Source: Fistulifera solaris
Lineage: Eukaryota
NCBI GenBank assembly: GCA_030295235.1
Contig: AP026149.1
Coordinates: forward strand, 682,001 to 746,000
Reading direction: 5' to 3'
DNA length: 64,000 nucleotides
Shown here: piece after piece, positions 1 through 64,000 of the stretch
How positions within the stretch are numbered: the first letter of the stretch is position 1
How the letters are laid out: each line of letters starts with the position of its first letter
Notes under the pieces: model-generated
The model's database searches: none
Told to the model about the DNA's origin: nothing
What the model saw: only the letters and a program-made list of their open reading frames with translations
Program-made: the position numbers and the translations under genes

Positions 1-306
1 TCCATTTTCACAACAAAAAGGCAAACTCAGCATTGGTTATTGCAACTTCCTTTTCATTGTTATTATCATCACTCTTTTTACTGCCTCATTGTCTCATCTC
101 AGTCAATTAGACTATTCGCCTTGTCACTGTACCTGTTGCATGCTTCGCAAGTCATTTGGAAAAGAATTGTACGGCATTTGCTTCCAGCGAGCGTGTTCAT
201 TGTTTGGGTTGCGTTACGTTATCTTTCCTCGCTTTCAGTGGCAGCATTTCTACCATCATCGCAACGGCAGAACTTTCATTCAAAATCTTTATCATCACGT
301 AACAAG

Positions 307-3201
307 ATGGACGACGAATTTGGGGATGCTTCCTTTTTAGACGACTTTGATGTCGAACAAGTGATTCACAAAAGCTATCCGAAGCCTGCTAAACACGATG
401 AAACTTCACCTGGCAACAAGCGGGAACCTACAAATGTCAATTCTTTCGAATCAAAAGACTATAGTAGCGAAAATACCCCTCAGAACACTAATAAACGTCT
501 CAAAGTCGAATCATCATCATCCTTCGATACTGCGCCTTCGAAATTAACAACAAACCAGAATCTTGCTTTTTCTTCCACATCATCCGGTCTACAAGCGACA
601 CTCCAACAATACTTTGGCTATTCGGAATTCCGTCCTGGGCAAGAACAAGTCATTGAGGCCATTGTATGTCAAAAACAAGATGTGGCCATCTTTTGGGCGA
701 CCGGTGCGGGAAAATCACTTTGTTATCAAATACCTCCGTTGCATTTGCAACAAGTCGCAATTGTAGTCAGTCCGCTCATTTCGTTAATGCAAGATCAAGT
801 GGCACAACTCAATGCGCGATCCGAGCAATCCTTGGCGGTCTTTTTGGGGTCGGCACAAACGGATGCTTCACTTGAAAAAAAGGCACTGCAAGGACACTTT
901 CCTTTGATTTATGTGACACCGGAAAAAATGAGTTCTTCGTTTCCGTCCCAGTTGGTGTCTTCCGGATTAGCGAGTCGCATTTGTCTGATTGCCGTAGATG
1001 AAGCGCATTGTGTTTCGGAATGGGGGCACGATTTTCGTCCCGATTATCGAATATTGGGTGAAACGCTGCGCACACGGCATCCTGCCTTGCGATCCATTCC
1101 AATTCTATCGTTGACGGCCACGGCGACGAGTCGTGTGATGACGGACATTGTCACGTCCTTACAACTCCGTACTCCGCTGATCACGCAACGATCGGTCGAT
1201 CGTTCCAATTTGCGCATTTCCATACAAAGTAAAACCAAAGATGTGGCAGGGACCTTTCGAGAATGGTGTCAGAAATGGAACAAGGCTACCGAGACAGTGC
1301 CCAGCACAATCATCTACGTCGCAACACGAAATCAAGTCGATCAGATTGCTGCACTGTTGCAACAAAACTTGAGTGCGTCGGTTCGGGTCGCCGCGTATCA
1401 TGCCGGACTGTCGGCGCAGCAACGGCAAACCGCGCACATGCAGTTCTTGACCGGTCAAGTGCCGATCATTGTGGCCACGGTGGCTTTTGGTATGGGCATT
1501 GACAAACCGGACATTCGAGAAATCATTCATTATGGTCCGCCCAAAACAGTCGAAGAGTATGCACAGCAAATTGGTCGTGCCGGTCGCGATGGTTTGTCCG
1601 CGCAGTGTACATTGATATATTCTCCGGCTGATTTCGACAAGTATTTGGGAGACTTTTATTTGGGACAATTGACCGACACGGCCAAACAAGTCACACGAAA
1701 AAGTATTCAAGCCTTCAAAGCCATGTGTCAGGATCATCGCTCGTGTCGGAGAAAGGTGTTGGTGGAGTATTTTCAACAGACACCCGAATTCGGAGATTGG
1801 TGTGGAACGTGCGACGTTTGTTTATCGCGTGACCAGTATGAAGGTGATCAAGAACGCGATTTCGGTGTCCCGGCGCGAATTCTCTTAACAGCTGTCCAAG
1901 CACTGAAGCGACAAGGTCTAGGCAACATTATGGCGGTGGCGAATGGGCAAGCGGTAGAAAAGTATCGATACGCGATTCAATTTCCGGGAATGCCTGCGAC
2001 TGTGCAGAACCAAATCAACGAATTGAAAGGAGATGAATCCAAATATACGGTCAAATATTTGAAAGAATTATTGCCAGGTTTGGTTCAATCTGGATACATT
2101 GCAGAATCAACCGAATCCAAACAATTATCAGGCTTTGCGAGACGGTGGACCGTATACGATATCACACCGCGTGGTCGCCAGGTGTTGCAAGATCGCGATT
2201 TACCTGTCCTTCTCCCGGTCCCTCAATCTGTTCGTGATCAAGAGAAACAAGAAGACGAACGGCGCCAGAAAGTATTGAAGGAACTTTGCAACAGGGGCTT
2301 AAAGAAAGAAACGCTCCCCGAAAGCGAGGTCAATGCTGGAGACGGAACTGTGATTCGGGCTTATTCCAAATGGTACAGTTTCATTGAAAGCGCTCGACGA
2401 CATTCAGAACAACGCGCGACGGATCTTGAAGAGCTATTAAAGCTAATCGAGGACTGGCGGTCGGAAACAGCCATCAAGCTTCGGATCGCTCCAGCATCGG
2501 TCCTAGCGGAACATTTGATGGTTTCGCTCGCCTATTCTGTTGCATCGTTACCACAGCATGTGACTTTGAATCGGGACATGGTCTTGGCGGCTGGTGTACG
2601 TACCGTTACTGTAGACGACTTGGTGGCATCGTGTTTACGGTGGCGGGAAAAGAGCAAGTTGGCGCAGCCGTCTGAAGGTGCTGATGCGAACACAAAGTCT
2701 ATGGTTCTGAGGACCATTCAATGTAAAACTTGGGAATTCGCAGTGTACAAACCACAAAAGAAGACAGGCAAAGCAACCTGGGAAAACTATTTTGATCGAT
2801 TCTATGCCGGAGAAAATCCTCTTGCGATTGCAATGGCTCCAGGAGATGGAAAGAAGCCAATTCAAGTACAAACAGTCGTTACTCATATTCTAGATGGTTG
2901 CTCGTTTGGTCGAGAAGTTGATCTGGAACGCCTTGCTGAATTCATGCCACCACCGAACGAAAAGCAGTGGGAAGAACTCCGCGCAGCCGAGCTTGCTACT
3001 GGTATGGATGTGTGCGGAGACCCCGAAACGAGTGGCCGAAACGGGGACAAATTTACCATGACGGAATTTTTGAAGCCTATTGTAGGTGAGAAAAGTGAAA
3101 ATATGGATAGGGTAGTGTTTGGTCATTGGTGCAATTACTTGAAGTGGTACATGACACTCCGTCGAGCGGGCTATGAGCCAACATTTGTAGACAGCATTTA
3201 G
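307..3201 (+). CDS. RecQ-family ATP-dependent DNA helicase (WRN-like, no exonuclease domain)
   Basis: Motifs FGYSEFRPGQ, ATGAGKSLCYQ, SPLISLMQDQV, DEAHCVSEWGHDFRPDY, ATVAFGMGID, QQIGRAGRDG; Zn-binding RQC cysteines (CRR..CGTCDVC); HRDC-like WRSETAIKLRIAPASVL. ATG at 307 preferred over the non-ATG ORF start at 40. Confidence 0.95.
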   Translation: MDDEFGDASFLDDFDVEQVIHKSYPKPAKHDETSPGNKREPTNVNSFESKDYSSENTPQNTNKRLKVESSSSFDTAPSKLTTNQNLAFSSTSSGLQATLQQYFGYSEFRPGQEQVIEAIVCQKQDVAIFWATGAGKSLCYQIPPLHLQQVAIVVSPLISLMQDQVAQLNARSEQSLAVFLGSAQTDASLEKKALQGHFPLIYVTPEKMSSSFPSQLVSSGLASRICLIAVDEAHCVSEWGHDFRPDYRILGETLRTRHPALRSIPILSLTATATSRVMTDIVTSLQLRTPLITQRSVDRSNLRISIQSKTKDVAGTFREWCQKWNKATETVPSTIIYVATRNQVDQIAALLQQNLSASVRVAAYHAGLSAQQRQTAHMQFLTGQVPIIVATVAFGMGIDKPDIREIIHYGPPKTVEEYAQQIGRAGRDGLSAQCTLIYSPADFDKYLGDFYLGQLTDTAKQVTRKSIQAFKAMCQDHRSCRRKVLVEYFQQTPEFGDWCGTCDVCLSRDQYEGDQERDFGVPARILLTAVQALKRQGLGNIMAVANGQAVEKYRYAIQFPGMPATVQNQINELKGDESKYTVKYLKELLPGLVQSGYIAESTESKQLSGFARRWTVYDITPRGRQVLQDRDLPVLLPVPQSVRDQEKQEDERRQKVLKELCNRGLKKETLPESEVNAGDGTVIRAYSKWYSFIESARRHSEQRATDLEELLKLIEDWRSETAIKLRIAPASVLAEHLMVSLAYSVASLPQHVTLNRDMVLAAGVRTVTVDDLVASCLRWREKSKLAQPSEGADANTKSMVLRTIQCKTWEFAVYKPQKKTGKATWENYFDRFYAGENPLAIAMAPGDGKKPIQVQTVVTHILDGCSFGREVDLERLAEFMPPPNEKQWEELRAAELATGMDVCGDPETSGRNGDKFTMTEFLKPIVGEKSENMDRVVFGHWCNYLKWYMTLRRAGYEPTFVDSI

Positions 3202-3779
3202 TCGCATGGTCAAATTGACCTAAATCTACAACAGATTGTGTTACATCAAGCAGTCTACCTTTCTGTAGGTTATGAGAAATATTGTCAAATGAGTGAGCCA
3301 AGCATGAACTTGGCGTGATTCGACCCGAAGTTCTGAGACACTGTTGCTTGTGGCACTTCGTTGCTTCTAAGTTTACGAAAGTTGTCCACTTCTCGCGCTT
3401 AAGCAAAACGGTCGTACCGAATTCTGTCGGGTGAATTCGATTACGGGAATCAGGGTCGCTATAACTTATAAAAGAAGCTAGCAAGCAACGCTATTTGACC
3501 TCAACGTAATCTCTCTAGAGTGGCTACTTGTAATTGCTCATGACTGAGGATTTTCAGTCGTATTCAATCTGACTGTACCAGTAACCTTATTGCATGATGA
3601 CGACGACTGACTCATTCATCGCGTCACAAATTTCCAAACGACAACAACCATGGTAAAATCAATCTGGAAATGAAGTTCCTGACAATGATTCATATTCATT
3701 TCATAATCAAGCTCGATTTTGTTCAGCAGGTCTGATTTGGCTTTGAATCCGGTTTTACATCGATACTGCCTTTGCAGCA

Positions 3780-4563
3780 ATGGTGACTACTCCCTCTCAA
3801 AGACTCGACAGTCTCTTCTCTTTGGCCATCTTGTTACTATCGATTCGATCTGTGTGGAGCTGGAATAATGAATGCTCTTCTTCCATTTCTTCGCATCAAA
3901 GAAGGCGGCTGTTCACCTTCATGGGTGCATCTGTTCCCTTTCTGACACAGCCTCCTGCGGACGCCGTCGATGAACTCTTTCGAAAAAACCCATTGACCAA
4001 TCCTCTTTTAGAACAAATTCGTATTTGGGAACAAAACGAGGCCGATAATATCAAATACGACGGAGAACTGGAGCGTGGAGAAGCAGGTAAATTGAATCCC
4101 GTATATTCCAAGATGCTGGTACCGATCTTGGAGATTTCCGACGATTTGGGAAAGCATCGATCGTCTCTTGGCGAAAGATACCTCACGCGAGGCCCTGGAG
4201 GGCGTACAGAGTATCATTCGTCAAAAACGATACGAAAAGATTGAATTTAAAAAGATTTTTAATGCGTACGGTGACAACATCTACTACTCCGATCCTGATC
4301 GTGCAAATATGTATTTGGGAGGAGGTGCAACACCCAAAAACGAACAAACTCTGGCCTATCTGCAACGCAATGAAATTTTGACGAATGTGGAAGATCTGCA
4401 AGCAGAAATTGCATTTTTATTAAAGAACAGAGAAGAATCACCGGAAGATGCCGTCAATTTGGCTAAGAACGCGTGCCAAGCGATGCGTCTGTATCTTGAG
4501 GTAGTGCCTCCGTCAGAACTGAAAGAAGCGAGAGAGTTACTAAAGCATCAAGCATCTGGATGA
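3780..4563 (+). CDS. Putative plastid thylakoid-lumen protein of unknown function (one frameshift ~4148-4150)
   Basis: Hydrophobic signal peptide, Ser-rich transit region, RRRL + hydrophobic stretch + ADA cleavage-like motif. Removing one G from TTGGG joins ORFs 3780-4244 and 4168-4563 (DLESIDRLLAKDT). Confidence 0.65.
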
Positions 4564-4669
4564 GCCAAAAACATTGACATTAAATTCGCTATTCCGCTTA
4601 AAGAGTGTCTCATATTCAGATCATGTAGCGTTATTCACTTGCGTTTACTTTCTGTCACTGAATTATAGT

Positions 4670-5286
4670 TTAAGAAACGATTCGAATGATAGTACTTCGA
4701 ATAATATCCAATATTTCGTCAATTGCAGCTTCAGGGAATCGTGACAAACTCGGAATAAGAGCAACCGCTTCTTCTACCATGGTATCGGTAGCAACTAAAT
4801 TCATTAACGCGGCGACTTCGGCGGGATGCAGTTCCTGTTCGTCGCCGTCCTCCGTTTCTTTTCGAAACGCGGTAAGTGCACTGCGTGATGCATCCATGCA
4901 ACCAATGGTTAGAATTGAATGATGAAGAAAACAAAACAGTGTTTGCTGGTATAATTGCATGCAAGAACAATGAAAGAAGAAAAAGCAAACATGATCACGC
5001 AATCATTTGACGCTCAAACGTGAACTTACTCTTGTAAATTATCCAACTCATCGACAACTTCTTGATGTTCCTTTTCCGGATTCGTCATGGAAGTGAAACG
5101 ATTGACGTATCGTTGTACTTTGCGATAAACATCATTCAATTCTTCATCTCTTGAAACGGCATAGCCCGCGGATGCTTGAAGGATGACAGCGACTTGTGCA
5201 TTACTGAGGATATGAATGTCTTGAAATTCTTTGCCGAGCTGCAACTCGGCTACATTTTCAATCGGTGCCGTCGCGTCTTCCACCAT
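4670..5286 (-). CDS. RPB4: RNA polymerase II subunit RPB4, 2 exons (intron 4881-5029)
   Basis: ENVAELQLGKEF..LSNAQV..YVNRF and LHPAEVAALMNL..EEAVALIPSL motifs; GTAAGT...CAG intron gives the in-frame join NLQD-ALTAF. Confidence 0.9.
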
Positions 5287-6122
5287 TCTCGTTTGCTAAT
5301 TGATTCAACTTGTAAGTATTTAATTATTAGTTGTTAATAAAATAATGAGAGAAAAAGATGCGTTATCGTTGCGCTGCAATACTTTGTACTTAAGTGATAT
5401 TTTACACCGACCTATGTAACTGTAACGTTTTCCACAATTACTACGTATTAAGGTTGAGATTCTTTGGAATCACACTCACTATAGGCCTAAATGTTGACGA
5501 CCTATTTTCAAGACTGCGTTCAGTCATGAGTCATGAGTTATCATTCTTTCGAGCCTTAGGCAACAAGAAACTCTGCTCTACCTAAGTCGTTTTCTAGCTT
5601 GGCTAGCTACATTTCCTTACCGTGATTTATTTTCGGCAGCATTTGCCATGTGACCATCCAATATTTATGTTGTGATCACACTTTTCCGCCTATGAGGCGT
5701 CCACACACTCCACTCAAAGACTAGTCCAAGCCAAAAGGAAAAACAATCTTGCCCAGGACTCTAAAAATAGTCCTACTAGATACGACTTGTGAGTTTCATG
5801 CAGAGAAATCTAACCGACTGCACAAGTTTCAAAAAAAAATTGAAGGCTCGTGACTTGTGACGGTAAGTAACCTTTACCCCTAAACAATTTAGACCAGATA
5901 GAGTATTGCTCCAGAGTAGAAAATAAGGATAAGGAATACAATGTATTGAATTCGAGGCCCAACGCCGAACAGACCAGCAGCAGCAAACTCACAACTCCAC
6001 AAAAAGCAGCCTTCGCAACCCTACAACGCGGGGGGAAACTGATTATTTTGAGAAAACAAATGCCCAATTATTTCTGATAGACTCTCTTTCCTAGTAATGA
6101 ATGTGATTTACTAAGAAATCGC

Positions 6123-7391
6123 TTACGCATTCAAGGGCTTGCGAATGTAAGCATCAATGTCAACCGGTGCCCACACATTCGTCTTTTTGCCGTCTTGAAG
6201 CTCGATGCGGTACGCATTTCCTTCATCCCAGTGTCCCAGCACCTTGCCTTTCACAAACTTGCCCACGTTTGCTTCGACTGTAGAACCTACAGCGAAGCGC
6301 AAGGGGTGATCGACTTTGCAAGCTAGAAAGCCTTCGCGATACATGTCGTGATCGAGATTCTTGCCGATGAACACAAAGCGCGATTCACGCTTTTCATTCT
6401 TGCCCCAACAATATTCACTAAAGCCTCCGGTGAACATCATGCCGACACCTTGAAAGACGAACTTCTGATCCATACCCTTGACAGAAATGATGCCCTTGTA
6501 GCGGTACAAGTTAGCACCGTCTCCGCCGATCAGACGATCAATCCAGCTTTCGAGCAAGGTCATGTTGACGTCGCCTTCAACTTTGACTCCGACAGACGAA
6601 ACAGTCTTGTCATGTTCATGCTCTCCATCTTCGTTCAAAAACTCGGGGTCAAAGTCAAGAACGCGTTTGAGCTCGAATGCTTGTAGATTCAGGACATCCT
6701 TGGGAGAGATGACCGAATGCTTCGTTCGCTGAATCGGAGCTGTAGGATTGATGGTACGGAGCTTGGCTTCAATCTTTTCCAGCTCTGTATCTGTCGACAA
6801 GTCAATCTTGTTCAATAAGATTTTGTCAGCAAACGCCACTTGCTCGGCGGCTTCGTTCTCGGCTCCTTCCGGCTTTTTCTTCCGCGAGTCGTTCCATGAT
6901 ATACTTGCTGTCGACCACGGTGATCACTGAATCGAGGCGATACTTCTTACCAATGTCTTCATCGACAAAGAAAGTTTGGCAGACGGGGCAGGATCTGCCA
7001 GACCAGTCGTCTCGATGATAACACCATTGAATTGGGAGACGCGCTCGTAGAGAGACTTGAGGGCCTTGACGAGATCACCGCGCACGGTACAGCAGATACA
7101 GCCATTCATGACTTCAATGATTTCTTCGTCGACATTCTCGCTCAGAGTCTTCTCGTCCACGCCAACTTCACCGAATTCGTTCTCAATCACGGCAAACTTC
7201 ATTCCATGTGTTGTGTCATTCAAGATGGAATTCAGTAGGGTCGTTTTCCCGGAACCTAGGAACCCGGTGATGATTGTTACCGGGATAATGGGTGCTTTGC
7301 CTTTCTTCCATATTCCGTTGGTATGATTCACGTCTTTCTTTTGCTTCTTGTTAGGTTTGTTGTCGACCATGATGGTATTTTTGTGGGGCAT
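6123..7391 (-). CDS. COG0523/CobW-family (ZNG1-like) metallochaperone GTPase with extra C-terminal domain; frameshifts ~6986 and ~6875
   Basis: TGFLGSGKTT, ENEFG, GCICCTVRGDL, IETTGLADPAP, QVAFADKILLNKIDL, CobW_C (LYRYKG..FQGV..FVFIGKNLD). Confidence 0.92.
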
Positions 7392-7933
7392 TTGTCATGG
7401 AAAATTTATTGGATGGTGAATGAGACTTTTGTAACTCGAAGAGCCTACATAAAGCCTCTGCTTCGATCAGGCTTCCAAAAAATAGCTCGACAAGGCTAAA
7501 ACGCATGGCCTAATGCTTGTTATTTCAAGTTCTTTAGTCGACAACTCCGTATCGTAATGATTAATCGGCAAATACTGTTGGTTCCAGTACTGTAACGTGT
7601 ATTTTAACATCCTTTGGTGTCGCTTTGTATTTGCTCCACCTGCTTTGCCGCCTACGGCTTATTTGCTGATGTTTACCAGACCAGCCGTAAAGAGCCTATT
7701 CGTGACAAATGAATAAACAGGCAGGATCCAAATCCACGATGAGTGCCCCTCTTCTTTTTTGAAAAAATTCAAAAGAACACTGGTGCCAATCGCGTTTCGA
7801 GTTAGCGCCCTGCTAGTGCTCCTTGGTCGGCAATATTGAGGTGGCTGAGAGTGCTTTGTCCTCATTTTTGCTGGGGATAATTTTTTCTTTTGGTCATTAT
7901 CTAGTTTTCAATGGCATAGCGCGTTTTTTCTTT

Positions 7934-9587
7934 TCATCCCTTTCTAGCCGTCACCACGTACAAAGGATCTCCAGTAATCTTCTCGTTACGATCACGGGCA
8001 CTCAAATCAATGGCTTGTATAGACTTGAATCCACCCTGAGAAAAATGCAAGTAACAAGCCACTGTATAAGCATGGTCCACATCATCGGCACCGGTCCAGA
8101 TCGCCACAGCTTTCTGTAAAAACAATCGATTTGAAAAAAGAATGTGGACTGTACCACCCGATTTGATTACGCGACCGATTTCTTGACACACTTGAAGTGG
8201 CTGTGTAAGATAATCGATAGACAGTTGACACAAGACTGTATCGAACGTGGCGTCCGCGTATGGAAGGGTTGGCTTTTGATTCAAATCCTGTACCGTATAA
8301 TCTGACAAAGAGGGATTGGCTTTTAATTCTTGAGCATTCATCCCAAGGCCCACGACACGAACGGCCTTCGTGAATTGTAGGATCTAAATGACTCGTCCAA
8401 CTACTGCACAAATCCAATATATTTCCCTTGGCAACCGACGAAACATAGCTAGTCAATCGTTGTACAGCGGCTTCGTCAATATGTTCCACAAAGCGGGGAA
8501 TTTGGTAAAACTGCTCATCCGGTTTTGAATCCAATCGCTGAAAGTCACTACTGGAGGAGAAGGGGTTTTCGACATTAATCCAGTCTTGTGGAATTGCTGC
8601 GGCAATTTCTCCTTTTTCTGGAAACGAAATCCCTGTTTTCTTGTCCATATAAGTGGCTTCACTACGTTGTGGTAAGGAAAGTGACAGGGAGACGAAAAGC
8701 GCACCATTCAGAAATTGCTGTCGCGAGAGACCCAATCGCGCTTGTACCGGCTTTGTTGTTGTTCGATGCCACGCACAAGGACCCAGCTGATTCAAAATAT
8801 TAAGATGATGTGAGGTTGGATATCCTCCGTGTTCTGCAAAGGCGTAATCCGGAAATGTAGCCGCCGCCTGTTGAACGAGTTGATCGCGGACGACACGCGC
8901 CAAGATCGAAGCCAAGGCGACGGTGTAGACACATTGATCACCCTGCGTCCATGGCCGTGACGGAATAACCAACTGCGCTGGAGATCGCTTGCCATCGACA
9001 ATACTGTAAAGAGACTTTTCTTGGAAAGCTTCATGGGTAGCCAGTGTTTGAATTGATTCCGTAAAGGCACTCATACAAGCCGCATGCACACCTAATACAT
9101 CAATTTGTTGATTGTCGCGAATGGCGTACGTCCAAGCGTATGTTTGTGGATTGTCGCAAACATGTTGATACACTTGTTGTCGTAGTTCACTATTCACTAA
9201 TTTACTATCCGCAACACCCGGCAGTGTCACGGGCTGCAACAAACACACACTTGCCGTAACGATCGGTCCAGCAATACATCCGCCTCCGGAATCGTCGCTG
9301 CCGATAATATACGAATATGTCTTCCATAAATCCTGTTCGATTTGCAACAAATCCTTGAGTCGTCGTTGAGATAACGGACGAAGTTTCTGTCGATTCTGTC
9401 GTGATGAGTGATTCGCGAGTGCCGTTGCTACTTGTAAAATAGTGCTGGTTATAGCATACAGGAAAAAGAAAATTAGCAACTGTCTGGGGAATGTATTAGC
9501 GACGTAGCGGAGGCGAAGTGATGTATCTTTGTTCTTGACGAGCGAGTATGCTGTTACTGCTGCTTTTCGATCATGAGAGGCACGCAT
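7934..9587 (-). CDS. Fusion of RNase HII-like domain and class I SAM methyltransferase (Methyltransf_11-like); frameshift ~8370; start uncertain
   Basis: RNase HII: IGSDDSGGGCIAGP, VADSK, IVDG, GD..VALASILARVVRD, HGGYPT..H, GP..WHR. Methyltransferase: RLD..PDEQFY..PRFVEHID, LDLCSSWTSHL, GLGMNAQEL..N, QDLN..P.LPY.DATFD, SIDYLTQP, FSNRLF..KA. The RNase domain and the start of the MTase lie in one ORF (8082-9614). Confidence 0.85.
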
Positions 9588-10194
9588 CAAAGGCGAAATC
9601 GTGTCTCCGAACACAAAGAGGACGAGAAGTTACGTATTTCAGTCCAAGTAGAAAGTTCGATCTTAATGTATGGATCGAACGCAACAAATCCCAAGTATTG
9701 TCAAAAGAAAACTGCAACATGCGACGCGCTGCGGTCGGCACTTTGCCGGGACTGCAAAATGGGTCAATCCCACTTTCTACGCGATAACAAACGTTAACGG
9801 AGACTTTTACGGATGCCATTGATGAAAAATTGTTCCTGCTAAAGCATCAACATTTATAATAATTGATAACAAGAATGATAGGTCCAAGACGACTGATTTA
9901 GACCAGTTCATAAGTCGTTGTGACGACTCAGTGAAAGGAATGCGGTAGATCATACTCAGGACTCAGGACTGAAAAGCAGTCCTGTTAAAGTTAAGGCCTA
10001 CTTTTTACCACTATAGTAAAACCCCGTGTGAAATTCAAAACGTTCTTTGAAGCATGTGAAGCAGACGGAAATCTTGTCTGATGTGTCTGGGTAAGAATAA
10101 AAAACTTACCAGTCGAGACGGAACGCAAAGCCAAACCTCGTCGTTCATTTACGAGCAACATGCCCTTTGACATTCGCCGCCTTCTTCACTGTAA

Positions 10195-11205
10195 ATGACA
10201 AAGCCATCAACTATTTTATCGGATGACACTCAAGAGAAAAGCACTGTCGAAATTTGTGACAAGATAGTCCTTTTGCTGTGCGGTTTGCCTGGTGCAGGAA
10301 AGAGCACTCTGGCGAGACAGTTCATTGATGAAAAGGATGCGTCTTTTTCTACCGCTCTGATAGAATACGATGATCTACAAGATTCGCTAATAATAAGGGG
10401 GAGAAGCTTCTGAAGGACAGCATACGCTTCAAGCCTGGAAATCCAGTCGAACTTTGGCGCTTCAAACACTTTCCGAACGACTCGAAGATTCGACTACAAA
10501 ACTCCTTTTCTGGACGATAATTTTTACTTACAAAGTATGCGCAAACAAATTTATCAAATATGTCAGAATCATGTCATTGCAAGCAGTAACAACAATCAGC
10601 AGCGAGTTATTCATTTCGGCTTGATTTGGATGGATACTACGGTCGATGTATGCCTCGAACGCAATCAACAACGACCACATCCACGAAGAGTACCAGATAC
10701 AGTCATTCATAATATACAACACAAATGGGAAGCACCGGGAGAAAAAGGGTTTGTTTGGGAAAAGTCAATTTTGAGACTAAATGGATTAGACTCTCGTTCG
10801 ATGCATCTACAACTCTTACAGCAATATCTAATGTCGAAGGAATTTGTTTTGGTGTTACCCCGTGAAGATCCGGCCTTGGAAGAAGCTCGTGTTGCTGCCG
10901 CGCGACAAGAAACGCAAGCATCCCGAGCCCATCAACTCGATCAATATCTAAGATGTTGTGTACGAACAGTCGCACGACATCAAAAGCAGTGTGTCGGACC
11001 GGCCAATCAATGTCGTAAGCGCTTACTGACGGAACTGAAACAAAAGCCGGATTGGACGCTTGTCGATCTAGAAGAGGTTTTTGTCGGTCAAATGAAACAA
11101 ATGACGGCCTCATTGTCTGTGGATTGGGACGCTCTTCAGTCAATTCTGAGTCGGGAACTTTGGACCAAGCATATTGAGTTATTTGGACACGATGTTTTGA
11201 AGTGA
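10195..11205 (+). CDS. PSTK: L-seryl-tRNA(Sec) kinase (PSTK/KTI12-like P-loop kinase); frameshift in G run ~10397-10401
   Basis: LCGLPGAGKSTLA, IEYDD, LDDNFYLQSMRK (read in the corrected frame), CLERNQQR..VP..VI, EAP..WEK. Confidence 0.82.
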
Positions 11206-11532
11206 GTCTTCTATTATGTGAAGAGAGTGGGGAATATATTTGGTGGTGTTAGAATTAGTATTGTAATGTCGCAACTTGGTTGTCGTTAGGTTTGTTGCTC
11301 CTTCCATCGAATCTGAATGGAATGACCTATTACTCCCTATAAAAAATCTGCGATCATAAGTACTTAGTTACTTAGTATTTCGTCTCCGTTGAGCGCTTAA
11401 GTGAGAAACAAAAACTACGATCGTACCGTTCTATGTGACCACCTAACGAATGTTTCAACGGATATCTCGCGTTTCAGATGTCTCTGAACTTCTTCTGAAA
11501 ACGCTAAACACTTCTTCGTCACAAATTGAAAT

Positions 11533-12266
11533 TTGAAATCTTCCCTTCGAGACTATCCAAAGCTTGCAAGAACCATGATGCAAATAACCTTTTTCCGGGT
11601 TTGGTTCATGAGCGGACTATCCACAGTGCTTCTTCCACTAGTGGTGTTTTCCGCAGCCCGCCTTGCGAATACACAAACGCAAGAGGAAATGCAGCAAGAA
11701 GCCTTGAACGCCGAGTATTACGGACCATGCAAATGGTATCAATTCCGTTGCAAGCGCAACAATGGATGGTATTACCAAGGAGAACAACACAATGAAGCCA
11801 ATCGACGAGAAGAGAATGCGGCTCCTTGGTGGTGGTTGGGCAGGGAACGAAGACCGGAAGATCGGGCCAATCCGGCTCTCATCTTTACCTACTTGTGGAG
11901 TTTGCTGGTATTTGCGTTCATTTTACATTACGGGTACAACTCCATTCGAGACAAACAGGAGCATATTGCCATCACAGCACTCGCTGTTTTTGCCAACTTG
12001 AGCTTTATTATTATGGTACTGCTGCAAGGACTGGAAGGTGTCGTTGAAGTGGATGGGCCGCAATCGGAAGAAAATGGGTTTTGTGGACAAGTTGGAGTTC
12101 TCATGTTCCTCACTTATTTCTTTTGGATGATCTTTTCTCTTGTGTTCATGTGGACCATCCGTCAGAAAAAAGAGACGAAAACACAACTCTCATTGAGGTG
12201 GAGCCGTACGACTACCGTGCATCGAGCGACGATCCAGAAGACCAGCCACAGAAACCCATTGCTTAA
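11533..12266 (+). CDS. Uncharacterised multi-pass membrane protein (~4 TM); both ends uncertain (probable frameshift in A run ~12166-12171)
   Basis: Four hydrophobic segments; Q/N/E-rich loop with CKWYQFRC and APWWW; alternative-frame C-terminus RDENTTLIEVEPYDY...PIA stops at 12266 (uncorrected ORF stops at 12303). Confidence 0.6.
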
Positions 12267-12340
12267 TGAACGCACGGCGCAATCGGTGCGATGTCAGCTT
12301 TAATAATTTCATTTGTACATATTATTTTGACGTATGAATA

Positions 12341-15300
12341 CTATTTTGTATCCGCCTGGTCACTTCTATCTTTGTATTCCCCTTTGGCAGAGCTCAACGA
12401 ACGGAACGAAAACCGTTTCCTGCGATTCTCTTGAAGATTGGAGCTATTTTGATTAGTGTCCCCTTCCAATGCATCCTTCTGATCGAGACGTTGTTTCAGC
12501 CAAGCCACTTCTTCGCGCAATTTTGCCACTTCTTCTAGAGAGGAATCTAACGCTGATTTCTTTCGCAACTCATCCTTAAGTTCCCTTAGTTCTTGTCGTA
12601 ATGCCGTAAAATCTTGCAATCTGCTTTGGGTTAATTCTCTCTCCCGCATCATGGTTTGCTCGGCACTGAAACTGAGAAGCTGCTCCATCAATGATTCCAT
12701 ACGACCCATACGATCAGCTTGATTGATAGGCGTAGATGTAGGACCGAATTCTCGCCGTTGGGTACTCGGTGAAGCGGAGACACGTTCGGCTGATACTGCG
12801 TCAGATAAATCATCAGTAACCCTTTTTCTCTTTTCGATGACTACCATGAGACTCGACCGAACCGGAGCTAGTGATGGTAGGAATATCCTCATTCGCCGTC
12901 GCGAATGAGGCTCCAAGGACTGAATACTCGTACATGAACCTTCTGAAACGCTAGAAATGCGATTACTGCATCGGCCTGGGATAAACTTCGTGGGTATCAT
13001 GATAGAGTCGCTCAATTTCAACCGTTCGCTAGTGTCGCCTTCGTTTTGAATACTGGTACATGAAGCCAACTTGCCCAACATGGTTTCGTCCTGATCATTG
13101 ATTTGATCGAAAGTAGCTCGAGCTGAGGAAAAAAGATCCACATTTGATCCAAAGTCTCCACTCTTTTCTGATTCGGTACTATCAGAAAGGCTTTGCATAT
13201 CAACGTCTTCATCGTCTTTATTCTCGAGCGAGAGCGCCCAAGCTCTGGCTTGAATAAGCCATGTCGCGCCGCCTACTTCCGCAGATGCACGGAGACATGT
13301 TGCGTCGTCCATGCTCTGTCTTTCTCTGGCAACGGCTTCCTGTTGTTGTGAAGCAGGCAAATTGGAGTAGGTCTCGAATAAACTATCACTGACCCAAGGA
13401 AGATTTTCCAACACTTTAGGTAGTTCGTGTTCGCCAGTGTTTGATGTCAGAGAATCTGGACTGAAACGATAGATACCGAAGACAGTGTACCCCTCCTGAG
13501 ATCGATGACCGTGAAAGCCGATATCCGGATCACGCATGATTGAGTCGAAATTGCCGAGAACGCAGCACAAAGCATTGTGTAGTCTACCAAGTTGTCTGCG
13601 AAATTGGTATTCTGCAAGAATAGAAAAACATTCGACGACTTCCCCTTCGGTGTCCATTTTCGTATAATGGTCGAAGTCATTAGCGGTGTCCGCACGAAGT
13701 TCCTCGTTTTCCACCTCATTCTCGTCATCGCTTTCGCCGTCAATATTCTCGTCTTCCTGTCTGTCCGGGTATATTTGCGATTCTGCCTCTAACTCGTTCT
13801 TTGCTATATTGTCATCGTCCATCGAAAAGAGTGGTCTTGTCCTTCTCCTAATTTTACTCTGGAATCTCATCAGGTCCGGAGAAGAAAACACTTTCCGAGG
13901 GGGCCTTAGGCCGCCGTAATGAGCTTGGTTGGGCTTCTGCGATTTGACCTTGATTGTGAAGGCGACGCCACTATGACCATGGTCTACGACTTCAGATGAA
14001 ATGTTCGGTTTTTCGTCAAGGAGCAGTTCCCAGTATAAGAGTGGAGTTGATCGGTCAGATTGTCCTTTCTTCAGTTTCAACAAAAGGATTCGGGCATTCG
14101 TTATTATGGCATAAGTAGCATCATTATCAGAGTCAGGGAGGACTTCTACATGCACTACGAACTCACACGGAATCGGTATCGACCACCTTCGCTGTCTCAA
14201 GGGATATCTCTTGATCAAAGCATCGGCGTGCGAAACCGATGACTCATAATGCATTAAGATATTCATGAAACCAAAAGCGTAAGCTAGCCTGACTCTCATA
14301 GCGGGTTGAAAACGCTTCTCCAAGATATTGACACTCCGGGCTATGTCGTGAACCGAGGCAGAGATATGAACTATGGCATCGAGGATACCAACAATAGGAC
14401 GAGCCACAACACCCGTCACTCCAACAGCTAGCCCCGACAAAAGTCCCGGTACGCCGCGTTCGCGCAGTCCATCAATCGGCGCAAAAAAAAAGTAAAAAAT
14501 TGCGCCACCAAATCCTCCCAAAATATCCTGAATAGGCCTGAACAATGTCGAACCGACTTCGTTTACTCCCCGTTTCTTCCACTGACGTTGAATATTGGTA
14601 GCCTCGACAATAACACTTTCGCGATGCCAGTCGCTGAATTTGCTATCAAGTGACAAGTTCGCGGCAAACTGTGACGCAGCTGCGGACACTTTCGTGCAAA
14701 AAGCGAAGAATCCGCTAGTGCTATGTGAGAAGAAAGAGAGCGTTCCTTTGGCGACACCGACTCCAACACTAGAGGGGTCTGTTGGGGATTGAAGAAACGC
14801 GGACGAAGGTGCCAGAAACAAATCTTTGAATCCGGCAAAGACAGAAGAAAGCAACATAGTTGGGTTGCCTACGAAGTCTAGAGATCCGATGATTTTGTAA
14901 ATTTGCTTCATGGTCTCCTCATGATAAAACTTCCGAATATTGCTGAGCATTTGCGATGGGCTTTCGAAAAGATGGTAACTAATTTTCTCTTGCAATCGAA
15001 TGGGGGCGTCAGAAACATTTGGAAAAAGCGATGCTAGGAGTTTCGGTAAATTTTGGAGACTTTTGTCTACGCGAATAGGTGAGTCACAGCGGGAGCGTGG
15101 CAAAATAAACATTCCCCTTACCTTGCTCGAATTTGTCTTCGCTGGATGTTTTGTGACTCCACTTCAGTAGCATATCAGAGGAAGCATGTTGGGAGAACCG
15201 ATGAACTGCATCCTCTATGTGTTTGTAGAAAAATTCAGCGGGTCTTTGCGTCAGCTCCCACGTGTTGCGTCTTCCTTTCACGTACGACAAATTGAACTTA

Positions 15301-18300
15301 ATAGCACTCAACATGAACACCTGGACGTAAATTCTCTGCGATTCTTGTGACGTACTGAACCCATTTCTTAACAACCAAAGAAGAGGAGGCTCGTAGGTTT
15401 GATTACCGAAGCTGTCGCCTATATTCTCAACATTAGTCTCGAATGTGTTTGTAGCTTGCAATGCATTGCGCAATTTTAGAGAGTAGAATAAGATAAGCAA
15501 ATCGCAAACAAGCTGTTCTTCGATGGTCACATCGAATTCTGCTATTGACACGTCAATAAGTTCGAACGAAACGACTTCGACAGAGCGTAAATTGTCTTTC
15601 ACCGCGAAAATTTGCGCTACCGGGCGAAGAAAATCATTAGGTGTCGGTGCCAAAGCGATCGCTTCTCGTGCGTTGGCTGCCTGGTTATCGATCTGCGCCC
15701 AGGATGCAGACAAGCACAGGCGGCTTTTTGCGGCAGTAATCCAATATCTTCCGTCGATATCCATGATGGTGAATGATAGTAGTTCCATTGACCTTTCAGA
15801 GTCAATGAGGGCAGCTGATAGGCGTGGAACGTCAACTTTCACATAGAAACTGATCGGTGACGCCCCAGTGCACATGATCCTTTGTTTTGGCGTTAAGTAC
15901 TTTCCACCGCTTCCGTCTTCTGTCCAAGAGATGGCTAATTGAATACGCGGTCTGTAGATATCCCTGAATTTGGTCTCATCAGGTTGTTCGCTTTCTGGGG
16001 GTTGTGGAATTATACCCCCTCTTCCTTCGACAGGGGCGGCTTCTTCTGGGCTTAAAAGAGGAAACCAACGTTCATATACCGGCGAGCCATTTCCGCTTTC
16101 TTTGACGCAGGCTGCCACTAATTTAGCAAGCGGTAAGTAGACTACACCAATTTCTGCTTTCCCCTGCAATTGCTGTTGTCTTCTTTCTCCCACAACGCTT
16201 AGTCGGATCCACCCATTATTTTCTTGGGGGTCTACGCGAATTCGGACGTCGTTCGCAAAATTATTCGCTGACTTATTGGCCGTGTTTCTGGCAGAAGACT
16301 GGTCAGAGTCAGAATCGATGAAAGAATCAGACCAAACAGGGGCAACTCGTGCATCAACTGTGTTGGTAAAAGTAACCTGTTGTCCGAAGCGAACTTTGAC
16401 AAGCATGCCAGTGTATAACGCACTGGTTAAGTTTAATGCCTGGATCGGTCGAATCGTTAAAAAACCTCCTTCATTCAAAATTGTGGAATAAGACCTTTTG
16501 GTAGCATTCTCAAAGCTCTCCCTTGATTTCCGGAATCCCGCGGCTCGTTTTTCAAGAGAACACATGATCTGAGACGGTAAGCAGTTACGCGAACCCAGCT
16601 TTTCTGAGATAGGGTCGATAGCAGCTGCCGCAGTCTTTGCTGGCAAACACGTAGGTTTGAGAGACACACTGAAATTCGAACCATCGAAAGTATAAGTAAA
16701 ACCATCATCATTGAAAAGATGTTGTGCCATGGTCCAAGATCTTATTGAAGATATCTTTACTTTCGTTCCCTCCACATTGCCGCGACATAAAATATCTCGG
16801 TCTGTTCTAGTTTTGCTGTGTTGCGCTTTCAATTCTTGTCGTTGGTCTTTAATTTTATTTTCAACAATGTGTGTCAGAAGTGGCATTGTGAATGATCCAA
16901 CGCGAATGGAATGAAAGTCTGAACTCGATGAGTATTTCAGAATGATGCCTCGTTCTTTTGAAAGTTCTTTCAGGTGGTCTGGGGCCAGGTTGGTGTCTAC
17001 GCTCGATCGCAAGGGTTTCATTAAAGTTTTCATCACCTCTCCGCTACGCTGTGCAATGAGGCCATTTGCACCAATTAAATTCGGTTTTGGCAATGACAAA
17101 GGGTTTCCAAATTCGTTTCCAATGGTCGCGTTCTTTTCGTCTCTGCATTGTTTAGATTGCTCAAGTAGTCCCTCTTTTCGTTGTTGCAATTCGACCAGTC
17201 TTTTTTCGGACAGCAATGTATAATACTGGAGAAGGCCCGGGATTGAGTGAATCCATTGCGCGCGCAAACGAATCGACTGTGATCTTTGGCTCTCTAACTC
17301 CCTTCGCCCAGTTCTTCCAGCCAATGGAAACCATCCAACTAAAGGTTCTTGATTGCGGAGACAATGCAACTCTATTTGCGCCTTACCGAGTATGATGTGA
17401 CGGCCAAATCTTCGGTAATTTCTTACCACAATATTTAGAGTGTGGTCCCTTGGACTATCAACTGCCTCCTGTGGAACATCGAAAACGAACGTTTGCCCAT
17501 CCCATGTAGGTGATAACGATTTGCGAACATAATATGTACGTTTCGAGTCAGTTCTCTTCATAAGAGAGCGCCGAAAAGATCTGCTATGTTTCATTTTGAT
17601 CTCAACATAAGCGTTACAGTCACCGACAAAGGAGTCAGAACACAAACCGCTTGATTCAAGAATCTCCACCAAGACTTGATGCCTTCTCGTGACGGTGGAC
17701 AATTCGAATGTATTTGACATCAATTTATTTGCTTCCTCAGCGATGGCATTGATTGATGAACCCTGGTCATTGGTTCCTTCGCTGCAGGTACTTCTGGACA
17801 TTAGATTGTCGTTCAACGCGACAAGAGAGAGGGATCGCTTGGATTCTTCTTCTATTGCTTCCTCCAGCAACACCATGCAATCCTTCCGCAGCAACTGGGG
17901 GTCACCTTCTTGAAAATGGTCGCGAGTAATAAGCACTCGCGTTATTCCAATGACGTCAACTTCAAACTCTAGTGTCCTTGGAGACCTTAGGCGTTTGTCT
18001 TGCCAATGAAGTATATCACGCGAGCCTATTTCTTCGAGTTGCACGCTGATTGTTTGAGAGAAATAAGCATCCTCTTCGCTTTTTATTGCCTTGTTGTTAA
18101 CCATGTTTTTCTGTACGGAAATCTTGCTTTGTTCGTGGTCTTTATCATTAAACCGATATGATAATGCTGGTGCGACTCGAACACTTAAGCGCTTAGGTTT
18201 TAACGGCTCTTGCCACGCGTAGCTACAACTCTCCCCGGGTTTTAAGGAATACCATGAATGAAATGTACAGCTTTTCTGGCGAAAGTAAATTGTAGTTGTA

Positions 18301-21300
18301 AAAGTCTGGTTGCGAATAGAGAAAGGGGGGTTGTCTTCAGGACGGAGAACTACGAACATCATATGATGGGTGTTCTTCAGTTCTACACGAGCGTAGGTGA
18401 TAGGGGTAACAGGAATTGCCCCCGTACCTTCGTTTCGAGTGGAGTCGATGGCAAGCGAAAGCGATGTACTTGCATGGGTTATGGCACTGGCCTTCGCAGC
18501 TTTCATACGAACGCGCCTCACACTCTCTTCCATCGTCCGGAAAACCAATTCAAGGGGGCGACAAGTGGAGCGCAAGCTTTGGGATTCTCGAGCAGCCATC
18601 GTCCCACCTAGTCGCAACGATGCCCGCCGTCTGGCAGCGCGTCCTATATCTTGGCTTCGCAGCTCATTGAGCCTAAATCTTAGGATTTCCATTGTTTCTG
18701 CAAAAGTTTGCCGAGTCACTGGGATTCCATCAATTTTCAGCAGCTCGTCGCCTACATGAATATCGGTTTCGTAAAAAAGCAAATGATGGTTTCTTGACGC
18801 CCTTCACTATCAATTTTCTGTTGTTTCCCCATTCGGACTCAAACCATACACCAAGTTCGCCAGTAAATCCTTGGACATTAGGCGCGAGATTTACCTGATA
18901 TTCGGGCGATGCTCTCGTTGTGATATGACGGATCGTTTTAAGGTCGACATATCGCTTGATTGGTAAAACACTCTCTCCCTCTACGTCCACTGAAACACTT
19001 GCGGTCAATCTATAAGATACTCCGAAATCAAAACGAATAACTCTGTCTCCGCGTGTGTCGGGTAGCACAAAGGGTGCCAGATCAGAAGAGTCTAATGTCT
19101 TAATGTAGGTCGCCGACTGGCTGGCAGTAGTCACAAGGGGCATTTTACCCTTTAAATCGTTGTCCAATACGGCTTCTTTCCCCCATAAATTTTCATATAT
19201 GTTGTTTTTCTCGGAGGAGCTCTGTTTCAACCTCCACTTAGTTTCGCCTTGTGCACCCGCACTAAGAGAAGAAAGCGGATGGAAGATCGAATTGTCCTGC
19301 CAAAGCCTAACCGGGCACCCAAGCATGTTCACGAACACATAACGGGGGAGAATGCGAACAATCCTGGTATAACTTGACAATATACCCGGTGCTAAGTGTA
19401 CAACAACGGTGACATCTAGAAATCGTCCATCCTTGCAATGCATACTTTGTGTGTGTGTGAGTGAAGTTTGAGCCGGTAGATGTTCACAAGGGACGAAACT
19501 TACTTGGCGAATTGAGTTATACCAACCGACTCTAAAGTCAAACCTTTCGACCAGTCCGACTGATAACTTAACGAGCCCGTTCCGTCTTTAAGCTGGATAC
19601 ATAAACGCTGAGCCGCAATGCCAAGTCCTTCTGGAAAGTTAAACATGAACGCTAACTCCCACAGTTTAGTTAAAGATAGCTCGGCATCGAGTAGCCCGGC
19701 TATTTCGTTCTTCGGAAGACCGGTTTCTCCAGATATCGATGCCAGAGCTCCGGGAGTACCAGCAAATAGGGGCCTCTTTTCTTTGATATCGTCCGTAAGA
19801 GCAGCACTCTGGGTATTGCTTCCGCTTCTTCCGTACCCAATATTGGACATCAATTTGGATCCGTCGCGGTTTGGACTGTGGACGGTGCCGCTTACGAAAA
19901 GTTTACTGTTTTCCTGCTTATAACGAAGTGGAAGTTCGGTAGTGTTGACGACCCAAAAGGGCAGTACACCGAAATCCGTCGTTGGCCGCCTCCTCCGCGA
20001 ATGTTTTCTATCTGTAATCTAAGCTTTTGACCTAAACTGTCGACTACGGTAGCCCCATCGGCGACATCCTCAGGAGAATAGGAAGAAGAATCTACGCGAT
20101 ATGTCTTTCCATCAGCAGCTACCCCAGACAAAAATTGACAATGAAATGACTGAGAAGCTTCCCATGCTGAGGATTCAAAACACGAAAAACTTACCTCCTT
20201 GGCTATCGTTGGTGTTGCCGATACGGACTCGTTTCTGTTTCGACGACGTTCGTTCTTTTAAATGAGGATTTTGAGCTTTGAAGATCTTGTTTTGAGCTCG
20301 CTTGTCGGGGCTGTCTCCGATTGAGGTCAAGGTTTTGCCGATTTGTTTCGTGACAGCTTTGCCTGCTTTCCCGATCGACTTCAGTCCTACCAAATTCTCT
20401 GCAAATGAAGGTGTGAGTTAAGCGCAACATTTGATTACGTAGCATTTTGAGACCTCTCTGCCCACATGCGAAACTTCCGACAAACATACCTCGTAGTCTA
20501 GCATTATGATCTGCACCATGATGAACCAGCGCACCTTCTCCAACCGGGGTCCTGCAAAACCCCAAATTGATGTAGAGCATCAAAGGAGAATCAAGACCCA
20601 ATGAGTGCACAGAGACTTCTTCTCCGGGTTCAACATCTTTAAACCACAGAACTTTTTTTATGGACAGCGTGCATTAACTCAAATCTCCCAATCTTCGGCA
20701 GAAGATTAACGACGACAAAGGGCGGATGAATGGATAGACTATACAAGACAGGTCCATGCACCAAACCCTTGCGATGCTTGTCCACAGTCGCAGCTGTCCC
20801 AACTATTGGACTTCGCCCAACTTCAACAGCGTAACAGAATGGCGCAATACGATCACCACCTTGCACGAGGGGGGCAAGCGAGGTGGACGGCTGTTTTCGC
20901 GTCATCTGGGGATACTTCGTTTCCACGACATTTTTCAAATATAGCGGCCGATTCTTCCACTAATTTTGATAAATGCACAGCGCGCGAGCTGAAATGGACT
21001 TCAAAATGTTACCCTCACTTGATTCGGTTTCGACGAACGAGCCAGCACCGCTCGGAACGTTATCCGGTTTGATCCACAAAGAGCCCGTACTGCCGGTGCA
21101 AATACTATCTCGATTCAAAGCATCAAGTAAGACAAGAGTAGGAACGTTAAAAGCATCACCCGGCTGGACCAGCTGACTTTCATTCACGAGATTCTCGCCG
21201 GCAATTTCTTCAAAATGGGGTGAAGCATTAGGGTTCGGATGACAGATTACTCTGATAGAATGCGATGTTTTATTCACCACCTCAAAAAGCGATCGAATGA

Positions 21301-24300
21301 CCACTTGTCGCCCTCCTTTCTCGAAATCTATTTCAACGAGCACCTGCATTAAATTATGCAGTCTCCAATCGTCGCGGAGACGTCGTTGTAGGGCCACTTC
21401 TTTCGGTTCAATAGCAGCGAAACGTCTTCCAAACGAGTCGACACTAAGACCGCGGATCCAAGAACATCCAGGTAACTGGATGTCAACAAGATGCGGAACC
21501 ACTTCTTCGCTGGCTTCGTTAAAGCCAGGGTATTTAACTTCTTTTATGACCAGATTTTGAACGGACGACACAGACGCTTCAAAAGATAACTTAACGACAC
21601 TGCTGTGATCGAGATACGTCAAGATCGGTGAAGGCCCAATATCTTCGCGTAACGACTCGTATCTATAGAAACGAATTCGCTGTCCTGTCATGTTTTTCAA
21701 TGAAAAGGCGACCCTCTCGGGAACGTCACTATGATTGAATTTCCTATGGGTCACGGAAAGGCCTTCGACAACATCGCTAAGCATACTGCAAGCTTTCATT
21801 GTCTCTTGTCTCATACTAGCTGTTGTATCCGAAATCGGTGGCCGAGTTACTCCGAGAACATTTCGGAGTTGCTGTTTGTAGAGCTCCAAAACCTGACTAA
21901 CAATCACAAGAAAAGCACTCGAAATGTTAGCGTGCAAGGGGCTGTCAGAGGACAACGTTAGTCCGCCACCTCGCAATCTCGACTTTTTCCACAACAAACA
22001 AAACTTAAAAGCTTCAAGAAGAGGTTCCCAACTCCTTGTTGAGCCTAGCTTGAAGTAATCCGCCCAGAAAAGGCCATCAACGATGACCTGTAATTCATTC
22101 AGAGCGCTCCTATCCTTTGGTGATCGGTCGTGTGCGTCGAATTGAGAGATTGTTGCTTTCATCGACGATAACGACAACACAAAAATAGGAAGGTGAATCC
22201 CTAGTATTGGATCAAGCAGAAAGAATCGAATATCACTTATCCGAGCTACCAAAGAAAATGTCGACCCAATCGTTTCAGGTAGGTTTTCTGTGGTTGTCTC
22301 CTCACTAGCATTAAATAATCCCAAAACCGTGGAAGCCACTGACGGCAAGACTTCAAGCACACACGTCAACTCACAAACTCTGGGCCCTAAGTGTCGAGAT
22401 GGCTGATCTGCGGGCTGGCACACAAATGGATCTGTTATTATTGTCGGTGCGACAGCTAGTCGGGGATACACCACACTGCAAGCCATTGGGTCAGTCAATG
22501 GCATTTGTATTGAGTAGTCCGTGTGGTTCGATTCAATTTTGTGATTAACCAGCACGCCGAATGTTAAATCCTCGATCAACTTTTGTTCCGAATTGATACC
22601 TACTTGAAACTTTAATGAAAGTCCCCCCGAAACAACCTCTTGGCTTGAGAATTCCACTGTTGACGTACTATGAAACCACAACCCACCATCGCCTTGAGCT
22701 ATCAAATTGCCTGATGGGGTACATGGGATCGAAATAAGCGGCGATGTCATCCATAACCGAAAGTCTGTTCCTTTGCAGACATCTGACGGGCGCGACAAGT
22801 TTACAGACATTTCAGACGATCCCATCAATGACTTTTTCAAGTCCTCAACAACTCTAGCAGCCTCAAACGAAGGATTACCATGTTTGTCATTTGTTCCGAA
22901 TGCAGTTGCAAATTCCAATAGTCGGTGGACAGTCCCAAAATCTGAGAGAACTAGCCTAGAGGAATCCATGCCTACGTTAATCATGGACCAAGAAGGCGTA
23001 AGAAAAACGCTTGCTTGGAAAGGTTGTGCCAGCTTGGTAGACAGAGATCGATAGTCTTCCCTCAACCCGAACAGCATGTCTGCCCAGGGTTTGGGCTGCT
23101 TATCACCAGCAACCACAAGAAAGTCATGATAACTGCAGTTCTCGTCATTTAGCGTCAAGACTTTACTAGCGACACCACATCTTGCGACACCCGCCTCATC
23201 TATCGTCAATTGTAGAACAGCATCTTTGATGTACAAAGTAGAACCCGGAGAATCCCCAATAAGTCTGCCGTCATCATCATGACAGTCAAAAGACATTCGA
23301 AGAGAAAGCTCATCGTAAACGAGACAGAACTCACTTCTTAGTCTAGCAGGATTCATCAATATATTCTTCCATTCCTCAGTTCCGAGTTCAGGAAAATGAC
23401 GGGCTTTTACTGGTAGCTCAGAGAACGCCTTCACATCGAGCGGTGGATAAGGAAACATGTACGGGAGTTCCTGCATATTGCTGTACCAAATTGACAGAAG
23501 CAAATTAAATTGTGAATTGCGCGTTTCCAGCGAAACAAGTCCCGTTTCGTGGCCAGGGTTAGTCAGCAGTATACGAAGGTGCGGGGCCCGGTCAATGACA
23601 ACATCGACAGCAATAGGTATTACAGACATCTCACGCCACAATCGAGAGTTGCATTCATCAGCTTCTTCCTGACCTATGATATTTTTGGTTGTGCCACGCA
23701 CAAACACATTTTGTTGGGCGAAGCGCGCCCTCCTTTTCGTAAATGTGGTGAAAAGCGGGTTGACCAGTAGAGTCGCTTCTGACTTCCGAAAGAGTAGAAA
23801 AAATTCGGGCCCCGCGAACTTCGATTTTTGTTCTTGTGACTCCACACCCATCTTCATTCTTTCCGACGGGATTCAAGTGTAATTCAGAGAGTCCGTCGGG
23901 CATAGAAAAAGGATGAGTCGACATTAGACTGACAAATAGTGATTGTCTCGATTTCGATTGCTATCATGTCGGCACTAATACTTGATCTGGGTAGAAGGAA
24001 TGACGATTCTTCGAGATCCACGCGGAATGACAGCGACGACGACCCGGACGAAGCCGCAGAATCGACACAGCCCCCATTAGCTTGGAAAATAGGAAACGCG
24101 CCGTACATGGGAGAGAGCATAACCTGACGAAATTCTTCAAAATATTTTTGCAGTAAAACAATCTGCATGTAGGAAAGTGTCACAAGAGTATGGCTGCCCG
24201 ATGTTCGTAAGGAAAAAGGAAGAATACGCTTTCTTTCGGAAATACCATCTCCCGCTAAAGTAGAGACAATCACTGGGTGCACCTCACTGCCAGGCGATAG

Positions 24301-27300
24301 ATTTGAGATATTTAAGCCTTCCGATCGCAGACTGAAACCTTCATTGCTGCTTAAGTGAAGTCGAGATGAGATAATTCGCGAAAACGGTATCAAGTCATCA
24401 GTGGCAAGTAGCAGCGAAGCCGACATTACTGCCATACAAAAATGACTGTCTCGCCTCGTCGCAGAACCATCATCCATTACAAGGCCGCCATCGGACGACG
24501 TTAACCCTGTTACTAGATGGTATAAATCCTGAACCATTTTCTTGGTATATAAAAGCTCTAGTTCTCCTAGTCGGCAACAACTCAATGACTCTTGTGTTTC
24601 ACTTCCTTGGGTTTCATCCTTATCGGATTTCAGCACAGATAAGGGCGATCCACCTCTTCCAAAGGGGTTTTCCTTGTCAACTAGAAAATTCGTGAACACC
24701 AATCCAACACTGCCCCTAGAAGACAACGGCAACGACCGATTATTGTCGTCGTCATATTCGTTGAGCAAAGTAACACTTGGTGACAAGCGCACAAGATGTA
24801 CGCCTTCCCCATTCGAACAGAAAAAACTGGGAACAATAACTTGAACGTAGGAATCATAAAACAACTGAATCGTCGTGATTTTGAATCCATCTGCCAAATC
24901 CAACACATACTGCTGGGATGAGCGATCTCCTTCCTCGGGAACGAAGCTCAACATATCGAAATCATTTAGTGTCGAATCTGCGGCGTGACGGACCGCCGAT
25001 TCAGCACCAATTGCACTATCCGATGAAATGTCTAGGTCTTCACTGATTCTCGTTGTCTGTTCCAGAAAATGTTTTAATGCTGCATTTACAGCATGCCACG
25101 CCGTCTCAACCGGCATTCCAGTCCCTGTCAGGCACTCGACACAGATCTGCATAGCACTACTCAGGACTTCCTCGTGAGGAAAAGTTAGGTCGAACCAAGA
25201 AACCGATTCCAAAAATCGTTCAAGGTATCGTCGCCTAGCCACGTCGGGGTTCACTTTAGCAGTTCCTGATTTCCCACCACACAAGATAATCTGGAACCGT
25301 TGTACCGATACTTCAGCTGCCCCCTGAACAAACCGGCTTAAGACTTCCAATCGAGGGGGCTTTTTTCTAGCCTGTTTCGGTGGCAGCGGCCTCGGCAGAC
25401 TGGAAAGAAGAAGCATATGTCTTTCATCCGATAGGAGAAAACAGACGGGAGATATTTTCAGCAACACTTTAACTTTCGCTCGGTTGCCATCAAAGCAGCT
25501 ATACGCGTTAAGAGTGATTAAAGCCTCTGAATCGACTGGAGACTCCAACATTTTCCAAACTTTTCCTCCTTGCCGGGATACTATAAAATCAGCGCCACTC
25601 AAAGCGAATATCCATCTCTGACACCATGGAGAAGAGGAGGCGGCCAAATCTCCGTCCTCAATCATTTTTAAAGTCCGGGTATGAAATCTAGTTGATGGTA
25701 CACTACTATCAAGTTCCTCCAGCACTTGCCCTGCTTGTCGAATGTCATCTGTGCAGTCCTTTGGGATGGAGTTCCCGCTGTACAACTCAACCATATCCAA
25801 ACGGAAGGTGCCGTGTCCTAATATGACTTCAGTACCATAGATGCGAATGGAAGTGTGCACCCGACTCCAAGCAGAATGCGAGCTTTCCTTAAGTATATAC
25901 AACCGAACTTCTTCACGAGCAGAAGCTTTGAGTAGGGGAGGTGGAATAACATTTTGCCTTTTGCAAAGAATTCCGTCAATTGGTGGAGACTTTCAAATTG
26001 CGCGAAAACACGAATGGTGGCGGCATCCACCTGTAGTGTGGGAGCTACTCCGTTTCGGGGCAGCTCCACCGAAGAAAGCAATGCGTGCTGTTGCAAGTGA
26101 CTAGTTAATGATTCGGTGCCCATTACAAGCAACTCACTGTCCTGAGAACCGAATGCAACGATACGTGCAATGGAAAACACAATCTTGCCCGTGTCTCCAG
26201 ATACTACCGACAACTTAGCTTTGTGCAAGCGCGTGTGTAAGAGCACTTTCTCCGGACCTCCAAAAATGACATAATCCGAATCGTCAAAAGGATCGACCTC
26301 CTTACAAGAGGAATGAGAAACATGGTCCCAAAGCTCATCTTCAGTTAAAACGGACAATTCTGAAGTGATCTTCGACCCAACGGAACCATTTGAGGACCCA
26401 TGGCTTTGCGTACGAGGACCTTCTGCACCTGCGAGAAGTTCTTCTTCAATTACTGTCATTTCTATGCAGTCGACTTGCGCGTTGAATGACAGGAACAAAA
26501 GCAGGCTTTTTTCCACCGGCATAATGCTCGGTTCAAGTGTTCCACCGGTTGCAGATGTTTGTGCAGAGATGAAACTCATTTCTTCACCAGCTACACCTTT
26601 TTCTTCCAACAACGCCGAAAGCCTTCCGTTTTCTCGATATTCAAACAAGAAGTCATTAAAATCATTCCGTAAACGTATTCTTTCGCACTGCTCTTCGAGT
26701 CTTCCCAGTGGACCGGAGGTGTAGCGAACAGAAAGATGATCTTCGGCAGAAGATGTTGACATGTTAGATGCCATCGGCGGACGGTTGTACGATGAGATCT
26801 CACCGTCCTTCGCTCCAAGATCCAACAATGACGACGGCATCTTAGTTCCACCTCGTACATGTATCTTCCGGGCAATACGCCGATAGAGCAAAATCTGTTC
26901 GATACTCAATTCGTCCTCAATACGTAGCAATTCTTCTTCGTCACGGGCAAGTAAATGCTGCTTCAGCCGGGAATCGATGTATAACCGAACGTAATCCGAT
27001 CTTTTGTATTTTTGCCTGTCCCACAAGAAGCTCAAAAAGCGATCTTGAAACTGTTCACGCAATTGGCGTCGTTTTCGAACTTCTCTCAAAACGGCGGTAA
27101 TCACATAGATCCACCAGGATCGTACGACTAAATCGGTATCCTCCGCGACAATCGACTCATCTTCTTCCTCTTGTTGCTCTCTGCGTAATTTTGCACCTCG
27201 AATTGTTTCATTGGGCCGGCCATTTCGTCTACGGATTGTATTGATCATCAGTTTACCGAATAAGTGGTAGTGCCGAGTCGTGAACTTGAGCTGAAGCAAG

Positions 27301-28596
27301 CGGATTTTCAGATGACCCTCTAGTCGAGCATGATCCCCGGTAGCGCCGCTTGTTACATTCGCTTTGATCTCTTTCGGCTGTGCTAACGGAAGCGTGACAG
27401 TAACTTGCCGAGGCACAGTTTGTGGTTTGCTCCAAGTCGTCGAGCTGCGACGATACGACTGCGGCTTTGTGTCGGTAAGGAGGGACTGCTGTTGAGCAGA
27501 TAACTGATCTGTTGTGAGCGCGGCTGTCGAGGTCGACTGGGGTTCTATTATCTTTTCACGCTTTGCCCTTCTCTTTTTGGGACTGGAAGAATTCGATGAT
27601 TCTTCTTGTAACGAGTTTTCGGGGAGATGAAAAGGTGTGTCATCGTCATTTCTGGTAATTTCTCTTCTTTGCCGTTTCCCTGGTGGATAGGGATAAAACA
27701 AACCGAACGAGAAGTCCAGATCCAAAGGACACAATACATATTCTTGCGTCAAAACGACTCCTCGTGGATCACTCTCGTCACGCGGTGCTTCTTTTCGGAT
27801 GAAGAGTCCGCACCGAGAGACTTTGACGTGTTTGTTAACGTGTTCGCCTTGACCGGAGTCGTAATCCTGAGCTCGATCAAAAGGTTGTAATTTGCCAGAA
27901 TGTGCTACTGCTTCTTTTCCGTCTACTCTAAAAGAGTGGAGAAATACCCCGACCTCAACACCATCCTGAACAAGAACAATTTTTAAATTCATCAGTTGCA
28001 TTTGTAGGCCCGCGAAAAACCGCCAAAAAAAAATCATTGATAGCACTCGTAAGGCGTTTCGAAATCCAGGTCTTTTGCTGAAGCATCACCGGCTCTTCCG
28101 CTTGACTTTTCGCACTTTCTTCCTCATCTCGTTTCTTGACCGAGCGCAGCCACGGACCCAGTGGTCGTCCCTGCAATGCACGGCGTTCGGCTTCCAGTAA
28201 CCGCTTTTGTTTCTTGTCGCGACTAATACTATCCGTAGGATACTGACTTGAAAGATCGGGTTTGTCTTGTTGGTAGCCGAAATCATCTTGAGGTTTCACT
28301 TGAAGCACTAAAACAACATCTTGTAATTTGACGCGAACGTCGCTTTGTCCCCATACTAGCTGCTTCCAAGGTATTTGTAAATCCAGCAGTCCTATCGTTC
28401 CCGATACGAGCTGAAAGCTAATTGAAGAAGAAGGCAGCGTCAAGAATTGATCGACAGCACTGGCTTTTAAATGTACATCTTTCAAATTGAGATGCCCCGA
28501 CCAAATGCCTACTTGCAATTGATGCGCATCGAATTCAAGATACTGCGAGAGTAGTTCCGCTACTTTTTGACTCGGATTATAGAGATAAGACGCCAT
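12341..28596 (-). CDS. VPS13: VPS13-family bridge-like lipid transfer protein (~5,000+ aa) with VAB/SHR-BD repeats, PDZ and two C2 domains; several introns and ~8 apparent frameshifts
   Basis: N-terminal chorein motif (LLSQYLEFDAHQLQVGIWSGHLNLKDV..GTIGLLDLQIPW); RSWEPLLE; VAB-like PPFVVVNLLP, PRYVFVNMLG, PPFSIRNQT..YAWQEP; C-terminal GSLDFVGNP and GV.GVVARPIVGILD. Consecutive minus-strand ORFs abut at homopolymers or GT-AG introns. Confidence 0.93.
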
Positions 28597-29764
28597 GCTC
28601 TTGTTGTAACCTGTTTTTTGAGAACATGTAATATAATAATGATGAAAAGGAAAGATTTGATAGCAAGTTAATGGAAGGGAGTTGTGTCGCATGAATGATG
28701 ATGATGCGGAACGGAATGCAGGCGGAGGTTCGCAGGTCGCAGTTCGCACTCTTCGTCGACTTTCGCCCCTTGCATCGTTTTGAAACAACTTCGCGCGCGC
28801 CGACCCAGTAAGAGGGCAGACGCCTATGCAGAAGTGGTGCGACACAACTGCAGAAACAGAAAGGGATAGTCATTGACGTTATTCACACCTGATCAAAGAT
28901 GAGATTTATGAACATTTACACAAAAAAGAATTACATTTCTCAAGGCAAATCAGAATTCTCTAGTTTCTTTTTCTAAATTCGGGACTGGAGAGTCGTGGGG
29001 AAGGTCGACTATACGTTGGACTTTGGGGCTGTATACAGCAATTTCGCAAGACTAATCGGCCTAAACCATCGACAATGCAAATGCTGCTAAAGGTGAATTT
29101 ATGCAGTAGAGAACAATTAGATTTCCGAGTTAGGAGAATGAGCGGTGGTGGTATAATTGTCTGTCTCGGGTGAATACTGATTCATGACTGAAATTCAGTC
29201 GTGGCGAAAAAGGAGCCTACAGACTACACCTTGGGGATAAAGTGTTACGAAAGACAGCGATTTCGCAAGGTTCTTTGTTCCTTCGCTTAAATCACCTTCT
29301 CCGGCAAGCTCCGTTCTTCGAGGATGATTCTTCACTCTTCACAACCATCCACAAACCAAACTCACCTGAAAATTTACAATCACGTCTCCAATCATTGGAT
29401 GATTTTGGTTACCAATACGATTCGCAACAGTTTTCTTTGTAGGACGTTTGACGTCAGAACTTGCAACTTACGCTTGTACTTGTAGTAGTTGTGACCTGTG
29501 ACTCACATTCCGGAACGGAGAGGAACATCCGCGACGTTCGACGTTCGCAAATTCCGTTGCAAAATCACCACTCGCCTCCCAAGCAAAAAAAAAAAGGTGC
29601 ATCGCACATCGCACGTCGCACGGAATCTTTGACATCATCGTTCATTCGAGCTGGTAACACAGGGAAGCAGAATACACATTCTTGTTTCTCTCTCACAACT
29701 CTCACGAGCGGTTCACTTGTTGAGAAACAATTCTTTCCTCATATTCTGAAAGCATCCGGAAAAC

Positions 29765-31888
29765 ATGACGGAAGGGAAACAACTCCAGCACGCACAAAGC
29801 AGTGTCCTCGATGTGCATACCGATCCTTTCTCGCCTCGCGAGGGACGTACGCTCGTTTGGAAGAACATCAACATGACTCTGGTACGTTGTAGTGAAAGCC
29901 TTTTGATCGTCTGATTTTGACAAATAAAGTCTCATTGCACACACGCGCTGTATTCGCGATACACAGAAAGGTCAAAAAGACGAACCAGATCGTAAGCTAC
30001 TCGATGATGTTTGGGGTGAAGTGCCCGCGAAAGAAACCACCGCGATTATGGGTCCTTCCGGAGCCGGAAAGACCTCTCTTCTCAACATTCTAGCGGGGCG
30101 CAACAGTTCGCAAGGTCGTCTTCAAATTTCGGCCGACGTTCGATTGAACAATTACACCGTCGATCCAACGAACATAAACGTGCGCCAATTGATTGCTTTT
30201 GTGGCGCAAGATGATTCGCTTCAAGTCACTTCTACTCCACGGGAAGCCATTTACTTTTCGGCCAAGCTTCGTTTGCCACGTACCACGACCGAAAGTCAAT
30301 TACAGAAATTGACGGAAAAGATGATTGAAGAGCTGGGATTGACCAAATGCGCGGACACCTTGGTCGGCGGTGCTTTGATCAAGGGCATTTCGGGAGGAGA
30401 ACGAAAGCGAACCAGTGTCGGAGTAGAGTTGGTGACTCGACCCGCTCTGGTGTTCTTGGATGAACCGACGTCGGGATTGGACAGTTTCTCTGCTGTGCAA
30501 CTCTGTCAGGTGTTGAAGAAAGTGGCGAATGCGGGTTCCTCGGTACTTTTCACCATTCATCAGCCGTCTTCGGAGATCTTCAATTCCTTCGATCGCTTGA
30601 TTTTCATGAACAAAGGACGTGTATTCTACCAGGGAAGTGTGGCGGATGTTCCGGCGTACTTTGCGGAACGAGGCCGTCCGAGTCCACCGAACTTCAATCC
30701 TGCGGATTGGATCATGTCGGTGGCCCAATCCGTTCCTGTTGATCAGTTAGATGCCGATGGTTTCTTTCCCAAAGACGAACGCGAAATTGGCGAAGCATTC
30801 GAGGCAGAGGACGGAAAAGATGTTTTGGGAATGACCAATACACGACGAGGCATTCGCACCGACGATTCGAGACCCGATGATCGGTCGCCTGGTATCGCAA
30901 CTCAAATTAGTATGCTGTTCACAAGAGAGCTGGTGAATATCAAACGGGATGTGACGCCTCTGATTGCTCGATTTGGTTTGACGATATTTTTAGGCATTCT
31001 CGTCGGTATCATCTTCTTGGATGTCGGCCAAGAAAGTCGAGGTAAGGAGCATGCTGAAGTTTGACGTTCGTGTGTTATGTACGTGAGCACTTTACTTACT
31101 TCAAAAATCATTTGAATGGGCGACAGATAATTTTGGCAACGTACAGAGTCAGTTCGGTGCTGTGATTATGATCCTATTGATGAGTATGTTTGGTACCGCA
31201 CAGCCTGCACTTTTATCATTCCCTGAGGAGCGACCCGTGTTTCTGCGCGAATACAGCACCAATCATTATTCTGTCTTCTCGTATTTTGTTTCCAGATTAA
31301 CCATGGAAGCTGTCGTTACGGGTGGTCAAATAATGGTCAATCTTTTGATAACGTACTTCTTGATCGGCTTGCAAGGAAACTTCGGAATGTATTTCGTTAC
31401 GGTGTACGCACTGGCAATGGCCAGTACAGCGTTGGCAGTAGCACTGGGATGCTCGGTGGAAGATCCGAAATTGGCACAAGAAATGCTACCGATTCTCTTT
31501 GTACCGCAGATGCTGTTCGCCGGATTTTTCGTCCAGACGGAACTCATTCCAGAGGTAAGCCAGCAGATTGTGGCGGCTTGTGAACTGTTATTTTATTTTA
31601 AATCCTTACAATATATCATGATTCCTTCATCAGTTCTTGCGTTGGGCTCGTTATCTGTGCTCCCTGACGTACGCCATTCGCATCCTCTTGATCAATGAAT
31701 TCGAAGATTGCGCCAACGAGCAAGCAGCAAATGAAGATGAGCCAAACTACTGCCGCCAGGCGTTAGACAATGTTGATGCTGATGCCGACGAAACATGGTG
31801 GAACTGGTTAGTGCTTGTGGCGCTGTTTGTGGTTTTCCGAGTCATGGCTTTACGTGTTCTTCAATTGAAATCAACGAAATTCTATTAA
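29765..31888 (+). CDS. ABCG (White-family) half transporter, 4 exons (introns ~29882-29965, ~31042-31127, ~31555-31633)
   Basis: Walker A GPSGAGKT, signature ISGGERKR, Walker B LDEPTSGLDS, TIHQPS, NPADW, then ABC2 membrane domain (ERPVFLRE, PQMLFAGFF). Exon 1 MTEGKQ...LVWKNINMTL. Confidence 0.95.
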
Positions 31889-32331
31889 GACATTACCAAG
31901 CAAGGTCGGTCTTAACCATCGTGCTTCACTTCTTGATTGCTTTGCATTGTTAATGTAGCGAATGATAAAAGTAATTCTTTTCATCATCATCACGGTCTAG
32001 CTATAAGTGAAATGATATATTAATTGACTCGGGAAGCGACGATCCGCTTCCGCCTGTAATTGGAAACTCGTTGACAGTAATGAAGACCAAACTGATCAAT
32101 ACCTTTTTCATGTGCTGAAGAGAGTTCCCTCAACGGAGTTAATTTATAAACTAGCGTTAACGAACCTCTTTTGTCATGACTATTTTAGTCATGAGTCGTC
32201 AAAATTGCTCCGTTTCGAATGGCTTCAATTTTGTTCGCAGCGACGAAAGACACGCAACAAGAACCCTTCCTGTTAAAAACATTCAATGCATTCATAATTC
32301 ACAATTGTAGTCTTCTTACAGGAGAAAGCTT

Positions 32332-33760
32332 ATGAAAAATATGACCGTAAATCCTAAGGATGAAGTTCTCAGCGACGACGCGTGGCAAGAATTGATGGGT
32401 TTTGATTTAATGATGAAAAAGGTTCGTCTTTTACCACGTTATCCGAACGTCTATTTTATCTCTCTTCCCTCATCATATACAAATCACTCAATTCATTTTA
32501 ATAGATCATTAAAGCGAGCTCCGAAAGTGAGGCTGTGAAACCAGCAGATGCTGTGCGAATTGATTTTGAGGCTCGCTACGCAGCTGACCGGACGGTCCTG
32601 GATGGTCCGCTTTGTCAAGAAGCAAAAGACTGGTTGATTGTGATCGGCGAAAAGGACGTTTTACCCGCTGTCGAAATGGGAGTACGATTCATGAGTGTCG
32701 GAGAAACAGCATTGGTGTGGAGTCATGCGAAATTTGCGCATGGGCCGGGACAACGCAAACACGGAGATTACGAATTGCCACCCAACTCGAACGTCTTGTA
32801 TCAAATCACCGTACGAGCCATTCTAAAACCATCCGCTACAACCGCTGATGAAATTGCGATTGCCCTATCGAAAAAGAATATCGGAAACGACATTTTTGCG
32901 AACGAATGGAATCCGTACGGCATTTCGCGGGCGAAACAACAATACAAACGGGCCGGAGAACTCATGGAGCATTTATTACAGACAGGCACTTGGGAGGACG
33001 ACGAAGACGATCGATTTCTACAGCAGAAAGCACGCGAAATCATGTTGGATTCATTCAACAACCTCGCTGCCTTGCATTTGCGCAACAAGGACTACAAGTT
33101 AGCCAAAGAAGCCTCTGTCAAAGTCCTCGAACGCGACCCGGAAAACTTTAAGGCTTTAATTCGTGCTGCCAAAGCAGCGTTGCTCGATCCGGCATCGGAA
33201 TTTGAGGAAGTGGAGGCCGCATTGGCGGCAGCTGCCTCACGGAGTGAACACGCGAGTGACCTTGATTTGCAAAAACTCAAAGAAGAATTTGTTCGACGAA
33301 AGAGAGCGTACAAAAAGAAATCGAAAGCCATGTTTTCGAATAAGAAGAAATTCGAATCGAGCATTCAAACGATTTCCGAGGAAGCGAAAGAAGAAGCAGA
33401 CGAGAGCAACAACGATGATGGAGAGGAAACGTTAGTCGACGGACGGTCTACGATCGATGGAGCACCATCATCATCGGTAGAGGAAGGAATGGTAGCTGCC
33501 GCACCGAGCCCACATCAACTAGTAGAAGTAACGATTGGATGGATTCGCGAAAATGGGATTGGAAAAACAAAGTACTACCGTATGCCTTTCAACTATTATT
33601 GACATGTGCCATGTACTGGTACTACACGGTTCTGAAGCAGCAGCAAGATGAGAAGATTGCTGCAGCGTTACAAGAGGTACAATTTACGCAACAATTATTG
33701 AATGACAATGAATTTGAGCTTTTGTTATCAGAACCAACCTTGACACAGAACGAATTGTAA
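32332..33760 (+). CDS. FKBP-type PPIase domain + TPR repeats + C-terminal membrane anchor (FKBP8/FKBP38-like); intron 32422-32503, frameshift ~33530
   Basis: IGEKDVLPAVEMGVRFMSVGETA..FAHG..LPPNSNVLYQI (FKBP); KKNIGNDIF, NNLAALHL, VLERDPENFKALIRAAKA (TPR); tail VLPYAFQLLLTCAMYWYYTVL in the downstream frame. Confidence 0.85.
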
Positions 33761-34311
33761 TTTATGATCATTTCTTAGAATGGACTATTGTGAATGCTGC
33801 TAAACGGATTAGTTATGTAAAGGAGCTGTAAAATTCAAGACCGCAAATGACGTTTCTAGCTCGTATAATCATTATTCGTGACTGGAATCCAGTCGTGACG
33901 ACATCCTGTCCACACTTTTGGCTATAGTCGATATAAAAAAGAACGATCTGGAAGCCCTTTCGGCGCAAACAATCGAAACGTGCCTTGCAAATGCTGATGA
34001 TCGGCACGATATCTGCATGTTTGGTTCTGGATACTTTGTATTCTGTCAAAAGAAGCTGCAAGACTAACGACCACGGACTTCGCGGAAAAATCGTGCATCT
34101 TCGATTTTCGATCGTCTGCGTCTTGCGTGCGTACGTACGGTCTAATTTCTCCGCTTTCTGCGCCAACCGCAAAAGAAAAGGCGACAGAATTTTTTGGTGT
34201 CGTCGTCTTTCCTTTCAAAAACAAAAAACCTACAATGATTGAGGAAACAATACGCTAAATTACGTTACAAAGATACTAAAGCAGTTAAAAGGAAGCAAGA
34301 AATTGATCAAC

Positions 34312-34848
34312 ATGACGAGCCAGAAGAAACGGCCGCGCAATGAATTGACGAAGCTCATTCCCGACTATGTTGCTCCGATGGAACTGCAAACAATATCTTC
34401 GACTGCTCCGAAACCCCTCAAGTCTACATTGCCTCCTCCGACATGGATGACGTCTAAGCAAAAAGACTTTAAAACAGGAAAAATGACGACTCCAAAGTTG
34501 AATACAGCTGGCCCGGGCTGGTTTCATATGCGGCCGTCGGCATCGACTGCTGAGTTACAAGCCGATCTTCATTTGATTCGAAACCGTAATTACTTGGACC
34601 CCAAACACTTCTACAAGTCGTCCGATAAGTTTGGGACGTTTCTACAACGCGGTACTGTCATTGAAGGGGCATCTGAGTTCTATTCGTCGCGTTTGACAAA
34701 GAAGCAACGCAAGGAAACGTTGTTGCAAGAAGTGCTGGCCGATACCGAGACGGCGGGTTGGGCACAACAGAAATACAAAAAGATGCAACAGGAAAAGACC
34801 GCCATGGCGGAGAAACGACGATTCAAGAAACGAAAGGGACGTAAATAA
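34312..34848 (+). CDS. FCF2: Fcf2 pre-rRNA processing protein
   Basis: TAGPGWFHM, DLHLIRNRNYLDPKHFYK, GTVIEGASEFYSSRLTKKQRK, basic C-terminus. Confidence 0.92.
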   Translation: MTSQKKRPRNELTKLIPDYVAPMELQTISSTAPKPLKSTLPPPTWMTSKQKDFKTGKMTTPKLNTAGPGWFHMRPSASTAELQADLHLIRNRNYLDPKHFYKSSDKFGTFLQRGTVIEGASEFYSSRLTKKQRKETLLQEVLADTETAGWAQQKYKKMQQEKTAMAEKRRFKKRKGRK

Positions 34849-34969
34849 GCTACTATTGTACTTGAAGGGCTGCCGAATGAAGTACGTTATGTTTCACAAT
34901 CAATAAGGATAGAAAACAAATTGAAGGCTCATTTTCAAGCAGTCTTTCTCCCTACTTTTCCATCCATTG

Positions 34970-35827
34970 CTACATGAGCACAAAAGGTACCAACGCTACC
35001 AGGGGCAATCCATACGCCACAAGCAACATAGTATTATCGGCGGCAATGCCAAACAAACCCAAAAAGGCGGTGACCCAAGCGAGCATGAGAGTCAAGCGCG
35101 AAGCCGTTTTATGGGCAAAACGGATAGTTTTATTTTGTTTGTCCATTCCAAAGTCAGGATGAAGAAAAATCGATCCAGCGAGTCCTGTGAAGCATCAGTT
35201 TATCGATGAAAAAAGGTATCAGCGAAGATACATTGTATTACGGACGCGTCCTTAGGCACTTACCCAAACCAACACAGCTGATCACTACCCCTGTCCCGAC
35301 CATGGCATGCGGAGAGGATAAATGGAGGTATCCGTTATTTTCCTTGTTGCGGTAGATGCAGTAAATCCCTCCAAACGAGCAAAAAAGCGAAAGCCAGCCC
35401 AATATTCCGTGCGTCTAGTTCATCTAGGAAGTGAGGTAGAGAATACATCGCTCCTTAATGACAAACAATAAATCTTACCTTAGTATTCGCATATCCTCCC
35501 AATTTCTTGGTTACTGCTCCCAAACCGGCGAATCCCACCATACCACACGTCATAAGTAAGGGATGCCAACTGAAGAGACGCCATTCACCCGTGGGTTGCA
35601 AACCGGCTTGACGCCCCATAATTAGCGAATATGTAATCAATACAGTAACAAGTGTGTAATACTGTGCGGGAGAGGGTTTGGGGGGCTAAATTGAGGTTTA
35701 AAAGGATGCAACGAGAGCCCATTAAGAGGTGGACTGAGAGACGCATGCCTTCAATAAACAAAACCTTCATTTCATTGCTAACATCGTTACTTACGGAGTA
35801 TTTACCCCATGAACCTTGAGCTACCAT
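34970..35827 (-). CDS. Cytochrome b561-domain transmembrane protein (4 exons)
   Basis: Spliced product MVAQGSWGKYS-PPKPSP..WRLFSWHPLLMTCG..HGILGW..HLSSPHAMVG..IRFAHK carries the four haem-ligand His positions typical of cyt b561; GT-AG introns ~35686-35794, ~35417-35478, ~35190-35263. Confidence 0.8.
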
Positions 35828-36233
35828 TACTTTGCTTATCTTACGAACTACTTGAAAACACTTCACAAACAGTTGATCCTATTTATTTGTCCATGTTGAT
35901 CGGAAAGGTATAAAAAAGATACGCTCCAACTCCAAGTCCCCGCACAAATTAAGGTTGAGGTGAAGGGAACATCATCACCACAAGAAAACTCCACAACAAC
36001 CAACAACAGCCTCACCTCTTACCAGGTACAACTACGACCGTACCGGTACTGCGTCAAAGTATAAAGTAAAACAGCACGCGACGATAATCACGATGATTTG
36101 GTGATGATTCACATTGATTTTTAGGATCGTCCTGCTCACAACACTTTCTTTATTACTCATTACCATTCTTTTATACTCTTCTTTCTCATTTGGAAGCACC
36201 ATACATACCCAATTGTTATTTCATTGCTTACAA

Positions 36234-37215
36234 TCACTCGACATCTTTCACCACCTCGGCTCCTTTTTCAGCATCCTGTTCATCCCCGTCAATACTGCTA
36301 CTGCTGCTGTTGCTGATGGGTTTACCTTTTGTGGCGAGTTGCTGCAGTTCTAGATCGAGGCGTTTCATTTCCTGAAATTTTATTAAGTGCAAGGCGGCCG
36401 TCACACCAAGGAAACACCAAAAGGTCGTAATCTGCAGCAGGCTACGCGAAGAACTATAACCAAAGGGTTTCAAAATGACCATAGGCAGTTCCTTGTGACT
36501 CCAGAAATCGTTCTTGGCGGCCCAAACTTCTCGAGTTTCTCCCAGGATTTCTTCAAACTCGTGACAACCACCCACGAACAGACCCGTCGCTAGAAATGCG
36601 AGCACAATTGTAACAAAGATGCACACGTAATGCTTCTCTTTCATGCTTTGGTTGGCCCAGTACACCAAAAAAACCGACCGTGAGACCCACACTGATACCG
36701 ATTACGGCGCTCAACGGAATGGCTACCAAATTGTTGCCATCAAGAAAGAAGGGCAACAAAAAGACACCGCATTCCGCGACCTCACGCCAAACATTCCACG
36801 CGACATTGAATCGAATGGAAGTAATCGTCAAATCGAATGATTGGGAGATCTTGCCATCTTTCTTGTTCTTGTAGTAGCCCATCCACTTGGGGATCTTTAG
36901 GGAAAGTTGCAGGATACAAAGAGCAGCGATGACCTTGGAAATTCCTTCGATCCACTCGGCCACTTCCTCATCAAACTCCTTGGACAAGACGGCCAAAGGA
37001 ATGGCGACAATGACCACGACCATAACAGCGAAAAATGCAGCGATAGCGGCGGATACTGTCACTTCACGAAGCATCTGATCCTTGGATGCTGCATTGGCAT
37101 CTTGAGGAATGTCACTCTTTTGAATGACGGTGCGGAATTCGCCTATAATGATGGCGCCTTCCATGAATTCGCGAGCGAAGATGGTGCACATGGCATAGTC
37201 GAAGAGGTTCGGCAT
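36234..37215 (-). CDS. FTR1: High-affinity iron permease FTR1 family; frameshift in T7 run (plus A run 36667-36673)
   Basis: Two RExxE motifs (AREFMEG, WREVAEC), EWIEGISKVIAA, GLFVGGCHEFE, LKPFGY; ~7 TM segments after removing one base. Confidence 0.9.
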
Positions 37216-37353
37216 GATTGTCCCTGATATGAAAGATTGATGTTGATGTAAGGCTTTTGGTGTGGGAGGACGATACTATAAGACGTGGATGGCAACCAAA
37301 TTTGTGAGGTCGTTCGAAAATATTTTTCGAGGTCCCCATGACCCATGACCCAT

Positions 37354-37844
37354 CACGTGAATTTTTGATTGGATTTCGGAGTTCTCATTTGGTTATAAAT
37401 GTAAATCTTCCACGCCACTCTATGCTCTATACCTGGTACACTTTGATATTGAATTTTGCTAGGATCGACTGTCAACCAAGTGTACTCTATCCGTCTATGC
37501 ACAACCTGTCATGAGCACCAGCACGCATCGAGCACGCGTTGTCGTACAGCATAGCACGCATCGAGCACGCGTTGTGGCGCCGGTTGTGGTTGTGATGTTG
37601 GGATTTGCAGTTTGCAGGTACCGGTACTTGTAGAATAGGCAGGAAAGAGCGTTAAAATTCTGCCTCGTCGTAGACGCTACGTAGAATCTTGTACTGGGAG
37701 GCAGAATTTTAACATCCTTCCGTCTCCCGATCCGTTGATGACGTGCCTTATGTCGCAACGCGGTGGCTGGATTCCGTTCGTATTTGACAGTGGCGTCGTT
37801 TACTACTAAGTACTAAGTACAAGGCACAAGTAAGTTCACGTGTC
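37354..37844. promoter_or_regulatory. CACGTG elements upstream of FTR1 (37354-37359; CACGTGTC 37837-37844), candidate iron-responsive sites
   Basis: Palindromes seen ~140 and ~620 bp upstream of the FTR1 ATG; CACGTG-core motifs have been reported in low-iron-induced diatom promoters. Confidence 0.35.
37520..37575. repeat. Direct repeat of AGCACGCATCGAGCACGCGTTGT (2 copies, 33-bp period) upstream of FTR1
   Basis: Identical 23-mers at 37520-37542 and 37553-37575. Confidence 0.9.
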
Positions 37845-37981
37845 TCGCCTGTACCAGTACCGTCCATACTCCTTTGCCGTGCTTGTACTGTACCTGTCAA
37901 ACACGAGAGACGAGAGACAGAAACATTACCAGGTATTTGTACTGGTAAACATTTCTTTGTTACTTGTGTTTCCATGATTTC

Positions 37982-38986
37982 TCATTTATCATGATCAATC
38001 ACCAATACGTCTTCTTTATTCGACATTATTGGTAGATGTTCTTCATTTGCGTACTGAATCAAAATGCTTTCCAATGATTCATCCGACCGAAAACCAAGCT
38101 CATGAGCTCGCTCCGTTTCGATACGTTGAGCCGATAATTTGGAAGCGTATTCCCCATCTACCGAATTTGAAGCATAACGAACGAGCTGGACTACCTCTCT
38201 TCCTGCCACACGCTCTAGGGTGCTGATCATTTCTCGGACTGTTAACAGGAGCCCCGGCATTGTGAGGATGCGATCCGTTGGTAATACAGGCTCATACACT
38301 GCTGCATGGAGCAAGAATCCTACAGCCGCCCTCGAAGAAGCAATTGTAATCAAAGAGCTATCGCTGAAGGGAAATTCAGCTTCCTTCCCATGCCATGGAT
38401 CACGGAGCACATTCGACACGTAGGAAAAAGTAACGCTATCGGATGTATCTGGTCGAATCACGATGATAGGCAGTCGGATACTTGTTGCTGTCAGGACACC
38501 TTTCCGCGTCGAATCTTCCAAAAGCTCCTCAAAAGCCCTTTGGGTTGCGTCTGATGCACTTGAAGTGTTCGCCTGACTTGCTACTATTTCAAGAGGATGA
38601 CAACAATTTACGCTGGAGGCAAACACCAATCGTGGCTTGTAATCTCCGAGCTTTCGCATTGTATCGAGTAGAAGCAACGACCCTTCTAGTACTTCGGCAT
38701 AACCGACTTCTACATCTGCCTCGACTCGATCAGTCATAGCCGTCAAATTAAAGATGAAATGAGGCATGCTTTCGAACAGGGCGCTCATATGAGAAGAGTT
38801 GGTCATGTCAACTGACTGAGCGTTGATACTCATGTTGTTGCTTTCGGGGGGAATGCCCGGTTCCGTCACGTCAGCGAGGGTTAAATGTGCGACGCGATGA
38901 TTCCCAAAACCACCGTTTTGAATCAACGAGTCGACCAGTTTCTGGGCAATCCAACTGGATGCTCCAATTATCAACACGTGTGCCAT
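37982..38986 (-). CDS. Extended SDR / NAD-dependent epimerase-dehydratase fold, D-erythronate dehydrogenase (DenD)-like, catalytically degenerate
   Basis: HVLIIGA, LTLADV, DYKPRLVFASS, IRLP.I.IRP, SNVLRDP, LTMPGL..TVREMI..LERVAG, RAHELGF; intronless; Gly-rich and YxxxK motifs altered. Confidence 0.75.
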   Translation of the reverse strand: MAHVLIIGASSWIAQKLVDSLIQNGGFGNHRVAHLTLADVTEPGIPPESNNMSINAQSVDMTNSSHMSALFESMPHFIFNLTAMTDRVEADVEVGYAEVLEGSLLLLDTMRKLGDYKPRLVFASSVNCCHPLEIVASQANTSSASDATQRAFEELLEDSTRKGVLTATSIRLPIIVIRPDTSDSVTFSYVSNVLRDPWHGKEAEFPFSDSSLITIASSRAAVGFLLHAAVYEPVLPTDRILTMPGLLLTVREMISTLERVAGREVVQLVRYASNSVDGEYASKLSAQRIETERAHELGFRSDESLESILIQYANEEHLPIMSNKEDVLVIDHDK

Positions 38987-39263
38987 TTTGAGGGAAAATG
39001 TTGTTGCTGGATCGAAGGCAACTGGTGATAACAATCGTGAGAAAATCTTCGACGAGCTTTGCACCGAGGAAGAGTTCGCATCATTTCTCGAAATTCGCTC
39101 CGATCCAGAATACACCGATTTAGTACATACGAAAAGCTGGTTCTGCTTCAAATGCGCTCATTGGTACTTAAGAGGATGCACCTATCGACGACAACACGCT
39201 TCTTAAACTCTATGCCGTATCAAAAGTTGCCTCTAAACCAGGTCTATAAAATTAGCCGATTCT

Positions 39264-40632
39264 TCATCCTACCAAAAGATAATCTGCCAAGGGTAGTACA
39301 CCGCCCGTGGACTCCTCCGATCGCAACTGCTCCGCAGGTGCGGATGACCAGTCCACATTCTCTTTGAGATAACGGAGCTGCAATGTCAAACGGTCTGGTT
39401 GATCCGCCGAGTCGGCTCCGGGTACCAAAGCTACTGAACCCGAAGGACGCGTATCGATCAAAGTGGGATTGAGCAATACCGAGACCGTAGTTTGTTCCGT
39501 TCCTGCCAACTGCGCGTACCGTCCCGGGATGCCATTTTGAAATTTGACGTGGTCGGCACCCACTAAGCCGACCAGTAAACCTCCTTTGTTCGCACGTGTC
39601 CACATATATGCTCGACTGGCCATGGATTGATCCCAGAGGATCCGGCCGCTAAAGAAGTTTCGAAAAGACATTTCTTGATCGAGTTTTTCTCCCGACATGG
39701 TATGTTTCAACAATCCCATAGATTGATGTAGTTCGAACGAAGGACGAATCACATAATCGACGTAGGTCGCATATTGTAGACCGCGGGCAAAACTGGCAAA
39801 CGCAGGTCTGATGGAGGGACAGTGTTTTTACGATTGATGAGATGACACGATAATTTAGCGGTTTTCATATCAGTACACAAGGGTCGATCGATACTTACCG
39901 ATCAATGATGTATTCTTTCAAACGATCTTTCGGCAACCCGGGTAGTCCATCCTTTTCCACGAGAGCCAAATCTTCGGAATTGACATTCAGAGCCACAGAG
40001 GAATGCCCCGTTGTTGCGCTAGGCGAAACACGGGGGCATATGTGTCAAACGACCAATTCCATCGCGTATTCCATTCGACGCCTTGTCGTAACTGTTCGAG
40101 AGATAAATTCCCCGCCACGAACTCATCCAGTATGGGCTGAAATTGAATCTGTACCTGTTCGAGTCCAATCGCTAAAGGTCCTTTTCTATTCTGGTGCAAG
40201 GATTCTACGAGAAGTGCTTGTAAATTGTGATCTCGGGCCGCATTGTGATGTTCGCCTAACCAAAGTGCCCCCGACGAAATCGAAGAGATACTCCGCAGAA
40301 ATTGATCGGGCTTTCAATAGTGCAGGCAAAGATAAGAGATTTTAGAGATGGGGGAACCTGTACAAATTATGGAGATCATTTGAGAAGAAACGACTCACTT
40401 GAACGACACCTAAAGTCGGCGACAAGGCGCTCGTAGCATCAGGACACACTTGGTATGCAGTAAAAGTATTTCTAGCTTTTGCTGACTTTGATACAGGAAA
40501 GAACCCGCTTCCGGCTCCGAGTACTACATTCTGTAAGAGTTGTCTTCGTTTATGAGAATTAATTTGCAAGGCGTGAAGACAGCAAGGAAGAATGATCGTC
40601 AAAAGGACAGTGTATCGCGTCGTGAACTTCAT
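39264..40632 (-). CDS. ChaN/Tiki-superfamily haem-binding uptake (DUF399-like) protein, predicted plastid/lumen targeted; introns ~40311-40398 and ~39808-39898, frameshift ~39998
   Basis: Signal peptide + KRRQLL..AKA; WLGEHHN..DH.LQ, LAIGLEQVQ.QFQP.LD, W..RW.W.F..Y.PVF, ALNV, LWDQSMA, GLVGADHVKF..GIPGR. Confidence 0.85.
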
Positions 40633-41410
40633 TCTCTCTCTCTCTTTCGCGGCTATTCGAATGAAGAATCTATTGAAACTGAATGGTATGAGAATCACAC
40701 CCTCTCGAAGTGGGCACTGGTGTTTCAATAATGTCATTCTTTGCTTCGACAGGTGTTGAAAGAGTTGAGAACACTTCATCAAACGAAACTCGAAAGGAGG
40801 AAGAGGAAGAACGGATCTCCTTCTCTTCGCCCCCCTCGCGCTGACGCTGACGCAGTGGTGAGAACTGCTACTTCGTCTAATCGGTATTCAACGGCTTCCA
40901 CAAAGTTCATTATTTACCCCTATTGTAAAATGTGACTATGCGTGTTAATGTACTAAAACGGCATTCACATAGAGATAGTTAACTGTTGTGACTTATGCCG
41001 AGTACGAACGCGCACGCGCGAAGAAGGGTCGTTTTCCGTACTTCAATGTAAGCATGAACGGACAACAGGCAAGAAATGTCCAACGAAAACGCCCTTTGAA
41101 GGAGATCCGGGAGGATTTATCCCCTTCGAAGAGGTCCGAGGGATCAGACCTTTTCAAATTACAAAGAGCTGCAATCGTTATTGCTGGCGAGACGACTCGG
41201 ATTATGAATGTTATCATTCACACAATCATCAAAGCAGAGCTCTTGATTGTTGATGAAACGGAGATAGTCACATTTTCAATGGCTTGACAACTCCTCGTCG
41301 GCGCAAAATGTAAAATAGGAAAAACTATTCAATCGAATAGCAGCAATCGCTTTCTCGATGACTATCAGTATCTTTATAAATTAACAATCACTATTCCTAA
41401 CACTTTTACA

Positions 41411-42562
41411 TTAAGGCGGAGCAGACGGACTCCTTCCTTGTTGCTGTTGCTGCCTCAAGAGTAAGTACAACACGCGCGGATCGATGGGCCGTTGCGTTCG
41501 GGGATCGAGCGCCTGTTGCTGCCCTTGTTGTCCAGGGAGTTGTTGCAGCGCCCGCGTGAGCTGATCCTGTCGACGATAGGACAAATCTTGGAGAAATGCA
41601 GTGTTTGAGACGGAAGGTTGAGCCGACTGAATATACAACGACGAGGGCAAGGAGGATTGCAGCAACGAATTATTTCGCCCAACAGTGTGCGCCATTTGTT
41701 GTTGTCGAAGACGAATTCCTTGCAAACGATTCATTTCTTGTTGCGAGGGAAGATAAGAAAAGGGGGATGTACCCGAAAACCCAGTCGGAAGAGACGTCGG
41801 TGACGAAGAGATGTTCGACAATTGGCTGGCGAAATTGTCTAGGCGACTCGTCCTGCACTCGTCTATGCTCGCCTCGCGCCCGGTTAGGGCACCCACAACT
41901 GGTCCAGGTCCAGGGATAGCCAGTTTGCGCTGCTTCTTTTCACTATCAATTACAATGAACCTCAAAAGATCTTCCCGACCGCGCTGGAAGCAGTCATGAT
42001 GATAGGCGAAAGTGCCCTTCGGATAACGATCCTCATCAAGAATGCGTTTAAAACCAAAGCGGTTCAGTTTTCTAGTGAAACTTTGGAACTTTGTTCCTTG
42101 AAAGTGAGGCTCCAAAACAGTTTCGCTGAATGTTTGGGGAAAGATGCAGAATTCGGTGCCCTCCGGATTCCATCGAATGACGTGAGCGAATTCGGAAAAC
42201 GAAAGAATGCGCATGATCTTTTCTGGAAAGTTCATTGAGGTCTTTTCGGCACCGAAGGGACGTTCGGCGGATATTTCTTCATCCTTTTTGGCTGGATTGG
42301 ACGACGAGTCATTCCGAAGCGAAGGCGAGCGACGTTGGATTTTGTATTCAATTTTCCCATCATCATTTTCTTCTGGATTTAGTTTGCCTCGCTTTTGGGG
42401 TGCAGAGTCTGCTTGTATAATGAACGAGCGGCACGGTGAGTTTAGAAGTGAACCTCTTAGAACACATAGGGTGATTTGCCTTGCTGCCTGTCGTCGTGCC
42501 GTATGGCGGCACCTACCTTCTGCATCGTTCTCGAGGATCCTCTTCGGTGATCTTTGTTCCAT
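41411..42562 (-). CDS. Heat-shock-factor (HSF) DNA-binding domain transcription factor, copy 1 (intron 42409-42516)
   Basis: FPEKIMRIL..VIRWNPEGTEF..VLEPHFQGTKFQSFTRKLNRFGFKR..HDCFQRGREDLL; Q-rich C-terminus. Confidence 0.93.
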   Translation of the reverse strand: MEQRSPKRILENDAEGRCRHTARRQAARQITLCVLRGSLLNSPCRSFIIQADSAPQKRGKLNPEENDDGKIEYKIQRRSPSLRNDSSSNPAKKDEEISAERPFGAEKTSMNFPEKIMRILSFSEFAHVIRWNPEGTEFCIFPQTFSETVLEPHFQGTKFQSFTRKLNRFGFKRILDEDRYPKGTFAYHHDCFQRGREDLLRFIVIDSEKKQRKLAIPGPGPVVGALTGREASIDECRTSRLDNFASQLSNISSSPTSLPTGFSGTSPFSYLPSQQEMNRLQGIRLRQQQMAHTVGRNNSLLQSSLPSSLYIQSAQPSVSNTAFLQDLSYRRQDQLTRALQQLPGQQGQQQALDPRTQRPIDPRVLYLLLRQQQQQGRSPSAPP

Positions 42563-43944
42563 GATCTGTCTTATAAATGGTAAAACTTTAATTGAGCTTT
42601 TCGGTTTGTTGATCAATGCGCAACGCGTAGTTTATTTCGAGAAACAAAAGTGTGAGAGAGAAGACCTTTTGAAGTAGCTTCTGGAAAAGTGGGCGTTTCC
42701 AGTCTGGGGTTAGATCTCCGCCTCCCGCATCGCCGCATTCAAGCTCCGTTTCGACAATTTATTGTTGGGAACACGACGAGCAGTAGATGTAAGTACGAAG
42801 AATTCATCCTTCCTTGCGTGTAAAAAAAGTAGCTACGAGCTTCAAAGCCGAAAGGAATAGTATAGTCTAGAGAATCGTACACACCACCAGTGGCGTCGAC
42901 TAAACCCCCACCGGATTAATCTGTCCGAGCCCTTTCAATAAGTATTATCTGTCCGTTAGGGAATGCCCAGTGTAACACTTCTCATTTGGATACTTTTCAC
43001 CAAGACTGGATGCTCCCAGTGATGTAGGGTATTCGACTTTACTTGTTACATAGCATTGAGAATTATTGGTGTGTCTGGGATACTACGCTTGGATAATGGA
43101 AGTGTGAATCAACTTTCGAAGCGTGTCCATTTTGTTCTTTACGAAGTGCAAAGTGCGTACGTTTGAGGATTACCGATAAATCAAAAGTAATGTGCAGCAT
43201 CGGCCTTTCACCTACCACCTATCACCTACCGGTCCCTCACATTCAAGGTCCTTGACCATGACCTCATTCCCATTTCAATAATCTCGAAATCCCCCAAAAC
43301 CAGAAACGTATGAGTCAAAAGCCCAGGACAGGATTGATGATTGATGAGTTGATGAGCGATGAAAAACAAGATTGAAAGCGCAAGGAAACTAGAATGATAC
43401 CGGAGTGGACTCCCAGCTCCGGTCCGTGCCTGGTTCAGAAACTGGATGTAAAGATATGCAACAAGCCGCTCAAGTCACCACTCACCGTCTGCTCTGGAGA
43501 CCGGAGAAAGTGTTCCGCTGTTTCGCTTTAGGCTCACTGTCCGGGAATCGACACAGTAAATTCACTGGTCATGGAGCTAAAGCACTAGTTTGGCACCTCA
43601 TTATCTGCATCCACGTTTAGGTCCTAGTCTGTAAAGGAACCTATCGAATTTATCTTTTGACTAACTACCGCGCCTCAAGTTTAAACCTTTGAAGTGCACA
43701 TCTTGAGCGGACCACACTCTTGTCGTCATCGTCACAACTCACAACCAGTGTCTCATTTCTTCTGCAAGTGGTCAGTAACGTAGCAGGTATCTCGGGTTTC
43801 TTATTCCCTCGGCACTTCGTCGCATATGTAGGATTTGTTAGTTGACTATAGACTAACAATTATACCTTTAGAACTCGGTTATTTAGCATATCGTTTCACA
43901 ACACAAGATTTAAACTTTTCTAAAAAAGTATCTGGCCAACTCTG

Positions 43945-45179
43945 TCACGGCTGCGGAGACGAGTGTCTCCTTTCAGGAGCCTGCCTTGCCAATAATAGTT
44001 GCAATAGCAAAGGATCTATTGACTGTTGCCCTTGAATTAGTTGGCGTTGCTGCCCAGGTATTTGTTGGCGTTGCTGCCCGGGTAATTGTTGCAAGATTGG
44101 CATTTGCATTTGTTGAGAATGTGAATTCAATGACGACAGGAAAGGATCGAAAGAGTTTTCCGCACCAGGAAAGCTCGTATGTCGAAGCGGAGGTAAGCGA
44201 GATTGACTTAAAAGGACCCGTTGTTGCATGGCTCTTTGGTTTTCCATAATAAACTGAATACGATTCAATTCCGACTGCGATGGTAGATGCGCAACAGTAG
44301 ATGCCACTGGTAATCCTGCTGCTGCAGGCGGTGATGCCAAGACGCCTGACAACTGGTTGCTAAACTCATCAAGACGGCTCGGTCTGCTCTCCGCTTTACT
44401 CTCATCTCGCACGGCAGGGTTTTCTTGAGTAGTAACATGACTCTGAACGACAGGGCCAGGGACATTGAGTTTTCGCTGCTTTTTGTCACTATCTATTTCC
44501 ATCTTTTTAACAAGATCTTCTTTTCCCCTTTGAAAGTACTCATGACGGTAGGCAAATGTACCTTTCGGATACCTATCCTCATCAAGGATTCTTTTGAACC
44601 CCCAACTGTAAGGTAGGTAAAAAGTTAGATAAATGAGTATTGGCAATGCTTCATTTTTAATCGCCACCGTCAGCAGCTACTTACCGGTTTAGTTTTCTCG
44701 TGAAAGATTGAAATTTAGTGCCCTGAAAATGGGGCTCCAGAACGGTCTCGGTGAAGGAGTCAAGGACGATCGAAAATTCAGTGCCCTCTGCATTCCATCG
44801 GATAACGTGGTCGAATTCCGGAAACGAGAGAATACGCATAATTTTTTCCGGAAAGGTCATTTGTGTCTTTTCCGAGCCGAAAGGACGCTTCGAAGAGATG
44901 TCGTCATCCATTTTAGGAGGAGCGGACGACGGATTGTTGATCAGCGACGGCGAGCGACGTTGGATTTTGTAATAGATTTTCCCATCATCTTTTCCTCAGA
45001 ATTTCCAAAGCCCCGTTTCTGCGGTATAAAGTCTACTTGTAAAAGGAAGGGAAGAATTGTTAGTTCCGTATTCAGCGTTTTTCGAGTGGAAGGAACGCTC
45101 TGCCAATTCGTCGTGCAGCTTGTAGACACCTACCTTCCGCATCAGCTTCATGTGCCCGTTTTAGTGAATTGTTCTCCAT
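43945..45179 (-). CDS. HSF DNA-binding domain transcription factor, copy 2 (introns 45033-45133 and 44606-44684; frameshift ~44990)
   Basis: FPEKIMRILSFPEFDHVIRWNAEG..KFQSFTRKLNR-WGFKRILDEDRYPKGTF..HEYFQRG; colinear with copy 1. Confidence 0.92.
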
Positions 45180-45413
45180 TGATTATGATTATTTGTTGAT
45201 GTCAATACAAGTCAACAAGTAATGGGACTATTGTTATTCTTGATGGATTGCAATGGTTGTAAAAAATGAGAGATGTTTATCTGGATGGCGTGTTGTCAGA
45301 TTTTGGTTTTTGTTTTCATGTTGTGCGTTTCGCCATCTCGGTCTCAATTATTCGCACTTCCTTGTGAACGTCGTACCAGGGTACTTATGGATCGAGGCTC
45401 GTGGGCTTCTAAT

Positions 45414-45890
45414 TTACTGTAGGCGGAGAAATTGAAGCATCTTTTCATTCTTAGATCGTCTTGGACTCCATACTATGTTTTCCAGTCTGTCCCACACAGT
45501 CTTAACTCCGTTCGTGAATGTCGAATTCAATTGTTGACCTTCGTTTACGAGAAATTCCAGTATTCGATTATCCCCCAAGACCGAACTCGCAAGTAAGAAA
45601 ATGGCGTCTTTCACATCCTCTCTGTCTATGGACTGAAAAGTGGAGATTGAGGGATGGTCAAGACATAGACGAATTTTGTTGGCCCGATTGCCACAAGGGC
45701 GGAGGCCCGAAAGAATGTTCACATTTTACATGGAGAGAGACAGTGCGAAGCGACCAGCGGCCAGACGGCCTTGGAACTTGGAAAAGGCATCATCGCGTCA
45801 CGTATCAAAATCGCATGAACTATGTGGCATCAATTTCATGGCCAGCGTCTAACGTTTACTCCATGTGATTAGTTTGAGCAGCGATGAAAG
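45414..45890 (-). pseudogene. Possible decayed ankyrin-repeat gene fragment
   Basis: FIAAQTNHME*TLDAGHEIDAT* (with stops) and ASSVLGDNRILEFLVNEGQQLN..GVKT resemble the ankyrin consensus; no intact ORF. Confidence 0.3.
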
Positions 45891-46242
45891 TAAATTATTT
45901 GACTTGCTTCACGGTCAATGGCAATACGGCAGCTATTTCTTGTTTCTTGCTTGAATTGGTTGAAAACGGCAGCACCAACAAGGCCGAATGCTGACTAGCC
46001 CGCAATAAAATTGTCAACATCGTCTAAATTAAGTTAATGAGTTTTCGAGAAACTTTTTGATGTTCATCATATTCTCCAAGCTGCGAGAACTTTGATTTGT
46101 TCGAGGGTTGATTGAATGTTATTATCTAATCGGAGGCGACACTAATCGGATAAACTCCGCGGAATTCAGTTCTGGACTAGGACGAACATAAGATCCCTCT
46201 TAGTTGAGAAACAAGGATTATGACCGACAACATTCTTGTATT

Positions 46243-46881
46243 TTATTTGTCGCCAGTTGTCAAAAACGAATCCTCCAGATCCAAGCAAAATGCGTCTTCA
46301 TCGACAGTCACAAATGATTCTTTCATTTTTCCTAGTTCACTCGCGAAACTGGCATCCATTGACAAAGCAGACAGAGTGGTCGCCATCGAATCCCGAAATC
46401 CACCATCCACTGAAGCTCGCTTGAAGGGTTTTGACGGCGGAGCTTTCGCACAGGCAAGGGTGTCATCGGAAAAGCGGTCAAAACTAAAACTTTCCGAGAA
46501 CGATAGATTGTTGACTGAATCTTCCCCAGTACTCTTGTCTTTAGCAAATGCTTCGAAACTAGCTCTATCGAGTGATGTTCTTCGATTCGGAATTGCAGGC
46601 GGATCCGAGCTGCATATTGTTTCATTAATGGATGTTGTCAAACTAGGCGTGTGAAACCGTCCCGTTGGTGTTTCCGTTAAAAACTCGCTGCTGTGTGGCT
46701 CATCTATAGTAGCCAGTTGCTGCGTAATAAACGATCTTGACTTTGCTTTTTGATTAAATCTGGATGCTATTCGGTTGCCTACGGCTTTTGCAATGTTGCG
46801 TGGGCCCGCTATACCTGTTCGTAACATTCGCTTCGCATTGGAACCATTCTCGTCGGAGGAAGTATGAGATTCCGTTGTCAT
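46243..46881 (-). CDS. Uncharacterised Ser/Thr-rich protein with two C..PPxxPxRxxS motifs (paralog A)
   Basis: Open frame of ~212 aa; CSSDPPAIPNRRTSLD and CAKAPPSKPFKRASVD..RDSMATTLS are shared with the neighbouring ORF. Confidence 0.7.
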   Translation of the reverse strand: MTTESHTSSDENGSNAKRMLRTGIAGPRNIAKAVGNRIASRFNQKAKSRSFITQQLATIDEPHSSEFLTETPTGRFHTPSLTTSINETICSSDPPAIPNRRTSLDRASFEAFAKDKSTGEDSVNNLSFSESFSFDRFSDDTLACAKAPPSKPFKRASVDGGFRDSMATTLSALSMDASFASELGKMKESFVTVDEDAFCLDLEDSFLTTGDK

Positions 46882-47184
46882 GGTGCTGATCAACCTAATG
46901 ATTACAAAGCGCCTGTTAAAGGATGAAGAATATACAATGAATGAAGGGAAAAGATCACGTTCTATTTCGGTGTCGGCAGCTGCATTTGCAGCGGCTGTTG
47001 GCTATTGCCTCTTGGCAAAAAAAGTACTTTGTATCGCAATTGAAGTACTTTGAAGTGGGGCAATAAAAACATGGGGGCAATTGGTGTTCGACATTGGCCT
47101 ATGGTGCCCGTTGTTGGCACTCTCCTTAAGGCCTCTGTTGTCTACTAGTATTAGAGAGGTGGATAATAGATGGATACTCATGAC

Positions 47185-47739
47185 TCATGACTGAAAAGCC
47201 AAACGACTGGCATACTGAATCATCCTTTGCCTAAGGAGAAATTCAGTGTCATCGTCTTCTGATTGATACGATCCGTCGAAACTCGAGCCCGTCGTAATAC
47301 CAGATATTGTACTAGTCATCGAGTCTCGTAATTCATGAGCCATTGAAGCTCTCTTAATTGGTTGAGATGGTGGCGCTTTGCTGCAAGGAATTATCTCATC
47401 GATGAAGAATCGGTCAAATACAGCTGGATCCTGTTGCTCGACCTTAAAATTACTTTCCGTATTTTCTTCGTTATCATTATTGAGGGTACTTTCTTCGATG
47501 AAGGGATGGTCTATGGAAACGTGTCGCCTAGGAAGCGACGGAGGTTTAGCGCTACAAGCTGTCTCCTCTATATAAAACAACTCCACACTTGGGGTCACTA
47601 GTTCCGATAGCAAATCATGAGGATTTTCTCGTGCAAAGTGTTCTTTAATGATTGCCAACAGTCGCTTATTCCAGGACAAGCTTGTTGCCCCTTTTAAGAA
47701 TTTCGCGGAGGACGCCACTTTGCCTATGACTTTGGCCAT
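47185..47739 (-). CDS. Uncharacterised protein with two C..PPxxPxRxxS motifs (paralog B)
   Basis: CSAKPPSLPRRHVSID and FDRF..CSKAPPSQPIKRASM..RDSMTSTIS align with 46243-46881. Confidence 0.7.
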   Translation of the reverse strand: MAKVIGKVASSAKFLKGATSLSWNKRLLAIIKEHFARENPHDLLSELVTPSVELFYIEETACSAKPPSLPRRHVSIDHPFIEESTLNNDNEENTESNFKVEQQDPAVFDRFFIDEIIPCSKAPPSQPIKRASMAHELRDSMTSTISGITTGSSFDGSYQSEDDDTEFLLRQRMIQYASRLAFQS

Positions 47740-48198
47740 TCTAATTGAATCCGATGATGTGTTGCAGCACCCACAACATGACGAAATTTTGTGGTTTTGA
47801 TGGGCGAAAGCTATGCACTTCCGGTTTCATGGTACTTGATTTGTTTGTTTGAGTAGCTATTTACTTTCTATTTTTTCAAAATTGTCGAGTAATAGCCAGT
47901 ATAACCAGTGACCACGCCCCCGGCCTAAAGACCACGCACGGAAGATGCTCAAGCTGTAAAGGAATCAGGAACACGGAGAAAAAAATAGATATGTCCTCGT
48001 TTCGTACTTGTACATGCACTTTTTAATCAAAAAGTATTTAGCTAGGTTTTTACGATTATGACAGGTGGCTTGCTGAGATTCGAGAGAGAAATGGAAAATC
48101 TGAGTTTTAAAGCAATGATATAGTAGTTTTCTGGCGTCGGGTTTGAACAAAAGCAAACAACAACAGCGGAGGAATAATAGAGGCTTCAAGACTTGTTC

Positions 48199-50784
48199 CT
48201 AAATACCATCATCATCGTCAACGTCTCCGTTGCTCACCCCTGCAACAACATCCTGCTGATAATACATCTCAAGTATTTGGTCGCTAGTGGTAGCATCCTC
48301 GGGACGCTTGTCTTCGCGGATTCGTTCAAAACGCGGGAATCGTAACCCAATGCCACGACCCGCCTCTCCTGTCTTACCAACTGCGCCACGATGCGCAGAA
48401 GATTTGGATAAGTCTGCTGCTTTAACTTCCCACACTTGTACGGCATCGAACCAGACATCGCACTCCAATTGATCTGTCACATTGTACTGTGACGTTTTAG
48501 CAGGAATGACGTGCTGATTCAAACTATCTGCCAAACCCTTCAAGTCCTCTTCGGAAAATCCTGTTCCAATCTTGCAAACGCTTTGAAACTCTTCCGTATC
48601 GGCGTCATAGCAGGCTAACAAGTACGCCCCGTACACACCCGTGCGTTTACCGCGACCATGATAAGCCCCCAAAGGCACCAAGTCAACGCTATCTCCCAAA
48701 CCTTCCAGATAGTCCTTTTTGAGTTTCAACCAATTTAACGAACGCCTAGATGGTTCATAGACGTCATCCATTGTTTTCACCATCAGTCCTTCGCAACAGC
48801 CCTTCACCGCTAGGTCCAAGAACTCCTCAAGAATTGTCGTATCTCCATCTTCTTTGTGATCCAAGTATGTAGCGTACTGAAACTTTTCCGGAATGGGCAA
48901 GAAGTGTTCTTGCAACAACTGACGGCGCGTTTCCAACGACTCAGACAACAGCGATCGTCCGTTCAAGTACATGAGATCAAAAGCATGAACGATGATTTGT
49001 ACCTTTGCTGATTCGGCCGAAGCTTCTGTCTTTTGCGGGTCGATAAAATCTGAAAGGGCACCAATTTCCCGTCTTTAAAGGCGACCACTTCGGCATCCAT
49101 AACGTACGATGTGACATTGCTCTGTTGCGCGGCTTTGACAAACACCGGTACTTCGGGATACTTTTCCGATGTGTCCTGTCGAACAGCAAGAAGTTAAGAA
49201 AAGTGAATCAAGACTGCCCAATTAAAAAATGTCCAATGAATCACACAATCTTCACACACGTACCAACAGGTTACGGCTAAAGACCTTGGTCGTGCCGTCT
49301 TCCAACAAGTGAATTTGCGCTCGTTCTCCATCGTACTTGTATTCGCAGGTGAACTTCTGTCCATTCAAACGCTGCAATACTTCTTGAATCGATTTGGTGG
49401 GTTTTGCCAACATGGGTGCCACGGGAATGCCGGGCGTCAAAGTACAAGCTTGATACATGGCAGTGAGAGGAACCCGCAAGGCCGCATCCAACAAGGCATC
49501 GTAGGAAGGAACTTCCGAATACGCGCGTTTGATGATTTGCACCGCGCCTTCCAGTCGCTTCTCAATGGTCTGTTGTTTGTCAAGGTACTGTACGACTTCG
49601 GCGGGGTAATTTGTTTTCGTTTGATTTTCCGCGTTTTCGGATTCCCGATGATACGCGGTTAATGCTAACGCATGTGCCAACGAAATCAGGACTGTCGATT
49701 GTGCCAATCCAATGCGCAATTTCCCTTGCAATCCCCGCACAATGTACTTCATTTCCAATGGGTCTTGACACTTGACGAGCAACATCTTAATCTTATCCAC
49801 TTTCCATTTCTGTGACTGATTGCCCTTGGTTTGCGCAATTTCTCGAAACGTCTGCAAGACCAAGTTGGCCGTCAGTGGCGCTTTGGGTGTCTTGGCGGCA
49901 AAGAATCCTCCCAAGGTAGTTTGTTTGGACTTGCACTGCTGTGCAACAGTCCCCAGATCACCCGCTTGTTCGTACAATTGCTTGACGCGATTGCTTCCGA
50001 CGGCTTCCGCCACTGCCTTGATCAAGAGCGAGTCCCCAATGCCCAATTCGACATTCTCACACGCCGGCGCGACGGAATTAGATGTCAAGTAGAGTGCGGT
50101 ATACAAATCATGCGGTGCTAACAAGAGAATGGAGCGAAAGAGCTTGGTGAGCAATTGTTGAATTTGCAGACGAGCAGTAATGGCTTCAATCTCGGCCAGT
50201 GTTTGACAGAGCACCGCGTAAGGGAGCGTCTGTGACCAAGACGCCGACTCAATTAACTGTTTGTCAGAGGGAAACTGTCCTTTTGGGGCGGCGCGAAACA
50301 AATCGGTGGGAGGAAGAGGTACGAGGCTGGTCGATGGCTTGACAATTGCCGCAGTCTCTTTCGATGGCGTGGTAAGAGATGTAGATACTGCTACTGTAGC
50401 TGCTTCCTTTATTGCAACTTTTGTCTCTTTCGTTAGTCCCTTATCCTTGGACTTGCTATCGTTGTTGTCACTCTCTACCTTCTTGAGCTTCTTCTCATCA
50501 CTCTCGTTCGACAATCGTTGTTTGCTTTGCTTGCCGTTTATCTGTTTTGTTAAAGGCAATTCTGTATCATTCATTTGAATAGCTTCAGCGTCTTCTTTTT
50601 CGTCTTTGTCATCTTCATCATCATCGAGAATGGCACGACGTTTGCGATTTCCCTTGTTTTGTTTTTCCGTTGCCTTGGGATCGTCGAACGAACTGACATT
50701 TTTGTTGTTTTCCGTATTCTCTTTGACGACTTTGAGTCCGAAAAATGCATCTAAATTGTATTGACGATTCTGTTTGCTGCTCAT
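48199..50784 (-). CDS. LIG1: DNA ligase I (intron 49176-49263; frameshift at 49031-49034)
   Basis: ELGIGDSLL, LQGKLRIGLA, PMLAKPT, CEYKYDGERAQIH (adenylated Lys), FDLMYLNG, EGLMVK, WLKLKKDYL, CKIGTGFS, LRFPRF..REDK. Confidence 0.97.
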
Positions 50785-51094
50785 TTCAAGAGACTATTAC
50801 AGGAAGAGAAAGGTTTTATTACAATCAACGAGAGCAATGCGATCAGGCTTCTCTGGCAATTATTATTTGCGTTGTCGTTCTCGCTCGGCTTGTGTCGTTT
50901 GTTTGACGCGCGGCATGTTTCCTTCGTCGAGATCGCAAGGTGGAGGGAAGCCGCAAAAGAATCGTCTTGGCCGGCGTCTCTCAACGGATAATTTTTTTAC
51001 TGAAAAAAGAATGAATGAAGCATCGGCGCGCTTTCGCGCTTTCCCCATCGCACTACCGTATGACTATCACTAGGAGTGTAGGCGGCGGCAGTTA

Positions 51095-51120
51095 AGTCAT
51101 GAGTCGTCAGTCATGAGTCA
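51095..51120. promoter_or_regulatory. Paired AGTCATGAGT motif in the divergent LIG1/glycosyltransferase intergenic region (candidate TF site)
   Basis: Exact copies at 51095-51104 and 51109-51118; the same 10-mer recurs upstream of other genes. Confidence 0.45.
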
Positions 51121-51599
51121 AGATCTAAGATCCATGTTTGCCCAAGATGCTTTCGTTACACTATTTTTCTCCTAATAACGCATTCGAGTTGTGATGAAAA
51201 AAAAACTGTAACACCACCTAAACTTGCAGACGCTTGCGAAAATAGCCAAATAATACGCGGTAGGCTTACGTAGGCAGTTTAGCTTTGCTGTCAACTACGG
51301 AGTACTACGTAATATGCAAGATATACTCTCTAGCACATGACTAGATTTCAGTCACGACACGGGAAATCGCACTGCAAAATAAAATGAACTGACAAGCAAT
51401 ACCGTAGCAATATCAATAGCAGTCCTTCTTCCAATAATTGCTGCTGTTTTCGAATCGTCTGTTTCTTTCGAAACTATTTCTAATGAGAGAAATGTACCGT
51501 TAACCGGGATAACTAAACAAAAAGAGCTTTACGGGTAGTCTTGTTGAGTATTCTTGCCTCACAATTCGCCTCTACGACATCCAGAGCCTTTCCTTCACC

Positions 51600-52877
51600 A
51601 TGCGTCGACGTCAACTGCCTTATTTTCTCCTTCAGTTCCTCTTTTTATCTTGTCTTCTTTTCTATTTGCTATCAGTTACGATACTATGGATGCTACAGGA
51701 TGATTCCGCAGCCATTATGCCGAACGAAACGTTTTTCTCGTCATCTTCTCGACACTCCCTAGCAGCACAGCCAGTCTATGTATTCTTATCTAGAGTCCCT
51801 CTTTACACTAATAACAACCTCACAAAGCCATTCTGTGTCGATTGGCATCATAATGTGGATGAATGGTGGTCGCATCATCCTACTTGGGAACTAGCACTGC
51901 AAAATACAACGCATCAATGTTTTCAACCCATACCGAATACACAACAAGCGCAACTTTATCAACAATTGTATCAGTTGCAGCAGCAACCACACCACAATCA
52001 TACAACAACTTGTCGCACGAAAATCATTTCCAATTCGGGTTGGGGCGTCGATTTGTCTTACGTGGTTGATGGCTTGCTCTATGCGTTACATCACGAAATA
52101 CCCGTCTTTCTGAAATGGCAGGGTCCTTGGCAATATGCACCAACCTCGTGCTCATCCCAAGATGCGCGTTGTCTGTTTCTACCCTTTTCCGCTCCGCCCT
52201 GTCGAGAGCAACCACCCGAACAACAAGCACGATACTGGCAAACTCCGTGGTCCGGTTATTCGAATCCACAAACACGATGGGTGTTGCAATATGTAACACG
52301 CGGCCAAACATGGTTGCGGCAACAGGCCATCCAGTGGGTAGACAGTGTATCGTTGCCGGACTCGTGCGATCTGGCAATTCATGTCCGACGGGCCGATGTC
52401 ATTTTGCACGGAGCATTCAGTCGACGATATCACAAACTAAGAGAATACGTGCAAGCCTATCTTGACGCGATGGGCAGCGATCAAACGACACCTCGTCATG
52501 TTCTCATATTGACAGACGACGCCAATGCCATTGGAGAAGCCCTGCAGTATACCCAACGCACCCATTTGCCGTGGCAGTGGTATTACTTTGATCGACCGCG
52601 GTTTCGAGGACCCGAGGGTGGTTGGGAAAATGCCATTCCATCGCAGGATCCGGCTATGGAAGTGGCCATTCTTTACGCATCGTTGCAGTTACTACAACGC
52701 TGTGCGGTATTAGTTCATTCGAAAAGCAATGTGGCCGATTATTTCTTTGCGATTATGCAGCTGGCGGCGGGCGATCATGTTCGACGTGTTAACTTGGATG
52801 CGAATCGGCCACACAATGAAGTTCACAATTCACTCAATGCCGAAACAGTACGATACTCGCGTGCGTTTGATGTGTGA
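51600..52877 (+). CDS. Type II membrane glycosyltransferase, GT23/FUT8 (alpha-1,6-fucosyltransferase)-like
   Basis: N-terminal TM anchor; SGWG; AIHVRRAD (cf. HVRRTD), ILTDD, VHSKSNV corresponding to fucosyltransferase motifs I-III. Confidence 0.7.
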   Translation: MRRRQLPYFLLQFLFLSCLLFYLLSVTILWMLQDDSAAIMPNETFFSSSSRHSLAAQPVYVFLSRVPLYTNNNLTKPFCVDWHHNVDEWWSHHPTWELALQNTTHQCFQPIPNTQQAQLYQQLYQLQQQPHHNHTTTCRTKIISNSGWGVDLSYVVDGLLYALHHEIPVFLKWQGPWQYAPTSCSSQDARCLFLPFSAPPCREQPPEQQARYWQTPWSGYSNPQTRWVLQYVTRGQTWLRQQAIQWVDSVSLPDSCDLAIHVRRADVILHGAFSRRYHKLREYVQAYLDAMGSDQTTPRHVLILTDDANAIGEALQYTQRTHLPWQWYYFDRPRFRGPEGGWENAIPSQDPAMEVAILYASLQLLQRCAVLVHSKSNVADYFFAIMQLAAGDHVRRVNLDANRPHNEVHNSLNAETVRYSRAFDV

Positions 52878-52927
52878 ACGTTAGTTCCGTTAGAAAGTGA
52901 CTACGACAACTTTGCAAATATGCTCGA

Positions 52928-55723
52928 TTAAAACCAATAATTAACACTGATCGAGGGCGTCAACGACCGGACGTAATGCCACATACGCGCGGGAATGTAC
53001 AATCCATCTCCTGGATGCAAAACCACCTCAGTATACGATGCCGTTTGGGCTAACGGATGTTGTTGCCAGTCTTCGTTTTCGCAATGCAAAGCGCTCATAT
53101 TGCCTTGTGCCGCCGTACCGCGCGTTGTCTTGGAGATGACGTACAGCTTTGCCTGTTCCTCGGCTGGATACAGTCGCACGTACTTCACCCCAACCACTTG
53201 TACCAACCAATTGTCGTAGCTGTCATAATGAAGTGGCGTACGGGTACCGGCACTGCCGAGCCACACATTCGTGTGCGTCGGTCCCTGTGTTCCACATAAA
53301 GGAGGACTCACATCGACAAATTCTTTCAAGGCGGGAATCTGTTCCAGCAAAGGGTGCTGCGCCAAATAAATAGTAGAAGCGCTGTATTGCTGGGCCTCTT
53401 GCAAACTCCAAACTGGATTTTCGACTTTCTCATCGGCAGCTCGAATCGCATGTATCAAATTTCGTAAGGAGAGAATTTCTTCCCGCATGCGTCCACAGTC
53501 TTCAGTTGCAAGCATCGAACCCCGTTCCACAGGAATTTGTCTGTGTCCATGAATTTGGCCAAAGACTCCTTCCAAGTCATGCCAAGCAGTGACGGCGGTC
53601 CAATCACAGGCGAACTTGCGCAATACCAAGGGACGCGAGACTAGGACATGATTCGTCGAAAATGTACGGTAAAAAGGTGGTTCATGGAGTTCGTCAGGTA
53701 GAGGATATTGAATTGGATGCGACAAACCGTGCTGTTCGATCCGTTGTTTCACAGTGGGGTCCGCATAGTTGGGAAGGAGAATATTACAAGGAAGCATAAC
53801 AGGTAATTCTGAAATTGAGTAAGCGTGATGCTCGACGTACGCCATAAATCCGGTCAAGTGAGGATCGTTCCTCACGGGCAAGCCTAGAACCATGCCCCGA
53901 TCTAAAAAGTCCAATGCATCGAGAAAACACCATCGATGAGCTAATCCCAAGGCTGCGACGACCACAGCACACCAATAAGCATTCCGATAAGCTTCATTAG
54001 GCCATGCATTTGTAGACTCCAACGACGAATACAAGATAGATACTAAATCACTTCCCAACAACTCCATGAGAGCGAAATCCTTCTGTTCGATTCCTTGCAC
54101 GCATTTTTGAAACAGTGTCACAAGCTCAATTGGTAGCAAGCCACTATGTTTTTGATCGTGGACCCAAATGTTAACAAAGCTCGATGCTTTGGCAAATAAC
54201 GGGAGCGGTGTAGCGCCATACACTACGTGATTACGGATAGAGTCGAGGCGTTCGAGACAAGCTTGTAGCTTTTGTTCTGAGTCTTCCTCATCAGTGTCAG
54301 CTGGCGTCTGTATATCATTATCGTCTTCCTCATCATCTCCGTCTTGTCCAAACAAGTCACCCTTGTCGTCGTTGTCCTCTCGGGCTGAAAATTTTGATTC
54401 TTCACCTTCTTGTTCTTTGGTACACTTCGAGCACGTACAGACAAATCCGTAATTGACCAGCGCTTGCTGACGTTCTTCACATGATTTGTTTGAATGTTCA
54501 ATATAAGATATGGTCAATTCTTCGCCTTCTTGAATATCTTTGATAGCCAGTGCAAATATTGTGAGCGGTCGCTGCCACGACGGATTGCTGTGGTAAACAA
54601 GGAGTACATTGGGATCGCACGAATGATTCATTTTGCAGGCCGTCGCGTACATTGCCGTCCCATCGAGAGGAGGGAAAATCTGATCCAAATCATCCCCTTC
54701 TGGCGCGGTCATGGAAGGTGCGTCGTCTGAAGGCGTTTCAGTGGCTACGTCTGTGACCATGCCGTCTTCTCTAATATATAATTCCGAAAGAAACTTGGCA
54801 ATCTCATCCACGGAATAATCCCAGTCTCTGTCAATCATAGCTAATTTGGCAGTAACCTCTTGCTCGTCATCTTCGTCCGCGCAATCGGTGTCACAATCAT
54901 CGCCGCCGATGAACCCGGCTTCTGCAAGGCATTGCACTATATTCGAATGATACATTTCTCGAAAATCTCGATCAAAGACCTCCCGACAAAGCGGATGACG
55001 CTGTCTGACACCAATGGCATTCTGTTCACACGCTCCTACGCGTTTGGCAATGTCTAACGCTGTAATCAGAGGAATCGTATGATTGTGTTCCGTCATCTGC
55101 AAGACTTGATTCAACAAATCGGCAGCGTCTTGACACAGATTTCGGATCGATTGATTCAAAGTGGCTGTTTCGGCAAAAGCCCCTGGTTGATGTTTCAATT
55201 CGAGAGTCGCGACTTCCCACCATGGTTTCATGCAGAAATCGTTCCACTTGGATTCTGTGCGTTCCCCTGATGATATCTGATGATGTTCTAAGATCCACCA
55301 CTGTGCAATCAACAAGAGAATCTCGTTGCTTTCGACGGCTAGTTGTTTAAATAACACCAAAGGATGTTCTTCATCATCGGCTATATTCCCTGTACACAAA
55401 AAGCGATGATGCATTCGCCAAGCAGCGTCTTCACAATCTTTGTTGCAATAGACGTAGCCACACTTTTGCCGACAAGATGCAATTATGGTTTTGCAAGCAG
55501 CTAACGACTTGGAAGGAAAGCGATGCTGCATAGCGTCGGCAGCATTACCCACAAAGCCATGACACGAATGACAGACCCACGCTTGCTGCGTATTCAATCC
55601 TAAACTCTGCTGAAAGAGCATCGGACGTTCACAAAAGATCAAATTATGACGAGACAAATCATATCGAGCTCGTAAATGTCGACCTTGTTGTTCGTTGCAA
55701 CAAATATCATACAGAGTGGTCAT
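52928..55723 (-). CDS. SET/MYND (SMYD-like) lysine methyltransferase fused to JMJD5/KDM8-like JmjC dioxygenase
   Basis: Single 931-aa ORF: GRHLRA..IFCERP, MYND Cys/His (CHSC..C..C.YVYC..C..W..HH..LC), NHSCDPN, GEELTISY, YGFVCTCSKC; then LDRGMVLG, YLAQH.L.EQIP.L, TPLHYDSYDN, GVKYVRLY, WHYVRSL..SISVNYWF. Confidence 0.93.
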   Translation of the reverse strand: MTTLYDICCNEQQGRHLRARYDLSRHNLIFCERPMLFQQSLGLNTQQAWVCHSCHGFVGNAADAMQHRFPSKSLAACKTIIASCRQKCGYVYCNKDCEDAAWRMHHRFLCTGNIADDEEHPLVLFKQLAVESNEILLLIAQWWILEHHQISSGERTESKWNDFCMKPWWEVATLELKHQPGAFAETATLNQSIRNLCQDAADLLNQVLQMTEHNHTIPLITALDIAKRVGACEQNAIGVRQRHPLCREVFDRDFREMYHSNIVQCLAEAGFIGGDDCDTDCADEDDEQEVTAKLAMIDRDWDYSVDEIAKFLSELYIREDGMVTDVATETPSDDAPSMTAPEGDDLDQIFPPLDGTAMYATACKMNHSCDPNVLLVYHSNPSWQRPLTIFALAIKDIQEGEELTISYIEHSNKSCEERQQALVNYGFVCTCSKCTKEQEGEESKFSAREDNDDKGDLFGQDGDDEEDDNDIQTPADTDEEDSEQKLQACLERLDSIRNHVVYGATPLPLFAKASSFVNIWVHDQKHSGLLPIELVTLFQKCVQGIEQKDFALMELLGSDLVSILYSSLESTNAWPNEAYRNAYWCAVVVAALGLAHRWCFLDALDFLDRGMVLGLPVRNDPHLTGFMAYVEHHAYSISELPVMLPCNILLPNYADPTVKQRIEQHGLSHPIQYPLPDELHEPPFYRTFSTNHVLVSRPLVLRKFACDWTAVTAWHDLEGVFGQIHGHRQIPVERGSMLATEDCGRMREEILSLRNLIHAIRAADEKVENPVWSLQEAQQYSASTIYLAQHPLLEQIPALKEFVDVSPPLCGTQGPTHTNVWLGSAGTRTPLHYDSYDNWLVQVVGVKYVRLYPAEEQAKLYVISKTTRGTAAQGNMSALHCENEDWQQHPLAQTASYTEVVLHPGDGLYIPARMWHYVRSLTPSISVNYWF

Positions 55724-56562
55724 TCTCTTCGTTTTTCTTCTATATTATAAGAAAAGAGTGGAGTCGGAACAACTTTAAAGATAAAGGAAGCGCTCTAAAC
55801 AAAAGAACAACAGTAACAACTAAACAACAGAAACGAAAATGGTTGGCTTTCGGACCTCGGCTATTATTATACCTGGTACTACTACCAGGACTAAATCTGT
55901 TGAGGAGTCATAAAAAAATATTATTCCTAAGGTTGCCTACTATTTGTATTATGGTGAGTCCATTGGAACGAACCTAATACATCTCATTTCGAAAAAAAAA
56001 CCATCAGCGACGACAGCATCGGTCAACATCAATCATGGCATCTCTAGCTCACAGGGAACAGGGAGTGCTTATGGTCTATGCTTTAGGCTTTTGATTGGCT
56101 TCGAAAAGCCGCGAACGCAGAATGATTTGCTCCATCACATTGTCTTTAAAACATTTTCCGGGACTGACGTTTTTTTGATTCACAAAATGTCATTCCTGAT
56201 GACTGATGACTGATGATTCTTAATTCGTAACCTTATTCTGTTACTTGGTATCGTTTCATTATACTTCGATTCAAAAGCGCATCTCGCAACGCAATAATAA
56301 CTTATTCGCATCATGTTTATTACATTCTTTGTTTTGTTTGATCATAAATACTGCAAATATTGGACGCGGGGAATATGTTTTGCAGAACTGACTCCCACTT
56401 TCGTGAAAGCATAACTCTCAAGGATAAAAAAAGACACACAATATATTCAGGCCGTCCGTACAACCAATCATTTGAAAGACTAGTTGGCTAGTTGAGAAAG
56501 TACTTAGGAATACAACATACGTTTATGATGACATGGTGAAATTACTGGCACCTAACCGTCCT

Positions 56563-58650
56563 TCACTGACATAAAAGATGAGATTCACGGGGTCGAATTG
56601 GATGGCAAAGTTCTAATCCTACGTCCGAATAGGAGGGAATGCTGGGACGGCGTTGGGGTTTGCGGGGCGACACATCCGTCACCGTTTCTATCAAAGTTTT
56701 GGCGGCCTCACGTGCGTTTTGTAATTTTCGAACCATGGTTGTCATCTCAAAATCGGTAACTGGAGGTTCCGCAAAACTGATGGTCTTTTCCACTTTGGGC
56801 TTTTTCTTCTTCTTTGTGCTTCTTCTTCTTATCCTTTTTCGACTTTTTGTCCTTTTTGGATGACGAACTGCTTTTTCTTTTCAGTGACTTTTTCTCCTTT
56901 TCTTCTTTCGACGATTCTTTCTTCTTTTCCTTATCTTCCTTATTCTTCTTCTCCGCCTTTTCTTCGTCTTTAATCTTCTTGTCCTTCTTACCCTTCCCCG
57001 CCTTTTCTTCTTCTTTAATCTTCTTGTCCTTCTTATCCTTCTCCGCCTTTTCTTCTTCTTTAATCTTCTTGTCCTTCTTATCCTTCTTCGACTTGTCTTT
57101 ATCTTTCTTGCTGTGCTTTCGCTCCACCTTCTTCGTATCACGCGACTCTTTCGAATCATTGGAACTACTACTGCTGCTGAGGCCAATAGGGACGCGTTTG
57201 ATGGAAGGGAGTCGGCGTAGCGTAGGTAAGTCGAAAAGCGGCAAATCATCATATTTAGGAAGAAGTAACTCGGGAAACGGTCTTCTTCGATGTCTTCGGT
57301 TTTTGATTCGCCAATCATTCCGTCATCGCCACAGTCCGGGGCATCACTTGTGGGAGGGAGAGACCATGTGAAATGCAAACCTTGCGGACGGTTGCAGATC
57401 CTCACAGGTTCCGGCTTTTCTTCCACCACGGTACGCGACAAGCTTTTGTGCAGTTGATCTTGCAGACGACCGAACCGAATCTTGGGTTTTGATACCTGGA
57501 GCGGTACCAATGGAGCCGATGACCGCGCTACTTCCTTTCGAACGGTTTCGGAAAAGGTAGTTGGGAATTCCATGTCCATGGGTACTTCGAGACTCTTGCA
57601 CTTGTACTCTTGCTTGCAAGCAGCAATTAGCTTGGCGTACTTTTCCGATTGCATGTAATCTTCTGGGAGGTCTACCGCAACATAAACACTTCGAACCACA
57701 GATCGTCGTCGACTCAGTTGTTCGAGTGGGAGGCCAGCGGAAGTCATGGACGATGGTGTATGTACCCGGACAACAGTATCTTCTTTATCTGCTGTCTTGT
57801 CTTTTCCACTTGAAACTTGAATCGTTGCCCGTCTGCGTTCAAGAGCATCGTTTTCAAGCCCTTCTTTGTATGCGTTCGCAGCCATTTTCATCTTCTGCTC
57901 CTTTGCTTGTTGCAGGAAATGCGCTCGATGCGACTTCTTTACTTTGTCACGCAATGATCCAAGTAGCCCTAGTGACTTTCCCGTTTTCTTTTGAAACATA
58001 TCGAACATTTCATCTACGTCTTCAACTTTTGCTTCGACATCGATTTCGCTCGCGACGGTTTTCTCCTCTCTAGATCGCTTTTTCTGTCCAAATCTGCCTC
58101 CGACTTTGGAGACAAGTTTCTTTGGATATTGCAGGCTCGTTGTGCATGTTTTCATCATTTCAAAGAGTCGCGCTTTGGTCTTGATATAATTGGTATTGTT
58201 TCTCTTGGAAGATGAGTCAGAGATCGACTTTTGTGGAGAGTTTCTTTGTGTAGACTCAAAAATGCTGACTCGATCTTGAATGGAACTTCTCATCAATTGA
58301 CGAGACGAGCGACGGATCGTGTTAGGCCTCCTGTGGACGTCGTCTTCTTCGGTATCACTATCGTCGCAGATTTCGATAAGTTCTTCATTTTCTTCGGCTG
58401 ACACGGACATTGAAATCGCGAGCCGCGATCGCTCTTGCGAAGACGATTCAAAGAAGGATGTTCGCTGTCTAACCAATGGAGAGAGACGAGGCGAAAGACT
58501 TTTTCGCTCCATCGAGGAGTCATCATTGTAATTGTACGTAAGGGTTTGCTCACTTGTTTTACCTAGCAGTACTGGTGCAGTTTCCTGCCCAGCCTTGTTT
58601 GTGTGTAATGGACGAGACACTGGACTGAAAGGGCTTTCCGATGAGCACAT
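56563..58650 (-). CDS. Low-complexity Ser/Lys/Glu-rich protein of unknown function; probable frameshifts ~57272 and ~56815
   Basis: Long ORF from 58650 continues after single-base corrections into a KDKKDKKIKEEEKAE repeat region and KTISFAEPP...; no recognisable domain. Confidence 0.6.
56951..57085 (-). repeat. Coding tandem repeat, 3 x 45 bp (KDKKDKKIKEEEKAE-type units)
   Basis: Three near-identical 45-bp units visible in the C/T-rich plus strand. Confidence 0.85.
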
Positions 58651-60265
58651 TGTTGTTAGTAATGCTTCCGTGCTATTCTCTGCAAGGATTAGTTGCTGTG
58701 CTTACAATGGCTTGCCTGTAAGTTTGCTTTATTTGTTTTTCCACTTGTGGACTTGTGTGGCGACGAGGGTCAGGAAAACCTTTGCAAATGGAAAACGGAA
58801 GGCGCAAAAAGAGAACCAGGTGGAAGACGGATGTCACGTGACAAATTTCTTCTTTAACCCACGCAAAGGGCAATATGGAGAAACGAACACCAGAAGAACA
58901 CTACTTTGTTAAAATGACTTGCTACAACTGATAGGGCCTGCGAATCATTCTATGGAATCATATGGGGAACATATGACTCAATTTCACGTTCCGAGTTCCG
59001 ATGTTCCGATGTTTCGTATTCAATCTTACTTTTATGTGTGATGTGGGACGTTGAAGTCGCCTTCTTTCTGCTCTTGAAGTAAAATGAGGTCTATAAGTCT
59101 TTAAGCCTTCATTTTTTGCCCATAATTTGAAATCGTGGAAAGACTTTTGAATGAATGCAAACAGTTCGTTAGAAAATGAAATTTGAGTATCCTCTATGTA
59201 GTAATTTCTTGGTCTTTCGAATGTTGACCAATCAAAACTTTTCAATGATCCTTGCGTTACTCACGTTCGCAGTAGGGAAGATGAGATGATGCTGCTTCAT
59301 TCGTCACTACTTGGACCTTGGACCTGGACCTGGACCTGGTATTACGATGTTGATATTCGTAAAATCCAAATATCGATATTTGTCGAACTATAGAAATGAC
59401 CGCTTTAATCTCTCAGTAATGTTGTAATTTGTAATGGCGTACCTTGCATCGTATGTAGGATCGTACCAGGTACGTTTGTGCAGTGTGCCGTCGATTGTTG
59501 AAGGAGGAGAGAGGAGACGAATTTGAGTTTTGGCATCCATGCATTCAAGTTTGATTTTGGGGAGAGAAGGTCTTTGACAGTTCGCGAAATGGCCATTGGA
59601 TTACTTATAATAGATTTTTGAGGCTTAGCTTATGCTTACGACTCTCCATGTGATAGAGAAAAGCGATAAAGACGAGGTCATATCAAACGCTTTAAGAGTG
59701 ATGAAACCAAACCATTGTTCTTTATCCGTCGGAACACCACGCTTCAAAACCGTTCGCGCTACGAGGATCATTACTCGACATATCTTAGCCATCGAACTCC
59801 TACTCATCCTGATTTGGTGACACAGTAGATAATTTAAATATTTGTTACCTGCATTTAGTGTCCGCTTCCAGCTGATGTTTCATGCTCTCGCTGGAGTTGC
59901 GAGTGGCTTTTATCGAAGTAAACGACGAAGAGAGATACCAACTGGATTTGCACAAAAACATTTAGAACGAAAACGCCGAAGGATCGTTTGGGGCTTGCAA
60001 GTTAAAAGGTAGGACCTTTTGCATTCAAAGAAAGCTCTTCAATCGCTACAGTTGTGTTTACGACAACAACCATGGAGAGAGGAATAGCAATCCATAGGTG
60101 ATTCTGCCCTATTCTCTTCGTCTCGTCTGACAAAGCAGTTACTCGCCCCTAAAAGGTAAAATCAAAGCATAAATGCCCAAAGTTGGCATTGAGTAAACTT
60201 CAAAGTGTAAATCCTAGATTCACTGATATATGTACATCTTAAGAGCCAAAGGAAAAGCAATGTTC

Positions 60266-61012
60266 CTAGCTTCGCCTTTTCCGAGCATATGGTGAATGAT
60301 TCAAACAAAAGCAAATGAAAAAGCCCAGAGCGAAAACCGCCGTCAAAACAATTGATGAAATAAATACGGCAAAGATCGGTGTCGAGGAGTCGGATGACAC
60401 CGAAGGTAGATCGCCTCTGAATTCGTTATCTTCGGGCGCCGATTCCATAACCGGTTCCGATGGCGAGGCCGGCCCGATATCCCTTTCTGGCTTGGTAGGA
60501 GGCGCTGTAGACGGTGTTATAGAAGCAAACTCCATAGGGATGTCGTCGCTTTGTGGGTCCAAGGCAAATACATAAATAGCCATGCCAGCAATCGCCAGAC
60601 AAGAGAGGAACGCACATGTCATCGACATTCGAAGCATCCACTTCGTATAGCCAGGTGTTTCTATTAACTTTCCTTCGATCAAGGGTGCGTTGAAGATTTC
60701 CAACATTTTGGCTTCTCGGGCTTCATCTACAGGGACAGCGAGCGCTTCGGGAGTTGCAATCTCGATGTCGGCGGTTGTCGGACTTGATGGATTTTCCTCA
60801 TCGACTTGTACGTGACACGATGTCTCGTCAGTTTGTTGTAGATCTAAATCCTCCTTGGCTAGCGCGAAGTCGTCGAACTGGATTGTTGCGGCTTCATTGT
60901 TAGTCAGGCCAACGTGATGAGATAACTCAGGCGTTTGATCATTGTGGACTACGCTTTGTTGCTTTTCAGAGGGAGCTGCGAATTGTTTAGTAGCTTTCTC
61001 TCTTGCTGACAT
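60266..61012 (-). CDS. Uncharacterised two-TM protein with Pro/Ser/Thr-rich loop (paralog A)
   Basis: AVPVDEAREAKMLEIFNAP..TCAFLSCLAIAGMAIYVF, TPSTAPPT loop, second TM and basic tail. Confidence 0.75.
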   Translation of the reverse strand: MSAREKATKQFAAPSEKQQSVVHNDQTPELSHHVGLTNNEAATIQFDDFALAKEDLDLQQTDETSCHVQVDEENPSSPTTADIEIATPEALAVPVDEAREAKMLEIFNAPLIEGKLIETPGYTKWMLRMSMTCAFLSCLAIAGMAIYVFALDPQSDDIPMEFASITPSTAPPTKPERDIGPASPSEPVMESAPEDNEFRGDLPSVSSDSSTPIFAVFISSIVLTAVFALGFFICFCLNHSPYARKRRS

Positions 61013-61568
61013 AACGTCAAGTGAAACCTCTATTTAAAAGGGCATACGAAGATAATGTTGACTGACAAATTTATCGGAGTAAATTTATGCGAAAGATCGT
61101 GCGAAAAGGCAAATGCTTTCGTTGTTGACCATCGCATGGCGGCAAAGCTGGGCGGCAGCATGCAGGATGCAAGCTCATTGTTCCCAAACGTGCACCTACG
61201 AGACTGTAGAGATAAGAGCAGCACGCCTGTCCCCATTCGGAAGCATGAAATATCTGTTCCAAATGAATACTTTGTATGCAGTAGCGAATTGTCACTGTAA
61301 CTTCTGTATAGGACAGGGAGTAAAAGACACGACACACACAAAAAACCCTCCACCCTCAGCACCGAAGCGACAGGGAAACGGCAAGCTCTAGGGAGATAGA
61401 CCGATACCAATAGCCGTAGTCCGTAGGTGACCTTAGGAAGCTGAAAGACAAAAATGCCCCTCTTCTCTCATCAACGGAACCGTACCGACATGTATATTTC
61501 CGATCATCAGTGAAACCAGAACAATACTTAGCGCGTGCACTTTGAAGAACCGGAACACCAAACACCGA

Positions 61569-62672
61569 CTACTTGTCGACGGTGTGCGGTAATCCTTGTG
61601 CTCTCTTCCGGATTTGCCAGTGTGCGACAAATGCGCTTATCGCCACGACGGCACTGAGGGTAATCAAGGTGGAAATGAAACCCATGGCAAGAGTCGAAGG
61701 CTGCGATGTAGATGTGTCCAGAGTATCATCCTGCTTGGGAAGAGACGTTGGTGGAGCGGTAGGCTCCTTCTTTCCGGTAGCTATTGTCGGCGGTAACGTA
61801 GTTCTTCCATTAGGTACCATGACGGTCCCAACAGGTGCTGAATCCGCCATTTCGGACTGCGGAGGTAATACAGGAGGAACGGTTTCGTTACCCACGGCTA
61901 TGAAGGTGGAACTAATCGGGGCGGGCGCCATGTCACTTTCCGGGTCAACGTAGAGTGTCGGAAAAAACGTAGAAGACGTCAAAGTCGAGACCGCGGATGG
62001 AGACAATGTCGGAGCCGGAGTTGGAATCGGTTGCACCTCATTCGGTTTGACGACAAACACAAAGACCGCCATTCCAGCAATGCCCATGAGCGACAAGAAC
62101 GTACAAGTGAGCGAAATGGGCAAAAGATACCGTGCATATTTGGGAGCAGACACCGCTTCTCCTTGCACGACAGGTGCGTGTAGAATCTCTAACAATTTTG
62201 CTTCCTGTTGCTCATCGACAGGTTCCGCTTGTATATCGGGAGGCAACATGTACGTTTCTTTGCTTAGGACAGGATCCACATCGTCGCTATTCCCTGCTTC
62301 CACAGTGCAAGCACTACTCCTGTTCGAGTGAAGACTTACAGTCCCCAATTCTTCGACGGATGGAGGTCTTTCTTCGTCATGTTGTTGCTCCTCATTATCA
62401 TCTTCTTCATCGCTTTCTTCCAAATCCCAGGCATCCTCTTCTTGTTGCTCCGCAGTCATGACGCGACTCCCAATCATATGCACTGCACCCGGTTGAGAAG
62501 GCAATTCTTCTCCATCCGGAAAAACATCGACACGAGAAGGCTTAATATCCGAATGACTTTCGTGCTGTGATTGTTGTTGATGCTGTTGCTTCAAACAACA
62601 CGATGATGGTATGCCTGCATGAACCGTCAGTGTTCCTTGTTGATGATTGTTTGTTTCAGGTGCAGTTGTCAT
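61569..62672 (-). CDS. Uncharacterised two-TM protein with Pro/Thr-rich loop (paralog B)
   Basis: QPGAVHM motif, AEPVDEQQEAKLLEILHAP..TCTFLSLMGIAGMAVFVF, PTPAPTLSPS/PTAPPT repeats, second TM; ATG at 62672. Confidence 0.78.
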   Translation of the reverse strand: MTTAPETNNHQQGTLTVHAGIPSSCCLKQQHQQQSQHESHSDIKPSRVDVFPDGEELPSQPGAVHMIGSRVMTAEQQEEDAWDLEESDEEDDNEEQQHDEERPPSVEELGTVSLHSNRSSACTVEAGNSDDVDPVLSKETYMLPPDIQAEPVDEQQEAKLLEILHAPVVQGEAVSAPKYARYLLPISLTCTFLSLMGIAGMAVFVFVVKPNEVQPIPTPAPTLSPSAVSTLTSSTFFPTLYVDPESDMAPAPISSTFIAVGNETVPPVLPPQSEMADSAPVGTVMVPNGRTTLPPTIATGKKEPTAPPTSLPKQDDTLDTSTSQPSTLAMGFISTLITLSAVVAISAFVAHWQIRKRAQGLPHTVDK

Positions 62673-63245
62673 GATTCTTTTAACGCTTTCTATTAAATTA
62701 AATAAAATAGCTTGAAAACGGAAAGAGAGAGTGTTGCTTTTGAGATGTTTTTTTTTGTCACGACGCAGTTTCAAACAACGCGGTTTCGCTCGTCGCTCTT
62801 TGCTGTTTAGCCTTTTTCTCCTTGGTTTCATTTGTTAGGTTACCTGGTACAGTCGGTACAGTATGCTTTTCACGACAAACGAAGCACGAATACTATAATG
62901 TTGATGAGTGGTTTGAAATGACAGCGGTTCGCATGGCACTGTCTTGTAGAAAGCACTAAATGACTCCTCCTTCCTTCAAAATCTACTATGGGTTAAGAAT
63001 GCTCTGGGCACAATGTTTGCTAAGTATAAAAATAGTCTTCCATAGTACAAACTCTATTCTTGTCGTAGTCAGTCACGTTGACGTTTGATGCGTTGAATAA
63101 GTGGCAGATCCAGATCATAATTTCACTCCCTTTTTCTGCTTCCGCGTACAAAACAGTCCATTGGTTTGCAAAAGCACGAATCAATCTCGACGGCTGAGCG
63201 TAGCTTCTCTTCATCAAATAATAAAAAAAGTAAACGAGAAAGAGA

Positions 63246-64000
63246 ATGACGCTTAAAACAGTGGAAGTACTAGCACCCGGCAATCTTCCGGAAGGATATG
63301 TTTTTGATGCGACAGTCGATGGTGTTATCGTGAGTCTCCTTTCTCTTCTAAAAGTGAATAAAACGAATGAATATTCTCATGTTGTCTTTCCTTTCTCTTT
63401 CAACTAAGTTCGCTGTGACTGTTCCCGAGGGAGGCGTGGAAGAAGGACAGCCGATTCGTGTTGCCTATCCCGTTCCGTCCGCTCCCATCCTCGTTGCGGC
63501 GACACCGATTGTAGAAACGCCAAGCACATCCTCGTTTCTACAACCGGATGGAACACGCGTTACCGAAATCAAGAATACTGATGGGACGAGTACGGTCATT
63601 CGAGAGACGCCTCGTATCGAGGGCGGCTCAGAATATCAACCGTTGGCTCCAACGGGTCGCTTTCGCAACGGCATGTGCGATTGTTTCGAAGTATTTTGTT
63701 CTGGAAGATTTTGGGTGAGTTTTTGAGTGCGATTCTGACGTAGTGATTTTCCTCTCGTCGCTTCATACTGATGCATTTTCAAATCCTTTGTCACGCAGAT
63801 GGCTTGCTGTTGCATCGGCTGTTACATGGGACAGATTATGCAACGATTCAAATTGAATCCTTTCGGTGCACCGGGCAATTATCAAAACACGTGCTTGATC
63901 TGCACCGTTGCTTTCACCATCCTTATTATAGTGTCGTGGATTCTGACGGCTGCGTTTGGGACAAACTGTAAGTAGTTGATACGTGGTTAGATATTTGATG
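63246..64000 (+). CDS. PLAC8-family Cys-rich membrane protein, truncated at window end (exons ~63246-63329, 63409-63714, 63799-63967)
   Basis: VEVLAPGNLPEGYVFDA-FAVTVPEGGVEEGQ, PTGRFRNGMCDCF, MACCC..MGQIMQR.KL; GT-AG introns join the exons in frame. Confidence 0.8.

Follow-up and report, generated by a model that had tools for sequence, protein, structure and literature searches.

Does the diatom Fistulifera solaris encode two protein-modifying enzymes in one polypeptide, and if so, on what would they act? The question is raised by a locus on the minus strand of the window, i.e., the whole 64,000-nucleotide stretch of DNA that was analysed, in which features of a SET methyltransferase are followed by those of a JmjC oxygenase. 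An earlier note had claimed a single, uninterrupted, and intronless frame of 931 aa, and such a frame is indeed present: the list of open reading frames (ORFs) of the window contains one ATG-to-stop ORF without a stop or frameshift. We regard the locus, with a probability of about 0.7, as a genuine single gene for a bifunctional protein-modifying enzyme, in which a methyltransferase of SMYD5 layout is tethered to a JMJD5-type oxygenase. The ORF and its parts are the following.

52928..55723, minus strand: whole ORF, 931 aa plus the stop codon (52928-52930), intronless in the F. solaris genome
55583..55723, minus strand: N-terminal SET strands, aa 1-47, with GRHLRA at aa 14-19 (conservation, model)
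55394..55573, minus strand: putative MYND-like two-zinc finger, aa 51-110 (eight invariant ligands)
54914..55393, minus strand: helical SET-I region, aa 111-270 (predicted helices, conservation)
54674..54913, minus strand: acidic, poorly ordered insertion in SET, aa 271-350 (26/80 D/E, low pLDDT)
54401..54673, minus strand: C-terminal SET core and post-SET, aa 351-441 (Pfam SET, SMYD3 alignment)
54224..54400, minus strand: acidic linker, aa 442-500 (22 D/E and 6 K/R of 59 residues)
53666..54223, minus strand: JMJD5/KDM8-type N-terminal helical (ARM-like) domain and connector, aa 501-686 (BLASTP, hhalign, model)
52931..53665, minus strand: JmjC/Cupin_8 oxygenase domain, aa 687-931 (Pfam, PDB match, conservation, fold), with residues E733, Y786, W821, T829, H832, D834, N838, K847, and H916 (PDB match, conservation)

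By our own estimate, a frame of 931 codons would stay open by chance with a probability of ~(61/64)^931, i.e., ~1e-19. The 931-aa protein is letter-for-letter identical to an entry in NCBI/UniRef/EukProt, its 90% cluster is represented by Fistulifera solaris FisN_13Hh020, and the nearest named protein, also from F. solaris, is 90% identical. Close relatives that are 90% and 76% identical keep the linker in frame. In the comparison with reads, the only differences listed within the ORF are four single letters, all from one contig of run X1 (54563-54614); none of the letter or length differences listed falls in the linker or at a domain boundary. Contigs of run X1 covered all 30 bins of 48000-62000, with a break at 54081 (four runs, kind guessed), and those of runs X2-X4 covered parts only, including 53430-54081, 54277-54524, and 54777-55066 within the ORF. 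No joints were found in the four runs, and none of the contigs listed spans 54081-54277, which we take as neutral with respect to a single transcript. A neighboring gene in the window shows 1-nt differences from the reads.

The N-terminal half (aa 1-441) is assigned by sequence and predicted fold to the SMYD-type SAM-dependent lysine N-methyltransferases, with a probably split SET domain and a post-SET zinc cluster. Pfam matched SET (PF00856) at aa 362-407 (E 4.8e-10, 40.2 bits compared with a curated cut-off of 22.4), and the SET motifs claimed earlier are all present, namely NHSCDPN at aa 366-372 (NHSC at 366-369), ELTISY at aa 402-407, and a post-SET motif CxCxxC of the form C429-x-C431-xx-C434. 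NHSC is the SAM-binding motif, and the tyrosine of ELxxxY is catalytic. Conservation was counted over 89 aligned full-length fused rows, and N366, H367, C369, Y407, C429, C431, and C434 are each found in 89/89. The core at aa 351-441 aligns with SMYD3 residues 192-268, which carry the same NHSC and Tyr motifs, and the best PDB sequence matches of this half are SMYD3/1/2 (E ~1e-8, with the family profile reaching 1e-18). When the two halves were modelled separately, the predicted fold of the N half (pLDDT 84.9) had its best Foldseek matches in SMYD2/3/1 (E 4e-11). Beta strands are predicted at aa 5-39 (pLDDT 89-97), G14 and R15 are kept in 78/89 fused rows, the remaining 11 being gaps, and the SMYD2 N-terminus aligns weakly with the aa 1-47 region. 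Helices were modelled at aa 121-268 (pLDDT mostly >90), the mean identity of aa 111-270 to 82 fused relatives being 0.43, and in the acidic SET insertion pLDDT falls below 50 at aa 277-293 and 323-341.

The claim that the SET domain is split by a MYND finger stood in part. Eight putative ligands (C51, C54, C84, C88, C93, C97, H106, and C110), each kept in 89/89 fused rows in the pattern C-x2-C...C-x3-C-x4-C-x3-C-x8-H-x3-C, point to a MYND-like finger, but Pfam matched no MYND finger in the 931-aa protein at E<=1. Sub-threshold matches were obtained for zf-MYND in 7/44 fused relatives and in a Physarum homologue (E 0.005), and for MYND_ZMYND11 in 2/44 fused relatives. A 29-residue insertion separates C54 and C84, with pLDDT dipping to 60 at aa 71-80.

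The assignment of this half to the SMYD5 subfamily, which had been made by eye, also came through only partly: what supports it are features, the architecture agreeing with the description of SMYD5 in PMC13362160. SMYD5 is described there as having insertions in MYND and SET, no TPR C-terminal domain, and, after post-SET, a Glu-rich tail needed for histone octamer binding (PMC13362160). The diatom protein likewise lacks the TPR-like C-terminal domain: its post-SET runs straight into the acidic linker, which the KDM8-type domain follows. Stand-alone orthologues of ochrophytes, as represented in the alignment consensus, stop within a few residues of post-SET. As putative counterparts of the M- and S-insertions we consider the 29 residues between C54 and C84 and the acidic, low-pLDDT aa 271-345. 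A protein language model ranked the cluster 'SMYD5 isoform X1 family' as a look-alike (score 0.96), which we treat as a lead only; the searches yielded no sequence named SMYD5, and no SMYD5 chain occurs among the PDB sequence or fold matches listed. The SMYD5-like acidic extension corresponds to aa 442-500, where the acidic linker claimed earlier is borne out by the composition (22/59 D/E); it is probably a disordered acidic tether of ~60 residues, with a conserved DLFG motif: across 77 sequences, F458 and G459 are kept in at least 90%.

The C-terminal part is, as judged from sequence and models, a whole JMJD5/KDM8-type Fe(II)/2-oxoglutarate oxygenase comprising an ARM-like domain and a JmjC barrel. 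Pfam matched Cupin_8 at aa 687-931 (E 8.6e-41, 140.9 bits compared with a cut-off of 27.4) as well as JmjC_2; in this architecture search, of the InterPro/HMM type suggested in the earlier note, both SET and Cupin_8 lie above the Pfam cut-offs. The JMJD5 assignment is upheld by the best PDB sequence match, JMJD5 6f4n (E 5.5e-32, followed by FIH at 2e-11 and JMJD7 at 4.5e-6), and by the predicted fold (pLDDT 92.1), for which the top 21 Foldseek rows listed are human JMJD5 (TMt 0.83-0.89). For the N-terminal region of this half, where a JMJD5-like helix with LDRGMVLG (at ~aa 607-614) had been claimed, hhalign aligned the family profile with the protein P0214 across the latter's PF24472 region (E 1.3e-50, probability 100), and P0214 itself matches ARM_KDM8_N (PF24472) above the Pfam cut-off. 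There is no direct Pfam match to PF24472 in the 931-aa protein, and in 6/44 relatives the match is sub-threshold. BLASTP against the stand-alone protein P0186 covered query residues 465-931 (E 1e-53), and six long helices were modelled at aa 507-638 (pLDDT >90).

The iron triad and the lysine of KYVRL were found as claimed: H832/D834/H916 and K847 correspond to H321/D323/H400 and K336 of JMJD5, and are kept in 87/89, 88/89, 88/89, and 85/89 fused rows, respectively. N838, W821, and E733, the last aligned with the Arg-binding E238 of JMJD5, are each kept in 86/89. With key residues of both halves present in 85-89/89 fused rows, the catalytic sites are intact, as the earlier note had held, and strongly conserved. 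The position aligned with JMJD5 S318 is Thr in 88/89 fused rows, and the one aligned with Y243 is never aromatic in the 89 (46 gaps, 19 L, 11 M, others). The Y243A variant of JMJD5 is reported as inactive on its Arg substrates (PMC5862942, from which the residue roles are also taken), and the lack of a Y243 equivalent implies that the substrate pocket differs from that of human JMJD5. Since the equivalent is also missing in 31/32 sampled stand-alone homologues, a Y243-type residue may be confined to animal JMJD5.

Sequence comparisons indicate that the fusion is genuine and old within diatoms. Both domains exceed the Pfam cut-offs in 44/44 fused relatives scanned, and the named fused proteins come from the raphid pennates Fistulifera, Mayamaea, Seminavis, Epithemia, Nitzschia, Pseudo-nitzschia, Amphora, and Cylindrotheca. 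MMETSP-labelled transcript peptides of the centric diatom Leptocylindrus aporus carry both domains, as does a 'type:complete' transcript ORF of 973 aa from the same 90% cluster, and at metagenome loci both halves lie on one strand in 23/33. Conservation of the fusion, which the earlier note had proposed to examine, thus extends across diatoms, and in other ochrophyte algae the SET half is encoded by a gene of its own. Separate phylogenies of the halves, also proposed there, agreed in part: the SET halves of 28 fused rows group in a single clade, apart from 25 stand-alone rows (SH-aLRT 96), which fits a single origin, and these inner groups recur in the tree of the JmjC halves, but monophyly of the JmjC halves is weakly supported (69). 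Taken together, the trees indicate that the fusion probably arose once.

Database entries of a 'SET-only' form were considered as a sign that the fusion is absent in some diatoms, and this interpretation was rejected because the entries ending at query residue 714 bear an intron signature. The last residues are ...WR in 24 of 28 such proteins, ...WW in one, and ...WT in another, whereas the remaining two continue as RYV, i.e., AG|GTATGT. At six loci (L001 and L002 being the same in the stretch shown), the JmjC exon comes after an intron of ~60-180 nt with the form GT(G/A)AG...CAG. The conserved unspliced intron implies that many of these relatives are artefacts; by this signature, many diatom 'SET domain' entries are the unspliced first exon of the fused gene. 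A second class of 12 SET-only relatives, ending near query residues 631-644, lies outside the intron explanation, and in one of them (L009) the final 488 nt contain no JmjC match.

In the reading that we favor, both halves would be catalytically active, the acidic tracts would recruit a basic protein substrate, by analogy with what is reported for the Glu-rich tail of SMYD5, and the two activities would meet on one substrate or complex, adding a methyl group to lysine together with a hydroxyl group (or removing a methyl group). Human SMYD5 trimethylates K22 of ribosomal eL40, and human JMJD5 hydroxylates R137 of eS6, as well as RCCD1, in vitro. By analogy with these activities, ribosomal or other basic nuclear proteins are weakly favored over histones as the substrate.

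The main competitor, which we consider unlikely although it deserves attention, is a chromatin writer/eraser, in which SET would methylate histone H3 (e.g., at K36) and JmjC would demethylate the same or a neighboring residue, as in the 2011 reading of the Phaeodactylum protein, where dual methylase/demethylase activity on histones was proposed (PMC3145265). Consistent with it are the reported SMYD5 products H3K36me1/me3, H3K37me1, and H4K20me3 and the requirement of the Glu-rich tail for binding histone octamers (PMC13362160), the titles and abstract openings in which plant JMJD5/JMJ30 is described as a histone demethylase, and the suitability of the acidic tracts at aa 271-350 and 442-500 for histone binding. 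However, SMYD5 is reported as weak or inactive on histones in vitro, its deletion barely shifting the marks (10.1101/2024.10.10.616381), JMJD5 is presented as an arginyl C-3 hydroxylase (PMC5862942), fusions with chromatin domains are described as rare or absent in the FIH/JMJD5 clade (PMC2938197), and Pfam found no chromo, PHD, Tudor, or other reader domain in the protein.

A good deal less probable is that one half alone is catalytically relevant and the other serves as a docking or regulatory module, such as an Fe/2OG/O2-sensing JmjC switch or a non-catalytic scaffold. Non-catalytic JMJD5 roles mentioned in the abstract of a review (PMC13226616) and the substrate loop unlike that of human JMJD5 would suit such a module, but metal-, 2OG-, and SAM-site residues kept in 85-89/89 fused rows are unexpected for a purely structural one, and the few substituted rows are isolated. 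That two adjacent genes were read as one frame, or that the locus yields two mRNAs or proteins, is near refuted: although no RNA run is on record for the stretch and the assembly is imperfect in the neighboring gene, the open frame, the in-frame linker of relatives, the read comparison, the fusion in all scanned relatives, and the transcript-derived peptides all contradict an annotation or assembly artefact.

To diatom biology the fusion offers a candidate connection between the availability of Fe/2OG/O2 and protein methylation. Stable two-enzyme fusions usually signal a functional link, and the persistence of this one through diatom diversification with intact active sites makes cooperation between SMYD5-type and JMJD5-type enzymes a testable hypothesis. 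Going further, the fusion might act as a 'Rosetta stone', indicating that SMYD5 and JMJD5, which are separate and so far unconnected in animals and plants, act on one substrate complex; we find this extension rather improbable, even if eL40 K22 and eS6 R137, the best-validated human substrates, would point to the ribosome. In that case one diatom polypeptide would tie SAM-dependent lysine methylation to Fe/2OG/O2-dependent hydroxylation, and translation, or else chromatin at H3K36, would be coupled to iron and oxygen status in iron-limited phytoplankton. What the two human enzymes modify is still a matter of debate, and no link between SMYD5 and JMJD5 was found in the library searched, where the 8 papers mentioning both are, by their titles and abstract openings, broad surveys. 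The intron explanation, in turn, corrects the annotation of many diatom 'SET domain' proteins.

The novelty implied by the earlier note did not hold, the architecture being widespread in diatoms and in print since 2011 (PMC3145265), though never characterized. In that paper (Curr Genomics 2011), Phaeodactylum tricornutum gene model bd1647 is tabled as both 'SMYD' and 'SET+JmjC' with function 'Unknown', its SET+JmjC transcript is stated to have been verified on cDNA by PCR (data not shown), and the fusion is given as 'not found' in Thalassiosira and Ectocarpus (PMC3145265). Our literature search, which excluded subscription journals, found only this paper on the SET+JmjC fusion. What the present analysis adds is the subfamily reading (SMYD5-like features together with JMJD5), the spread across diatoms, and the explanation of many SET-only entries by an intron.

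Among known systems, bd1647 is the closest, since in this diatom protein, too, SET precedes JmjC (PMC3145265), and its orthology with the F. solaris protein is suggested by the architecture and the diatom-wide family; that paper reads JmjC as a lysine demethylase, whereas we read it as JMJD5 and trace the family to a centric diatom. The nematode protein C06H2.3 of C. elegans is the sole fusion of JMJD5 with another protein-modifying enzyme named in PMC2938197, but its partner is a GNAT acetyltransferase, in contrast to the SET methyltransferase of diatoms. In a Nitzschia inconspicua homologue (P0052), GNAT, SET, and JmjC are annotated together. Human SMYD5, as described in PMC13362160, resembles the N half in the SET domain split by a MYND finger with a long insertion, for which the diatom protein has a putative MYND-like counterpart, in the second SET insertion, in the missing TPR-like domain, and in the acidic tract after post-SET. 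The tract of the diatom protein mixes D and E and leads on to a second enzyme. SMYD1-3 are the top sequence and fold matches of the N half, but have the TPR-like C-terminal domain that the diatom protein lacks, reach TM-scores of only 0.43-0.50, and show significant sequence alignment in SET-C and post-SET only. With the C half, human JMJD5/KDM8 and plant JMJ30 have in common a JmjC barrel preceded by what is predicted in the diatom protein to be an ARM-like domain; JMJD5/KDM8 is ~30-32% identical in the catalytic domain, with H321/D323/H400, N327, K336, Y272, W310, and E238 matched, whereas the putative diatom oxygenase is fused to a methyltransferase, lacks a Y243 equivalent, and has Thr in place of S318.

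A single open reading frame, recorded as uninterrupted in the earlier note, was recovered from ATG to stop:

52928..55723, minus strand: fused SET+JmjC open reading frame, 931 aa

We estimate the chance of 931 open codons at about 1e-19, and every sequence motif cited in that note was found in the encoded protein, whose exact sequence is present in NCBI, UniRef, and EukProt. Its 90% cluster is represented by 'hypothetical protein FisN_13Hh020 [Fistulifera solaris]'; F. solaris is allodiploid, and the window gene is possibly the second homeologous copy. Pfam returned SET at aa 362-407 (E 4.8e-10), Cupin_8 at aa 687-931 (E 8.6e-41), and JmjC_2 (E 1.1e-10), while zf-MYND gave no match at E<=1. 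The feature is real, and the original observation is confirmed.

The C-terminal part had been described as a JMJD5-type oxygenase with its N-terminal helix, a description upheld by sequence, fold, and profile alignment. The best PDB sequence match of residues 655-931 is human JMJD5 (6f4n, E 5.5e-32), followed by the far weaker FIH (2e-11), TYW5 (C2orf60; 4.1e-7), and JMJD7 (4.5e-6). In the 6f4n alignment, the JMJD5 iron ligands H321, D323, and H400 correspond to H832, D834, and H916, and the 2OG residues N327, K336, Y272, S318, W310, L329, and V402 to N838, K847, Y786, T829, W821, L840, and V918, respectively; the substrate-arginine residues E238 and Y243 correspond to E733 and L738 (human residues as listed in PMC5862942). 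Thus, of the listed residues, only S318 (Thr) and Y243 (Leu) differ. Residues 501-686 are not SMYD material: a stand-alone 473-aa homolog (P0186) aligns over q465-q931 (BLASTP, E 1e-53), and hhalign of the fused-family alignment against a further homolog, P0214, covers q559-931 (probability 100, E 1.3e-50), the P0214 region in that alignment exceeding the Pfam ARM_KDM8_N cut-off (39.2 vs 27 bits). Because both alignments extend into the N-terminal helical region, the whole of JMJD5, not its catalytic domain alone, appears to have been fused. Residues 500-931, modeled separately with 41 sequences, gave a predicted structure (pLDDT 92.1, pTM 0.90) in which the barrel comes after six long helices at 507-638; human JMJD5 occupies the top 21 listed Foldseek rows (E 1.4e-19, TMt 0.83-0.89), ahead of JMJD7, TYW5, and FIH.

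The N-terminal part is of SMYD type. Residues 355-439 align with SMYD3, SMYD1, and SMYD2 among PDB sequences (E 9e-9 to 1e-6), a match strengthened to about 1e-18 with a profile built from 19 stand-alone relatives. Modeled separately with a 33-sequence alignment, residues 1-445 reached a mean pLDDT of 84.9 and a pTM of 0.83, with disorder only at 277-293 and 323-341 and a pLDDT dip at 71-80, and Foldseek placed SMYD2 first (E 4e-11, TM 0.46-0.49), with SMYD3 and SMYD1 next. The hallmarks described for SMYD5 are the lack of a TPR domain, a C-terminal Glu-rich extension, a ~30-residue MYND insertion, and an 'S-insertion' (PMC13362160). The diatom protein likewise has no TPR-like domain ahead of the KDM8-type helices, an acidic tract right after post-SET (D/E 22/59), 29 residues between C54 and C84, and an acidic disordered insertion at 271-350 (D/E 26/80), and so shows all four features in kind, the comparison being with SMYD5 as described. 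An Atlas look-alike cluster carries the name 'SMYD5 isoform X1 family' (score 0.96), which we treat as a lead only; no sequence named SMYD5 appeared among the search results. On these features, the by-eye SMYD5 assignment holds as far as SMYD5-like, the name used here, and not as SMYD5 itself.

Both catalytic sites, previously judged intact in the window protein, are conserved among its relatives. The exhaustive search returned 10758 proteins at E<=1e-3, of which 234 reached E<=1e-30; among the 120 listed of 165 relatives, most proteins of ~900-1100 aa have both Pfam domains, and SET and Cupin_8 exceeded the cut-off in 44/44 fused relatives scanned. Fused proteins named among the matches listed come from Fistulifera, Mayamaea, Seminavis, Epithemia, Nitzschia, Pseudo-nitzschia, Amphora, and Cylindrotheca. 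Across 89 full-length fused rows, near-duplicates included (five from the window protein's own 90% cluster and 10 from that of P0058), the SET residues N366, H367, C369, Y407, C429, C431, and C434 are each present in 89/89, as is every one of the eight ligands of the zinc finger. The JmjC residues are kept in 84 to 88 rows: D834 and H916 in 88 each, H832 in 87, N838, W821, and E733 in 86 each, K847 in 85, and Y786 in 84. The column equivalent to Y243 holds no aromatic residue in any of the 89 (46 gaps, 19 L, 11 M, and others), and the equivalent is also missing in 31/32 stand-alone homologs. The 82 non-close rows share with the window protein a mean identity of 0.57 in SET-C/post-SET, 0.50 in JmjC, 0.31 in the helical domain, and 0.29 in the linker, whose frame is kept open in relatives that are 90% and 76% identical. 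Although this acidic linker is variable elsewhere, it contains a nearly invariant DLFG motif (window 54340-54352, aa 458-461 region; among 77 sequences, at least 90% have F458 and G459), which may be a docking motif.

An apparent exception is a set of 28 relatives that terminate at query residue 714-715, ending in ...WR (24), ...WW (1), or ...WT (1), or reading on as RYV... (2), the product expected of AG|GTATGT. Among 33 loci returned by a metagenome scan, tblastn with the window protein matched 32, with both halves on the same strand in 23. In six of them (L001, L002, L003, L011, L013, and L016; L001 and L002 are identical over the stretch shown), the first ORF stops at this site and the JmjC part restarts 60-180 nt downstream, the junction reading TGG-CG|GTGAGT...CAG| or TGG-AG|GTAAG...CAG|. 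This is a canonical phase-2 intron, conserved in the codon that follows KW in the N-terminal strand of JmjC; at the corresponding site, the window gene is intronless. That the 28 are genuine SET-only proteins is ruled out by the intron signature and the downstream JmjC exon in the six loci; on this signature, they are unspliced gene calls. Because of the conserved intron, gene callers stop at ...KWR*, and public databases therefore hold many false 'SET domain' proteins together with separate short JmjC ORFs. Separately, 12 relatives (P0082, P0093, P0094, and nine others) end near query residues 631-644, past the helical domain, with variable tails, and locus L009 closes with 488 nt in which no JmjC match was found; an intron at a second position, or a form that is truly truncated, may lie behind these ends.

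The fusion extends beyond pennates. The 90% cluster of a fused homolog, P0101, contains two Leptocylindrus aporus EukProt peptides with MMETSP0322 labels and a 973-aa MMETSP 'Transcript_... type:complete' ORF, all three with SET and Cupin_8. MMETSP is a transcriptome project, and the cluster is transcript-derived evidence of a fused message in a centric diatom; Leptocylindrus branches early. In other ochrophytes, the SET half stands alone (~430-530 aa), namely in Chattonella, Mallomonas, Ochromonadaceae, Tribonema, Ectocarpus and other brown algae, Chrysoparadoxa, and Aureococcus, and it does so in Physarum as well. Separate phylogenies of the halves, as the earlier note had proposed, agree in their inner groups. 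In the SET-half tree (53 rows, quick IQ-TREE, rooted on bat SMYD3), 28/28 fused rows fall into a single clade (SH-aLRT 96) with one change of state, the Leptocylindrus cluster branching before Attheya and then the pennates, and the fused ORF of locus L027, a divergent one, being sister to the remaining fused rows. All 20 fused rows of the 52-row JmjC-half tree are on the same side of a branch, with support of only 69, and stand-alone P0188 falls in the basal polytomy. The simplest reading of the trees is one fusion event at or before the diatom base. The L027 ORF (L027:140-3316) exemplifies a divergent intronless SET+JmjC type at L025-L029 (~1060-1080 aa, 23-39% identity), which the SET tree places outside the diatom sequences as their sister and which might come from a sister lineage of diatoms.

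Both domains share one polypeptide with intact, conserved cofactor sites and have long been inherited together. Both halves are presumably active, and the acidic tracts may bind a basic substrate; the SMYD5 Glu-rich tail is described as needed for histone-octamer binding (PMC13362160). Human SMYD5 is reported as the eL40 K22 trimethylase, its histone activity in vitro being reported as just weak. Human JMJD5 is described as hydroxylating eS6 R137 and RCCD1 R141 in vitro (PMC5862942). Because both human enzymes act on ribosomal proteins, we slightly favor, as a guess, a ribosomal or other basic protein as the common target, the main rival being a histone H3K36 writer/eraser; the missing Y243 equivalent counsels caution in taking arginine as the target residue.

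Several observations concern neighboring genes. An adjoining 589-aa ORF (56881-58650, minus strand) has an odd K/R-rich repeat tail at its end. The four sequencing runs (X1-X4) all show single-base indels relative to the window at 56801 and 57271, X1 also at 56426, and the X2-X4 contigs run on to about 56544; frameshift errors are probable in the window assembly at 56400-58650, the true gene being longer or having its 3' end in another frame. Convergent with the fused gene, its stop codon just 50 bp away, lies a plus-strand 425-aa ORF (51600-52877), whose N-terminal segment is hydrophobic and whose match to the catalytic domain of alpha-1,6-fucosyltransferase is weak and below cut-off (E 3.5e-4). 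One X4 contig has 17 T in a row ahead of position 60194, where the gene at ~60200-62000, transcribed from the minus strand, could have a poly(A) site.

The architecture was published in 2011 and is common to diatoms, yet it is uncharacterized; the earlier interpretation is supported in part, but not in its implied novelty. The Phaeodactylum tricornutum gene model bd1647 is described as having SET and JmjC domains, with two-domain transcripts confirmed via cDNA PCR (data not shown) and a proposed dual methylase/demethylase activity; it is tabled as 'SMYD' and as 'SET+JmjC, Unknown', and as 'not found' in Thalassiosira and Ectocarpus (PMC3145265). In a literature search with most subscription journals outside its scope, we found no later work on the fusion and recognized no study tying SMYD5 to JMJD5, the eight co-mentioning papers looking like broad surveys. 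New here are the SMYD5-like and full-JMJD5 assignment, the evidence that the fusion arose once and long ago, and the intron that accounts for mis-annotated relatives. In the FIH/JMJD5 clade, fusions with chromatin domains are described as rare or absent, and the sole fusion named there is a nematode JMJD5-acetyltransferase (PMC2938197). This nematode fusion is echoed by a 1196-aa Nitzschia inconspicua protein (P0052), annotated with an extra N-terminal GNAT domain (Acetyltransf_3, aa 14-187, E 8e-15) preceding SET and JmjC; it could reflect either a genuine triple fusion or the merging of gene models.
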